Assembly (NCBI GenBank): GCA_001662655.1
Contig: KV460213.1
DNA from: Pseudogymnoascus verrucosus
Taxonomy: Eukaryota
Strand: one strand, 5' to 3'
Length of the DNA stretch: 64,000 bases
Both the position numbers and the translations under genes were made by a program. The number at the start of each line of letters is the position of its first letter. Within the stretch, counting starts at the first letter, position 1. Below, in pieces: positions 1-64,000 of the stretch. The notes under the pieces were generated by a model. That model saw only the letters and a list, made by a program, of their open reading frames with translations, was not told where the DNA came from and made no database searches.

Positions 1-852
1 TGCAGCTTGCTGCTCAATCCCCCCCATTGTGGCTAAAGGTTATCAACCACACGGCAAATATGAGACTATTGGCGGGCTAAAGACCTGTAAACTTAAGCCC
101 TTATAAGCACCCGGAAGACTGATGATTGACTCATTAATAGATGTCACTGGTTCGGAAACCGCTACAACTGGTATTCTCCTGATTTACGATATCTTTGGCT
201 TCGCCAGCCAAACTCTCCAGGGTGCCGACATTCTTGCCACTTCAGACAAACACCACGAATACAAGGTGTTTATACCTGACTTCTTACTCGGTGAGTACGC
301 GCAAAAAGAATGGTTTGCAGACGACGAAGGCAAGAAAGTGCACCTTCCAAACTGGCTTAAGTCCCATGGTCCTCCAACGGCGATCAAGCAGATGCCTGAC
401 ACCCTAAACTCTCTCAATAAATCATACAATAAGATTGATAAATGGGGATGTATCGGCGTAAGTCTCATTCGGCGTTCTTAATCCCACCTCGCGGTGTCAC
501 ATATGTTTCTAACGATTTCACGTAGTTTTGCTGGGGTGGCAAGGTCGCAACCCTGACGTCCAAAGAGGGCACGACTTGGAAGGCCGCCGCACAAGCTCAC
601 CCGGCGATGTTGAATCCCGACGACGCAACGAGCGTCGTAGTCCCTTTCCTGTCTATCGCATCTAAAGATGAGTCGGCTGAAGATCACGCGAAATTCGCAG
701 AAAATCTAAAAGTCGAGAAGCGTGTCGAGACCTTTGACGACCAGATACATGGTTTTATGACAGCTCGTGCGGATCTCGAGGCGGAGCGCAGCCGGGAGGA
801 GTACGAAAGGGGCTACAAAATGTTGCTTGAATTCTTCGCAGCATATTTGTGA
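1..852 (+). CDS. Dienelactone hydrolase family protein (5' end lies before the window); introns ~87-140 and 458-525
   Basis: The spliced product reads ACCSIPP...YETIGGLKTY-VTG...LIYDIFG...PDF...G-FCWGGK (nucleophile elbow formed across the intron)...AHPAM...QIHGFMTAR. Introns have canonical GT..AG ends. Confidence 0.9.
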
Positions 853-1478
853 GACTTCGATTGCGGGCATCTAGAAGTGCTTGGAAAAGCTGAAGCTTTA
901 AACCCTACGAAAATAATAGCTTCATATAAAATACTATTCAAACTGTCGAGCAATAATCCCCGTAGTCTACTGATCTTATGATCAATACCATGGAATCTGA
1001 ACTAAAACTGTTCAACGTGATATCATTAGAAAACCTTAAAAGAGAGAAGGCAAACTATGCAATGACTTACCAGCGCAGATGACTTCTATTATCTGGTCAC
1101 TACATGAAAATATATTGAGGAAGTATGGTTTTGGTATAGCATTTCGCCCTCGTCACTCCCAATAAGTCCTGACGCGATCACACGTCTAGCTAGTAGGGTC
1201 GTTACTGTACACTCGGATTTTAGCCTCTTTTAGATGCAATAGCCAAATAAGTGTGAACCACAAAGCGTCCACTTGTATTATGTCACCATTATCTCGTATT
1301 AGGAGGTGGTCTACACTCTGTGTAATCAGCAGAGGCAGTCTTTACCGTGACAGGTGAGTCGCAGGGTTTATCAGAATGCAAAGCTCAGTCAAAATGTCCT
1401 TCACAGACCGTATATTACATTTATAGCCCGTCTTTATTGTACTAAGTACCTAATACTGATGAGGATCATATAAGATGC

Positions 1479-2477
1479 TCAGACGTGTCGAAGTTCCGCA
1501 ATCGCTTCCGTGGTAGCTGGTTTAGCACGCTTAACGATGTCACCCTTGGCTTCGGCTTCATTGAACGTGAGAACTGTAATATGGGTGCTATTGTCTGTGA
1601 CATGGTCTGTGAAGGCAACTCCGTTTGGAATGCTGATGAAATCTCCTGGCTCAAGAGTGATAATTCCCCGCTGTGTGATCACAGTGCGCGTACCGGAAAT
1701 CTGGCATTGGATCTCTTCGGCTCGACGATGGCGTCGATACTTTGGAGTACCAGTTGATTTCGATAATTCTGTATGCCCGATCCAGACATGCTTTGACTTA
1801 TACTTCCATTCGATGTCCCCCTTCGATGCCTCCGTTGGTCGTAGGATAGATATGAGCTTGTCCTCAGGAAGACCCTTTGCATGATTTAGGAGTAGCGTCT
1901 CATCAACCTGGAAGGAAGCAATGTCACATTCTGGTCCGCCCAAACATTCCGTCATGACCTCAGCGACCACTTTGCTCTCCCATCCCTCAAATGGGGGAAT
2001 GGTATGGCTTGCCTTCTTCGCAAATGGTCCACACTCTGTCACAGAGGCAGGGATATAAAAGAGCAGATGAATTTCATTTCTTCCATAGTTATCATGTCCA
2101 ACACCAACTGGGATCCGTGAATAGTCTCCCGGTCTTATCTCGACGGTGCCATGTTCGGTCATAAGTGTGCGATCTCCAAAGATCTGGTAGGACACCTCGT
2201 CGACATCGGCATTACGGTGATAGAAGGGCTGTCGGAAGTTGCCCATCTGCTGCCATTCTAGTCGGATATGGTCACACTCATAGATGCCTCGCGGAGGTGA
2301 AAATCTGGCAGGGACGAATTCCACAGGGAAGTGGACGGCGCCGAGTAACTCGTGCTGTAAAAGTCGGATTGGACCAACTTGAGCTTTTCCAAAGAGCAAC
2401 TCCTCATCACGTTGGAGCTCGATCGGAGCTTCGTCCGCGATGGGATATGCGTCTAGATACTCGGTAACCACGCCCAT
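1479..2477 (-). CDS. Intronless bicupin, homogentisate 1,2-dioxygenase (HmgA)-like putative ring-cleavage dioxygenase
   Basis: 332 aa with two internally similar cupin repeats (FYHRNADVDE...TEHGTVEIRPGDYSRIPVGVGH and YRRHRRAEE...TQRGIITLEPGDFISIPNG). Candidate His/Glu/His metal ligands are in repeat 1. Confidence 0.7.
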   Translation of the reverse strand: MGVVTEYLDAYPIADEAPIELQRDEELLFGKAQVGPIRLLQHELLGAVHFPVEFVPARFSPPRGIYECDHIRLEWQQMGNFRQPFYHRNADVDEVSYQIFGDRTLMTEHGTVEIRPGDYSRIPVGVGHDNYGRNEIHLLFYIPASVTECGPFAKKASHTIPPFEGWESKVVAEVMTECLGGPECDIASFQVDETLLLNHAKGLPEDKLISILRPTEASKGDIEWKYKSKHVWIGHTELSKSTGTPKYRRHRRAEEIQCQISGTRTVITQRGIITLEPGDFISIPNGVAFTDHVTDNSTHITVLTFNEAEAKGDIVKRAKPATTEAIAELRHV

Positions 2478-2649
2478 GTTGATTTGATAATGGATGGCGA
2501 AACTGGGGCCCGCGTTTCAAGGGTGGCGGTTCGGAAGGTAGGGCTATAGAGATAGTGGGGCTCTTGCAATCAATTGTGCTTGATTACAGTCGGAGATAAG
2601 TTTGGTTTGGTTTGAGCCACATTTATTGTATTTGTAGGTGGACTTACTG

Positions 2650-2703
2650 ATTCGGCCTTCGGGGCTTCGGGAAGTGTTGACCGTTGACCCCGAAAGGCCG
2701 AAT
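2650..2703. promoter_or_regulatory. Near-perfect inverted repeat with CGG triplets in the divergent cupin/TAXI promoter (putative Zn2Cys6 site)
   Basis: ATTCGGCCTTCGGGG (2650-2664) pairs with CCCCGAAAGGCCGAAT (2688-2703), with a single 1-nt bulge. Confidence 0.5.
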
Positions 2704-2972
2704 TAACAAGTCGACCTCGCTGAACCCGCGCTTTTGCGGGCCGGGGATATAGCGGACGAGGGGTCCCACGATACTACTGGCATAGCTGCAAGGGCTTGTA
2801 TATTTAGCTATAGTCTAGCAGTTGATACCTTTTACCGTACGTCTTGTACATAACCATAACCAAACTGACTTGTTACATCAGCTCTCGGCTCTCATATTCG
2901 TCAAGGAACGATAGAAGGGATCCGATTAAGTCCCAAAACAAATGCAAAGGGGTGTCTTCAACTGGATTACTA

Positions 2973-3995
2973 ATGCCTTCCTCGCCAATCGTTGTGCCAG
3001 AGGTTGTTAGCAGCTCACAAAAGAATTCAGAACCCTCAATCGAACGCTCTATCACGTTACACTTCGTCGGAGACTGGGGGCAAGCCAATTTTCACCGTAT
3101 CTGCTCCTGGCTCACACAGGCATTCTGTGACCGGGCCGGTCCACGCAGTCGAGTAGGCATCTGGAGTATTCGCTCTGGAGGAATTGAGGCATTGTATCAA
3201 CTCCATGATGGCGAGGTTGATTTGTGCATTGCGACTCCAGCGGGGCTGATGGCAACCGCCAGGACTGGGACAGGTATTTTCGCCGCACATGGCCCAATGC
3301 CAGGTCTTAGGGCTTTAGCGGTGTTACCGCAACGGGATCGACTGATGCTAGCTGTGCATCCTAAATTCGGTGTCAAGACATGGGAAGATATACGTCGTGT
3401 GAAACCACCTCTCCGCCTAGCAACATCGATTGATGACGGGACGAATTTCATTGGTTATGTAGCCATGCGATTACTGAAAGCGCATGGGATCGACGAGGAG
3501 ACTTTGAAATCATGGGGTGGTTCTTTGGTCTTGAACCATAGACCAGAACATGCACTATTTTCCTTAAAAGCTGGTGAATCTGACGCAGTCTTACAAGAAG
3601 CTATCATGACCCCATGGTGGAGAGAAGCTATGGAAAAGCAGAAAATGGTCCCAATCCAAGCCGAGATGGAGGCTTTGAAGACGCTATCGGGTCAGCCTGG
3701 GTTTGAACCTGCTTCGATTCGAGGAGGCTTCTGGGATGGGGTCAATGAAGAAACTCTAGCAGTTGAATTTTCGGATTTCGTCGTCTTTGTACGCGACGAT
3801 ATGCCGGATGACGTTGCACATCTGCTCACCTGGTGCTTGGTCGAGACTAGAGCCGACATCGAGCGGCAGTACGCTCACATACCATCTGAGCGAAGCCCTC
3901 TGAGTTACCCTCTTATTCCTTCTAATATGGCTAAAACACCTGTTCCACTTCATCCTGGAGCAGAACGGTATTATGAGGAAGCAGGATATTTATAG
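2973..3995 (+). CDS. Intronless TAXI-family (TRAP-associated) solute-binding-protein homolog, no signal peptide
   Basis: First ATG is at 2973 (the track's 2844 start is TTG). PBP2-type features include GEVDLCIA, LRALAVL, GVKTWEDI and VFVRDDMPDDVAH, plus the TAXI C-terminal signature TPVPLHPGAERYYEEAG. Confidence 0.75.
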   Translation: MPSSPIVVPEVVSSSQKNSEPSIERSITLHFVGDWGQANFHRICSWLTQAFCDRAGPRSRVGIWSIRSGGIEALYQLHDGEVDLCIATPAGLMATARTGTGIFAAHGPMPGLRALAVLPQRDRLMLAVHPKFGVKTWEDIRRVKPPLRLATSIDDGTNFIGYVAMRLLKAHGIDEETLKSWGGSLVLNHRPEHALFSLKAGESDAVLQEAIMTPWWREAMEKQKMVPIQAEMEALKTLSGQPGFEPASIRGGFWDGVNEETLAVEFSDFVVFVRDDMPDDVAHLLTWCLVETRADIERQYAHIPSERSPLSYPLIPSNMAKTPVPLHPGAERYYEEAGYL

Positions 3996-4477
3996 TAGCG
4001 TTATCTGAATAACATGCCATATATCATCAAAATATGAAACATACTTGTAGAGACTCCTTGTGCACAGAACCTCTTCCTTTCCAGCTTGCTGAAAACTTGA
4101 CATTCTCCTAGATCAAGCTTGTAGATCTAATGCAAGTATTGCACCCATTCCGATTCATAAGCTTCAATGCCAAACTTTCTTCCAAGCAGCAAGTGCTATA
4201 TTTCTTTTCTCGGCCGATGCCATCCAAGCGAGCCCGTTGAAGAGATGTCTCTACTGCAGGTGACGAATTATCTTCTCATGGGTCAAGTTAAAGCCGATGC
4301 TTCCCCGATAACTTTAAGATCCCCACCTAATTAGTGCAATAAGCTCCATGCCGGTTGTCTCCCTTCCGACACACTTATTACAGTAGGTAACTTATCATGT
4401 ATGAATAGGTAAAAATTGAAAAGGGTACGAATGTCGTTTCCAATTCGCACTCAGTTAGTATCATATCAAAACCAACA

Positions 4478-5446
4478 ATGGCTGAGGTTTCTTTGTCCTT
4501 CGCATGCGGCCTTTACGACCGCGTTAACGCGCTCTATACGGGAGAAATAAAAGCAGCGGGAATCGACTTGGACTTCGTCGTAGTGAATCATCCACGGGTT
4601 CTCTTCGATAATCAGTCTAAATCTGGAGGGCCAGCATATGATTCCTCGGAGCTGTCTGCTTCGGAATATATAACGAGATATGCGGCTGGTGACCGGACAT
4701 GGGTCGCGATCCCGGTGTTCCCGTCGCGACTCTTCAGACACGGATTCATTGTGGTCAACACGAACAAGATCAAAACCCCACGTGATCTGAATGGAGCAAA
4801 GTTTGGCGTCCAGCTCTACACGATGACTGCTGCTGTTTGGATACGAGGTCTTTTGGAAGAAGAGTTGGGTGTCGACACTAATAGTATCGAGTGGATTGAG
4901 GGGTCACTCTCTTCAGCCACGTCTTATGGAAAGGCATCTGTGCTTCCAGGGGTTTCGATCGTCACAAACACTAGTGGCAAATCTCTGGATGAGCTGCTAG
5001 TAGAAGGATCCATCGATGCTGTGATTGGGGCCGAGACTCCTCCGAGTCTTGGAAAGGTGGCACATATCCAGCGCTTGTTTCCTGATGTAAAGAAGGAAGA
5101 GAAGCAATACTACTTAAAGCATGGTATATTTCCCATCATGCATCTAGTAGTCATCCAAAGAGACATCTGGGAGAAGAATAAGCATGTCGCCAAGAATCTG
5201 TTCGACGCTTTGAACGAGTCGAAAAACATCGCTCTGGACCGGATGCGCTTCTTGAGCGCGTTGCGGTATATGTTACCATGGCTCCCAACAGAGCTGGAGG
5301 AGATTAAGGAGGTCTTTGGTGATGATCCTTGGCCATATGGCCTAGAGGAAAACCGGAAAACTCTTGAGACACTAGTGAGGTATTTATTCAACCAGGGCTT
5401 GATTAAACAAAAGCCTTCATTAACAGAACTTTTTGTCCCTGTATAA
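4478..5446 (+). CDS. Intronless 4,5-dihydroxyphthalate decarboxylase-like protein (Pht5/OphC family)
   Basis: Family-typical motifs: LSFACGLYDR..AL..G, SELS.SEY, AIPVFPSRLFRH, YTMTAAVWIRGLL, GIFPIMHLVVI, DPWPYGLEENRKTLE, QGLI. Confidence 0.85.
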   Translation: MAEVSLSFACGLYDRVNALYTGEIKAAGIDLDFVVVNHPRVLFDNQSKSGGPAYDSSELSASEYITRYAAGDRTWVAIPVFPSRLFRHGFIVVNTNKIKTPRDLNGAKFGVQLYTMTAAVWIRGLLEEELGVDTNSIEWIEGSLSSATSYGKASVLPGVSIVTNTSGKSLDELLVEGSIDAVIGAETPPSLGKVAHIQRLFPDVKKEEKQYYLKHGIFPIMHLVVIQRDIWEKNKHVAKNLFDALNESKNIALDRMRFLSALRYMLPWLPTELEEIKEVFGDDPWPYGLEENRKTLETLVRYLFNQGLIKQKPSLTELFVPV

Positions 5447-6301
5447 TTATTCATATCGAGTGTAACCTATACATTATTAGTCCCAAAATAAACTCGTAAT
5501 CAACTGGAAGTGAAACATTGTGGTATTTCTTTAGTATACATTAACTAGTTACCTCATGAAGACCAAATATCAAAAGTAATATCAATGCTGAGGTAAAAAT
5601 CATATTCAACGTACTAGTACATTTTAGAGAAAGAGATTAAGAAGTTTTCGCAGCCATTAGCATCTATGTTTTGTTCCAATATATATATTGGTAAATCTAG
5701 CCCCTAAGTATACACCTTGAGGCAGAGAAGTAGCTTCTAGAGCTCGTAGAAAGAAAAGATGGTCTTCTTTATGTCTAACTGACTGAGGTGTATTCCAAAA
5801 ACAGAGAATATCACCCATCCAAGATCCATGACAATGATGAGAGCGGGAGGATCCCGAAAACAGCAGCAATACCGTTCATGTGGATCCACGGGACAATACC
5901 AAAGCTACTTTAAATACGATTAAATTCTTACCGCCGTGGAACATCTGCGGAACTAATTAGCTTTCGCCTAAAAAGAGAGGAGGGCACTTGTTGACTTACT
6001 CCCGTAATGCCCAACTTGTCGGTCCATGCTAGACCAAAGAGAGCAAAATCATTGTGACTTCAGCGACGTTGAGAGTCGCATGAAGTCACATGAGGAAAGG
6101 GGAATCTTAAAGGACTCGATACGACAGCTCTTAGCAAGCAATGGTTGCTTAGAGTCTAGGGTCAAGGCGACATGGAGCACTATAAAGGGGTTGTCTGGTA
6201 TTTGCGATATACATCCGATAGGTCACTAGGGAGTTGAATCCAAATATAAAAGCTCAAAAACATGACTTTATACATAGATATTTCAAAAATATCTAGCTAA
6301 T

Positions 6302-7423
6302 TCATGGATGAACCACACCCATCCACATAGGCGGAGACCGGTGCGTCACCGACAACACCACCTGCTTTAAATCACTCAGCGCAAATCGGTGACTAACCAA
6401 TTCATCCACGTTTAAGGTTCCGTCCGACAATTTATCTAGAACAAACTTTGTGTCACTCCTTGTATTTCCTCTTGTACCAACAATCTTCCAGCAGTGGACC
6501 ATTAAGGCCACCACAGGCAGCGGCAGCGAGGTGCCGTTTCCTCCCATGTGTACGAGATATCCGCCATAGCCCAATCCCCCCATGACTTGCCAGATATCGG
6601 TGCCAATGGAGGTGGGCATGTAGTCGATGATAGCGTCAGCTCCGGCAGGGGCGATTTCTCTTAGTCTGCGCACTAGGCTGTTTGTTATGGGCCAGTCGCC
6701 AAGTTCATCGAGCGCAATAACTTCTGTCGGGACCTTAGACAGCCTCTGAACGTCTTTGAGACGTTCAGCGGACCGGGCCACGAGGATGAGACGATCTATA
6801 GGGAAGAACTCGGCAAGCTTAAGAGTAGCCACCCCCATGGATCCTGTCGCTGCCGTAACAATGACGGTCGACCTGGGTTGGAGATCTGCACACTTGAGTG
6901 CTCGTACTGCGCATGCAAGGTCCTGCACCTTTGCAGCAACGTCGAAGCTCACATTTTCCGGAATGGTGTCAATCAGCCAGTATGGTGCTTTAACGTATTC
7001 TGCTAGCCCGCCGTTGTGGTACTTCTCAAACAGAGGCTGTTTCCCCTTTCCAAATCCGAGGAAGCCCATCATGGCCGCGTCGGGACACATCTGTTCCCGA
7101 TCGCTGACACAGAACTTGCACTGTCGGCAAGAGAGGTTGGGATGTAGTCGCACCCGGTCCCCCAGGCTAGCAGAGGAGACATCTTCACCTATGGCGACAA
7201 TAGTGCCTGCAACCTCGTGTCCAAGAACAGTGGGGGTGTGCTTATACCGTTGGGTTTCCACATTAGCAAATATCCCCAAGTTCAAACCAGCCGCAGCAAC
7301 TTTGATGAGAACATCCACAGGGCCAATTTCGGGAACGGGGATTGTATCTAGATGGACTTCCGTGGAGCCCTCATGCGCACGCGCGGCCAACATTGCCTTC
7401 GGAAGCTCTGTCGTGCTGAGCAT
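6302..7423 (-). CDS. Intronless medium-chain (zinc-type) dehydrogenase/reductase
   Basis: Has the GHEVAG motif, structural Zn site CRQCKFC..REQMC, GGLAEY and Rossmann AATGSMG. The usual catalytic Cys position reads GLNLG. Confidence 0.9.
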   Translation of the reverse strand: MLSTTELPKAMLAARAHEGSTEVHLDTIPVPEIGPVDVLIKVAAAGLNLGIFANVETQRYKHTPTVLGHEVAGTIVAIGEDVSSASLGDRVRLHPNLSCRQCKFCVSDREQMCPDAAMMGFLGFGKGKQPLFEKYHNGGLAEYVKAPYWLIDTIPENVSFDVAAKVQDLACAVRALKCADLQPRSTVIVTAATGSMGVATLKLAEFFPIDRLILVARSAERLKDVQRLSKVPTEVIALDELGDWPITNSLVRRLREIAPAGADAIIDYMPTSIGTDIWQVMGGLGYGGYLVHMGGNGTSLPLPVVALMVHCWKIVGTRGNTRSDTKFVLDKLSDGTLNVDELVSHRFALSDLKQVVLSVTHRSPPMWMGVVHP

Positions 7424-8089
7424 ATCAAAGTAATTTGTGTGTATTGTCGTTAGCTGTTTAGTGTTGGGCGAAGAAGAGATGAAAGAGCTTGGTTAGGCAT
7501 TAACACTGCCACTAGGCCGCTGAACCATAAGTAACAAAGGGGAGGGGTTAACACGGGGAGAACGGACGAGGTGGTGAGATCTGGATTCTGCGTCTAACAG
7601 TACCTTTCTCCACAATGTCGCTTGCATCCCTTATCGAAGGCATTTTGCACCAATCCCGCGGAAATTATTGAAGACTGAAAGGGCGAAGGTGATGTTGCGG
7701 CACGGTGCCACGGCTTTCCACCCGACCTATCCCCGGATCTTCAGGGGTGTCGACGTGGAGGTTGGATGGGGGATGGAAGCCCAGAGTCCAAACAAGCTTG
7801 GGTGGGGGGGTGGGCCGGAGGTGGAGGCGGAAAGTGGACACCAAGTCCTGTATGTACTGCACCATCTTAGGCTGAAGATCCTTTGTTCGGGCTTCGGATA
7901 ATGTGTCAAACGCGAGTGCAGAAGCATTCGGCACTCGCGTTAGTTGCCGCGTGGTGGATGGTACCGGGGAAATATAGGAGTAGAAAATGAAAAATACAAG
8001 GTTTTTCCAGCACCAAAGTCCTTCTGTCTCCGAATTACATATGTGTTCCGATCCCGCCGCCAAACAGAAGCACAAAGTGTTGATTGATC

Positions 8090-9855
8090 ATGCTACTCAA
8101 CAATTTGTTTCTGGCCGTCGACAATGGCAAGGTCGTAGTCTATGTGGCTGTTCTAATCATTACTGTACGTCACCACTGTGTGCCTCCTCAGCCACTTGTG
8201 GCTGATCAACTCTTCACCCCCAAGGTTGATTTAACTATATCTGTACTCATACACCAGCTAGATCATCCTTTACACTGTTTTCAGTAATCCCTTAGCTCGG
8301 CTACCGGGTCCTTGGTATACGAAATGGACGTCCATTGTCCTCAAGTATAATATTATTAAAGGAAATAGAGCCTTGTATGTCCACGACCTCCACAACAAAT
8401 ACGGTAAGCCCTCACGCAAACAATCAAACCACGTTAAATTATCCGTTTACGTTGCTAATCGATGAAGGTACGCTTGTTAGAGTCAGTCCGACGGAAGTCC
8501 ATGTTTCCGACGTCGCTGCAACAAAACAGATTCACAATGTCAAAAGTTCATTCAAAAAATCGTCTTGGTATAAGTCGTTCACGCCTCCGACGGTCCTGAA
8601 TGTGTTCAATACCAGCGACATTGAGCTTCACCGAAATCTTCGACGGCTGCTTTCATCGCCCATGTCAGAGTCGTCGCTGAAGCTTGTCGAAGTGTACATT
8701 CGCCGGAACATAGACCTAGCCGTCAAAGGAATTTCCGAGGAGATATCAGAACGAGGTGCTGCGGACGTTTTCAAGTGGTGGATGTTCATGGCGACAGATG
8801 TGATTGGGGAACTCAGTTTTGGTGAATCCTTCAAGATGCTGGAGTCTGGCAAGGTAAGTGCTAGTCCTTCCTATGAGGTTATGTAAAACCGTCGATCTAG
8901 CAGAACTTGTGTTAAAATAAATGTCCCAGAAAAACCAATACATTATTGATATCGAAACAAACGGGCTTGCCGGGGGTATTCGTGGCACCTTCCCATTTAT
9001 GGTAAAAGTGTCAAAAGTGATCCCAATCCCTATTTTCAAGGCGGCAGTTGAATCTGCGAAGCGCCTACGGCACTACGCGGAACAGTCAATTGAGCGATCG
9101 AAACGAGTGGCTGCGGAGGACGAGTCTTATCCCATGCTTCTTAAGAAACTGTTTCGCGCCGATGACAACGGACTGTCCGATAGGGACATTGTAAACAACG
9201 CAATGGCGTTCATCATCGCCGGAAGCGATACTACGGCTAACACCTTAACATACCTAACGTGGGCTTTGTGTAAACACCCTGAAGTAAGAGATGCCTTGGT
9301 AGAAGAGCTCCGCTCTCTACCAGAAGGGTTCAGCGAGCAAGATCTCCGTAGTCTGCCAAGGCTGAACAACGTTGTCAAAGAAACCTTGCGATTATACTGC
9401 GCTGCACCATCCGCCTTGCCCCGTATAGTGCCGGCAGAGGGCGTTGTGTTCTCTGGTCACAGATTGCCAGGAGGGACGACTGTATCTACGCAGGCCTACA
9501 CCTTACATCGCAATGCAGATATCTTCCCAGATCCAGAAACCTTCGATCCAAGCAGATGGACGGCGCCTACGAAGGACATGAAAGACGCATACATGCCTTT
9601 TGGCGGTGGGTCACGAGGTTGGTCTTCCCTGTTCTTATTGTTTTAGATTGATTCAGCGCGCTAACAGTTACAATTATAGTCTGCTTAGGACAGCACTTGG
9701 CTGAAATAGAGCTCCGCCTTGCCACTGCAGTTTTCTTCCGTGAGTTTCCTAGTGCTAAGGTTTCCACAATTGAGGGTATGAACGATGGGGATATGGATCC
9801 TCAGGTGTTTTTCTTGTTGTCGCCAAAGGGCAAGAGATGCCTAATTAGTGGATAA
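8090..9855 (+). CDS. Cytochrome P450, 5 exons (8090-8164, 8262-8403, 8468-8853, 8930-9617, 9680-9855)
   Basis: N-terminal TM helix, NPLARLPGPW, I-helix AGSDTT, K-helix ETLR, FDPSRW and heme motif FGGGSR-VCLG assembled across the last intron. All introns are GT..AG and keep the frame. Confidence 0.93.
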
Positions 9856-9999
9856 TGAATATTAGAGCGATGTACATAGAAAGAATGGGATGTATGTTAG
9901 AAATCTAAGTTTATAAATCGACTCTAGCGCTATCCTACAATATATCCCATTAATACCAATCAATTCATCCATGTATACCATTACACACACGCAGCCCCT

Positions 10000-10503
10000 T
10001 CACAACCCCTGTCCTAGCGCCGTCCAGGTCGCCGTGACCGCCGCAGAAGTCAACAACACAGACCTCCCTAAGTTCATCATCGCCCACTGATCCACTAGCT
10101 GCTTCACCGACGCCGCCTGCGCCTCCACCTTCTCCTCCTCCTCCTCCGCCTTACCTAACAACACGTTATTCGTGCCCATCATCACAGCCAGCGTATACGG
10201 AACAATTCCCACTGCTAACACCGCGGCAGTCACATATCCGCGCCAGGCGGTTGTGCCAGCGGCGCGGCTGTCGTAGGCGAGGTAGAGGAGCGAGGTGGCG
10301 GCGATGACCGTGCCGGCCGGGAGGGAGTCGTGGCCTGCGGTGTACATGTGCTTGAATTGCTTAAGGAGGAGGGGCGTGGGGGATTCGAGGATACGTGGGA
10401 CGGCGTATAGCGAGAAAGAGGCGGAGGTGCCGGCGAGGAAGGCGGTAGTTGTTAGGCCGATGGTCTGGAGGAGGCGGGCGGAGTTGGGGGTGAGAGCAGC
10501 CAT
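10000..10503 (-). CDS. DUF1772 / anthrone oxygenase family membrane protein
   Basis: ATG at 10503 (MAALTPNS). Four hydrophobic helices, IVPYTLAVMMGTNNVL and LVDQWAMMNLGRSVL are typical of DUF1772. Confidence 0.8.
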   Translation of the reverse strand: MAALTPNSARLLQTIGLTTTAFLAGTSASFSLYAVPRILESPTPLLLKQFKHMYTAGHDSLPAGTVIAATSLLYLAYDSRAAGTTAWRGYVTAAVLAVGIVPYTLAVMMGTNNVLLGKAEEEEEKVEAQAASVKQLVDQWAMMNLGRSVLLTSAAVTATWTALGQGL

Positions 10504-10927
10504 TGTTGCTATTGAGAGGATTTTGGTAGTGAGGTGCTTATTAGGTTGTTGCAACTTATAGGAGAAGAGAAGGACGGAGTGAAGCGGGGTGGGTTTGGGG
10601 GCTTTATACTGTTGGAGCAACGGAAGGACTGGTTCCCGGTGTGGTATATGACGCGTTATCGCTGGTGCCAAAGTGAGAACGTCAACTTTGTACCAAGCTG
10701 TTTGGAGTCGCTTACATAATCATACCTGATTTTCTGTCCCGTTATTTACGCGGCTTTCGGGCTCTCGGCTTTCGGCCTAAGGCCCAAGGCGTAACCCCCA
10801 TATAAGGGGTGACGAGACTCCAAAACAACCAGCGAAAGGACGCTAAGGTCATCCTCCTACCCTTACTTGTCTTTTATAGGTGGGGATATCAATGTGTAGC
10901 TATCGAAGCAGAGACTGCGTTAGGCGT

Positions 10928-11080
10928 CGGCAGGAAGGACGGTTAGGGTAGTGGCAAGAAGGAGCAACGGCAGGAAGGAGCAAACGACAGCAAAAATAAA
11001 CAATGACAGGAGGGAGCGACCAGCTGTGGCCGGAAGGAAAGAGCGACCTGGAGCGGCAGGAGCGGCAGGAAGGAAGGAGC
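10928..11080 (+). repeat. Degenerate purine-rich repeat (GGCAGGAAGGAGC-like, about 6 dispersed copies)
   Basis: Copies read ggcaggaagga, ggcaagaaggagc, ggcaggaaggagc, gacaggagggagc, ggccggaagga and ggcaggaaggaaggagc. Confidence 0.5.
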
Positions 11081-11697
11081 CAATGGGTCCCATCGCGACG
11101 CATCTTTAAGCATTTCTATTTCCACCCCAAGCTTCTGGCAGCCCATGGCTCTCTATCTATCTATCGCAGCGGCTTTTGGGGTCAACCGGCGAGTTTGTGG
11201 CAACTTATTCGATTCAGTTTTGGTGTTCTTTACTTCGATGCATGGCAACATGGCCTGGAGCAATATATCTAGGTAAAATTCTCACTAACAATTCCAATGT
11301 TAAACTTCTCCGCGGTCGATGTGATGATCTGTGGCGGCAACTGGTCCTCTGTACAATCAATCAAGGATGTTTCCTCCATACCAGTCCAACATGAGAACAA
11401 CGAGGGGATACAGTATGTCGCCAATAGTCGCATAATCCTAGATCAGATAATAGTAACAGCCTATATGAAGAGAGCAGGCAAGGTATTAATCCAAATTCTA
11501 ATGATCTACATGCCGGGGAAACTTGAATTGTTTTAAGTTCTCGTTTGTAAGTTTCCCGGCACAGTGTGCATATGTAAATCGAATGGAGGCCTAGTTTTCC
11601 AAAACTGTGATATTAATAGCTGCAATCGTAATCCTCATTGTAATGCCAATTTGCCCATCTGTCTAAGAACAGTCGGTGTTATCAAAAATGCGGATTC

Positions 11698-13982
11698 TTA
11701 CACCAACTTGATGCCATAGAAAACTCCGTCCTTGGAGAAGTGCTTTTTTATAGCACTTCTTAAATGAATATCCAAGTCTACCGGGCCATACGGTCTGTGA
11801 TAAATTAAATCGGGAGAAAGCGAGATCTGCGCCTCAGCTTTAATATCTCTACAAGATATCACCATATACTCTGTGCCCAGTACGTATTGGAACGAGCACT
11901 CCTCAGCTGGCCAACGCGTGTCAAGTTTCTTTTGGAACGTTTCCAAGCCCTCTGCGTCTTGGATGATCCGCCATCTTCCCCAGAGCTTTGCTATGAGAAC
12001 TTGTATACCCTCTCCTCTTAGCGGCTTGCGCATTTGAATAATTTTGCCACAAGTCGGACCATCTTTGACATCCATCCTAACATTCTGTCCAATAGTGTAC
12101 CCATTCTCAGGGCGAAGCTTCTCGAGGAGATTCCAACGTGGGTGCATACTTTTTAATGATACAATGTTTAGGTATGGGAGCCCCTTGGATTCCGATGGGA
12201 CTTCGTAGGGTGACATCTGCGTATTAGCTTCGAGGTTGTTAGTAGTAGATTAGAACCTAGTAGGATAATTAGTAAGCCCCATCGAAGGATTAAACAAGAC
12301 AAACCTATAGACTCTTGTACTCGTATACGCCTTGAAGGTGAAACTGTAGATATACCTGAATCTAGGTGAGCTGTTGTGGAATACTCATATACACACCAAG
12401 TACGACTTACCCTCGACTGCAACCTGTTTGTGCCGTGATCTTTTTTTAACAACGCCTCATCGTTAATCTTGCGTTTTGTAGGTTAGCTGCATCCGCTACG
12501 TCTTAAAGCCGCACCCCCCTTATCATTATTAGTGGTTGCTAGTTCCGGGGTAGGTCCATTTCAGTTCGGCTTCGCTGTGGTAGCTGCTACAACCGGGGCA
12601 GTTTCACTTCCATTCGATTCAATCGTGGCGGTTACTAAGGCCCGGCTGGTTTTATTTCTGTTCTGTTTTGCAGTGGTGATTGGCGGGGTCTGAGTAATCT
12701 CTTTTTTGGGGGGTTAGCTGTGAGAGCTGCTGGGACCTGGGGAGCATAATTTCTAGTCGATCTCCTCGTAAGGTTGGCTGTAGAGTTGCCGCTAATGTTT
12801 GAATCCGATTCATTCTGTATTTGCACGCCCTCAGTGATCTCCTCGTCCATGGCTAGGGTGATCTCCTCGTCCATGGCTGGAATGATCTCGTCGTCCACGG
12901 CTGGAATGATCTCGTCATCTATTGCTGCAGTGATCCCATCGTCCATGGCTGGAATGATCTCGTCATCTATTGCTGCAGTGATCCCATCGTCCATGGCTGG
13001 AATGATCTCATCGGCCTTTTCGCCAACAGCTAGGCAAGTTGCTTGGGGGCTAGTTTCGGTACTCTGGGCCGTAGAATTGGCGCCGTCATTTGAATCCAAC
13101 TTGTCTGGCGAAACTGGAGGGGTTTCCGTAAGTAATACAACTGCTGGTAGCCACACTTCCCAGCCATCTAATCCCCGCCGGTGCTTGATGCCTAGCATTG
13201 TGGTCGCTAGGATCGACTGTCCTGACTGAGATGAGTCGTCCTTAGTGTGATATTTCTCATTAAACGGGTCACCAATTTCTAGCCTAAAGGTAGCTAACTC
13301 CCCCCTAGAGGCCAAAATCGCTACATGGAGCTTTGTTGCGATATCCATAATCTGCCATTCAAGTTTAAGCTGTTGAGGACATGACCGCCCTTAAATTTTC
13401 TGGTCTAGATTTCATCAAAGCGTTGCGGCGCCTAACGAATATTGGTGGACGTTCTTCCCAAGTTGCAACGTGAACATATCTGATGAACGATTCTGCTAGT
13501 GATAAGTTCAGGTCTTGGCGCTATCATTAATACATACTCCGTGTTTCTTTTTTGTTTTATTTCTATAGATTTATGTTTCGCCAGCAACCTCTTTAGTGCG
13601 GTAGTATCATCGAATAAAACCCCACAATGGACTGCGAATTCATCGAACAAAGTGCAAACTACTGCACGAATCCACTGAACAGGAGTCGAACCTTCACTAT
13701 ACCACACTGGTGATTGAAGCTCCGCTGGGTACACTAAACGTACGGCGAAATGTCTCGAGGAACTGAGCGTGACTTCGCTTCGAATGCGCTGTTCCTTCAT
13801 GTAAGAATGACATCAAGCTGCAAGAAGCCGTCTAGTGTTGTTGGAACATGTTGCACATATTTAGAGACTGCCCACTCGAGACTCTCGAAACATCCAAGGG
13901 CCTCCTCCTTGGGTGTTTGGTTATCGCTATCCTGGTCCGACATATTCGCGGGACGGGTCGTTGTCTCGACTAGACCCTTCAT
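11698..13982 (-). pseudogene. Fragmented orphan gene(s), probably degenerate; the last segment (11698-12216) is weakly BAH-domain-like
   Basis: Co-oriented ORF pieces at 13797-13982, 13432-13800, 12635-13348, 12168-12452 and 11698-12216. The protein-like frame between 12635 and 12452 is interrupted by in-frame TGA (12561-12563) and TAA (12483-12485). Confidence 0.4.
12834..13012 (-). repeat. 24-bp coding minisatellite (~7.5 copies, 8-aa unit DEIIPAMD/DGITAAID) with an exact 48-bp higher-order duplication
   Basis: Units such as gtgatctcctcgtccatggctgga. The 48-mer atgatctcgtcatctattgctgcagtgatcccatcgtccatggctgga occurs twice in tandem. Confidence 0.9.
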
Positions 13983-14622
13983 CGAATGGCTCGGATGGCT
14001 ATATAGGCATTAGATATGAGCATGGAAATATATTTAAACCCCCTTTTAAAAAAGAGGCTTACATTGATTATCGAATCTTCCTAGACCGGCGATGATACAG
14101 GCGCGAAGCATCTCTCCTCCTCCACTACCAGCCTCATCGCTAAGGTTAATATGTCTCTGTTTTGCAGCTCTAGGGTGGTATTAATACGAGCGGGGGACCG
14201 AAACAGTATTAGACGTTAAATATTAGTGAGGCTACGAAGAAGACCAGAACCAAATCTGGTATATAACGTTGGACGTTGAAGTACTTCGTCATGTGGTTTG
14301 CCGAAAAGCGACTCCTGTTTTGTTTTTCCCCAATAGGGGACCATCCATCTCCTTGCATACATATGGTGATAGCACTGCCTCCAATATTACGGACCATAAC
14401 ATAGCCTTTTCAGCGAACAAATTTACTCAAAAGTAGAGGCAAGGAGATATATTATATTAGCTTAAATTGCTGTATCAATTCAGCTATGCACATGTCCCCT
14501 TCGGACCCAATATCCATCTATAAAAAAACACCCATCCCAGCACCCCAGCACCCCAACGCCATCCCACTCATCGTACACTCCCCCCCCCTTCTCACCCTCT
14601 CACCCTCTCACCCACTCACCCC

Positions 14623-15915
14623 CTAAACCTCCACAACCACCTCTTTCTCCCCCTTCCCCTCCCCCTCCACCCCCCTCCTCTTCTTCAACACATTCTCAAT
14701 AAACGCCTCCCCGGCCTTATAACTACTCCTCACCAGTGGCCCAGCCGCACAATACAAAAACCCCATCTCCAACGCCCTCTTCTTCCACGCGTCAAACACC
14801 TGCGGTGAGATGTACTCCTCAACCTGCATATGTCTCTTCGTGGGCCTCATATACTGTCCAAACGTAACCACATCAACATTCACCTCCCTCAGCCTCCTCA
14901 GGGCGTCCATAAGCTGCGGCTCCGTCTCTCCCAAGCCCAGCATAATACTCGTCTTCGTAATCAAACTCGGCACCGTCTCCTTCGCCCTCCCCAGCACCTT
15001 CAAAGACTGCGCGAACGTCGCGCGCCTATCCCTGACTTGAGGGGTAAGCTCATCCACCGTCTCGACATTATGCGCGTAAACATCCAGTCCCGACAGAGCG
15101 ACTTTATCAACCATCTCCAACTTCCCGCCGAAATCCCCCGTCAGCGCTTCAACCATTATCTCCCTCCCCCCGCCCTCCCGACTCTTCGACTTAATCTTCG
15201 CAATCGTCTCCGCGAAATGCGCTGCCCCGCCATCGAGCAGATCATCGCGGTCAACGCTGGTCAACACCACATACCCCAGTCCCCACCTCCTCAGCGCCTC
15301 AGCCGTGTTCTCAGGCTCATGCGGATCCAACGGGGCCAGATCCCACGCCCCCTTCGCCTTACGTGCCGTCTTCACAGAACAAAACCTACACCCCCTCGTG
15401 CACGTATCCCCCATCAACATAATAGTAGCCGTCGCAGACGCCTTATCCGAGCCTCCCCAACATTCCCCGATATTGGGACACCGCGCCTCTTCACACACTG
15501 TATGCAGCCCCAGTCCGCGGAGATCGGCTTTAATAGCTTTGAAGCCCGCAGAGGTGTTGGGGGAGGGGATGGAGGTCTTGAGCCAGGACGGGAGGCGGGT
15601 GATTTCTTTTTTTCCCACCTTTGCGGTTCGGGGGCGCAGGGCGAGCATTTCGGCGGGGGTGAGGGGTTGGTCGATGTCGAGGTATTCGTGCAGGGTGGGG
15701 ACGGGGGTGTCTTTGAAGTAGGTTGGGCGACCTTTGGTTGGCTTCGCTGCGGAGGCGTCGGCGGTGGTGGTTGTGTCTGAGGGGTTTGCTTCGCCAGCGG
15801 GCGTTGCAAGGCCGCGGACTGAGGAGGAGTTGATATAAACCGCCTTTGCTGCGTTGCGGAGAGGCGGTGCGTTCAGGCATCTGAAACGCGTGCTGGAGGA
15901 CGCCATGGCGTACAT
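14623..15915 (-). CDS. LIP5: Mitochondrial lipoyl synthase
   Basis: Auxiliary cluster motif [17 protein letters not shown], radical-SAM motif [18 protein letters not shown] and an N-terminal presequence. Confidence 0.97.
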
Positions 15916-17619
15916 TGTGAGGTCGGTCGTGCAATTGGATTGTTTGGAGGTCTGGTGGTGATGTGATGATGGTGGTAATGGGCGACAAATTATTTTGTGA
16001 GGCCCCCGGAGATGGGTGAAGCACGCAGGACCAGGCTGAGAAATTCGACGACGGGTACTGGCGGAGGCGGATGTCCGTGCAAGTTTTGTGTTGAGGCACG
16101 TGACTTGGGGGCAGACGACGTCGATGGATGGAGCTGGATGACTGTTCTATGAAGTGGTAAGAATAACTTGTTTTATATGTAGTATTTATCGATGTGGTGT
16201 TTTACACAAGACGCTTTATTTGGTATTCTTGGTCGGAGGTTTCGAGGCAGTTCAAGGAGTAACCAAAATATATTCATTCACACGTACAGATTTATTCCTT
16301 CTAAGAAATATAATATCTATACCTAAACAAAGCTCATTGGCCTATTTCTACTGTATGAAACCCATTACAATATATAATCTATCAAATAAATAAATACACG
16401 CACTTAGAAAACACACACCTACAGTTGCTAATTATAAAAAAGTGAAGTCCTAGAGTAATATTCTGGCATGTAGGTGTAAATACCATTGTAGATCCAGCAT
16501 CCATCCCGGCAACTCGGAAAAATCCAGAATAAACCCGCAGATCCTACTCCAAACGACCAAAGATTTAGAGTTTAAACCGCACCCTCGATCAATTCCCAGA
16601 AAGGTAAAAGGTCACATAACAGCAGATAAACTACAAAACGAAAGAAAAGTAGCGCGCGCTACCAATCTTCATTTACGGCATCGAAGTGTCACAGATCACA
16701 AATCACACAACAGTCAAGCAGCATCACTCAAAGCCACCAAAACATATATCGAACACAAAATGCATTCCCTTTCCACATCCGCTCGCTACATGCCCTCCAC
16801 ATCCCCTACATGAACTCCAACACCCCATCCATCCACCAAGCCACCAAACACCAAGCCATCTGTGTCAAAAATCCACTCCCCACAAGTGGGATCAACGAAG
16901 AAGTAAGATTTCCCAAACATCAGCTCCCACCAGCAAACCTCAAGCGCCATCCCACCAGCCGGCGGAACGAGCGAAGTAACGGAATGCATCGGTGATGGTA
17001 CCCAGACCGTCACGTCCCCTTGCCACATCACCCCAACAACAAACACACTGGATCTCCCCGTCCCCCTTTGCCACAACAATTAGAATAAACCCCCAAACAC
17101 ACCCGAGAGATCCCTTCCCCTGACACACGAACAAAAAAAAAGTAGTAGTTAAAAAGAGGAGTTGATGCAATCGGCTAGACCCCAGGAGGCACAGCCCGCG
17201 GCGCGCACATGAGTGAAAGAAAACCAGGTTTGGTGTCTAGCTCGATTGCAAGAACGACGAAGAGGTACTTCACAAAATAACAAGATTGTAAAGGTGGGTA
17301 TTCGAGAAGCGTAAAATGGGAAGACGAGAGAGAAGAAGGATATGAATTAAAAGGAGTAGTGAGATGATGCAAATGTTTGCCCCAAAACCCCCCCTCCTAA
17401 CTCCATTCCTCCCTCCCCCTCTCCCAAAAGCCATAAGATGACAAAGAAGCCCCAAAGTCGGGGAACAAAAAGTAAGTAACAAGTAATGCATCAGCCTCTT
17501 GGGCGAGGGCAGAGTCGCTTTCAAAGATGTCGGAGGCACATGCAGGGCGTGAATGCGTTGATAACAAGAGTAGATGATCGCATCGAACGATTTCGAATAT
17601 TGCACCGCGCTCGACGCGC

Positions 17620-17991
17620 TTACAACAAAGCCGCAACAGCAACGGCAATGAAACCGAGAAGTCCAGCGTTGGAAGCCGACACGACCGGTGCCGCGCCAAC
17701 AGAGCTGCTGGGCTTAGCACCGGAATCAGTGGAAGTGGGAACGACGACGCCGCCGGTGCCGGTGCCGATGGGAGTAGTGGCGTTCTGGGCGATAGCGGTG
17801 GCAGGCAGGATGTAGCTCGAGGTGGTGTTTGGGGCGATGGAGGAGGAGGAGGTCAGGGTCACGGTGCTGACCTGGGAGACGTGGATGGTGCGCGTGATGG
17901 TCGCGGTGGAGGTGGTGGTTGCGACGGTGGTGTCCTGCGCGAGGGCGAGGAGGGGGAGGAGGGCCGCGAGGGTGAAGTTGATGAGTTGCAT
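17620..17991 (-). CDS. Small secreted Ser/Thr-rich, probably GPI-anchored cell-surface protein
   Basis: Signal peptide MQLINFTLAALLPLLALAQ, Thr/Ser-rich body and hydrophobic C-terminus after a small-residue omega region. Confidence 0.85.
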   Translation of the reverse strand: MQLINFTLAALLPLLALAQDTTVATTTSTATITRTIHVSQVSTVTLTSSSSIAPNTTSSYILPATAIAQNATTPIGTGTGGVVVPTSTDSGAKPSSSVGAAPVVSASNAGLLGFIAVAVAALL

Positions 17992-20900
17992 CTTGAATTG
18001 ATTGAGGTGGTTGGTGAGGTTTGGTTTGGTAGGTTTGTTATGTGGTTGTAGTGTTGTGTAAGTCGAGATTCAACCTCTGGCTTCTTGTTGTTCTGAGAAC
18101 TTGCTTTTGCGTTGCGCGTGAGGGAGTGACTGTTGTTGATATTGGGTACGACTTGCGACCGGAATTTGAAATTTGAGAGAGTGTGGTGTTTTCTGTTTCG
18201 AACAGTGTGTGTTTGATTGAGAAGGTTTTGTATAAAACGAGAATGACTTTGCCAACGAAGTCTGTATATGTGAGAGAGTGGATGGGTGAAGAAGAAAGAA
18301 GAGGAGAAGTGTGTGAAGGAGCGACGAGAAGTGTTTTGAAGGCTGTCTGGGTGTCTGGGGGGAGAGAACGGGAGAGTGGGTGGAGTGTGGGTGGTGGGCG
18401 TTGTTGGGCGGGCAGACTGGGTGCTTGGGGGTGGAGGGGGGGTGGATTTGGTGGATTAGGAGCGAATTGGCAGGCGAAGTGAATTTGAGTACTTTGCTGC
18501 CCATGTGTACCATGTGTACGAGGGTACAAACGGTACGATGGTACATGTCTTACACTTGCAAAAGTGAATTTCAAGTGGATTTCAAACGGCACCACAGTCA
18601 TTTCTGCCATTTCTGGGCGCGAAAGTGGTTGACAGGGGAATTGAACAGGGGTTCGCAGGGAGCAATTTAAGTGGCTGACGAGGGTTAGCGGCAAGTTGAG
18701 TAGGGCGACTGATTCCTGCGAGGTACGGGGATACATGGATTTGTTCATAGAGGTACTCCGAGCTGTCAGAGGAAAAGACGATTTCTGACAATTACTGGGC
18801 TTGCCACTTCACTTTCACTCTTGGCCCCCCCGTCTCCCTTCCCTGTCGCTTTTGTTGAAGGCTTTTACACGCTCTAACAGGCTCTTCCGTGGCAAAACGG
18901 CTAACATCGAGCCAGAGTATCACGAGAGCATGGCTAAGCTGGCCTGGTCTGTTCTGTGGCTTGTGGGCTGTCTGTGGTAAGTTACAGCAGTTCACAGTTC
19001 AATCTCTGTGGCATTGAGTGTGAGCCTGAGCTATTAATTAGCACTGCTGCTGTGTGAGTCGTGAAATCTGCTTGGTGCAACTTGCTCATCTCACACTCCT
19101 CATCTTGCGCACTCTAACTCCTGAACACACGCCTTCCACTCATCGTATTGCATCGTATTGCAACTGCTGATCAACAAGCCAATAGTCCAATAGCCCAGCA
19201 AAAGAAAGAGGTAATAAACACTGCCGGTCTCCCTCCCCAAGACCAACCCTTTCACAGCCAGAACAAGTGATCAACGCGCGCGTCTGTGGCCTGGGAGAAA
19301 GGTCAGGTCTGTTACTCACCTCTGTCGCCTTGCCCACCAACCAGCCATTGCCAACACACGCAGGGGGACCCGTCGCATCAAATCTTATTCTGAGTACGCT
19401 AGCAGGGATGTGGATTTTGTAGTTTTGCTCAAGTGGCAAGCGGGCGAGACGAGGCGCGTTTCAATTGGCCGCGGCAGAAACGGGCGGTGCGGGCGTGTTC
19501 CTGGCGCTAGGCTGGGATGGGGGTTAGTGGGAGGGGAGTGGTGGAATTAGCGTCAGTTACGGTGTTGATTGTAGTGGTGCTGTCACTCTGGGCGTTGTGT
19601 GGTGTGAGGTGCCTGGTGCACCTGTGCTGCTGCTGCTGTGTGCTCGCTAAAAGGCCCCTTGGCGGGAGTTGGCGGGAGTCGTGCTTTAGTGGTAAAGCGG
19701 ATGTTGTGAGTTGTGGAGAGCGCTACGGAGGCTAACTGAGATTGCGACTGTTGACCAGAGGACCAGAAGATGAGGTTTGTCTTAAGATGGTAAGGGTGCC
19801 CCGGTGGTATATGGGGATGGATGGAGAGAGAGACACTTGGGAGTGAGGTCTGAGTTCATGTGATGCGACAGAGGGAGTAGAGAGTATATGACAGAGGTTA
19901 GACGGCAGAACAGAGTATGAGACACACAGGACAATAAAGAACTGCATGTGCTGTATATGCTATATTCGTAACAAGCTGTTGTTAGAGGGGAAGGAGCAGG
20001 AGCGGACGGTTATAGCTTCACCATCAGCATCACCCCTCTGTCGCGTGCCTGCCGCTATCCGCCATCTGCCTCGCTCCTTCCTTCCCTTCCTCTAACCATC
20101 CCACTCCTCACTCGCTCCTTCCCCCTCCTGCTCCTTCCTCCCTTCCTTCCTTCTTGCTTGTACTCTCCTCCCTCGCACCTGCCAAACCAGCGCCGCATAA
20201 ACCCACACAAAACCCACAGAAACACCCGCACAAACCACCTTTCATCTCTCCCCTTGCTCCCCTTACCACAGCAGCACAGCACCACAGACAGTACTCCGTA
20301 GAGTAACCACTCAAACTCTCTCCCCTCCTGCACAGAACAACGCCGAACAGTGCACACCCGGCAGCCGGCACATCATTCGCACGCACGCGGGGTAAGTGAA
20401 GCACAGCACAGCACCGCAGATTACACGCGCCTACCCACCACTAAAACTAGATTACACGCAATCTCACAATCCACGCCCCTCCATCCATCTCCATCCATCG
20501 GACATGAGATACACTCAATTCCCACTCTCCCCTCACCACGTTACCACCCTTACCACACTTCCACCAGTATTTCAATACCACTGTAAGTTAGATACTATGC
20601 CTAACACACTACCAAGCCTTTTCCTAGCCTCCTCCACAGATCGACGGGAAATGAGATGGGGCATCTTCGCGGGCCCTTTCGCAATGGGAATCTCGCTACG
20701 CTTTGGTAAAGGGGCCGCGAGACAGGCGTCTGCTACAACGCCAGGGGAGAGGGGGGGGGGGGGGGGTGGCCCGTCCGTCATTTATTACGGCAGGGAAGTG
20801 AGTGAGTTGAGTGAGTGAGTGAGGTGAGTGAGAATCGCGAGATGAGGGCGAGACCGATGTTTCTCCTGGCTGCAGGTACGGTGGTCTGGACCGTACTGAA

Positions 20901-21137
20901 TGATGAGAGTACTATATATCAATATTCCCTGAGCTGAGACTTTTCAGCTCTTTAGCTCTTCAGCTCTTCTGCGGGATAATTACAGCGACAACTCGGGAGA
21001 GTGTCTGGAGTAATGCGATGGATGAATGTGACGCGTTGCTGGTCGCGCTGATTGCACTTTCATGGAGAGAGGATACAATGAAATCCCTCATATGGCCTTG
21101 AACGGACGCGGAGAGCATGTTACAATCTATCAGAGGT

Positions 21138-21342
21138 GCACGTGAGTGTTAAATTGTCCGAAACGGTAAGGAGCTAGAAATGGAGCTGAGAGGAGATATT
21201 TCACGTGAGTGTTGAAACGTCCACATACCAAAATGATCGGAAGCTTGAAATGGATCTGGAAAAGAAATATCTCACGTGATGATAAAACGCTCAAATCCAG
21301 CAGCTTGGAAATGGAACTGCAAAAGAAATATCCCACGTGACA
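21138..21342. promoter_or_regulatory. Degenerate 61-71 bp tandem array carrying four CACGTGA E-boxes upstream of MET1 (Cbf1-type sites)
   Basis: CACGTG at 21139, 21202, 21273 and 21334. The conserved block AGCT.GAAATGGA.CTG...GA.ATAT..CACGTGA precedes the last three. Confidence 0.7.
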
Positions 21343-21728
21343 TATTGGCGATTGCGTGCTCAACGGCCGGTACGTGCCCGCCATTTTCAACTGACAGCCT
21401 TGCATATCGAAGCCTTATCATTGGTCCGATAAGCTCTGATGGCCCTCCCAAAGTTTATCTGGGCTATCGCGGATTCAAAGCGGGATGTCAAAATGTAGGA
21501 GCAGCATTTCCGAGGGATCAGACTCATTCATTTTTTATCGCGGAGCTCTAATTCTTATTTCACTGTATTGGTAAAGGCATTGGCATCTTATATTCTGTAT
21601 TTAGGATACCATTTCCCTTCTTGGAGAGCGATACACCAGCTATATCAAAAGCGCCCGTCATAGCTGCCACCTTTCTCACCCCTCATTTTCACCTCCGATA
21701 TCCGCTCCTCGCAGCACTGGATGCTACA

Positions 21729-23552
21729 ATGCGGACATCCCTCCTCACCTCGATCGATGCCACATCACACATCCACCTCATAATCGGCACCAATGCCCTC
21801 GCCGCATCCCGGTGCGCGAAATCCCTCGAAGTGGGCGCCACGCCCATCGTCATCTTCCACCCGGATGAGTGTGAACATGAGGTTCACCCCGCGATGCAGC
21901 AGCGCATCGACGACAAGGAGGTGAAGTGGCTAGCTAAGCCCTACCACGACGATGATATCTCTACCTTAGGAAGGCCAGAACTGGATGGCTACGTCGACGC
22001 TGTTTTTGTCACACTTAGCCCTCAAGATCCTCTGAGTTCGTCTCCCCTCCCCCCCACCCCCCAAATACTAACCCCCCCTTCCAGGCCTCCACATATCCAC
22101 CCACTGCAAACGCCACCGCGTTCCCATCAACGTCCTCGACGCCCCCTCCCTGTGCACCTTCTCCCTCCTCTCCACGCACACCGACGGCCCCCTCCAAATC
22201 GGCATCACAACCAACGGAAAAGGGTGCAAACTCTCCTCCCGTATCCGTCGCGAAATCGCCTCCTCCCNNNNNNNNNNNNNNNNNNNNNNNNNNNNNNNNN
22301 NNNNNNNNNNNNNNNNNNNNNNNNNNNNNNNNNNNNNNNNNNNNNNNNNNNNNNNNNNNNNNNNNNNNNNNNNNNNNNNNNNNNNNNNNNNNNNNNNNNN
22401 NNNNNNNNNNNGAGGTGGTTGAGTCAGATTTGTGAGTATTGGCCTCTGAGTCGGTTGGCGGATGTTACGGATGCGGATATTGAGGCGGTTATGACGGCGT
22501 ATACATCTGCGCCGTCTGCATCGCCGTCTCTAACTAGCACGGGGACTATCACGACTAGCACCTCTTTGCCCACTCTTCCTTCTCCTCCTCCGGCTGCTAA
22601 GAAGGGGCTCGTTATCCTGGCTGGCTCGGGGCCGGGTCACCCAGATCTACTCACCCGCTCCACCCACCGCGCAATCCACTCCGCTACCCTAATCCTGGCT
22701 GACAAACTCGTCCCCGCCCCCATCCTCGCCCTCATCCCCCGCCGCACACCCCTCCACATCGCGCGCAAATTCCCCGGCAACGCCGAGCGCGCACAGGAGG
22801 AGCTGATGGCTCTCGCTCTCGCCGGATTACGACGTGGCGAGACAGTACTCCGGCTCAAGCAGGGGGATCCATACCTCTACGGCCGCGGCGGGGAGGAGGT
22901 AGAATTCTTCAGGAAAGAGGGGTGGGGAGATAAAATCGTCGTACTCCCCGGAATCACCAGCGCTTTCTCCGCCCCCCTATTCGCTGGCGTACCAGCCACG
23001 CAAAGGGGTGTCGCGGATCAAGTACTCGTCTGCACTGGGACGGGGAGGAAGGGAGTGCCTACTAAACCGCCTACTTATGTCGAGACCCAGACTGTGGTGT
23101 TCTTAATGGCTTTACATCGTATCAGCGGGTTAGTAGAGGATCTAACAACCTTCGCCCCCGAAGCCGCCGCCATCTCTCCCACACCAGCTTCTACCGACAC
23201 TGCCACCGCCGGTGCTGGCGCCGTCGCTGGCGCCGTCGCTGCTGCGGCGGCGGCTGATGCCGTCAAATTAGATAGCACATCCACACCCACACGCGCCCTC
23301 TGGCCCCTANNNNNNNNNNNNNNNNNNNNNNNNNNNNNNNNNNNNNNNNNNNNNNNNNNNNNNNNNNNNNNNNNNNNNNNNNNNNNNNNNNNNNNNNNNN
23401 NNNNNNNNNNNNNNNNNNNNNNGGGGGAGGGGGGGTTGGGGGAGGTGCTTGAGGGGTGGGGGAGGGGAGGGGAGGAGGCGGGGAAGAAGGTGGGGGAGGG
23501 GGGGAAGATGCTTGGGGGGGAGTTGGAGGTTGGGTTGGAGTTGGGGATATAG
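21729..23552 (+). CDS. MET1: Siroheme synthase / uroporphyrinogen-III C-methyltransferase (CysG-like fusion); intron 22036-22084; two assembly gaps
   Basis: N-terminal dehydrogenase/ferrochelatase-like part (PINVLDAPSLCTFSL, QIGITTNGKGCKL after splicing). Methyltransferase motifs GSGPGHPDLLT, LADKLV, RLKQGDPYLYGRGGEE and VLPGITSA. The 3' end is uncertain because of N runs. Confidence 0.92.
   Translation: MRTSLLTSIDATSHIHLIIGTNALAASRCAKSLEVGATPIVIFHPDECEHEVHPAMQQRIDDKEVKWLAKPYHDDDISTLGRPELDGYVDAVFVTLSPQDPLSSSPLPPTPQILTPPSRPPHIHPLQTPPRSHQRPRRPLPVHLLPPLHAHRRPPPNRHHNQRKRVQTLLPYPSRNRLLXXXXXXXXXXXXXXXXXXXXXXXXXXXXXXXXXXXXXXXXXXXXXXXXXRWLSQICEYWPLSRLADVTDADIEAVMTAYTSAPSASPSLTSTGTITTSTSLPTLPSPPPAAKKGLVILAGSGPGHPDLLTRSTHRAIHSATLILADKLVPAPILALIPRRTPLHIARKFPGNAERAQEELMALALAGLRRGETVLRLKQGDPYLYGRGGEEVEFFRKEGWGDKIVVLPGITSAFSAPLFAGVPATQRGVADQVLVCTGTGRKGVPTKPPTYVETQTVVFLMALHRISGLVEDLTTFAPEAAAISPTPASTDTATAGAGAVAGAVAAAAAADAVKLDSTSTPTRALWPLXXXXXXXXXXXXXXXXXXXXXXXXXXXXXXXXXXXXXXGEGGLGEVLEGWGRGGEEAGKKVGEGGKMLGGELEVGLELGI
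22268..22411. other. Assembly gap (N run)
   Basis: Run of N inside MET1. Confidence 1.
23310..23422. other. Assembly gap (N run)
   Basis: Run of N inside MET1, next to G-rich sequence. Confidence 1.
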
Positions 23553-23788
23553 GGGTGAGGGAGGGGAGGGGGAGGGCTGGGGGGTGTAAATTTGGGGGAG
23601 CGAGATGGATTGGATAGATGGACGTGCATAGACATGGCGTTGGTGCATTATGAAATAGATGGATCTCCATTGGGGTATATAGACCAGACCAGGCCGGGCA
23701 GCCGAATAAAAAACGCCTTAACAAACACCTTCCCTTCTCCCTTCCCCCCCCCCCCCCTCCTCTCCCTCCTATCCCCCACCCCTCCCCT

Positions 23789-24484
23789 TCACTTAAAATC
23801 CTGCCCCGCATAACTAACACTCATCCTCAACTGCCTCTGCCTCTGCTGACTCTGCAACTGCAACCTCTCCACCGCATACCCAAGGCGTTCCTTCTTCTGC
23901 TTCAACATCCGTAGTTTCGCTTCCTTCCCCCCTTCTCCTCCTCCTGCTCCTGCCCCAGTCCCCGCCCTTCCTCCTGGTGTCGTCCTCCCGCTAGCGCCGG
24001 CCCCAGATGTCCCGGTTCCGCGTTGGCCTAGGCGCCCTGCTTGTAGTTCAGCTTTAGCCCGCAATGCTTGCTCCCGTCGCTCAAGACGGTCGAGATGCGT
24101 TTCTGCTCGTGTGAGGAGGGTTGTTATTGCCGGGGCGAGCTCGGTGGCTAGGCTGTGTTGGGCGAGGGCGAGGGAAGGGGAGGGGGTGAGTTCGAAGTGC
24201 TGTGGGGGGTGTTAGCTTTTGCTGCCTGCTATTGTTGTTTGGTGTCTAGGTAGGGAAGGGGGAGGGAGGGGTAAAGATTAGAGGGGAGGGGGAAGGAAAG
24301 ATTGGGGGGGGAGGAAGGAGGGAAAAGGGGGACATACACGAGTAGAACTTAGCACGGTCGAGAGGCGGGGGAAATCACTAATCCCTTGGTCGAGGATCGA
24401 GATGGAGGAATCGAGGAGTTGGAGGGAGGATTTGAGGGATTGGACGGAGGCGGAGAGGGAGGATGCTGAGCTGGTTGTTGACAT
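23789..24484 (-). CDS. SPC19: DASH/Dam1 kinetochore complex subunit Spc19 (exons 24484-24338, 24199-23789)
   Basis: SLSASVQSLKSSLQLLDSSISILDQGISDFPRL..VLSSTR|HFEL...RLERREQALRAKAELQAGRL...KKERLGYAVERL. Phase-0 GT..AG intron. Confidence 0.9.
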
Positions 24485-24883
24485 TTTTGCGGTTCGGTCT
24501 CTCTGCAACCGAAACTATTTGGTCAACCGGCGGGGTGTTAGTTTCTGTGGAGAGAGGGAGAGCGTTTGCGCCTCTGCGGTGCAATATGCGGTCTAGATAT
24601 GATATTTGAGAGTTGCCATGTAAACGCGACGCGGTGTAAATACAAGATCACGTGCACCGCGGGGTCCGGGTCGGCAGACGAGCGAGCGAGGTAAGGTGGG
24701 AAGCTTGGGCGAACCGCCGCCCCCCAGCTCGCATGACGATTTACTGACAAACAAACCTCCCGACGCTGATTCTTGAACCCCGCGAAAACCTCCAACGTTC
24801 AAACCTTTGTCACAAACGCGCCAATCTTTGTTCGATTTTCAAAAGCATTTATCTACCAGGAAGAAGAGGAAAAGGAGGGCATT

Positions 24884-25648
24884 ATGACGTCTAATCCGCT
24901 CACTTACGAGGCGTCGGCTGGGGAGACACACATGCAGGTCTCCTCCGCACTACCCGATGAGGTTATCCAATGTCTCCGGAACGCACGATTCGTAAGTTGT
25001 CCTCCCCTATCCTTCCCTTATTTCCCTTCTACAATGCACCCCTCACAGCAGACCCCGATCTAACACCCCCTCCAGCTCCACCTCGCAACCTGCACCACCG
25101 ACCTGCACCCCCACGTCTCCCTCATGAACTACACCTACCTCGCCTCAACCCCCTTCTCCCCCTCCCCAATCATAATAATGACCACCAACCCCTCCAGCCG
25201 CAAAACGCACAACCTCCTCTCCAACCCCCACGTCTCCCTCCTCGTTCACGACTGGGTATCCCACCGCCCCCTCCCCACCGCCTCCACCACCACCAGCCCC
25301 GAGCCCGAGCAGCCAGCCGCGCACCGCTCCTCCCTCGCCACCCTCCTCCAGAACCTCAATTCCTCGGCCCTGTCCTCGATAAGCGCTTCGATCAACGGGG
25401 ACGCGAGAGTTGTCGAGAGTGGGACGGAGGAGGAGAAGTGGTTGAGGGAGGCGCATTTGAGGAATAATACGTTTGGGGAGGGGGAGGAGGGGGGGAGAGA
25501 GCAGGATGGCGGGAGGGGATGTTTTATTGAGGGGGAGGAGGTGAAGGTTGTGGTGGTGAGGATTACGGATGGGAGGGTGGCGGATTGGAAGGGTGCGGTT
25601 AGGGATTGGAGTTTGGTGCCTAGGGAGAGGTTGGCTAATGGGGTTTAA
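24884..25648 (+). CDS. Pyridoxamine 5'-phosphate oxidase-like FMN-binding protein (YGR017W-like); intron 24992-25075
   Basis: LPDEVIQCLRNARF|LHLATC...PHVSLMNYTY...SSRKTHNLLSNPHVSLLVHDW. Confidence 0.88.
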
Positions 25649-25992
25649 CTGCTGGGAAATGGGTTGAGGGTTGCATTTACTGGTTCTGGAATGGGATGGG
25701 GGTGTTACAAATCATGGATCTCGGTGTGCGGGGATCTCGCGCGGTTACGAAGGGCATGTATTTATTGCTCCCTCGTACTATATGTATGTCTGCTTGCTTA
25801 GAAATGGGTACATACAAACTGAACTGGCAGCTTGTAATCTACCACTATTGTGACATAAAGGTGCCAATCTGCTACTCCAAGTGCTCGTACAACAATCCGT
25901 CCCCGCCTCAGACGCTTGGAACCACCACCGGCCTGCGTAGCTGGCACTCAACAGTCAATCTCGTAATCACCCTACCCCCATATGCCCACCCT

Positions 25993-27179
25993 CTAAGCAA
26001 CCGGGCTCCACGGCATCGGGATCAAGATCCTCGACTGCATCGTTTGAATCAGCGGCACAGTCTTATGCACCGTATTTCCCCACCCCTCCACCCCCCAGCT
26101 CTTCTCGCGCCTCAGCTTGCGCTCCTCCAGATCCGCAAACTGCCAGAGGTGGTGCACCGTGTTCAGGTCGCCGATCTGCACGAACCACGCGCCGACGCCC
26201 TCCATCACCTCGCGGCGAGCCTTGAGGCCCTTGCGCCAGTGTGTCTCCCAGTCCAGCAGGTTACCGGGGTGTAGTGTGTAGGAGCGCAGCTCGAAGAGGC
26301 CGCCGAGTTGGCGCGGTGGGCTGGTGGGCCAGAAGCTGAATTCCTGCATCAGGGAGACGCGCTTGGAGGTGATGAGGGTCTTGAGCTTCTTGTCGAAGGC
26401 GGGGAAGTCGGGGTGGTTGGCGATTGAGTGGAGGGAGGAGTGGTAACCGTCGTATTTCTGGTACTCCCAGATGTGGACTGCAGGTTGTTAGAAATGGAAA
26501 AATATATAGTGATCGGGAACATACCAAAGGTATCGCTATCTCCAACTTCAGTGCGCCAGCTTCCTACCAAGTGAACCTTGTTCTCCGGCATGCTGGCCAT
26601 CTTCGGATACCAGTTACCGACCAGCTCTACGTATTCGTCGACCTTATCCGGCTTGACCTCGTGGAACACAATCGAATGCACATATTTGCCTCTTGCAAGA
26701 ACCTGAGAGAAGGATTGCTCAATCTGCTGGTCCATCTCTCTCCCCTCCTTGGTACCATAGATAAGCGAAGATAGCTTGCCAGTCGGTTTCTCGCCCTCGG
26801 GGCCGACGGGTTCTGCAGCTATGCTTAGTTTACCTAGTCCTAACATGTTAGAAACAGGGCCCGCAGTGCTCGCATGTGGAGCAGTGGGAGCTTCCCAAAG
26901 AAAAGTAGGAGATTGAGAAGAAGAAGAGGACGGGGTTGATGAGTTTACGGCGTCGAAACGGCCGGCTCCAGACTGACTTGGTTCGAACTTGGGCTTCTGC
27001 TTTGCAGCGAGATCGGCGCGGAATTCCTTCTGCTTCGCGTTGAATGACTCGACACCGTTGTTGGTCACGTCTGCCAGTGACGGCGTCTTCGGCCGGATGG
27101 CTGTGGTTGTAAAGGCGCGAGTGACCGACTGGACCGCTGTCGCCGAGCGCGAGCTTCGGCTTAGCTGAGATGCAATCAT
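25993..27179 (-). CDS. Mitochondrial NIPSNAP family protein; intron 26524-26478
   Basis: Presequence, then two NIPSNAP repeats (HLVGSWRTEVGDSDTF-VHIWEY and LFELRSYTLHPGNLLDW...GDLNTVHHLWQF). Confidence 0.93.
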
Positions 27180-27688
27180 GGTTGCGATGATAATCGTCAA
27201 GCTGTGTTAGCTGTAGATACAGGTCTCGGAGTCAGACTGTGCGTTGCAACAGCCGCTCTGAAGCTTAGATGAGGAGGCGCGGTGCTTTCTGTTGAGAGTG
27301 ATAGTGATAGATGATTGACGTATGTAAACAACGAAGTAGAGTACAAGTCGCAGGTTGAAAGGGATTACTGCAGAGTTGTAGATAGCTTCACAGATGCCAG
27401 ATAGTTGGAGTTGTAAACGGGTGGAGCTTGGTTTAATGCCTGGTTTCCTTACCCCGCGAGCTGTTGGGGCTATGTATTAGACGGGTCATTGTCTCCATGC
27501 CTCCATGCCAAGAACATACCTTGAAGGCACGCACCTTAGCCGATGACCGCGCGGGCTAGCGCTTCAACATCACGTGAAATCACAACCTTTGATCAGTATC
27601 CGAGATCAGCCATTCCGAACCTCCCATCATCAAAAGCTCCCGATCAAGCACCTCACCACCCCCGCTACTCTACATACCCACCGTCAAG

Positions 27689-28092
27689 ATGGCATTTTTC
27701 GGATTGAAGAAGTTCCCGGCCCCAATTGGTGAGTCAATTGATCCCTACTGCGCCCCTGTGCGCGTTTGTCCGGAATGGAAAAGACTGACTTCTGTTTAAT
27801 AGCCGCGCCCCTTTGGCCATTCTACACCGCCGGTAAGAGATAGACTCCGACATTCTCTCGTCCAGCGAGGCGAAGAGAGATACCGAATTATATAGTTGTG
27901 ATATTGACGGTACACTCAGGCGTCGTTGTCCTTTACGGAATCAGCCAGGCTGCCAGCGCCATGTCCCAGTGTACGTGCACACCTATACCAAATTTTGCGA
28001 CTGCTCCCTAACATCTTCTTCTAGCCGACGAGTTCAAGAACGACCCAAGGAACCGCTTCGTCAGCAAGGTCAAGGCTGCTGAGAAGCACTAG
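27689..28092 (+). CDS. ATP18: Mitochondrial ATP synthase subunit j/i; 4 exons (27689-27728, 27803-27832, 27920-27970, 28025-28092); absent from ORF track
   Basis: Spliced product MAFFGLKKFPAPIAAPLWPFYTAGVVVLYGISQAASAMSQSDEFKNDPRNRFVSKVKAAEKH shows the KKFP.P...PF..AG and EF.NDPRN family motifs. Confidence 0.92.
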
Positions 28093-28488
28093 AGGACAAT
28101 TGGAGGATGATGTGGGATGGACTTGGGAAATAGACGTGCGGGCATAGAACTTTTGAGTTGGCACGAAACCTGTACATTGATATTATATGGAAAACCTTAC
28201 CCAATGCCTGGGTTGTTGACTGGATAGTGTCGGTTTGTGTGATATGCTGATTTGTTGTATGAGGTGTAATGCTCAAATATGTTTAATCGTTGAGGCCGTA
28301 AAGCAGCGCAATGAAACAACATGCGGCTGTCAAGCCCATTTCGTACGTCACAGTAGGATATATATCAATATTTAGACTGTGCAGACCATTTCTCGAACAT
28401 TCTGGATATATACATCCCACCATAAACCCCAGTGATATCAAACCAGTCCCTCAAAACTCCGAACTCTCCTGCCAGGCCCTGAAATCAT

Positions 28489-29266
28489 CTACAAATCTTT
28501 AACAAGCTTCTTAACTAACTTCTTTTGCTCATCCATGCTTAACCCCTTGTCATCCGTATCCTGAATAGCCTTTCCTACTGCTAGTGTCGTCTTTGGGTTC
28601 TTGCTGTTAACCCAGACCTTTCCATTTCTGCCAACCGCGATTTCGAATGCCACTCCAGCGTCTCCCAACTCTTCCAGCACAACAAGTTTTCCTTGTTCAG
28701 TAGGCTTCGGCATCATCAATCGCCTGGCCATGACGAGAGATACGGTGAAGAGCATGCCTCCGGTTAGCAGCCCCAGGCCATCAGATTTCCCTGTCGACGA
28801 AGACACGCATTCTAGCTCCGGGTCCATGTGCTTGTTGGCCAGCGAGACACGCGCATAGATCAGGGAGCCCTGAACAAGCACCGGTCTGTTCTTCTTGGTT
28901 GCGCCCTCAAAGGAGAGTTGTGGTAAGGAGGCATATGAGGTGTAGTCTGTGATGCTGGCATAATAAACGTCGACGGATGAATGGTGGACTGTGGCGATCA
29001 CAAGGTCTCCAACGGTTGGAATATACTACAATCGTTAGTTACATGCCATTATCAGACAAGGGAGAACTTACTCGGCCGCCATTAAACTCTACCCATATGG
29101 AATTCTTTCTGGTGTCTGTGCATAGCTGCCCCGCGACAACTGGAGTGATGGTATTCGGTGGGATGTGCCTTAGACCTGGGCCAAGCTTGATAGGTAGAGT
29201 AGGATGCGAGGGAAGTAATTCCGAATCGATATGATCGCCGGGTAATACGAAAGTCATGGCTGCCAT
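28489..29266 (-). CDS. RRP40: Exosome cap subunit Rrp40; intron 29071-29026
   Basis: VLPGD, KLGPGL, R|YIPTVGDLVIA, LSFEGATKKNRP (S1 domain) and FEIAVGRNGKVWV (KH domain). Confidence 0.95.
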
Positions 29267-29508
29267 ATGGAGGCCAGAAAGCTGGTGAATTTATTTATAT
29301 GCCCGGCTTGACTTTCTGTACCAGGCCATTTTCAACCTTCAGCCTTGTCGTTTGGGCTGCGGTAAAATCCGCGCTAAGGAAATAATTTCACGAGGATCAG
29401 ACCAAGAAGACGACCACCCCCACTCCCATCCAAGGCCCAGAATTCTTACTCTCCTCCAGAAAAGTGATCCCTTCTCATCTCCCACAAGAAGTCACATATT
29501 TCTACAAG

Positions 29509-31330
29509 ATGGCCGCTCAAGAAAACACCCAGGGCGCACAGCCCGAGAGACACGCCATTGGTATCTCCTTTGGAAACTCGAACAGCTCGATCGCCTACAC
29601 CACAATCGAGGATAAGGCAGAGGTTATTGCCAACGAGGATGGAGGTATGTATTGTTTATGCTGTAGATATTTATGGTGCTAATTTGCTACAATAGATCGT
29701 CAAATTCCCTCCATCATCTCTTACATCGACGGAGAGGAGTATGTCGGTAACCAGGCCAAGGCGCAACTCATCCGCAACAAGGACAACACTGTCGCATATT
29801 TCAGAGATTTCGTCGGCCAAGAGTAAGTGATACGATTTAGGGATCGGAAACGTGCATGCTAACCCCGTGCTCAGCTTCAAGTCGATAGACCCAACCCACT
29901 CGCACGCATCTGCTCACCCAAAAGCCCACGAGAACACCGTCGCCTTCACCATCAAGGACAAGGCGGAGGGCGAGGCGTCCACCGTGACCGTCACCGAGAT
30001 CACCAGCCGCCTCATCAAGCGTCTCGTCGACTCGGCCACTGACTTCACCGGAAAGAAGGTTGACTCTGCTGTCATCGCCGTCCCCACCAACTTCACCGAG
30101 GCCCAGAAGCAGGCTCTTACCGCTGCCGCCAAAGACGCCGGACTCGAGGTCCTCCAGCTGATCAACGAGCCCATCGCCGCCTTATTAGCATATGACGGTC
30201 GCCCAGATGCCAAGGTCTCCGACAAGATCGTCGTCGTTGCCGACTTCGGTGGAACCCGCTCCGACGTCACCGTCGTCGCCTCCAGAGGCGGCATGTACAC
30301 CATCCTGGCCACGTCGCACGACTACGAGTTCGCCGGATGCCACCTTGACCAAGTGCTCATGGACCACTTCGCCAAGGAGTTCATCAAGTGGAACACCACC
30401 GACCCCCGCGCCGAGGCCCGCTCCCTGGCCAAGCTCAAGCAGGAGTCCGAGGCGGCCAAGAAGGCCCTCTCCATCGGAACCAACTCCAGCTTCAGCGTCG
30501 AGTCCCTCGCCGAGGGCATCGACTTCTCCTCCACCATCAACCGCCTGCGCTACGAGACCATCGGCCGCAAGGTCTTTGAGGGCTTCAACCGCCTCATCAC
30601 CTCCACCATCGAGAAGGCCGACCTCGACGTCCTCCACATCGACCAGGTCATCATGTGCGGTGGTACCTCGCACACTCCCCGCATCGCCGCCAACTTCCGC
30701 AACATCTTCCCAGAGACCACTGAGATCCTCGCCCCATCCACCACCCCCACGGCCATCAACCCATCGGAGCTCGCCGCCCGCGGTGCCGCCCTCCAGGCCT
30801 CCCTCATCCAGGAGTACGACGCCACTGATATCGAGCAGTCGACCCACGCTGCCGTCACCACCGTCAAGCACCTTGCGCACGCCCTTGGTGTTCTCGCCAT
30901 CTCCGACGATTCCGCCCGCGGCGTCTTCGTCCCTGTCGTCCCTGCTGAGACTGCTGCGCCGGCTCGCCGCACCATCACCATCGCTGCGCCAAAGGCTGGC
31001 GGTGATGTCCTGATCAAGGTTGTTGAGGGTGGCTCGCACATCAAGGTCACTCAGCCATTGCCAAAGGCAAAGTCGAACGGCGCCAAGGTTGCCGATGCGC
31101 ACGAGGATGGATCTGAAGATGACGAGTCGTCTGAGGAGGAGGAGGAGGAGACCCGCGAGAAGGTGTGGAAGGTTGGTGGTGTGCTTGCCGAGATCGCCGT
31201 TAAGGGTGTTAAGGCTGGTGGAAGCGTTGAGGTCACCATTAATGTTGCGGGTGATCTTGCGACCACGATCACGGCGAGGGAGGTTGGAGGTAAGGGAGGT
31301 GTCAGGGGGAACTTGGAGGCAGCCCAGTAG
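29509..31330 (+). CDS. SSZ1: Ribosome-associated complex atypical Hsp70 Ssz1; introns 29645-29695, 29823-29874
   Basis: IGISFGNSNSSIA, IANEDG-DRQIPS and VADFGGTRSD, with a truncated lid-less substrate-binding domain. Confidence 0.95.
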
Positions 31331-32633
31331 GGTTCTGGACGAGAGGTGTGATATTTGTATAGGGGTGTAGATGATAGACGAATTGGAGCTTAGACGTGAT
31401 GAATTTACGGTCAGGGTCGATAGTTTTGCACAGTCTGGACTGCACAGTTAGAGAATAAAATTGGAGATTTCACTGTTAGAATATGTGTTATTGAGACGGA
31501 GTTCACGTTTGAGGGGCTGGATGACCACAACAAACGCTATAAGGTTTTGTGGCATCACGGTGGTATTCGAATTCTCCGTCCAGTTCGTAACAATAGATGA
31601 TGATACTCCAAAACAACGTGTTCTGCAGTCCTTAGCGTCGAAGGGGGTGAATCAGCCCTAGAGTTTGTAAAACCCTCGCCAAAAAGAGTATCAACAACGC
31701 GCGCCACGCCCTTTCATACTGCCGCTCTCGTTCTCACCGTTACCTCTTTCTCGCTGTCGCCCCTTCCTCATCGTTGCCCGTCTTACTATCATCCCCTATT
31801 GCCACCGCCCCATAGCGCTTATTTACGAAATCTTTAATTCAGGTGTTTGCAACCCCGGATTCAATCGCCCGTTGTATACATTCATCTAGGGTTGCCAACC
31901 GTGCTTTCGCATATGCCAGCGCAGATTCAGTATCGATGAGACACTATATAATACATTTCTTCACTGGCATGGGTACCCAGTGTGAAGTTGGTGGTTATGG
32001 CTGATCTGACAAGTCGAATATGATCATATATGTCTAGCAACAGAGACGCGGCGATAGACGGCAGCTGGCATGACACGAGCGAGACATGGCAAACGGGAAT
32101 ATCTCATAACTTGTAAACAATCTCGACACGACACAAAACAACGCGAATATGACGGAAAATACGCGACAATTGACTGATGATGAAAATACGATAATAATCA
32201 GCTGGAAGCTTCATGGTATTGGGTCGTGGAAAATTAACTCGTAAATACAAAATAAATTCAGTTTCGGAAAATATTTATTATACCCTCACATCTTTAACCA
32301 AGTCTATTAATCATTGTCAAAAATAACCTGTAAATATAAAATAAACTCATTCTCCGAAATCACCGATTAAAATCTACGATGACTATAATTAAAATAAACT
32401 TCGAGAAAATGCCAAAATTCGAATATATCGCCGGCCCCTATATTCAATTTCGAACAAGTTCAGCATCGTTGACAAAAACGAAAGAATTGAACCTTTGAAC
32501 GATATCTACATCTCCAAAGTGTGTGGCAGGCACTGGAGCACTCCTCCCATTCATCACCCTGTCCTTTCTACTTCGAACCCCCTCCAAAACTAAAAAATCA
32601 CCGCACATAAAAGTGAGAAACTCAAAAAGTAAA

Positions 32634-32733
32634 CTCCCTCGGGTGGGCTCGAACCACCAACCTCTCGATATCAGAGAACTGTAAAGAAACTCTGGTAACA
32701 GTCGAACGCGCTAGCCAATTGCGCCACGAGGGA
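32634..32733 (-). tRNA. tRNA-Asn (GTT) with 26-nt intron (32670-32695)
   Basis: Minus strand reads TCCCTCG TGGCGCAATTGGCTAGCGCG TTCGA CT GTT A [intron] A TCGAG AGGT TGGTG GTTCGAG CCCACC CGAGGGA G. Acceptor stem, A/B boxes and the canonical 37/38 intron position are all present. Confidence 0.95.
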
Positions 32734-32910
32734 CTTTCTTGCTTGTTTGACAGTCTTCTAAATCAGGTTTATGTACTGAAACTCGTTGTGAGCTGATAGG
32801 GCACGCAGAGTTTTCATTTATCATTTTCCTGAAATAGCGCGTTACTAGCGTGGTTGCGGTTGCGGGGCCGGGTGCGCTAGTGATTGGGTAAAAATAACTT
32901 AGCACGGGGG

Positions 32911-33085
32911 ACACGTGATGGGTATACTTGGAACCACTGCACTACGATTATTCTCTTGCACGTGACGGCTGTACTTTGGAGCCAACTGTGCAACGATTAT
33001 TCTCATGCACGTGACGTCTATTCTTGAATAGAACTGTCCTACGATTGTTCTCTTGTCTATACTTCAATAGAGTCCTATGATTGTG
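32911..33085. repeat. ~48-bp degenerate tandem repeat (3 units plus a partial), each full unit beginning with CACGTGA
   Basis: CACGTG at 32912, 32959 and 33008. Units share ...TACTT.GA...ACTG...ACGATT(A/G)TTCTC.TG. Confidence 0.8.
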
Positions 33086-33319
33086 CTTTATGAGAACTGG
33101 AAAGTTTACGCCAAAGCCGAAGGTACTTTAAACTCTAGATAATATACCAGAGTAAATATGTATCGCTGGAACAAAAAATTGAGAGGTCGTAGAGCACAGT
33201 CAGGTACAGACCCGTCAGCCTCGCCATCGCCAGGCTGCACTTTTCCATTTTGGGTCACTGAAGGCTACCATCGTCCAAACCTTTGCAATTCCCATCCATG
33301 AGATAACGGCGACTTCAAC

Positions 33320-35319
33320 ATGGGAAAGAGCAAGCGCGATAGTGCGTCTCTGGACTATGATGAGCCTTCCAAGCGCCCTCGACATTCCAGTAATGCCCCG
33401 CCAAAAGGAGAGACCCAAGGCCGCATCGACCCAACCTACGGCCAGAGGAGCGCCTTTCCTGGACTCGACGAGGACGGCGGCTTTGGGACTGAGGATGACG
33501 ACCTCGACTACGGCGATGATGCTGGGGCTATAAGCTATTTGAGAGCTGTCAGGTGTGTTTATTTGCCATCCCCATTGCGACAGTTCATGCTAACCCAGGT
33601 TATAGGTCCGAGGCTGCTGGAATACCGACTGTTCTTGTCGCACCTAGACCCATACTCGAAGGAGACGAAGAAGAGGACAGGACCATGTACGATGACGGAG
33701 TGGGTGACAGTCGCGGCTTCTACTCGGACGGCGCGTATACCGCTGCGCCAGATCCACAACCTGACACTCCTGAGATCCCACCTGCGAAGCACCTGCGGGC
33801 CGTGTACTTCGAAAAGATCCTCGAGCGCTTCGAACACCTGCGCGAACAGCTGGGCAACACCCCTCCAGACAATGTCGTCGAAAAACTCGACCAGAACCAC
33901 GATTCGTACATGTCCGCCTCTGCTCCGGATTATAGGAAGTGGAGGTGGAGGGTCATCAATACAGAGCCAATGAACGCGCAGCTGGCGAGGATGGACAGGG
34001 CTACATCGCTCAAGCTGCTGAGACTATTGACAAACGACAAACTTGCGATGGGCGGGAGCACAATTCCTACCGAAAGGCTGAGCAGGTGGATTTGGGGAGT
34101 GCTGGCGAGACTACCAGATAGTGGAGAGTTGAACAGCGAGGAGATTGGGTTGGTGAGGGATTTGGGCAAGAGGGCTGTGTGGTTGGGTGTTGTGATGAAC
34201 CAACCTCAGTCTGATACGGCGGCTGGGATGCCGGGGGATGAGGATAATGAAGGCGGGGAAGAATATGAGGACGACGAAGAAGATGGAGAGGTGGGAAATG
34301 AGTTTCCTATCCCAAAACCTGAAGAGAATGGCGCGTTGGGGGAGGCAGTTGAAGATAGGACAGAGATGGGCGCCCATGAGCCACACGTTAATGCCCCAGC
34401 GGCTTCACGGTATAATATATTTCGGTTCGACCCACCGGCCACGAATTCAGAAGCTGTAAATGCCACTCTGGCAAAGGCTGTGCTCGAGGATTCTTTCTGG
34501 GGAGATACGCCGATGCACATTCGGACACAGTTTAATATCGACATCGATGGTCCAATAGTGGCCTATAAAGGACACCTACCAAACCCAGAGATCTATAATT
34601 TCTTTCGTTTCGGCCACGAGGATCAGCTTACCGAAGAACAATTGGGAGCTAGAGAGCGCCTTCGCAACTTCTACAGACGGAATCGGGGATATGCGCGCTC
34701 CAATTTACCGTTTTATTACCTAAGAAACCGTTTAGCGGAACAATACAACGGGCCACTGCCACCAGCAAAGCAGCCTGGTGGCAATTGGGGATACGATTTT
34801 GAAGAATTTATACGCCAGAACCCAGATTATCCACAATTTCCTGACTTTCTCAATGACGAGCCACGAAACGTCCCAGGTGTCAAATTTGGCGACGAAGCTT
34901 TTGACAGAGCCTGGCAGGCTGCTGGCCTTGATACTCCGCAAACTAGGGTATATGACGACGGCCAAGACGAAGAAGAAGAAATCGCCATGGAAAAACTGGG
35001 TCTAGTCGCTGGTAGGGACCGTCGCCCATCTGTCATTGAAGAGCCCAAGCCCGAAGAGAAGGGTGAAGAGGAGACATTAGAAGCCGCGCGTGGTCGTATT
35101 CTTGCACAATTAGGAAGAGCGGGAGATGCAAACGCTGCTGAACTGTCGCGGGCACGGGACGCTTTGAAGGAACAGGAACTTAAAGAGCGAGCTCGTGAAG
35201 AAGAAGAAGACGCGGCAAGATTGCTGAACGCAAAGGCGACAGTGGACATGATTATTACAGTAGCGGGCGAAATATATGGACAAAGGGATCTGTTGGAGTT
35301 CAGGGAGACATGGGATTAG
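33320..35319 (+). CDS. Gemin2/Brr1 (SIP1)-like snRNP assembly protein with a long central insertion; intron 33553-33605
   Basis: YGQRSAFPGLD, AISYLRAVR|SEAAGIP, RWIWGVLARLPD.GEL..EEIG.VRDLGKRA and C-terminal ATVDMIITVAGEIYGQRDLL. Confidence 0.75.
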
Positions 35320-35456
35320 TGTTGACAGTCAACATCATGGAGGAATTATATAATATTGTCTAGTCTAATGTAATAGTAGACAAAGCTAAGAATGTGCACC
35401 TTAGCAACTAGCTGTTGCTTCACAACCGAATACGGCTGGCATGGTAATCACAGCCA

Positions 35457-36749
35457 CTACTTCTCATCGGCGAACTCAGCTTCGTCATAAGAATACCCTT
35501 GCTTCTTCAATGCCCACTTAACCGCCGCCTGCACGTTATCCACAATCATCTTCGGCTCGTACTTTGGTGGCTTCCCCTCCTGCCACACCCCCGTCTTCAC
35601 CAGAATACTATCCCAGCTCGTCCCAGTCGGGCTCTTGAAATTATTAGCACCCCTGATATCACTCTCCGGGTTGTCCCCAATCATAAACACCTGTTTGAGA
35701 TCCCCCACTTCCTCGTGGAGAGCACTCAATATCTCGACCCTGTGCTTCTGAAGCACGCGCTCCGAATACAGATACGTCTCCTGCGTAGGCTTCCCCATGA
35801 CGAGCTTAGTTAACTCCGCGCCATCGGTAACTTCGTCCCACACGCCCTGGAATGCGGCGCGGAAGCCGCCCTGGCCGAGCCGCGAAAGAGGGTGCGAGGT
35901 GGCCCAGAACAGGTCGGGGTTGCTGAAGATGAGCTTTGGTTGGCCGTCCTGCAGCCAGCCGTTGTTGGGGAGCGACTTGTCCCCGTTCTTGGCGGAGTAG
36001 GTGTTCAGCTCGCCTTTGGAGGAGAGAAGGAGGTCCAGTATGATTTGCGTGTCAAGTGCCCAGTCCTGGGGATCGGAGAACACGAAGATGGCGTCGATCT
36101 TGAGAGGTCCGGGAGGGAGCGGCTTGGCGATAGAGGAATAGTGTGAAGCATGAAGAGCGGCGAAGGGCCATATATTTGGGTGAGCGGTAAGAATATCCCC
36201 CGGAGTCACAACGTTCTTGAAGCCATATCTGTGAGCAATATCCCGAACTCGTTGCTGATCGGTTCCGGTGACGAAAATCGTCTTGTCTTTCAGCGCCTCG
36301 TAGTCGTTGCTGCCGTTGACCATCTCTTGAAATGGCGTGTGGCTCTGCACAAAGTTCTCTAGGCTTAACGGAACATTGAATCTGGAGCTTAGCTCTGCGA
36401 CGCGTTCGGTTTCGTGCTTGCCGCCGCCGTTGGTCAGGAGGATGAAAGGAATCGAGTGTTTATTTAGAAATCGCAGGGTTGACGAGGCACCCGGTAGGCT
36501 TTTGGAGGAACGGAGGAGAACACCATCAATATCAAAGGCAAATGCGAAGTCTGGAGGCGTTGGCACAGTGGTATTATCGTCTCGTGGTGTTGACTGGTGG
36601 CGGAATTGCCGTGCATGTAGCCGATGCGTTGCGATGGCGGGGGATGCTGAGGCAGCAGATCGGAGAACCGGGCGGGCCCATGATGCTTGCAAGATTGGCC
36701 GGGCAAGGCTAGGAGAGCGAAGAGCTCTTGGAATAAGTAAAGGCTTCAT
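35457..36749 (-). CDS. HAD-IIA hydrolase, CECR5/HDHD5 (YKR070W-like) family, mitochondrial
   Basis: FAFDIDGVL, LLTNGGG, FSNPDL, MGKP, MIGDNPESDIRGAN and SILVKTGV. Confidence 0.93.
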   Translation of the reverse strand: MKPLLIPRALRSPSLARPILQASWARPVLRSAASASPAIATHRLHARQFRHQSTPRDDNTTVPTPPDFAFAFDIDGVLLRSSKSLPGASSTLRFLNKHSIPFILLTNGGGKHETERVAELSSRFNVPLSLENFVQSHTPFQEMVNGSNDYEALKDKTIFVTGTDQQRVRDIAHRYGFKNVVTPGDILTAHPNIWPFAALHASHYSSIAKPLPPGPLKIDAIFVFSDPQDWALDTQIILDLLLSSKGELNTYSAKNGDKSLPNNGWLQDGQPKLIFSNPDLFWATSHPLSRLGQGGFRAAFQGVWDEVTDGAELTKLVMGKPTQETYLYSERVLQKHRVEILSALHEEVGDLKQVFMIGDNPESDIRGANNFKSPTGTSWDSILVKTGVWQEGKPPKYEPKMIVDNVQAAVKWALKKQGYSYDEAEFADEK

Positions 36750-37303
36750 GATCTATTATATGTTAGACAATGAAGAGGGGCTTGGGTGTCATCGCGAAAG
36801 GCAGGAACGCGATGGTCCCTGTCCCTGAAACAAGCCCGAGTGGCTCGGAGCTAAGATAAGATAACGATCTATGGGTATCAACGGCATGACGTAGGAGAGA
36901 GGGGTTTAACAACCAAAGAAGGTCGTTACACTGTTACACTGCCTAACTAGGTGAAGCTATTCTGAATACATTCTGATGGTATGTTCGAATAGTAATCTTT
37001 TTGCATCTGTTAATGTCTAATCGGTCTTCAGGTAGGTCACTGGAGCTCTCCATATGATTTTGCTCACACCCACAGCAAGACGGAAAATTGTTTCCCCGGA
37101 ATGCATCATAGATTCAACGACGCTTGAATCATCAAGAGCTTCCCAAGTCGGCGCGCAACACTTTCTCATGTCTTACACCAATTACACTTTCAGGTGAAGC
37201 CACCGGATCTCAATAATGTTTGGCTGCTCAGGGAACTCGCCGTGAGCGGCATCGTTTGACTGAACCCCGGTTGCACTGTGTGATTGGAATCCATATCGGG
37301 ACA

Positions 37304-38650
37304 ATGGCCCTAGATGCCCAAAGCAACTGGGATGTCGAGATGCCACAGTTGCGACTGGGTGCGACTGGGACAGAGGAAAAACTTCCATCAATGAGCCCTT
37401 CTCAACCGGCCTTGGTCGCAACCTCAACGCCCGGAAAAGAGATCGAGCTGCCCCTGGAGGTATTGATTCAGATTGTCTCGTACATCCCGCGTCGACAGCA
37501 GTACCAGAAAACTTTATGGGCATGCTGCCTTGTATCTCGCGCCTGGTACTCAGCAGCAGTTATGTTGCTCTATGAACGACCACATATCGGAGGCGGCAAC
37601 TTCCAAGAATTCGTCGCGACCATATGTCCATCCAAAAACGCTCACATTCGCAAGAGCCAGCTGGCGGGTATGGTCAAGAATCTAGATATGGGCTCACTAG
37701 TGCATGACGGCAGCAAAAGCTTGACCGCACGGCTCCTTGGGAGGTTAAAAGGTAGTCTCGAGGAGTTCGTTGCTCCCCAGGCGTCATTCTCGATAAATTC
37801 TTTCGCGGCTCTGGCCAAGTGTAAAAATCTCAAATTCTTGAATCTTTCTCTGATGTCAGCTTCCATCTCGATCAGAGTTCTTTTCCAAACTCTCAAATCT
37901 TTAGATAAGCTAGAAACGCTCTTCTTCCCCCGGACTTCGAATCAGGATGAGGGCCGTGAAAGCCCATATGATTGGCCTCCGAAATTGCAGGCGCTACATA
38001 TCGCTGGAGGTTTGTCCGCATCGAACCTTTTTACAGCATCGAGAATTATACTGAACGGTGACAGGTGTTGACGATTACTTTCTTCGCGTTCATGCCACGA
38101 ATATTCCCTCATCTGTGGAAAGAATTAGCATCCAACATTGTTCGCAGATATATACAGAGTAAAGAAAATCCGCTTCTTTGTTATGGCTTAACTAACTCCT
38201 GTCAGGGCTTTGCAAGAGTTCCTGTTAACAGTTGGTCCACAGTTGCGACACCTAACTCTGCGGCACCCTCTGATCAAGCTGCCACCGGGAGTGCTTAATG
38301 GCGTCCTACAATGGTGTCCCAACCTGGTTGCCCTTCGTATCAGTGTTGATTATGTCTCTGATGCATTGTTAGAGTCCAACGGAGTCAAATGTCACCCTCT
38401 TCGTGTTCTGGAACTCGACTGCTCAAATTCTGCGGATGCCGAAGTTGGCATCTCACCAGATTCCATATGGCTAGCCATAGATAATGGGTATTTGCCAGAC
38501 TTGCGTAGCATTATAGTTAATGCGCGGTTGGCATGGCAAGCTACAGAACGTCTTCGGACTTCCGTTTCTGATTTGGTGGAGCTGGTACAGGAACGGGAGC
38601 GAAAGAACCCCCTGAAGTTAACACCAGGTGTATGGAGTGTTGTGTCATGA
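37304..38650 (+). CDS. F-box / leucine-rich-repeat protein; introns 38010-38064, 38159-38205
   Basis: F-box LPLEVLIQIVSY...ACCLVSRAWY followed by LRR-like repeats. Splicing joins the three ORF fragments in frame. Confidence 0.85.
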
Positions 38651-39914
38651 ATAGGAGAAATATTCCGATTGCCCTCGTCGACTCATTTGGTGAAAGCTTG
38701 ATGTTTCATCTGGATGCCAGGCAACGAATGTCAAGGTAAATTTCAACAGCTGAGTATATGTAGGCTATATCTACGCCGCTTGAACAAGGTAGGACATGAG
38801 ATGGACATTGATGTTAAATACATTTAACTCCTGAATCCAACAAACTTCCCTTCGTTCTGTATGTGATAATCATACTCTCTTACCATTCTGTCTGTGTCAT
38901 GGGTGCATCTCTTTGACTCATTGCCGGTGCTTGATGTTGTTAGTGCAGGTTGTGAGTTCTCTCATTAATATAAGCTTCTTTTCCCGTTTATTATTTGCCA
39001 TCAGTGCTTGGTAACTCGACACACCTTGAGCAGATCAAGGCCTGGATAACAGTATAGGGCGCAAAAGAAGAAAACGGCAAAAAAGGGGTTCCATACGCTT
39101 TTCTATGCTGCATACCTTCAGGGGCATCAACACTATTCTACGCCTAAACCATTGACTTTATCCCCAAGGTGCTATACACTACGTCGATAGATTGGCCATT
39201 CCGAATTTGGACGATAGCTTGTTGCAGTCAAGCGAAGCTTTTATCAATCTAACATTCTGGCTAGAACCTTGCTGCTGTAAAACAAAGCATCAACCGATCC
39301 ATCACCTCAACTGAAACTATAGCTTGCTGCAGCGAAACCAAACCAAATTGCTCTGTGGTTACGAGTGGCAGCTCTTCCCACTTGCTGATCTCAAAATAAC
39401 CAAGTCTGATCACCGAAAATAACCCTGCCGCCGGTTGCCAGCTGCAATCGACGGCACGGTGTCCAAATAAACGACAATCACGTTCAAAGGAATGATTATA
39501 TGTCAGAGATTCAAGGATAATCATAGAACCGTTTCCGCAAAATGGGAGGTCATATTGGGCCTGATGGCTACTATCGAAGTTAGTTACCAGCTCTCCATCG
39601 CAACTTCCCTATTACAAATGAACTATCTAAAATAACACTTCATTTTAGGCCGTCGCAATCGCCAATCCAATGCTAACCGTCGCCGTAATGGGCCATCGCT
39701 GAACAGAACAGAATCGTATAGTCATATTCAAGTCGTCGCCCGTCCGGATGCCAACTCGAATATACGACAGGAGCCACAGAGCCCGTTTGTACAAAACAAA
39801 TCGCTGCAAGACGAAGACTATAGCATAGGTGAGTGCGGATACAATAACAACACACCAACAATAGCTTCTTACTCTGGCTTTGCCCCATTTTCGTTTGCTC
39901 AGGTAGCTGCAAAC

Positions 39915-42383
39915 ATGTCTGGACCTGGCCGATCTTCAAATGCGACCAGTCGCGATATAACATATGATGGAGACGGGGAAGCAGCTCCTACAGCGGACCA
40001 GGCATCATTCCAGGTAGTTGGTCCTCGCAGATGCACACTGAAAGTGAGCAAAAAGAAAGCAAAGAAATGGTCTCCATTCGACCTTGGGAGTTCAGAAGGT
40101 GAATTTGATATTGATGATACGCGGGCCGCTATTCCTATTACAGACAACCCAGTCCCCGAGCTTCCAACAAGCGTCCAAGAGACCTCTCACACTCCAATCG
40201 CAGAAACTCAACAACAAACCAACCAACTTCAGGAATTTTCTCCTACGCCCTCAGTAATATCTAGGGAGCGTCGTGAATCCTTCTTTGGTAACTCCAATAC
40301 CAAATGCAGTACCGCAACAGATATTGCATTTAACGCAGCATTTCCACAGGTGCGCAATACACCAACGAAATCCCCGCCGGAACGTTCAATTATTCACAAG
40401 GAGGACCCTGAAGATACAAAGCTACGACTAGAAGATATTATGGCGCGAATTGATGACGTCTTCGACGTGGAAGAATGGGATCCTGACTTGCCAACTGGAG
40501 GTTCCAACAATTCACCTGAGCAACTTACTGCAGAGCCTCAGAAGGTCACTTACACCACTGTGGGATCAGTTGCCAAAACTGACGCCGTTCCGACCTTTTC
40601 TCCCCCTATTCGCATTCAACGTGAGGGTTCTGGTCGTCGTTTAACTGTTCCTACGCCACGCGGAACTGATAATTACTACAACCGCAACCAGCAGCCTGGA
40701 AACAACTCCAGTCCCAGTTATGGGCCCCCCACAAACATGAAGAATCTCAGATTTTCACAGCAGCAATATGCACCCCCTCCTCCACTCAATATCGCGGGAC
40801 TTGAAAACTTGTACTTGTCCGATCTCGAAAAGGAGGTTTTGTTCAACACAATGAACGATAGTGCTGCTGGGTCCCCCCAAAATGAACAACAGCAGGCTAC
40901 CTCGGCACCGGATGTGTCGCTCAACAATGCACCCAGCGGAAATTTCAGCGTCCAGAAAATGCTTCAGGAAGAGGCGTCTGGACCTAGCACTCATTTGACA
41001 GGCTCCTCAACCTTCGCTGGCCTCAATAAGATGCAAACCCTCCAAAGACTAGCTCAATTTGAGAACCCAGCACAGGTGTTTGCAAAAGGCCGCCTTGCAG
41101 AATTCAAAGCAGAGAAGATGAAGCAACAGATGTCTGATCTGGCGGCTTCGAGTGCTAAAGCCGCCTCCCAGGCTCAATCCTTTGAACATGGCAATAAAAC
41201 TGGAATGCATCAGTTTGGCGAGACTGGATCGGATTCCTACAAGACTGCTATCGTGAGCTATGGCTCACAGTATCCGGGCCCAGAGAATGGTAATCCTCTT
41301 CAGCCAGGCTACAATTCATTTGGCCGCGAGTACCCGATGAATGGATACAGTTCAAAGCCCCAACTTCTTGCTCCGCCAGGTTATCCCCAACCACTGACAG
41401 CCGGGCCTCCTCGACAAGGGCAAAATTCAGTTGCCTTCAATAGGCTTGCTTGGACCTCTGGGAGCAGCCAGCTTCCAGATACCCCACAACAATTCCAATC
41501 TCCACCGGTCGAAAAGCAACACTCCCCATGGAATAACCAACCTCCACCGGTTGAAAAGCAATACTCTCCATGGAATAACCAATCCCCACAAGTCGAAAAA
41601 CAATACTCTCCATGGAATACCCAATCTACACCGGCCGAAAACCAATACTCTCCATGGAATACTCAAGCACCACAGGCCGAAAAGCAATATTCTCCATGGA
41701 ATAACCAACCTCAGCCGGCTGAAAAGAAATACTCTCCATGGAATAATGCCAACGGAAGCTTCAACCAGCAATCTCGGCCCTTCAGCTCCACCGGGCAAAA
41801 TCACATTAGAGATACGTTGTCACTTGAGGAGATGTCCAAGTACTACCCCAACGGCTTTGGTCCCAACTTCCATTATAACGGTGATAGCGAAGAGCTCGAT
41901 GAAGACACAAAGCTATCCCTCCTGGGACTTGCAAATGAATCCTTGGAAGTTAAACAGCGTCGTAAGGCAGAGAAGCTTGATGAGTGGTTCTACAGCGGCC
42001 CCAGCCGTTTAAATATGACAACCACTGATCATATCCAGGAGCTTGATAGCAGAGACAAGGGGATTCTACCATCAGCTCCACGTGCAAACATGGCCAATCG
42101 CGAAGTTCTCTCAGTGAAAGAGATTAGAAACAAGACAGACTCGGAATGTGGTGCTCCTCTCCTTGACAACCTCTTTGGGACCCTTGTGGCTTACTCCGAT
42201 GATGTTGCGCAGCCAACAAACAGGCGCATCATGAGCAAATTTATGCAATCTCCAGCTTGGGCTCTTGATACTTCGGAGGAGGGCAATAAGAGTATCTTTG
42301 GCGATGATTGGGTGGCACCCCCAAAGCGTTTGGGAAGGGACCCTCGCTATACCCGTTCCAAACTGAGCGAAATGTGGGACTGA
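39915..42383 (+). CDS. Uncharacterised, largely disordered Q/N/P/S-rich fungal protein with a 14-aa tandem repeat
   Basis: 822-aa ORF with a basic N-terminal motif KKKAKKWSPFDL and C-terminal FGTL...SIFGDDWVAPPKRLGRDPRY. Exact termini are uncertain. Confidence 0.75.
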   Translation: MSGPGRSSNATSRDITYDGDGEAAPTADQASFQVVGPRRCTLKVSKKKAKKWSPFDLGSSEGEFDIDDTRAAIPITDNPVPELPTSVQETSHTPIAETQQQTNQLQEFSPTPSVISRERRESFFGNSNTKCSTATDIAFNAAFPQVRNTPTKSPPERSIIHKEDPEDTKLRLEDIMARIDDVFDVEEWDPDLPTGGSNNSPEQLTAEPQKVTYTTVGSVAKTDAVPTFSPPIRIQREGSGRRLTVPTPRGTDNYYNRNQQPGNNSSPSYGPPTNMKNLRFSQQQYAPPPPLNIAGLENLYLSDLEKEVLFNTMNDSAAGSPQNEQQQATSAPDVSLNNAPSGNFSVQKMLQEEASGPSTHLTGSSTFAGLNKMQTLQRLAQFENPAQVFAKGRLAEFKAEKMKQQMSDLAASSAKAASQAQSFEHGNKTGMHQFGETGSDSYKTAIVSYGSQYPGPENGNPLQPGYNSFGREYPMNGYSSKPQLLAPPGYPQPLTAGPPRQGQNSVAFNRLAWTSGSSQLPDTPQQFQSPPVEKQHSPWNNQPPPVEKQYSPWNNQSPQVEKQYSPWNTQSTPAENQYSPWNTQAPQAEKQYSPWNNQPQPAEKKYSPWNNANGSFNQQSRPFSSTGQNHIRDTLSLEEMSKYYPNGFGPNFHYNGDSEELDEDTKLSLLGLANESLEVKQRRKAEKLDEWFYSGPSRLNMTTTDHIQELDSRDKGILPSAPRANMANREVLSVKEIRNKTDSECGAPLLDNLFGTLVAYSDDVAQPTNRRIMSKFMQSPAWALDTSEEGNKSIFGDDWVAPPKRLGRDPRYTRSKLSEMWD
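41502..41750 (+). repeat. 42-bp coding tandem repeat x6 (PPVEKQYSPWNNQx)
   Basis: Six units with core GAAAA.CAATACTCTCCATGGAATA. Confidence 0.95.
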
Positions 42384-42959
42384 TGCTAACCACTTCTACC
42401 GACTTGTTTTTGGCGATAGCAATGCGTCGGAATTCCCAGGGCGTCGGATTACGAAGGCGCTAATATTGCTGAGGCTTTGGTGTTACTGGGTAGCTATGAC
42501 GGGGACGGCGCTATGGATCTTTCGGGTGGCTGCTATGACACTTTTGATGATTATGAAGAGATACCAACCTGTTTTTTGCTTTAGTTTTGCTTTTCGCCGA
42601 TTTGTCAAGCTCGGCTTTTTGCTACTCTGGGAATGGACAAGCTACGGGTAAAGATAGGCAACATTGCACCCAAATAAATAATATGTCCCGAACAGAAGTT
42701 ATCCGGCGTGTGATCAGACTATATTTCATTCCGGCGACATCTAACTGGTGTCTGTCCTGGACATAACTGCAAATTGGCACCAGTAATCCGGGCCTCTTCC
42801 TTTCAACCCACAGCCCATGTCAGTTATTCTGACATTCCACACCCTGGTATCTTAGAATTGCGATTTCTTCCCATATTCCTACATATCGTGCCGATCATTC
42901 ATCCATAGACACGACAAACCCTCACGCCCCAACGCCAGTCCATGCCTAGTATACAATGC

Positions 42960-43469
42960 TCATTTCTCGTCCTTCGGGTCCTTCGGGTCCTTGGAGTTCT
43001 TCTTCCTCTCAAAAATACCCGCTAACCACTCCTCCAGCTCCCTCTCTGCCTTCGAATCCCCTCCCCCAGCTACCCTCTCCGTCCCCAACCGTCCCCTCAT
43101 CTTCGCCCTCAACTCATCTATACTCGCGATATCAAATGCCCACAGCATTCCACCCGTGCACATCATAGCCAGACTGAACACATTCGCCGTCGCGATCGTC
43201 AGCGCATCCATAGCCTCGACTTGCAGGTTGAGAGGCGGTGCCGCCTGGTTCGAGGGTTGGTAGAACGACGGGACTATGGCTTTGTAGCGTCGTACTAGCG
43301 AGCGGCGTGTGATCAAGCTTGCGATGCCGAAGAAGGCCGCGCCGCCGAAGAAGAGGCCGAGTTGGCGGCGGTTGCGGAGGCCGGGGGAGATGGCGGGTTT
43401 GGCGGTTGGCGCTGGGGCGGCCTCAGTTGGGCGGATTGAAGACATGGCTGGGGCTTCGGCGTGGGCCAT
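42960..43469 (-). CDS. AIM11: Altered inheritance of mitochondria protein 11-like membrane protein
   Basis: RQLGLFFGGAAF...ITRRSL.RR...PSFYQPSN...EAMDALTIATANVFS..MM.TGG.LWAFDIAS.DELR. Confidence 0.75.
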   Translation of the reverse strand: MAHAEAPAMSSIRPTEAAPAPTAKPAISPGLRNRRQLGLFFGGAAFFGIASLITRRSLVRRYKAIVPSFYQPSNQAAPPLNLQVEAMDALTIATANVFSLAMMCTGGMLWAFDIASIDELRAKMRGRLGTERVAGGGDSKAERELEEWLAGIFERKKNSKDPKDPKDEK

Positions 43470-44052
43470 TGGAGGGTGGGTTTGCGGCGAGGTTTGCGAG
43501 GTTGTCGAGGAGGTGCAATCCCACTTAGATCAGTCGCGGATAGCTTTGGGATGAGATATGGCCGCTCTGATCGATTGGAAGCTGTGCGCCGGAGGTGAGC
43601 GTAGTAGAGAGTGAGGCCCAGAATTTAGATCTTGAATACTATATCGGGAATAGCGCCATAATGTAGTTATGATGTAATCACGTGATGGTTTTCATGTTCC
43701 GTATAGATTTATTGTGCCTGCCTGTTGCTGTTGCTTATATTTACTATGGCGATTATATTTGTATATTATTCAGTGGGGTCTTGGTATTAATGGGTTTGCT
43801 CTTGTTTGGGCTGCACAGTTTTGAATATAATGTGGAAATTTACTGGACGGGAATATATTGTAGGATTTGTATAAAAAGTAGTTATCAAATAGCCATATTT
43901 CCAGTCTCCAAAAACATCTGTAAAATTTACTAACTATTCGGAATATAATTCAATATATCTACTATTTTCAAGCCCATATATAAAGACCGACTCATCGTAT
44001 ATACAAACCTCCATCACTTCACCCCTGCTTCACCAAGTTTACTCACTACCCC

Positions 44053-46413
44053 TTACATCGTCCCCTTCAACGCCAGGTTCCTCGAGCTCGCGCCAACCGA
44101 AACAGTGAAGTCGCCAGTGGGTGTAACCCACTTCTGCGCATCCGTGTCCCAGTAGCTCAGATCCTTCCTCCTAAGGCTGAATGTAACCGTTCCGCTCTCC
44201 CCAGCTGCCAAGTTGATCTTAGAAAACCCACGGAGCTGGCGCACAGGCGTCGAAGGAGCGCTCGACGGAAGACCAATGTATAGCTGAGCCACCTCGGCAC
44301 CCTCAACAGTGCCCGAGTTCGTGATCTTCGCCGTTACTGTCGCGACGGTATCATAGAGGCCTTCCGCGCCACCAGGAGCGGTGGTAGTTGAGCCTCCAGT
44401 CTTATCGCTGTACGTAGTGGTAAGATCGGAGTATTCGAAGGTCGTGTATGCTACGCAAGGTTAGTTAGAGATTTAAAAACGCGGGCTATTAATGACTTAC
44501 AGAGACCAAAGCCGAACTCATATCTTGGCTCGATGCCAGCTTTGTCAAAGTGGCGATAATCGATGTACAATCCCTCGCTGAAATCATCGTCGCCGCTCTT
44601 GACAGAGGTACCATAGTCGCTAGCTTGCTTTGCGATGGTATAAGGCAGCTTGCCGTTCGGCGACTTAGAGCCGTACAGGATATCGACCAGCCCATTTCCG
44701 GACTCTTGCCCAGGGAGCCCAGCCCATACGACAGCCACGACGTTTGGCAGAGCCAAGATTCTCTCGAGGATCAATGGCCCAACGCTGTGGATAACGACGA
44801 TAGTGTTCTTGTTGACGTTTGCGACAGCCTCGACGAGTCCGTTGCCGTTATGCCACGGGTCGAGATTCGCGCGGTCCCCGGCTTGGCCTTCAACTGTAAT
44901 ATATCCCTCTCCGGAGTCCGCGTTGATGAAGACTATTGCCGTGTTAGCCTTACCGGCAGCGGCAGCACCCTCTGAAGTGCCATCAGTCGTCGAAGTGACG
45001 ATGGTCGTCCCGTCAGCTGTTGCTTGCTTCTGGATCGCATCGAGAGGCGAGATTAAATATGGGAACTCTGCTGCTCCGCTTCCCCATCCCATTGCCAGAG
45101 TTCCGACATCGCATCCACGATCCACGCAGGCGTTTGGACCGTTGGGGTTGTTGATGGCGTCGTTGCCGATAATTGCGAGCGAAGCGGGCTTCTTGAGTGG
45201 GAGAGCGTTGTTTTCATTTTTCAAGAGAACAATACCATCGCGTGCAATGTCTCGCGCAACGATCTTGTGGTCACCCTGGACGTCAGGTCCACCAACACCG
45301 CCGTTCCATGAACTCCATCCGACCTTTGGATAGCCAGCGTCTTGGCCGAGATAATACCAGGAGGCCAGGATTCGCTTTACCATGTCGTCTACCCTTGATT
45401 GATCAACCTGTCCGCCCGAGACGGCATTTGTCAGGGCAGTACCCCATAGGTACTTGTTGTCGCCAAAGTTGTCTCCCGGCATTGACATGTCCATACCAGC
45501 TTTGGCACTGCCGACGGTTGTGTGTTGTGCATTCCAATCACTTACGACATATCCGCGGAAATCCAACTCTCCTTTAAGAAGGCCGTTGAGTGCCAGGTCA
45601 GACTCGCAAGCGTGCGTGCCGTTAAGCCTGTTGTAAGAGCACATTACAGAAGCAACATTGGCCTTCACTGAATCTGCAAATGGCCTATGACTGTCAGCAC
45701 TGCAACATGGGTATGGGATCGTGCCTACATACCATAAGTAGAGCTCATGGTTAACGCGGTCCGCAATAGTCGAACTCATTGTTTCGCGGTTCAACTCCTG
45801 CTCATTACCAATGTAATGCTTCGCACATGCCTGCACACCAGCATTTTGCATCCCGGTGATTGTTTCCGCCATGGCAACACCGGTGAGATACGGGTCTGGA
45901 CTGAAGCCCTCCCAGTTACGGCCGCCGTGTGGGATTTTCCCGAGCGGGCCCCCAACAGGACCAAGCTGTACATGGATACCCATCGCCTTGGCCTCGGTGC
46001 CTATTTCAATACGAGTCAGCCTTCGTAACTTCCAAAGCCATTACCATGCACCTACCAAGGGCATTTCCACGAGCGTTGATCAAGTCTATATCCCAAGTGG
46101 AAGCGGCATGTACGCCAGCAGGGAAAGCGGTGATTCCCTTTGCGAATCTAATCCCCAATGGACCGTCCTGCAAGCAGAGCTGGGGGTAGCCAATGGAGGA
46201 GATTTCTGCTGTAGTTCCGACACAAGGGCCTTTCTCCCATCCCTCGCCTGTAACCATCTTCACCTTATCCTGAAGGGACAGTTTGGCCAACGCTGTAGCA
46301 GCCTTTGTATGGGCTGCATCCCAGCCGCCATTGTCAGCCCGGGCGGTCGGCACTGCACTGCTCAATGGAAGAAGCGCTGCAAGTGCCAGAGTGGCACTTC
46401 TGAGGAAGGTCAT
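44053..46413 (-). CDS. Secreted GH3 beta-glucosidase (Cel3A/BglL type); introns 46055-46001, 45732-45685, 44500-44451
   Basis: Signal peptide, LCLQDGPLGIR, GGRNWEGFSPDPYL, KHY, nucleophile motif VVSDW, ADSGEGY and a C-terminal Fn3-like domain (RQLRGFSK, DLSYWD, VGASSR). Confidence 0.96.
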
Positions 46414-47331
46414 GGCAACAACGGAGGACTGAGTATTGTCACAAAAAACGAGACAATAGAAGGACAAACGAAATGTTCCACCTACGCGGGGTATGCTTCA
46501 TTTATGGAAATCCATCTATGAGATGATGAGCGCGCAACTACTCTACCTACCTTGGCAGATGCCAGACTTAAAGAGCAGATATCCAAAGTACCGCCGGGCA
46601 GAGGCATAGCGCCTTTAGATGCTTTCAAGCTTGAAAGGCGATTGCCCAATTAGGGACATGGCCGCCCTGGGCCGGCACTTGGAGTTGATCACAGGGAACA
46701 TTCTCCCCGCACATGTGGCGGGGAGTAGCGGACATGGCTGGGATAAAGTATGAACCGCATCCGGGAGTGGAGGTCGGAAGCGGCGATCGTTAGGATTGTC
46801 GGCATCATGGCATATAAACAAGGCCGAAGTAGATGCGGAGATGCGGACAAGAGCCTGGGCAATATACTGCGATATAATATTGTGGAGAAGAAAAAGAGAG
46901 TGATGAAATGCCAGACCACGATCGTTGTTCCAGATATATGATGCGGCCCGTGCTGCCGTATCTTCGGTGTTAATTGATCGTCGAATTTGGCTCTGACGTT
47001 GAAAATATTCACGTGATAATCGTGTCTTAGGTTTGAAGTCATGGGAAGCCATAGTTAAGAGTAGATCTTGTGGCGCGTGTCAAAAAGAGTAAGAGTCTGA
47101 GATCAAGCCCACACAGTCTGATGTAGATCCAGTTTAAGACGATTAGAGTGGATTCGTTGCGGCCGTTATTTATGACCTTCTGATGTACAATAATATCTGT
47201 CTCTTCCTGCCTTCAGCTGAGGCCTCTGCCAAACTTAGCCTTCAATCATATCCTACAGTCGTCTATTTTAGGTCTGATATACTTCTCATACACATATCAT
47301 ACACCCTTGATTGTAACCTCCAGCCTGCTGT

Positions 47332-48294
47332 TTAGGCTCGATCGATCTTCCCGCGATAGTCACCGATATGATCCAGAATAATCCTCGCCGCATCCGTAGG
47401 GCTATGTTGGCGTCCAATAGCCTCCACAAAATCGCCCTCTGGGTCCATCAAGTAGAAGTAAATACTGTGGTCCACCAGGTAATCCTGTCCCGGCTTCACG
47501 CCCTGCGGCGTGCTGAAGTATACCCGATACTTCTTGCACACGTCCTTGACCTGGTCCCAGGTTCCCGTCAGTCCCACCAGCGCTGGATGGAACTCCGCCA
47601 GATACTCCTTCACCACCGCCGGCGTGTCGCGTGCTGGATCGCAGGTAATGAAGACCGGCACCATGGTGCCTGGCTGCTTCGCCTCCACGAGATCGATCAT
47701 CGATGCCATCTTGTCGAGCTCCTCCGGGCAGATATCAGGGCAGTGCGTAAACCCAAAGTACACAAGGCTGTATTTCCCCTTCAGATTCTCCTCCGTGTAG
47801 GGCTTTCCGTCGTGGTCGACAAGTGTGAATGGTCCCCCCACCTTTGGGCGCCCGACGCCTTTAGCTGCTTCGGCAATCCGTGCGCGCTCCATGCGTGCTT
47901 TCTCGTAGCGAAAGTAGAAGATCAGACTGGCGCCTGAACCGAGGAAGATGACACCTGCTTTCCAGGAGAACGGCTACAGGAACTGTTAGCGACTGTAAAG
48001 GGTTGGGATGGCGGGCCTCGGAAGGGAGGGGATCGAATTGCATGCGCAACGGAAGGGCGAATGAAATATAGCACATACCCCCGACTTATATCTACTCTTT
48101 GCCTCCTCCACAGATCTAGCTGGGCGCATAGCTGTCTTGCTAAATGCCCTCCGTGCACCATGGATGCCGCCCAAATTCGATACGGCAGTGCGGGTTCGGA
48201 GCGTAGCTAGGCATTGTGTCCGTGGGATCTGTGATATCATCGTGGGAGAGAGCGCAGAAAGCAGCGAGCTGCTCGGTATTAAAGACCTCGACAT
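47332..48294 (-). CDS. SCO1: Cytochrome c oxidase copper chaperone Sco1; intron 48078-47974
   Basis: VGGPFTL, YFGFTHCPDICPEELDKM (CxxxC) and DYLVDHSIYFYLM, with a presequence and TM segment after splicing. Confidence 0.96.
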
Positions 48295-49117
48295 TGTGGA
48301 AGGGTTGTGGTTAGAAATGTGGCCGAGGAATTTCCCTTGATGGTCTGTACTGGATTGACAATCCTCAGATGCGACTCCAAGCTATCGCCTTGTTATGGTC
48401 TAGCGTCTTTTTAGCGCACGACCCACTCTATTCGCACAAAACGTCACGTGAAATTTGAGAACTGAGCATCATCCCATCAACACAACTACTCGAGCTTCAT
48501 TATCACAATTAATATGCATATGCACCGATCTGGATTTATCACAATGATTTCTTGAGTCTATTGGGAGAGCAGATATAATTACAGGTATTACGCCCCCAAG
48601 TCTGCAAAAGAAAACGCCAATCTCGCTCACTCCACGCTCTCAGATATAATTCGCCCAAAGCAGTTTCCTGGTCGAATACCACCTGCTTGCTCCACGAAAA
48701 TGCTCGAACGATTAAAGAAAAGAAAAAATATGATCCATTTGTGTCTGCATCCTCCTCCGAGATGGTATCTTGTGACCAAAGTGTAGGTAAGGGAGTTGGC
48801 CGACAGAAATGCCACCTCCTAATCCCACAAAAGCGCCAGTAATTATTTCTGACGTTGCAAGGGCCGGAGCTATTAGCAGCACGATAAACGCCGAAGGTAT
48901 GCCAGAGGAAGCATAAGTCGTTACATTGTCAAACAAGTCGCTGTGTCGCATGCCTCACCCAGAAAATGTGTGGTGACGCCGAAGATCCAGCTGGGTCGGA
49001 CAAAGACCCGGTAAAGTGGCGCAAGTTCAGATCGATTCCAAATTGAAACCAAATTCTCGAAGAGCTGTCCAGATACCGCGGCCAATTGCTCCCATACTTG
49101 CGCCGAATACTCGCCGA

Positions 49118-51565
49118 TTAATCCCTGCTGCGACTGACCTGGCTCGCGCTCGTCCTGCTTCGCTCGTCCTCCTCCAAAACGTCGCTTAGACGGGTAGGGT
49201 GCTGGTGTCTATCCCACCCGCTTCCGCTGCCATACGCCTGGCCAGAATAATCGACGGGCTCCAAGGCTGCAGCTGCGCTGGTGCGGGGAGGGTAATCTCC
49301 GCTGGTTGTTGGGATCACACCGTACTGCTGCAAATGGGCGTGCTCTCTAGCTCTGGCCTCAACCATACGCTCGTCGTCAGATTCGGCCTCCGAAAGCGGT
49401 CGCTGGTAGGGGATCTTGTTTCCGCGCGCATCGCGTCTGAACTGGCCTTGGGGGTCGATTTCATACTCTTCCTCGCTGAGAGTTCCCAAGTCTGAACCAA
49501 CATCACCTGGGTGGAGAGTTGCGCCTTGCTGTTGCTGGTAGAAGCCCCCTGATGTTTGCTGTGTGGCTGGAGCATGTGCATCTGGCGGGGTTGAGGTCGA
49601 GCTAGGGGGGTGTTGGCGGGATGTTGTTCCGGAAGCGGAACTTGAGGTTTGTTGACGGGATGATGCAGCTCCGCCACTTGTGGCGGGCGCGGCGGACCTT
49701 GACTCAACAAATGGGTCGGTCTGGCGGGCGCGTCCGCCCTGGTTGTAGAGATCCTCAGGGTCTTGCTGGCCTCCCATGCTTGCTGCGGTTGGTCCGCCAG
49801 GGTATGGACCTTCACGAGTCGCCGGTCTATCTCTCTGAGCATTGCTGGTGTGCCTGCTAGGGGCTCCCTGCATCATGGGGACGACTTGCACACCACCCAC
49901 AAGTGTGGGCTGGCCATCGCGTAAAGAGGCGGTTCTCTCACGCTCCTCTTGCTCACGACGTCCAAGTTCTTCCCAAGCACGTCGAGCCTCTTCCTTTGAG
50001 ATTTGCAATTCTCTCTTTAATTCGTTGATTAGTTTTTCCGAGTTGTTTTTCTCAGATTCTTTTTGCACCGCAGCTTGGATTGCAGCTGCCCTTCCCTGTC
50101 TCTCAGATTGGAGGAGGGTATCGAGCATTCCCTGCCTCTCAGCCATCTTCTCCTGTTCGGCTCTGGTATCGAAGAACCATCTCTGAAATTTGCGTTCCGA
50201 GGAAGCTCGAAGACGTTGAAGCTCCACAACAGCGTGGAAAAGGTTGGCGCCTGCTGCAGATAGGTCGGTGACTTGACGCGAAAGCTGAGATGAGATCGGA
50301 TCACGCTGGATCTCACTGGTATTTTCTTCGAGGCGGCGAATCCAGTAAGATGTCAGTCCCTCCCAGTGTGCAGATAGGGTCTCCCAACGCTCGAACGCGT
50401 GAGGAAATGTTGATCCAGTATTTCTTTTCCCCTGAGCAACAGCGTCCAGGGGATCCACAGCTGGCTCAGCCAGAGGTGCCCTTTGCTCAGGCTGTGTAGC
50501 GGGATCTGGGCCAGCTTGAGGGGCGGCTCCACCCTGAGCTGCTGCGCGCGCTGCCCTCCTAGCTGCAGCCGGATCACCGCCGCCCAATGCGGTACCACCA
50601 GTTCCGCGACCTTGCAACGATGCATCGCCTGCCCTGTTACCTTGGTCGCCACTTACAACTCTACCTCCAGACGTACGATTTGATCTCTGGGAGTTGTCTG
50701 ATATTCTTTGACCTCCTCCACCTCCACTCCCCCTTGCTCCTCCACCACCACCAGCAGCAGTTGCTTTCCTCTCGTCGCTTATTCTCCTTTCCTCAAGGAC
50801 CCTTTGCTCTTCTTCTTGTCGTTGCCTCTGGAGCTCCGCCTCTGCAGCGGCTCGCTTCTTCTCTTCTCTGGCCTGACGCTCTATCATGATCTGTTTTGGA
50901 CCTCTCAAACCCCCAGGCGAGCCGGTTGGCTGTGGCACGCTTGGTCTCATTGATCCATTATTGGTGCGTCCGTTGCCAGCGTAGGCTGGTGCGGCCCCCA
51001 CCGGTAGATCTGACATCGAAGCGTTCTCCTCCTCCCAAACAGGCGTGAAGTCTGTTGGATGTCGCAGAGCTTCCTCTAACGTGTAGAGGATAGCTTCAGC
51101 GGTATGCTTGTTGACTCGTACTGCTCTGTGTGGTCGTAGCTTCTCGTCGGGACCTTGGAAGTTCTTAGATCGGAGTGCGTATGGCTCTTGCGATTCAGGT
51201 AGTCCCGCAGCCTCTTGAGGTGCAACTTGGTATGGTTGAGACTCAGCAAACCTCACATGCGGTGGGCTCGGTTCTGAGGTTAAGCTGGGGCTCGGGCTCG
51301 GAGTGATGCCAACTGATACAGCTTCAATGTGTGTCCGTCGCTGTAGTTGGGAGAGAGATTCAAGGTTGGGAGTGCGTCGTAGAGTCCTGGCGCTGACAGA
51401 GGAGATTGATGGACTATATCTGGCTTGAGAGAATGATGAGAGCTGGCGTGACTTATCAATGGACGTTGATGTTTCGTTGGGCGCGTAAAGGTCGTTAGAT
51501 CGGGGGAAAGTTGGTTTCGACAATGCTGTTGGTGGTGGTGGTGGAGTGGAAAGCTTGGAAGGCAA
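49118..51565 (-). CDS. Uncharacterised fungal coiled-coil/disordered protein; start uncertain (TTG at 51565, first ATG at 51016)
   Basis: 815-codon open frame with ordered core FPHAFERWETLSAHWEGLTSYWIRRLE...LRASSERKFQRWF...ELQISKEEARRAWEELGRREQEER and C-terminal HPTRLSDVLEEDERS. Confidence 0.8.
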   Translation of the reverse strand: MPSKLSTPPPPPTALSKPTFPRSNDLYAPNETSTSIDKSRQLSSFSQARYSPSISSVSARTLRRTPNLESLSQLQRRTHIEAVSVGITPSPSPSLTSEPSPPHVRFAESQPYQVAPQEAAGLPESQEPYALRSKNFQGPDEKLRPHRAVRVNKHTAEAILYTLEEALRHPTDFTPVWEEENASMSDLPVGAAPAYAGNGRTNNGSMRPSVPQPTGSPGGLRGPKQIMIERQAREEKKRAAAEAELQRQRQEEEQRVLEERRISDERKATAAGGGGGARGSGGGGGQRISDNSQRSNRTSGGRVVSGDQGNRAGDASLQGRGTGGTALGGGDPAAARRAARAAAQGGAAPQAGPDPATQPEQRAPLAEPAVDPLDAVAQGKRNTGSTFPHAFERWETLSAHWEGLTSYWIRRLEENTSEIQRDPISSQLSRQVTDLSAAGANLFHAVVELQRLRASSERKFQRWFFDTRAEQEKMAERQGMLDTLLQSERQGRAAAIQAAVQKESEKNNSEKLINELKRELQISKEEARRAWEELGRREQEERERTASLRDGQPTLVGGVQVVPMMQGAPSRHTSNAQRDRPATREGPYPGGPTAASMGGQQDPEDLYNQGGRARQTDPFVESRSAAPATSGGAASSRQQTSSSASGTTSRQHPPSSTSTPPDAHAPATQQTSGGFYQQQQGATLHPGDVGSDLGTLSEEEYEIDPQGQFRRDARGNKIPYQRPLSEAESDDERMVEARAREHAHLQQYGVIPTTSGDYPPRTSAAAALEPVDYSGQAYGSGSGWDRHQHPTRLSDVLEEDERSRTSASQVSRSRD

Positions 51566-54500
51566 GATGGCTGCGGCCTATGCCTTGTTTACTTTCTTGA
51601 AGTAAACCTTTCCTCGCGCCAGCTTTCCTTCAATTAGGGAAGCTTGAGGGTTGCTGGTGTTGTAGCTGTGAATGTGGAAGGTTGAGAATCGATCCACGCC
51701 TGTCAAGTAAACCTTGTGGGTAAACCTGAGGAATGGTATCGAAGAAAGTTATTGAGTTAAACTTTGTGAGAGAGTGTACCCAGAGATGTGGTCGTCCGGG
51801 GTGGAAGGTGACTTGGTCGTGGTCTCGATATGGGGAGGTTGGGGTCGTGTAAAAAGCAGGAGGCGCAGGCGAGAAAACGACGACGCGACAACCAACTGAC
51901 AACGCAGCAGTATCGAATTATTAAAGGTGAAAAAGAACTTTTGATTCGCAAATCCAAGACTCCAAATGGCCAATAAACCGCCAACCGCAAAGAAACAGGT
52001 GAATGAATGAAGTCGGTAACTAAGAGCGCGACGCAGTTGAAGTGCTTCCAGGCAAAGAGTTATGCGCGCCCTGATCGCCCAACTCGCACAACTAAGCTAA
52101 TAGGGTCGCATGCGCATGCACAAACTGTCGCATAGCACTTAAGACCAGGCGAAGTTATATAAAAGGGCCAGGAGAATGCGATGGACCTGGTGTGAAGTTC
52201 ATGCCCGTTCGTTGTGAGGTTCAATTGCGATTTGCGATGGGCCGAGCCGCCCGCTGTAAGTGTTGGAGTTAGTCAACTCGGGTATCCGTTCATGCGCGTT
52301 GGATATGAGTTTTCAGCGGAAGGGCTTCAAATTGGCATCGGGTCGGGACAGCGCGTCTCCGTATAAAGCCTGATCACTCTCTCTCACCAGCGCTTATCAC
52401 GAACTGTCGTGTTCGCTATAATCCCACTTCAAGACTGCAGGCACTGTCTGCCAGCATGGTTGTCTCAAGTCACCGCGCGACGCGTTCGTTTGTAAAACAC
52501 GAAAGGGCAGGAGGGGAGACGGAGATTTGGATGTGAGACTATGGAGATTAAAATGACTGTCGCACTTGGTGGATACACAGGGCAGAACCAACGCGCGCTT
52601 GCTGCAAGTCTCGTGGGATCTCGCCCATTTTTTACAATTTATGTCACTGTTTCACGGTGAGAAATGCAGATTGGATTGAGATCGCCTGCCTCGTTTATCC
52701 CTGGCTGAGCGGTTTAGGTACATTTTGATGCGTTGTTCTTTCTGGTGCTAGGATGGTTGGGCGAATAATACGCACCAAGCAAGGAAGCCGCACGTCATTT
52801 TATCTATTAGCGGCTCTTTAGGGACCGGCCATCATAAGGAGTCAGGTTTTGAGTGAAATTCCGATGATGTTGGTTATTTCGTGAAAAAGGGTCCAATATT
52901 CAGTGTGAGTGGGGGTTTGATGCAAACAGATCAATACCTATGGATTTTCTGGATCAATGATTGAGACTTGTAAACAAATGTTGTACCCAGAGCAATTTTC
53001 CGTACCAGAGCGTTTACTGTCGAATCCACATAAGAGACCTGTCAGATGGCAAAACTAGTGATTTCGGGACGGGAGGTTATCCGATTTGTAAGTAAACACA
53101 GAAGGCTCAAAACCGATCACTGTACCTGGAGCAAGTCTCACATCGACATACTGTACGCACATAACCCAATTGTAGACTCTGTTGTTTACAAAACACACAT
53201 TACTTGATTATACTAAGCGCTCTCCCTCTCCCTCATCACTGCTCGTTTTCTCTGTCTTGGTCCCCTTTTCTCATCATCATTCAGATGCAAAAGGGATTCT
53301 CCCAGCCTCCCTATTAATGGCCAATCAGGCGCTTGAAATCTGCAGGATAATTTCCAACACATGCAGCACCATTGGTCCACGTGTCTCAATACGCAACACA
53401 AGAGCCCTATGATAATAGCAATTTGAGGGGCATTTGAATCAAAGGGATTTGTTTCTGTTCTCTGTCGAAGGCTAATAAGCACGATGTCTATATCACGTGC
53501 CGTAGACTGAAGCCCAAAACCACGTGATGTTGATATTCAGGTACGCCAGGGACCGTTCCTGAGACAACGCGCTAAACAAGTGTTTTACGTGGTTGGAAGG
53601 AGTGAAAAAAAGAGGAAAATGTACCCACTACAGAGTGTGGGAGCGCACAGAGCAGCGTATATACTTGGCTGCGACATAGCTGCGACAGTTTATGCGGCGA
53701 TTCCAGAAAAAAACTACCCCGGTTATCTACACCTCCAAAACTGGCCGCGAAGAGCGCGGTGACAGCCTACTGAACTAATTCTGCTCATTCAATATCTAAA
53801 TGTCATATCAAGGTATCACATCAACGTACATATCAGTTGGTCGATTTTCGTCTTAGCATTATTTAATAATCACATGATGCACCCTACGTGCCCAAACGTG
53901 GTGACTGATTCACAACGATCAATGATCTGCACTAGCGTGAGGGGAACCCGCGATGACTTTCGGGCCGTCCAAAACTCCGAGAAGGGGAAAGGTTAATAGC
54001 TCCCAGATAAGACCTACCATTAAAGCTAATAAAACTGCACTCTTTCGCTCAACTTCCTGGTAACGGCTCATCAAAAAAGTCTCATGATATGACAATTATG
54101 GGCTTCAGTGATCCTGATCCTCTGTTTATTGATAACTGCAGTGATCGCTCGTAGGAATGATGGGTCTATCACGTTGCGGGCAGTTCCTAGCCTCTTGGTA
54201 ATTCTCATGCACGACCCCTTTTTGACGCTTGGCGCACGAGGCCAGGAGTGCTATTGGCCTCTCATCCGCGCGACATTCAGACCCTCTGAATAACACCAAT
54301 CAGCTGTATCAGCCTAACGGAATCTGCCCGCTCAGGATTCCAGAATATGGAACAACCCTGCGGCTGAAAATGCTTGGAAAGGGCGCAGCGGCTGTGCCGC
54401 CAGATGTTGGTCCCCTTCAACGTGAGAACATTCTCTTTCCTCATCTTCGTGCTCTCGCTTTCATCTAGTTTGTGTTTGTCTCTTTGGCGCTCTGTTGATG

Positions 54501-54624
54501 CATTGTGTTTCGCGATAGAATAACAGAATCCAGAAAGATCCGTCATCCTCGGAGGCACATTGCGCCGTCCAACCTCTAACCTCCAGCCTCCGCTCTCCCC
54601 GGTCTCGACGACGAGACCGCGACG

Positions 54625-56197
54625 ATGCTTTCTTCAACCACTATCAACCTGCTTCTCCCACTCTTACTCGCGTCTTCCTCCCTCGCCGGCGTCGTGACCA
54701 TACCGATATGGAAGGAGCCAGCCTCAGCTGGAGACCACACCCGGCGAGACATCCATTCTCGCGCAACAGTATTACAACAGCTTGACAACAGCCGTCAACG
54801 TGGATCCTACTACGCCAACATCACAGTTGGGACGCCTCCACAACCAATCTCTGTTATCATAGACACTGGAAGCAGCGATCTATGGATTCTTGCCAAAACG
54901 GCCGACGTCTGCCTTAATCCTAGTCTCATCAAGCAATTACCTGGGGATGTAGGGTGTATTGGAGGAACCTGTGAGATTAATCAAGCTTCAGGCGGTGGAC
55001 TCGTACTGACTATCAACAGATGACCAACTCAAATCCTCCACATACGATAAGCTAATAAGCGGTGGCTTCCAAATCCAATATGTCGACCAAACAGAGAGCT
55101 CCGGCGATTACATATCAGAAACTGTTTCCTTCAATGGCCAAAACAAGAGCAACAATGCGATAAAAGAGCTACAAATCGGTCTTGCGAGTACCAGCACCCT
55201 CCCCGTTGGAGTTATGGGCATAGGCTACAACTCGTCAGTCGCCGCGGCTACAGTCTACCCAAACATCATCGATCAAATGGTCTACCAAGGATTGATTAAC
55301 ACACGCGCCTACTCACTCTGGCTCGACGACCTCTCAGCCGCCACCGGACAGATCCTCTTCGGCGGCATTGACACAGCCAAATATGACGGTTCCCTCTCCA
55401 TCCTACCCGTTCTAGGCGATGACAAGGGCGGCAGGCCCACCTCGTTCGCCGTGGGCCTCTATGGTATGTCCGTCGGCCACAAAGGCTCAATGTCCTCCAT
55501 AACCACCTCCACCTTCGCCATCCCCGTCATCCTCGACTCCGGCACCACGCACACCCTCCTCCCCGCCGCCGTCGTAAATCCCATCATCCGCGGCCTCGGC
55601 GCCTACGACTTCACCTCGCAAATCGGCGCCATCCTCGTCGACTGCGGTCTCCGCACCGCGAACCCCGATTTCATCTTCGGCTACAAATTCGGCAACTCCA
55701 CAACCGCGCCAACCATCTACGTCAACCTCAGCGAGCTGATCCTCGATTTCCCTGGCCTCGATCAGGCGCAGATCAAAGACTCGTTCAAGGAGTGGGATAG
55801 CGTATGCTACCTCGCCATCGCAGACAGCAGCACCGTCACGGACCACCCCATCTACCTCCTCGGCGACACCTTCCTGCGCTCCGCGTACGTGGTGTACGAC
55901 ATCGACAACGACGAGATCGGGATCGCGCAGTCGAACTTTAATAGCGCGACGAATAAGATTGTCGAGATCTTGGCGGGGGAGAAGATTACGTCTATTAAGG
56001 GACAGCCGGATAACCTGGCTAAGGAGGTGGCGACGGGGACACGGGAGGCGGGGTTTAATGGGTTGATTAAGTCGAAGGACGCGGACACGAGTGCTGCTGT
56101 TTCTGGGAAGCTGCCGGGTGGAGGAGGCGCGACGCTGGTGGTAATGGCGGTGTCGGTTTGTTTTGCGGGGTTGGGGGGGCTGTTGGTTGGTGTTTGA
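54625..56197 (+). CDS. Secreted, probably GPI-anchored aspartic protease (yapsin/OpsB-like); intron 54971-55019
   Basis: Signal peptide, YYANITVGTPPQ, catalytic DTGSSDLW and LDSGTT, LGDTFLRSAYVVYD and a hydrophobic C-terminus. Confidence 0.95.
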
Positions 56198-56517
56198 GAG
56201 GTTTGTGGTGGGGTGAGATGGAGGATTGGAGTGGCATAGACGGGAGTGGGGTTTTGCGACTGGCAGTAGTGGTTGAGACGGACACAGGATTACATATTGG
56301 ATATTCCCAGCTGCAGGGTGCAGCGAGCATCTGAGGGCATAGAGTGGGGGATTTACGACCTATGGCGGTGCTGAAGACACACATGCGCCGGATTGCATAT
56401 TTGATATTTACTGGCTGGAGTTTGGTGGGAGCATACTATATTTTTCAGGATATTCGAAGAGGCTCAATCGAAGCCTCTTCTGCGGATACGGGAGAGGAGG
56501 TAAATTCCTGGGGATAG

Positions 56518-56670
56518 AATAAAGATAGTAGATCTCTTGGAAGAGGAAATAGAGATAGATAGGTAGGAGACCTCTTATAAGTAGAAACAAAGATACGAGA
56601 CCTCTCTCTTACAAGAGGAAATAAAGATACAAGACCCTCTCCTAAACCGAATAAAGATAGGAGACACGCC
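56518..56670 (+). repeat. Degenerate ~30-bp minisatellite (about 5 units, AATAAAGATA..AGACC core)
   Basis: Units: aataaagatagtagatctc / aaatagagatagataggtaggagacctc / aaacaaagatacgagacctc / aaataaagatacaagaccctc / aataaagataggagacac. Confidence 0.6.
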
Positions 56671-58743
56671 CCTTCCGAACACCTATTAACCCGGAAATAA
56701 GCTCATCTCTCCATCAAAATAACCAATATAAACCCATCATGCAAACATCAGACGGAACCCCATCACGTGACCTATCTCTTACCTACCAGCAGCCGTTTTC
56801 ACATTCCCGCGGCGGCGGTCATCTCGATCACCTCCTCCCTCCTCTCCTCCCTCCTCATAACCGCCGGGCAACTCTCGGCAGGCCCCTCTCCCCTCTCCGC
56901 CCCCTCTCTCCCATACCGATTATTCTCCGCTCCGTATAGTGCAGTAAGCACCATCATTACCTCGGAAGCTTGGCACCCCCCCTCACTCCCATACCACCAC
57001 CACGTCAGTCCGAGAAAACGCGAACCATGCGCTGCGTTGCGTTCATCGCGATGGGGTTAATATGAATTATCCCCGTATCCCGGTCACCTTCTATCTTATA
57101 CCCCCCCTTGGTGGACCATGGGAGGGGGAAGCCGGGGGGGGGAGAGGGAGGGGGGAACGTTTTCTGTACGATAGATTGATCTGCAACCACCACCACTGTA
57201 ATCCCACGGGGCTGGCTCTGTTGCTGCTTTGAGCGGCGGCGGGGGGGGGAGGGAGGGGATAACTGTTATTCCCGCGCAGACAGGGCGGGCGGCGCAGGGC
57301 AGGGGATGGGACGGGGAGATCCCAAATCCAATCTCCCCAGCGGCATTTAGGCGTGGAGAACTGAGAGATGGGGAGGTGAGATTGGGGCGCCGGGGGATGG
57401 GGGGATGTGGGGGGGGGGCGCATTGAGCGTGGAAGATGAAGAAGGTCCTAAAGAAGCATTTGGTCTTCTTTCTAGATGGAGATGGAGATGGGGATTATTA
57501 ATAACGGAATAGCTGGTATAGGTACAGTACAGTACAGTATAGTAGCTAGTAGTAGGTAATTACGCGCAACTATACTATTGATGATAATTACGCCGCGACG
57601 GAGATTTGCAAAGGCACCTCGTGATTCTGGCTTTTTTGCCTTTACGAGAAGAGGGAGGTGGTAGATGGAGGTAGGTGCGGTTTTTGCCTTAGCTTGAGTT
57701 GAGTTGAGGTTGTTTCTTTGGGAGAGGAGGCTGGAAGAGCCGCTATGTATGTCTCACATTTCAAATGGGACGGACGGACGGTGTGGCATCCGACAGGCTC
57801 GTCTGGTCTGGGAGGGAAGGCGCGTGGGGAATAGAGTAATGCGTGGGTGGGAAGGTATAGCCTGGCTGGCTGGGCGAGCTGAGGGATAACTCGTGCTGCG
57901 ACTGACTGACTGTATTGTTGCTTACTAGAGTGATAGTCAGTCCTTCCTGCCTCCTGCTCTGTACGTATACCCTCATCCTAGCAGTAGTCCAGAACGACAG
58001 AGCGACAGAGCTATAGAACACTCATGACACTTTCAATTTCTGCGACTTCGGAATGCACATGCACATCGGACCTAGCTCCCCCATTGTAGCTCCCCTCCCC
58101 TACCCCCCATCCCCTATACCCTGCATCCCTGCGCAATATCAACCGCCGTTTTAATACCCTGATCAGAAATGGGAATCAAGGACGATTAGCGGGTCATACA
58201 GGGTGGAGTCTAAGTGGACGGGGTTTGTTGCGCTAGTTGTGTGGTGTGTGGTGGTGGTAGATGGTAGGTGGGCGTACAGTACAGTACAGTAACTAAATCC
58301 ATCAACTACCACATGTTATACGATGTACGGTCGTCAAATCCTTCCCTCCTCACCCACCTCCTCGCTGCTCATGTGGATCGCAATGTGTGGCGACCGTGTG
58401 GGCCCCTTGCAAGTGTAGTGTAGTGTGTTGACCAAAAAAAAAGAAGAGGCTGTGGCTTGCTTGCATGTACCTTCCGCACACACTAATGGTGTGTCTGGTA
58501 CCTACCCTTCGAGCCCATCGCGCGTGGAGTGGAGACATGGAATGGGGAAAATGTCTAAGGCTCAAACGTCGTCTCATCTTGTCTAAAACGCCAATTAACT
58601 AACACACGCACGCAACCACGCAACTTTCAACGCCCCAGGACCAGCGATGGAACCACCTTTGACCCCCTTCCCGCCCCCCCCCCCCCGAATAAGAACCGCA
58701 AAGCAGGATACCAAGCAGGAGGGATGGATGGATCCAGTTACGG

Positions 58744-58785
58744 GATCAGCGATCAGCGATCAGCGATCAGCGATCAGCGATCAGC
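58744..58785 (+). repeat. Perfect heptanucleotide repeat (GATCAGC)x6
   Basis: Directly visible in the sequence. Confidence 0.95.
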
Positions 58786-61700
58786 ATCATCAGGGAAAGA
58801 AGCATGGGCTTTCTTTCTTGCCTTGCCTCTCTCTTTTCCCCCTCCTGCTTTCCCGTGTGTTGACTTGCCACTACCGAAGAGGGAACGGCACGGAAGGAAT
58901 CCCACACTTGCTGTGTCGCGCCCCATCTCCCCCATGCAAACAGATCCATACTCAGGATCCCGAGGAAGGGAAGGTGACGATGGCGGGTGGGTGATGCTTG
59001 TTGTGGTATCGTCGTACCCGGTACACACACAGCGCATCACTTCCCTATGGGGCCCCGAGTCATGAGAGAGAGTTTCTGCAATTGAAGGTGAAGGTGAAGG
59101 CCGGCCGGGTAAAACGTGGTGGGAAAGATGATCAGTTCCCCCCGAGAGCAGCATTTGTGGACTACGGCACTGGGATGGGGATTGCGATTGACGCCCGCGT
59201 GTTCTCGACCGGGCTTGTCTCGTGGGACTAGTGTTTAGAAAAAGAAGCCATGCGTAGTCTCCGTGGTGGACTGTGCTGTGCAGCGATGCGCTTGCGCACA
59301 GCGCCTCCGTGCCGGGGAGATGGTAAGGGACGCGGACGGGGAAGGCGTATGTGATGGCTGTATGTATGTGTGTGATGTGTGTGATGTGATCATGATGTTC
59401 CTGGCAACAATCCAATTCAATTTAATACAATTCCAACCGTAACCCGCTATGGGCGTAAACCTCGGATCAAATCGAGGGATGTGGTAGCACATCACACACC
59501 TTTTCTGTGTATCCTGCTCACACATCTTTGCCATGGGTACGGACAATCCTTGGTGGTTAGGCCTTGGCCTGTCCCTTTTGGCTGTCTGGCCCTTGTGTTC
59601 TTCCTGTCCCATGTTCCTGTGTGGCCCTTGTCAGAATTGAACTTGGAAGAGCATGACTGATGTTTGGGTGGCTGGTGATGTAGAGTTACCATGTGGGATT
59701 GACTTGTGTATTGAATCACACAGAGGGGGTAGGGGTTGGGCCATCCATCATCCATGCCTGCCAATGCACAATATGAATGTCGCTCGTCGATGCGCCCTGC
59801 AGCTAGCTGGGTGATGGTGGTGTGGTGGCTAGGTTGTTGGTCAACGCCTTCCCCTCGTGGCAAGGATCTGAAGGGGGCAAGGATCTGATGGCCGCCGTTG
59901 TTACTACTACTGTAGTGGTAGTTTAGTAGTAGTATGAGTAGTGCTAGTAGTGTCGTAGTAGTGTAATGTTCTGCTTTGGACACTTGCTTGTGGTAGTGGG
60001 GTATGGCTATAGTAACATCTCATACTGTCTGTATACAGTACATGCACCGGCTATCCCTTGGACCTCCCCCCTCCCTCTTTCACCCCTCCCATCCCATCCC
60101 CCTTCCCCTTCCTTGCTAATGCAGAGCACAGGGAACCCGAAAATCTGATGAAAAAGAGAGATGCACATCGGACCAGTCTGTCCATGGCATAACCTAAGTT
60201 GTCAGAGCGTCTTCCTTAAACAGCTCCCGGGTTGCTGGAGAGCCATTATTTGCTGCCTCATCGTGTGTAGCAGTCCTGCACGATTTGCCCATGATGCTCA
60301 ATGCCATTGCCCATTGCCCATTGCCTGTTTAAATGCACATCCGATCCGGTAGCGGAGGGTATTGGAACTGTCAACAGTCGTCATCACTATCGCACTTAAG
60401 TGCCTCACTACTACTCAAACTAACAATTTGAAAACAACAAGCACAAGCAAGAAGCACAAGCACCACAGAAAATGCATATCAGATTACCGCCGTATACGTA
60501 ACTTAACTCCGTCTACACACTCTACACAATGGCCTAGTATCCAGTATCACACACGGTTATGTACAGAAGCCACAGCGGACTAACCTAGAGCCGGTACCTC
60601 CTCCGAAGGTCTCCATCTATAACAGGCATTCCATGCATGGGCCGTCAACGGGTGACAGGATCTAGTGGACGCATTATGAGCAGCAACCTTACGACAACTT
60701 AACAACTTTCCTCCCCTGCTTGCCGCTCCACTAAAGTATGTGGTATGAAGTACTATACTTGCTTGCATCTTACATCTTACATCTGACATACTCTACATAC
60801 ATACCCTTACCCAGCTACACCCAGCTCCCTCTTCAGCCACAAAAGCCTCAAAAGCCTCAAAATACTATACTCCGTACTATACACACACTGACAACAGTGG
60901 ATCTTCCAAGAAAAGTACAGTACCTTCTTCCTTGGACTCTAGACTGTGGATAGTGGATAATAGTGGCCGGTGGACTGTGGACCGCTCCACGCGTTATATG
61001 GCCCCACGAGTATATGCTCCGCTGGCGGCCCTTCCCTGGTCACCCCGACAAAGCCTATGTTATGCCCGCCATGCCCACACCATATCCATAATCCATACCC
61101 ATATCCATAACCCATACCCATACCATGCCTTGCCCATGCTCCCATGCCATGCCCCCATCCCATCCCATCCAGTCTGGAACCCTTCACGCTCGAGACCCCA
61201 AAGCAAGCCACACATCCCACATCCCTCCCTCCCTCCCTTGAACCCCCCCCTTCCACCCCCCCCCGACCCACGAACCCTCGAACCCTTCTTCCGGCAGCAA
61301 TGACCCCAGTCCCGTTCTCTTTTGAGCCGGAAGATCCTCTAACGTTCTTCGTCTCTCCCAGGAGGTCCAACGGAGAAAAAGTCGCAAGTCGTAAGCCCCA
61401 GTAAAAAAAAAGGCCCCCATGCAACTTCCTTGCCCTCTTCCAGGATTAGAAGAGCACATCCCCAATGCATGGGGGGGTAGGGGGAACAGCAACAACTTCC
61501 TTGGTCGAGGCAAAGGCAAGCAGGCGGCGGAGGAGGCGGAAAAAGGGCTGTGACCACTCTGAAATCCGACGCAGGAGGAGTGGAAACGCACATACCGCAA
61601 TAATCCACATACGCACCGCAACCCACCACTACTAACTACTAACTGCTGCTACTACCACCGCACACACATTATCTGGAATTGACAGTTCCTGCGCGCCCGC

Positions 61701-62905
61701 CCGCGCAATTATTCGATTCAATGCCCTGTCGTTCATCTTTGCTTGATTCGTATACTGTGTGCACAAACCCCCCCCGCTCTCCCTCCCCCCCAACGCCAAC
61801 GAGGGTTCCCATCCATATCCTTGCCGGTCAACTAATCTTTCCGTTCAAACTGCCGCCCAGGAACTCGACTTAGCGGTTCCGTCGTGCGATTGTGTTGTAG
61901 TAGTTTGTAGTGGTATTGTTATGTACCCAGTATACCCAGCATACCCAGTATATACCCAGTACTCCTCTATACCCAGTCGCTCTACTCAATGTACTTACCT
62001 TACCATACACATACCATACTCTACTCCTACTATTACTCCTCCATCCCACGCTGCGTACGCCTGCTCATGACTAGCCAGTAGTCCACTTATATTATATCAT
62101 CCCACTTCGTTCTCTCTTCCGTCTGTAATCTTCCCAACTCCACAAACGTCCTCTCCAACAATACCTTATTGAACCACTCACTATATATCCCCCGAGTCCC
62201 GAGTTTCTCTAAACAATTATTTTTTGTGTTACTATTTAATACGCCCGTTCGATTTCCAAACGTCGCTCCCTAGTCTCTCTCTACCCTCACTCTTGAAGGT
62301 GCAATCTCGCCTGCTAATAACCTCAACCCGCCACCACCACTGCATTCTGGATTTGCCACCATCCGATCTGATTACCCTTCTTCAACTTGTTCGCTTTCTG
62401 GTCGATTATCGCCAGCCGTTGCAGTTTAATAAAGATTCGAGGGCATTATTCTTCAAAGGAGCCAACTGATCTGAACGAGCGGGTCGTTTCAGCGGCGACA
62501 GTTCGGCTCTCACTCTCATCAAGCGCTGCTTGCTGGTTTTTGAGAACAGCGCAGCCGAAACCAGAACCGTTTGCGAGGCAGTAAAGCGACTCCTGGTTCA
62601 GACATCACTGCTTTAGTATCTTGTCGCCCTCTAATCAATTCTACAAGTCCTCCACCTGGACCGTACGGCGACTCGTGCACAGTCCACCACCAACGTCCGT
62701 GGACCTGATAGACGCCGTTGTTATCAGTTTCTGCCACCCACCTTTCAGACATTACTTGTCATCCGGTTACTCTTTGGTCTTCCGTCATAGATCGCAATCT
62801 ACCGTTTCTAAAGGCAGACCTGCTCGGACAGAGATAGCCTTCGTCCGCGCGTTGTTCGGCGCAACAGTTGCTACACTACTCTACCTTTCCCAACCCTTCC
62901 TGGCA

Positions 62906-63998
62906 ATGAATCTCTCGAATCTGGTGCACGGGAGGAAGGTGAGACAACCGATGGCTGTGGATTATCTCTCAGAGGAGCAATTTGAGCAGCAAAGGTTCCA
63001 GGCACAGAAGTATCCAGAGTACTACGACGGCAGCTTCGCAGGATCATACGCACAACCAGCACAGTTATACTCATACGTCCAAGTCCCTCAACCGCCGCCG
63101 TCTCCTCCGATGGAGGAAATCGCAAAATGCTCTCTCCCTTCAATATCAAGCCTTCTTGGAATCGCAGACAACAATCCCTCTCAGCAACAAGAACAGTCTC
63201 GTCCAAGTAAGTCCTCAGTTCTCCTCCCTTGACCCCCCATCTAACGCATCACAAGTGTCCCAACATACGTCCGATAGTCGTAAGAACTCCGCACACTACA
63301 CATCATCCAGCGCAGCGACGACGCCGCGACAGTCGCTCCCACTTACTCCACCCACGCACCCTGACTCGGCGCCCGAAAGCCGCCATTCCCCGTCCTCATC
63401 CATCTCATCCACCTCGCAATACAGCTGTGCGTCGACACCCGCAGCGTACAGCTTTCAACCCGGACCCGCTGGCAACGTAGGATTTAACCCAGAGCGAGAG
63501 GGGTTTTCAGGCGCAGAACCGCGGAGAGCTTCCGTGCCTATGTCGCAGCCGCAGTATGGTATTCAATCTTCGTACCCTATGGCACCAGCACAGCAAATGA
63601 ACGGTTACTATCCTCCTCCTATGTCTGGAAATGCTCCTCTTCCAAATGGAGTATACTATCAACAACGGCCACTTCTCAACGTACGTCAAATCCCCCTCAG
63701 TTCTATTATCCCTATACTAATCCAACAACAGTACACAACCCCCCCCTCCACAAACCCCTGGCAACACCACCACTACATCGCCCCCTCCTCCTCCTGCTTC
63801 CCTCTCCCGCAAGACCGCTACATCTGCCCAACCTGCAACAAAGCCTTCTCGCGCCCCTCCAGCCTCAAGATCCACAGCCACAGCCACACGGGCGAGAAGC
63901 CCTTCCGCTGTCCCGTCCGCGGATGTGGCAAGAAGTTTAGCGTGCGGAGTAACATGAAGCGCCACGAGCGGGGGTGCCATGGCGGTGGTATTTGCTGA
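62906..63998 (+). CDS. mtfA: C2H2 zinc-finger transcription factor, MtfA-like; introns 63207-63255 and probably 63681-63731
   Basis: KCSLPSISSLL, LPLTPP and WQHHHY motifs, plus two C-terminal fingers YICPTCNKAFSRPSSLKIHSHSHTGEKPFRC...CGKKFSVRSNMKRHERGCH resembling Aspergillus MtfA. Confidence 0.8.
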
Positions 63999-64000
63999 TG

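Follow-up and report, generated by a model that had tools for sequence, protein, structure and literature searches.

A probable bacterial-type aromatic ring-cleavage module with an added Pht5-type decarboxylase in a Pseudogymnoascus-like Leotiomycete

The yeasts Wickerhamiella and Starmerella have acquired the bacterial enterobactin operon, a case in which neighbouring bacterial genes moved jointly into a fungus and retained their linkage. Within aromatic catabolism, FAA-family hydrolases and FAD monooxygenases are typical companions of p-diol ring cleavage in the homogentisate and gentisate pathways, while the Pht5/OphC enzyme of phthalate catabolism (PDB 9jp7) employs a periplasmic-binding-protein-like fold as an enzyme, converting 4,5-dihydroxyphthalate to protocatechuate. 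Proteins of the TAXI type serve TRAP transporters as solute-binding proteins, and for denitrifying bacteria their involvement in o-phthalate uptake has been reported (PMC13040137). In the catabolism of 7-hydroxycoumarin by Pseudomonas mandelii 7HK4, the MDR/ADH-type enzyme HcdE reduces the C=C bond of the lactone ring, and HcdE and the cupin HcdF share their gene neighbourhood with an FAD hydroxylase, an extradiol dioxygenase and a hydrolase (PMC7913881).

The locus that we compared with these systems lies at the left end of a stretch of 64,000 nucleotides, hereafter the window, and contains the following genes:

<1-86, 141-457 and 526-852 (exons), plus strand: fungal-type gene of the dienelactone hydrolase (DLH) family, PF01738 with E 3.6e-9 on the last exon
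1479-2477, minus strand: bicupin resembling homogentisate 1,2-dioxygenase (HGD), 332 aa, no intron, putative Fe(II) ring-cleaving dioxygenase
2973-3995, plus strand: TAXI/NMT1_3-like gene, PF16868 with E 7.5e-17, no intron
4478-5446, plus strand: Pht5-like gene, 322 aa, no intron, matching PDB 9jp7 over residues 3-321 with E 1.6e-56
6302-7423, minus strand: Zn-ADH/MDR gene, 373 aa, no intron, ADH_N with E 1.2e-20
8090-9855, plus strand: P450 gene, PF00067 with E 9.7e-47, four predicted introns between exons 8090-8164, 8262-8403, 8468-8853, 8930-9615 and 9678-9855 (splice sites read from the sequence)
10000-10500, minus strand: DUF1772/Anthrone_oxy membrane protein gene, 166 aa, PF08592 with E 7.4e-26

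Open reading frames and Pfam searches thus bear out the seven adjacent enzyme-like genes of the initial annotation, as well as the absence of housekeeping genes between them, the first one rightward being lipoyl synthase (14626-16146). The annotation was equally right in assigning introns to the hydrolase and the P450; those of the DLH gene, whose 5' end runs off the left edge of the window, were read from the sequence at 87-140 and 458-525 with GT..AG ends. The four central genes are uninterrupted reading frames, as had been claimed, and match bacterial homologues over their whole length. Long single frames are, however, also seen for lipoyl synthase (an ORF of 507 aa) and a TP_methylase protein (666 aa), so that the lack of introns is not diagnostic by itself. 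In GC content (0.41-0.56 in 1-kb bins) the region is similar to the remainder of the window.

Our preferred reading, to which we give a probability of roughly 0.6, is that the central region represents a bacterial-type aromatic ring-cleavage module clustered in a Pseudogymnoascus-like Leotiomycete, with a Pht5-type decarboxylase added and fungal-type genes at its flanks.

The similarity of the bicupin to HmgA is upheld by its AF2 model (pLDDT 90.7), the best fold match of which is homogentisate 1,2-dioxygenase 4aq2 (Z 20.6 over 268 aligned residues), the next family reaching 17.3; the nearest Atlas clusters also carry the name of this enzyme, which we take as a lead only. In Pfam searches the protein reaches no HgmA model and its Cupin_2 score falls under the cut-off. 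The homology search returned 266 homologues. An alignment shows that H87, E94 and H128 are conserved in the N-terminal cupin, forming a His-x6-Glu...His pattern within one cupin as in HGD. The bicupin differs from HGD in being about 100 residues shorter, in sharing only 8-11% identity with it and in having its candidate metal site in the N-terminal cupin.

The identification of the third gene as a TAXI homologue is supported by fold comparison, for the protein matches the TAXI solute-binding proteins 8s4j and 4ddd with TMq values of 0.72-0.76 (0.66-0.76 when 1us4 is included) and belongs to the same Pfam family, NMT1_3. Unlike these transporter components, it is encoded by a eukaryote, scores below the cut-off of TIGR02122 (54 versus 84 bits) and has neither a signal peptide nor a TRAP permease gene nearby. 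A leader peptide is absent from all 19 aligned members, fungal and bacterial, which share many invariant polar residues, and a scan of ORFs from 19 bacterial loci revealed no TRAP membrane component. The TAXI-like protein is probably cytosolic and may be an enzyme or a ligand-binding partner. The MDR protein, according to an alignment of nine members, has kept its structural-zinc Cys4 and a GHE motif, whereas the catalytic Cys is missing, so that ordinary alcohol oxidation is doubtful.

The core is of bacterial type and conserved as a unit, since the bicupin, TAXI and MDR genes neighbour each other in many Actinomycetota and Proteobacteria. Among the 78 best loci with a bicupin relative, 73 have a ZnADH homologue (in 63 it follows the bicupin on the same strand within 400 bp) and 56 a TAXI homologue (49 at 40% identity or more within 10 kb). 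DLH genes occur in 42-43 of these loci, and under the stricter filters all four genes are found together in 35. Conversely, 66 of 80 metagenome loci anchored on TAXI are without a bicupin, many of these contigs being short. The neighbours across the 78 loci include FAD monooxygenases (49), FAA-family hydrolases (45), IclR regulators (45), class II aldolases (44) and glyoxalase-type dioxygenases (29); Pfam annotation covered 94 ORFs from nine of the loci. Such surroundings recall the homogentisate and gentisate pathways, from which the module nevertheless departs in that the bicupin is consistently accompanied by an atypical MDR enzyme and in most cases by a TAXI-fold protein, both foreign to the known pathways. 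The gene mix also resembles that of the hcd genes (PMC7913881), an analogy of gene content only, and no Pseudomonas locus is present among the 78.

Synteny of the bicupin-ZnADH-TAXI core recurs not only across bacterial phyla but also in no fewer than three further records from fungi. The divergently transcribed bicupin and TAXI-like genes of the window have counterparts in two fungal-like metagenome loci (L082 and L083), and their accessions are consecutive in Neophaeococcomyces mojaviensis (KAJ9654510/511). For Halenospora varia, the sequence of accessions, KAH6667421 (Pht5-like), 423 (TAXI) and 424 (bicupin), indicates that the Pht5-like gene is probably kept beside the other two.

Gene trees, obtained with 'quick' searches and midpoint roots, place fungal bicupins together with Alphaproteobacteria in a clade (support 100, starred) within actinobacterial sequences, and all 28 fungal TAXI sequences in a clade with Phaeobacter and OCS116 (95, starred). 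The window's ZnADH joins, with unstarred support of 90, a clade of Alphaproteobacteria and fungal L082 (98, starred), the fungal sequences forming long branches, whereas fungal Pht5-like proteins are sister to a Xanthobacteraceae group. In all four trees the fungal proteins form clades that are broad within Pezizomycotina and lie nested in bacterial sequences, most of them from Alphaproteobacteria. Broad fungal clades are what the initial annotation had set against its own proposal of a horizontally acquired core; they are literally present, yet they nest within bacteria. A bacterial origin of the core is supported, but the acquisition appears old rather than recent, as the clades span several classes. 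This pattern is compatible with an ancient bacteria-to-fungus transfer, in which the bicupin-TAXI-MDR trio was probably transferred as one unit from an alphaproteobacterium-like donor into an ancestor of Pezizomycotina. As with the enterobactin operon, neighbouring genes would have moved jointly and stayed linked, although here they were received by filamentous Ascomycota, now stand in a changed order and orientation as divergent pairs, and would serve catabolism.

The Pht5-like assignment of the fourth gene is sound, given its full-length match to the 4,5-dihydroxyphthalate decarboxylase structure, even if it has no Pfam match; the protein is 94% identical to V502_01947 of Pseudogymnoascus sp. 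VKM F-4520. It differs from bacterial Pht5/OphC in being fungal, inside a broad fungal clade. Homologues are absent from all 78 bacterial bicupin loci and all 80 TAXI-anchored loci; what ties the gene to the trio is its position in this lineage, the order of accessions in Halenospora and a single 38-kb ENA contig containing both bicupin and Pht5-like matches. The decarboxylase is probably a separately acquired gene of bacterial derivation, inserted into the cluster in this fungal lineage, with fungal-type DLH, P450 and DUF1772 genes flanking the acquired core.

The three core genes probably degrade a carboxylated aromatic compound, and the most likely function of the cluster is catabolic, with a hydroxylated aromatic dicarboxylate or lactone being decarboxylated and its ring opened by cleavage of the hydroquinone type. 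The starting compound would be a hydroxylated aromatic o-dicarboxylate, which the DLH may have released from a fused lactone and the MDR enzyme may have oxidised. The Pht5-like enzyme would remove one of its carboxyl groups, a step that in bacteria would fall to a class II aldolase-type decarboxylase. In the fungus the P450, and in bacteria an FAD monooxygenase, would then bring the ring to a para-diol state, after which the HGD-like dioxygenase would open it. Hydrolases would process the product, the DLH here and a member of the FAA family in bacteria. The TAXI-fold protein would have ceased to serve a transporter and would bind the dicarboxylate or catalyse a step in the cytosol. The bacterial class II aldolase has Mlr6791 (2z7b) as its best PDB match, with E 2.8e-22, and also matches the NovR decarboxylase; since it stands in place of the fungal Pht5-like protein, the proposed phthalate-like carboxylated substrate gains some support. 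The overall route of decarboxylation, ring cleavage and hydrolysis suggested previously is plausible too, except that its hydrolase is not that of the bacterial module: the two DLH proteins match by blastp only with E 0.001 and, judged by sequence, that of the window is fungal-type and not orthologous.

Membership of the DLH, P450 and DUF1772 genes in the cluster is uncertain, and a narrower interpretation, somewhat less probable than our own but to be taken seriously, restricts the functional unit to the bacterial-derived bicupin, TAXI-like, MDR and perhaps Pht5-like genes, the other three being unrelated. Used as a tblastn query, the window's DLH has no match in the 78 bacterial or 80 TAXI-anchored metagenome loci, the P450 a single weak match and DUF1772 a single one, 34% identical and located in the fungal-like locus L079 at 2 kb from a TAXI paralogue. 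In fungal L082, where a ZnADH gene completes the trio, the surroundings are an MFS transporter gene and transketolase, with none of these three genes. Against this interpretation, the bacterial module does include a DLH-family gene, even fused to the bicupin in one Amycolatopsis protein (P0197; L004 ORF), which renders non-orthologous replacement plausible; in two metagenome loci of bacteria (L092 and L143), moreover, P450 and TAXI-like genes are about 1 kb apart. Contigs of sequencing run X1, from a relative 90-95% alike, fall on coding sequence in six of the seven genes and leave all intergenic bins uncovered; the run is presumed to be RNA from a software guess, and its contigs cannot rank expression. 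The P450, with intron 9616-9677 (GT..AG ends) skipped in one contig, and DUF1772 are covered like the core, whereas the DLH is not. Placing P450 and DUF1772 in one route with the core, as originally suggested, is not supported: the P450 is linked to the core nowhere else, and DUF1772 recurs near a TAXI paralogue only in L079.

It is unlikely that the genes encode tailoring enzymes of a polyketide or anthraquinone-type secondary-metabolite cluster, with the backbone synthase left of the window. An Anthrone_oxy family member does accompany P450 and DLH, fungal TAXI paralogues in L079, L080 and L085 sit beside Questin_oxidase-like, NAD_binding_10 reductase and Anthrone_oxy genes, and the cluster is truncated by the left end of the window, beyond which an X2 contig extends for about 12 kb. 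However, the window contains no synthase, transporter or regulator, in agreement with the initial annotation, its right flank is housekeeping and the bacterial homologues have catabolic surroundings of IclR/MarR regulators, MFS transporters, FAA hydrolases and ring-hydroxylating monooxygenases. The anthrone/anthraquinone route proposed earlier has only indirect support, from a Pfam name and an analogy to the questin-oxidase loci.

More doubtful still is a remnant of the o-phthalate pathway, in which the Pht5-like enzyme would produce protocatechuate as in bacteria. The enzymes that cleave protocatechuate are of the intradiol or LigB type, not HGD-like bicupins, and neither the phthalate dioxygenase nor the dihydrodiol dehydrogenase that partner Pht5/OphC is seen in the window. 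The full-length homology to the solved decarboxylase, which favours this possibility, is weighed down by the size of the Pht5 family (at least 5910 matches at E <= 0.001 among 8000 scored) and by its absence beside the bacterial trio; the reported implication of TAXI-type proteins in o-phthalate uptake (PMC13040137) is also in its favour. Chance adjacency of all seven genes is very improbable: fungal genomes do have enzyme-rich regions by chance, but for the core genes it is already contradicted by linkage repeated across bacterial phyla and the other fungal records.

All seven genes that the initial annotation had proposed as an aromatic-catabolism cluster at the left end of the window were recovered where it had placed them by ORF calling and Pfam searches. 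They are listed here with two ORFs lying to their right.

Genes of the left-end region of the window and adjacent ORFs (position, strand, feature)
exons 141-457 and 526-852, plus strand: dienelactone hydrolase (DLH) gene, PF01738; an earlier exon, ending at 86, is cut by the window start
1479-2477, minus strand: bicupin, 332 aa, single ORF
2973-3995, plus strand: TAXI/NMT1_3-like protein, PF16868
4478-5446, plus strand: Pht5-like protein, no Pfam match, full-length homology to PDB 9jp7
6302-7423, minus strand: Zn-dependent dehydrogenase (Zn-ADH/MDR), ADH_N
8090-9855, plus strand: P450, PF00067, four predicted introns
10000-10500, minus strand: DUF1772/Anthrone_oxy protein, PF08592
11698-12249: family-less ORF, right of the cluster
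12635-13390, minus strand: family-less ORF of 251 aa, immediately right of the cluster, carrying acidic repeats in tandem (DDEIIPAMDDGITAAI-like)

Each of the four central genes consists of one ORF whose product can be aligned over its whole length with bacterial proteins, and the two DLH introns (87-140 and 458-525) show GT..AG ends when read from the sequence. No compositional anomaly that would signal a recent transfer was found in the region when its base composition was compared with the rest of the window. The two family-less ORFs on the right flank are followed by genes for lipoyl synthase, a TP_methylase protein, Spc19, NIPSNAP, RRP40, an Hsp70-like protein and other housekeeping functions, which place the right border of the region near 10.7 kb; the left border is not fixed, as the DLH gene runs past the window start. 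A contig of another sequencing run (X2), aligned over window positions 1-5662, extends about 12 kb leftward and then matches window positions 7526-7668 again, which means that this short element of the ZnADH-P450 intergenic region is repeated left of the window in the X2 strain.

Contigs of a further run (X1), derived from a relative 90-95% alike and labelled as RNA by the tool's guess, cover coding parts of the bicupin, TAXI-like, Pht5-like, MDR, P450 and DUF1772 genes, and one of them skips the last P450 intron (62 nt, GT..AG ends). They are absent from the intergenic bins and from the DLH gene, an absence that we do not take as silence. Such coverage would be expected if six of the seven genes are transcribed in a single sample, although contigs of this kind can neither rank expression nor prove co-regulation.

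The closest fold to the bicupin is that of homogentisate 1,2-dioxygenase (HGD), since its AlphaFold model (pLDDT 90.7) aligned with 4aq2 at Z 20.6 and rmsd 3.8 over 268 residues in VIA-align, against Z 17.3 for the next family and then about 16.5 for quercetinases. With Foldseek alone, HGD could not be told apart from other bicupins; VIA re-alignment made the distinction. The HGD-type fold is present without a match to HGD at the sequence level: a Pfam scan (E <= 0.01) returned neither HgmA_N nor HgmA_C but just Cupin_2, at 25.7 bits and thus under the 27.2 cut-off, and AraC_binding. The nearest Atlas clusters are automatically named homogentisate 1,2-dioxygenase, which we regard as a lead only. 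Residues H87, E94 and H128 are invariant in 13 bicupin sequences and form a His-x6-Glu...His pattern like that of the HGD iron site, which makes them candidate iron ligands. In an Amycolatopsis locus (L004:9206-10978), a DLH domain and an HGD-like bicupin are encoded by one ORF of 590 aa, and the same arrangement occurs in an Amycolatopsis protein of the bicupin homologue list (P0197, 571 aa); this fusion is a predicted Rosetta-stone link between the two activities.

The TAXI-like protein shares its fold and the NMT1_3 family (PF16868 at 62.3 bits versus a cut-off of 27) with the solute-binding subunits of TAXI TRAP transporters, but has neither their secretion or lipid-anchor signal nor their TRAP membrane partner. 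Its model (pLDDT 87.7) matched TAXI TRAP binding proteins at TMq 0.66-0.76, and 8s4j with a Foldseek E of 9e-20. No leader peptide was found in the family, fungal or bacterial (19 aligned members), in which about 70 positions are invariant and many of these polar; the TIGR02122 score of 54.3 bits lies under the 84.35 cut-off, and no TRAP permease domain was found in the 94 and 76 ORFs scanned from homologous loci or in the window. Together, these features indicate that the TAXI-like protein is in all probability cytosolic, as a putative enzyme or ligand-binding partner. TAXI-type binding proteins are reported to be able to recognize o-phthalate (PMC13040137), which would fit with the cytosolic TAXI-like protein binding a dicarboxylate.

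The MDR protein belongs to the zinc-dependent medium-chain dehydrogenase/reductases, with an ADH_N domain (74.1 bits), the GHE motif (H69/E70) and the structural-zinc Cys4 (C99/C102/C105/C113), invariant in 9 sequences, but lacks the catalytic-zinc Cys near residues 40-46, where all nine aligned members have Ala/Ser-Ala-Gly. The column of this Cys was judged from known ADH motifs and the alignment with 1e3j. In the PDB, the protein is closest to a ketose reductase and to polyol dehydrogenases, with an E-value no better than 1e-22.

To examine the bacterial context of these proteins, the bicupin alignment was scanned against one genome per prokaryote species, yielding 174 relatives, the best 80 of which gave 78 loci. 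These belong mostly to Actinomadura, Streptomyces, Nocardia and Amycolatopsis, with additional loci in Pigmentiphaga, Hydrogenophaga, Acidocella, Phaeobacter-like and other Proteobacteria. Searches of the 78 loci with the window proteins (tblastn) detected a ZnADH homologue of 42-56% identity in 73, starting at most 400 bp downstream of the bicupin and on the same strand in 63, and a TAXI homologue in 56, with at least 40% identity in 49. A bacterial-type DLH is present in 42 loci (43 without the length filter), and 35 of the 78 hold bicupin, ZnADH, TAXI and bacterial-type DLH together; the bicupin-ZnADH-TAXI set, with or without DLH, is hereafter called the module. The Pht5-like gene and the fungal-type DLH were found in none of the 78 loci by tblastn. 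The 94 ORFs of nine loci analyzed with Pfam include FAD_binding_3 monooxygenases of 530-570 aa, FAA-family hydrolases, glyoxalase-type dioxygenases and class II aldolase-like proteins, together with IclR, LysR, GntR or TetR regulators and MFS or TctC transport proteins, a content that indicates a catabolic setting. Across the 78 loci from the best 80 relatives, FAD monooxygenases occur in 49, FAA hydrolases in 45, glyoxalase-type dioxygenases in 29, class II aldolases in 44 and IclR regulators in 45; one operon (L010) has the order TAXI, class II aldolase, bicupin, ZnADH. Many Actinomadura loci (L021, L023, L042, L051 and others) carry the module in two versions, spaced 4-6 kb from each other: in one, bicupin-ZnADH directly follows a distant TAXI paralogue (about 30% identity), and the other is a TAXI (about 43% identity)-DLH-ZnADH set.

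The Pht5-like protein is homologous over its full length to a solved member of the 4,5-dihydroxyphthalate decarboxylases (Pht5/OphC), residues 3-321 aligning with residues 23-341 of 9jp7 (E 1.6e-56), and its closest match is 94% to Pseudogymnoascus sp. VKM F-4520, in line with the window being fungal. Literature searches turned up no paper that gives catalytic residues for Pht5; one listing (PMC2375020) includes a gene of A. niger with the annotation 4,5-dihydroxyphthalate decarboxylase. Close relatives (56-59% identical) were sought in 401 bacterial genomes of one class, where the best reached 46%, so that Pht5-like neighbourhoods in those genomes are uninformative. Among five module-bearing genomes, Pht5-like matches of 35-41% lie away from the module in three and are absent from the other two. 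The window contains no phthalate dioxygenase genes.

Linkage of the core genes extends to other fungi. The homologue lists of the bicupin (266 proteins) and of the TAXI-like protein (976) both include named fungi, which we take to be Leotiomycetes, Eurotiomycetes, Dothideomycetes and Sordariomycetes, and many bicupin and TAXI entries pair up by lying on contigs of equal length. Consecutive accessions in Neophaeococcomyces mojaviensis (bicupin KAJ9654510, TAXI KAJ9654511) and neighbouring ones in Halenospora varia (Pht5-like KAH6667421, TAXI KAH6667423, bicupin KAH6667424) suggest gene adjacency, as judged from the numbering of WGS records. A TAXI-anchored scan of metagenomes gave 80 loci, with the bicupin in 14, ZnADH in 12 and the Pht5-like gene and fungal DLH in none. 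The divergent bicupin/TAXI pair of the window is retained on two fungal-like contigs of this set (GC 0.48-0.49, with transketolase and NB-ARC genes, both split, in the vicinity), and on one of them (L082) a ZnADH homologue and a TRI12-like MFS gene follow 1-4 kb downstream; other fungal-like contigs have a TAXI paralogue without bicupin.

Four phylogenetic trees were constructed with IQ-TREE 'quick' searches, SH-aLRT support and midpoint roots, using named proteins and locus translations; the Pht5 tree was the only one to include unnamed metagenome proteins. In the bicupin tree, which has 43 rows, the 19 from fungi fall into two clades, one of 11 rows including the window protein (support 98) and one of 8 rows (99), and both join five alphaproteobacterial rows in a clade with support 100 among actinobacterial rows, a topology with which a single fungal origin is possible. 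The TAXI tree (49 rows) places all 28 fungal rows in a clade with Phaeobacter and OCS116 (support 95), inside a proteobacterial group (99) that leaves Actinomycetota outside. In the ZnADH tree (51 of 91 collected rows), the window protein joins, with support 90, a clade of Alphaproteobacteria and the fungal L082 (98), the window and L082 rows both being long branches. In the Pht5 tree (61 rows), 13 named fungal and 12 unnamed rows group with support 83, as sister to a group (95) with a Xanthobacteraceae protein, within alphaproteobacterial rows. The central genes thus do lie in broad fungal clades, a placement of the kind that the initial annotation had named, with vertical inheritance, as evidence against its proposal, but those clades are themselves nested in bacterial diversity. 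This nesting, the intronless state of the genes and their setting in bacterial operons point to an old transfer from bacteria to fungi, the direction of which hangs on the root of trees that are midpoint-rooted. Most simply, the bicupin, TAXI-like and MDR genes (hereafter the trio) would have arrived as one piece and the Pht5-like gene separately.

Each of the three flanking genes matches its Pfam family. The window DLH (PF01738, 36.9 bits versus a cut-off of 21) reads GCIG|FCWGG and IHGF after splicing, presumably the Cys nucleophile and His motifs of the catalytic triad. It is not orthologous to the DLH of the bacterial module, with a best blastp E of 0.001 over 41 residues and no tblastn match in the 78 loci from the best 80 of 174 bicupin relatives. 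The module DLH is of the classical dienelactone hydrolase kind by similarity (1din, E 8e-18), and the window DLH is, judging from sequence, a different, fungal-type member of the family. The P450 (PF00067, E 9.7e-47) reads FGGGSR|VCLG at the heme-binding FxxGxRxCxG motif once the last intron is removed. The DUF1772 protein (PF08592, 90.9 bits versus a cut-off of 27.3) shares its Pfam family with anthrone oxygenases of HypC/EncC type. The DLH, P450 and DUF1772 genes are no more than possible members of the cluster, and the proposal of an anthraquinone-like substrate finds a single, indirect support in questin-oxidase genes beside TAXI paralogues.

With regard to the pathway, we infer that an HGD-like dioxygenase beside FAA-family hydrolases and FAD monooxygenases would be the signature of para-diol ring cleavage, of the homogentisate/gentisate type. 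The best PDB match of the bacterial class II aldolase is 2z7b, Mlr6791 (E 2.8e-22), presumably the 3-hydroxy-2-methylpyridine-4,5-dicarboxylate decarboxylase of vitamin B6 catabolism, and NovR decarboxylase was also matched. Given that known members of both families take one carboxyl off a hydroxylated aromatic o-dicarboxylate, the fungal Pht5-like and bacterial class II aldolase-like enzymes could be alternative decarboxylases for the same step. DLH and MDR might act upstream, a fused lactone being opened and the freed hydroxymethyl oxidised, in parallel to the pyridoxolactone-to-dicarboxylate route of vitamin B6 catabolism; or they might act downstream, on an enol-lactone or unsaturated ring-cleavage product. 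Reduction of a lactone C=C by an enzyme of MDR type is known for HcdE (PMC7913881); HcdE and HcdF, considered as possible orthologues, serve here as analogues.

The most far-reaching reading is that an alphaproteobacterium-like donor may have passed a complete trio operon, encoding an HGD-like dioxygenase, an atypical MDR reductase and a cytosolic TAXI-fold protein, to an ancestor of filamentous Ascomycota, in which the genes were long kept linked, a second bacterial gene, for a Pht5-type decarboxylase, being added in Leotiomycetes. The genes would serve an undescribed ring-cleavage pathway; in bacteria as well as fungi, the solute-binding protein of a transporter would have become a cytosolic enzyme or a subunit that handles substrate. 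We regard this reading as tentative, with a probability of roughly one in three (0.35). Apart from this reading, the initial annotation is partly right: the bacterial-type core is there and aromatic catabolism is its likely role, but the transfer is ancient and the unit is the trio, joined by the Pht5-like gene in Leotiomycetes.

No published description of the bacterial module was found in searches of open-access papers and preprints. The module is widespread in soil Actinomycetota and Proteobacteria. Linked bacterial genes that moved into fungi with their linkage kept are rarely documented, and the trio would be a further case, in filamentous fungi; its relevance would be broad, given that many Pezizomycotina share this core, among them black yeasts and relatives of Aspergillus and Penicillium. 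Once worked out, the substrate of the module would add a ring-cleavage route to known aromatic catabolic pathways and yield a first function for orphan, leaderless TAXI-fold proteins.

The TAXI-like protein is found in other contexts as well. On four fungal-like contigs (L079:5115-12071, L080:6145-10954, L085:9896-14560 and L109:6856-10939), a TAXI paralogue lies beside a Questin_oxidase-like gene (PF14027) and an NAD_binding_10/NmrA-like reductase, L079 additionally encoding Anthrone_oxy, a class II aldolase and a carboxylesterase. The TAXI-fold protein thus seems to be at the centre of another type of cluster, in which the ring-cleaving oxygenase is a different one. On bacterial metagenome contigs without bicupin, the TAXI-like gene is preceded by a cupin of about 190 aa with a C-terminal zinc-ribbon-like motif and weak 3-HAO/Cupin_2 matches (L105:9416-9985, L138:9317-9895, L092:9381-9950, L139:9423-9986 and L143:9180-9875; also L129, L140 and L152). 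These contigs also hold a ferredoxin-reductase-type flavoprotein, a flavodoxin, a DLH and MarR, sometimes with a VanA-like Rieske oxygenase or a P450, a gene set that may form a multi-component oxygenase system. Across its contexts, the TAXI-like protein is accompanied by some oxygenase, a reductase and a DLH, a recurrence that lends weight to the view that it deals with some feature shared by aromatic substrates.
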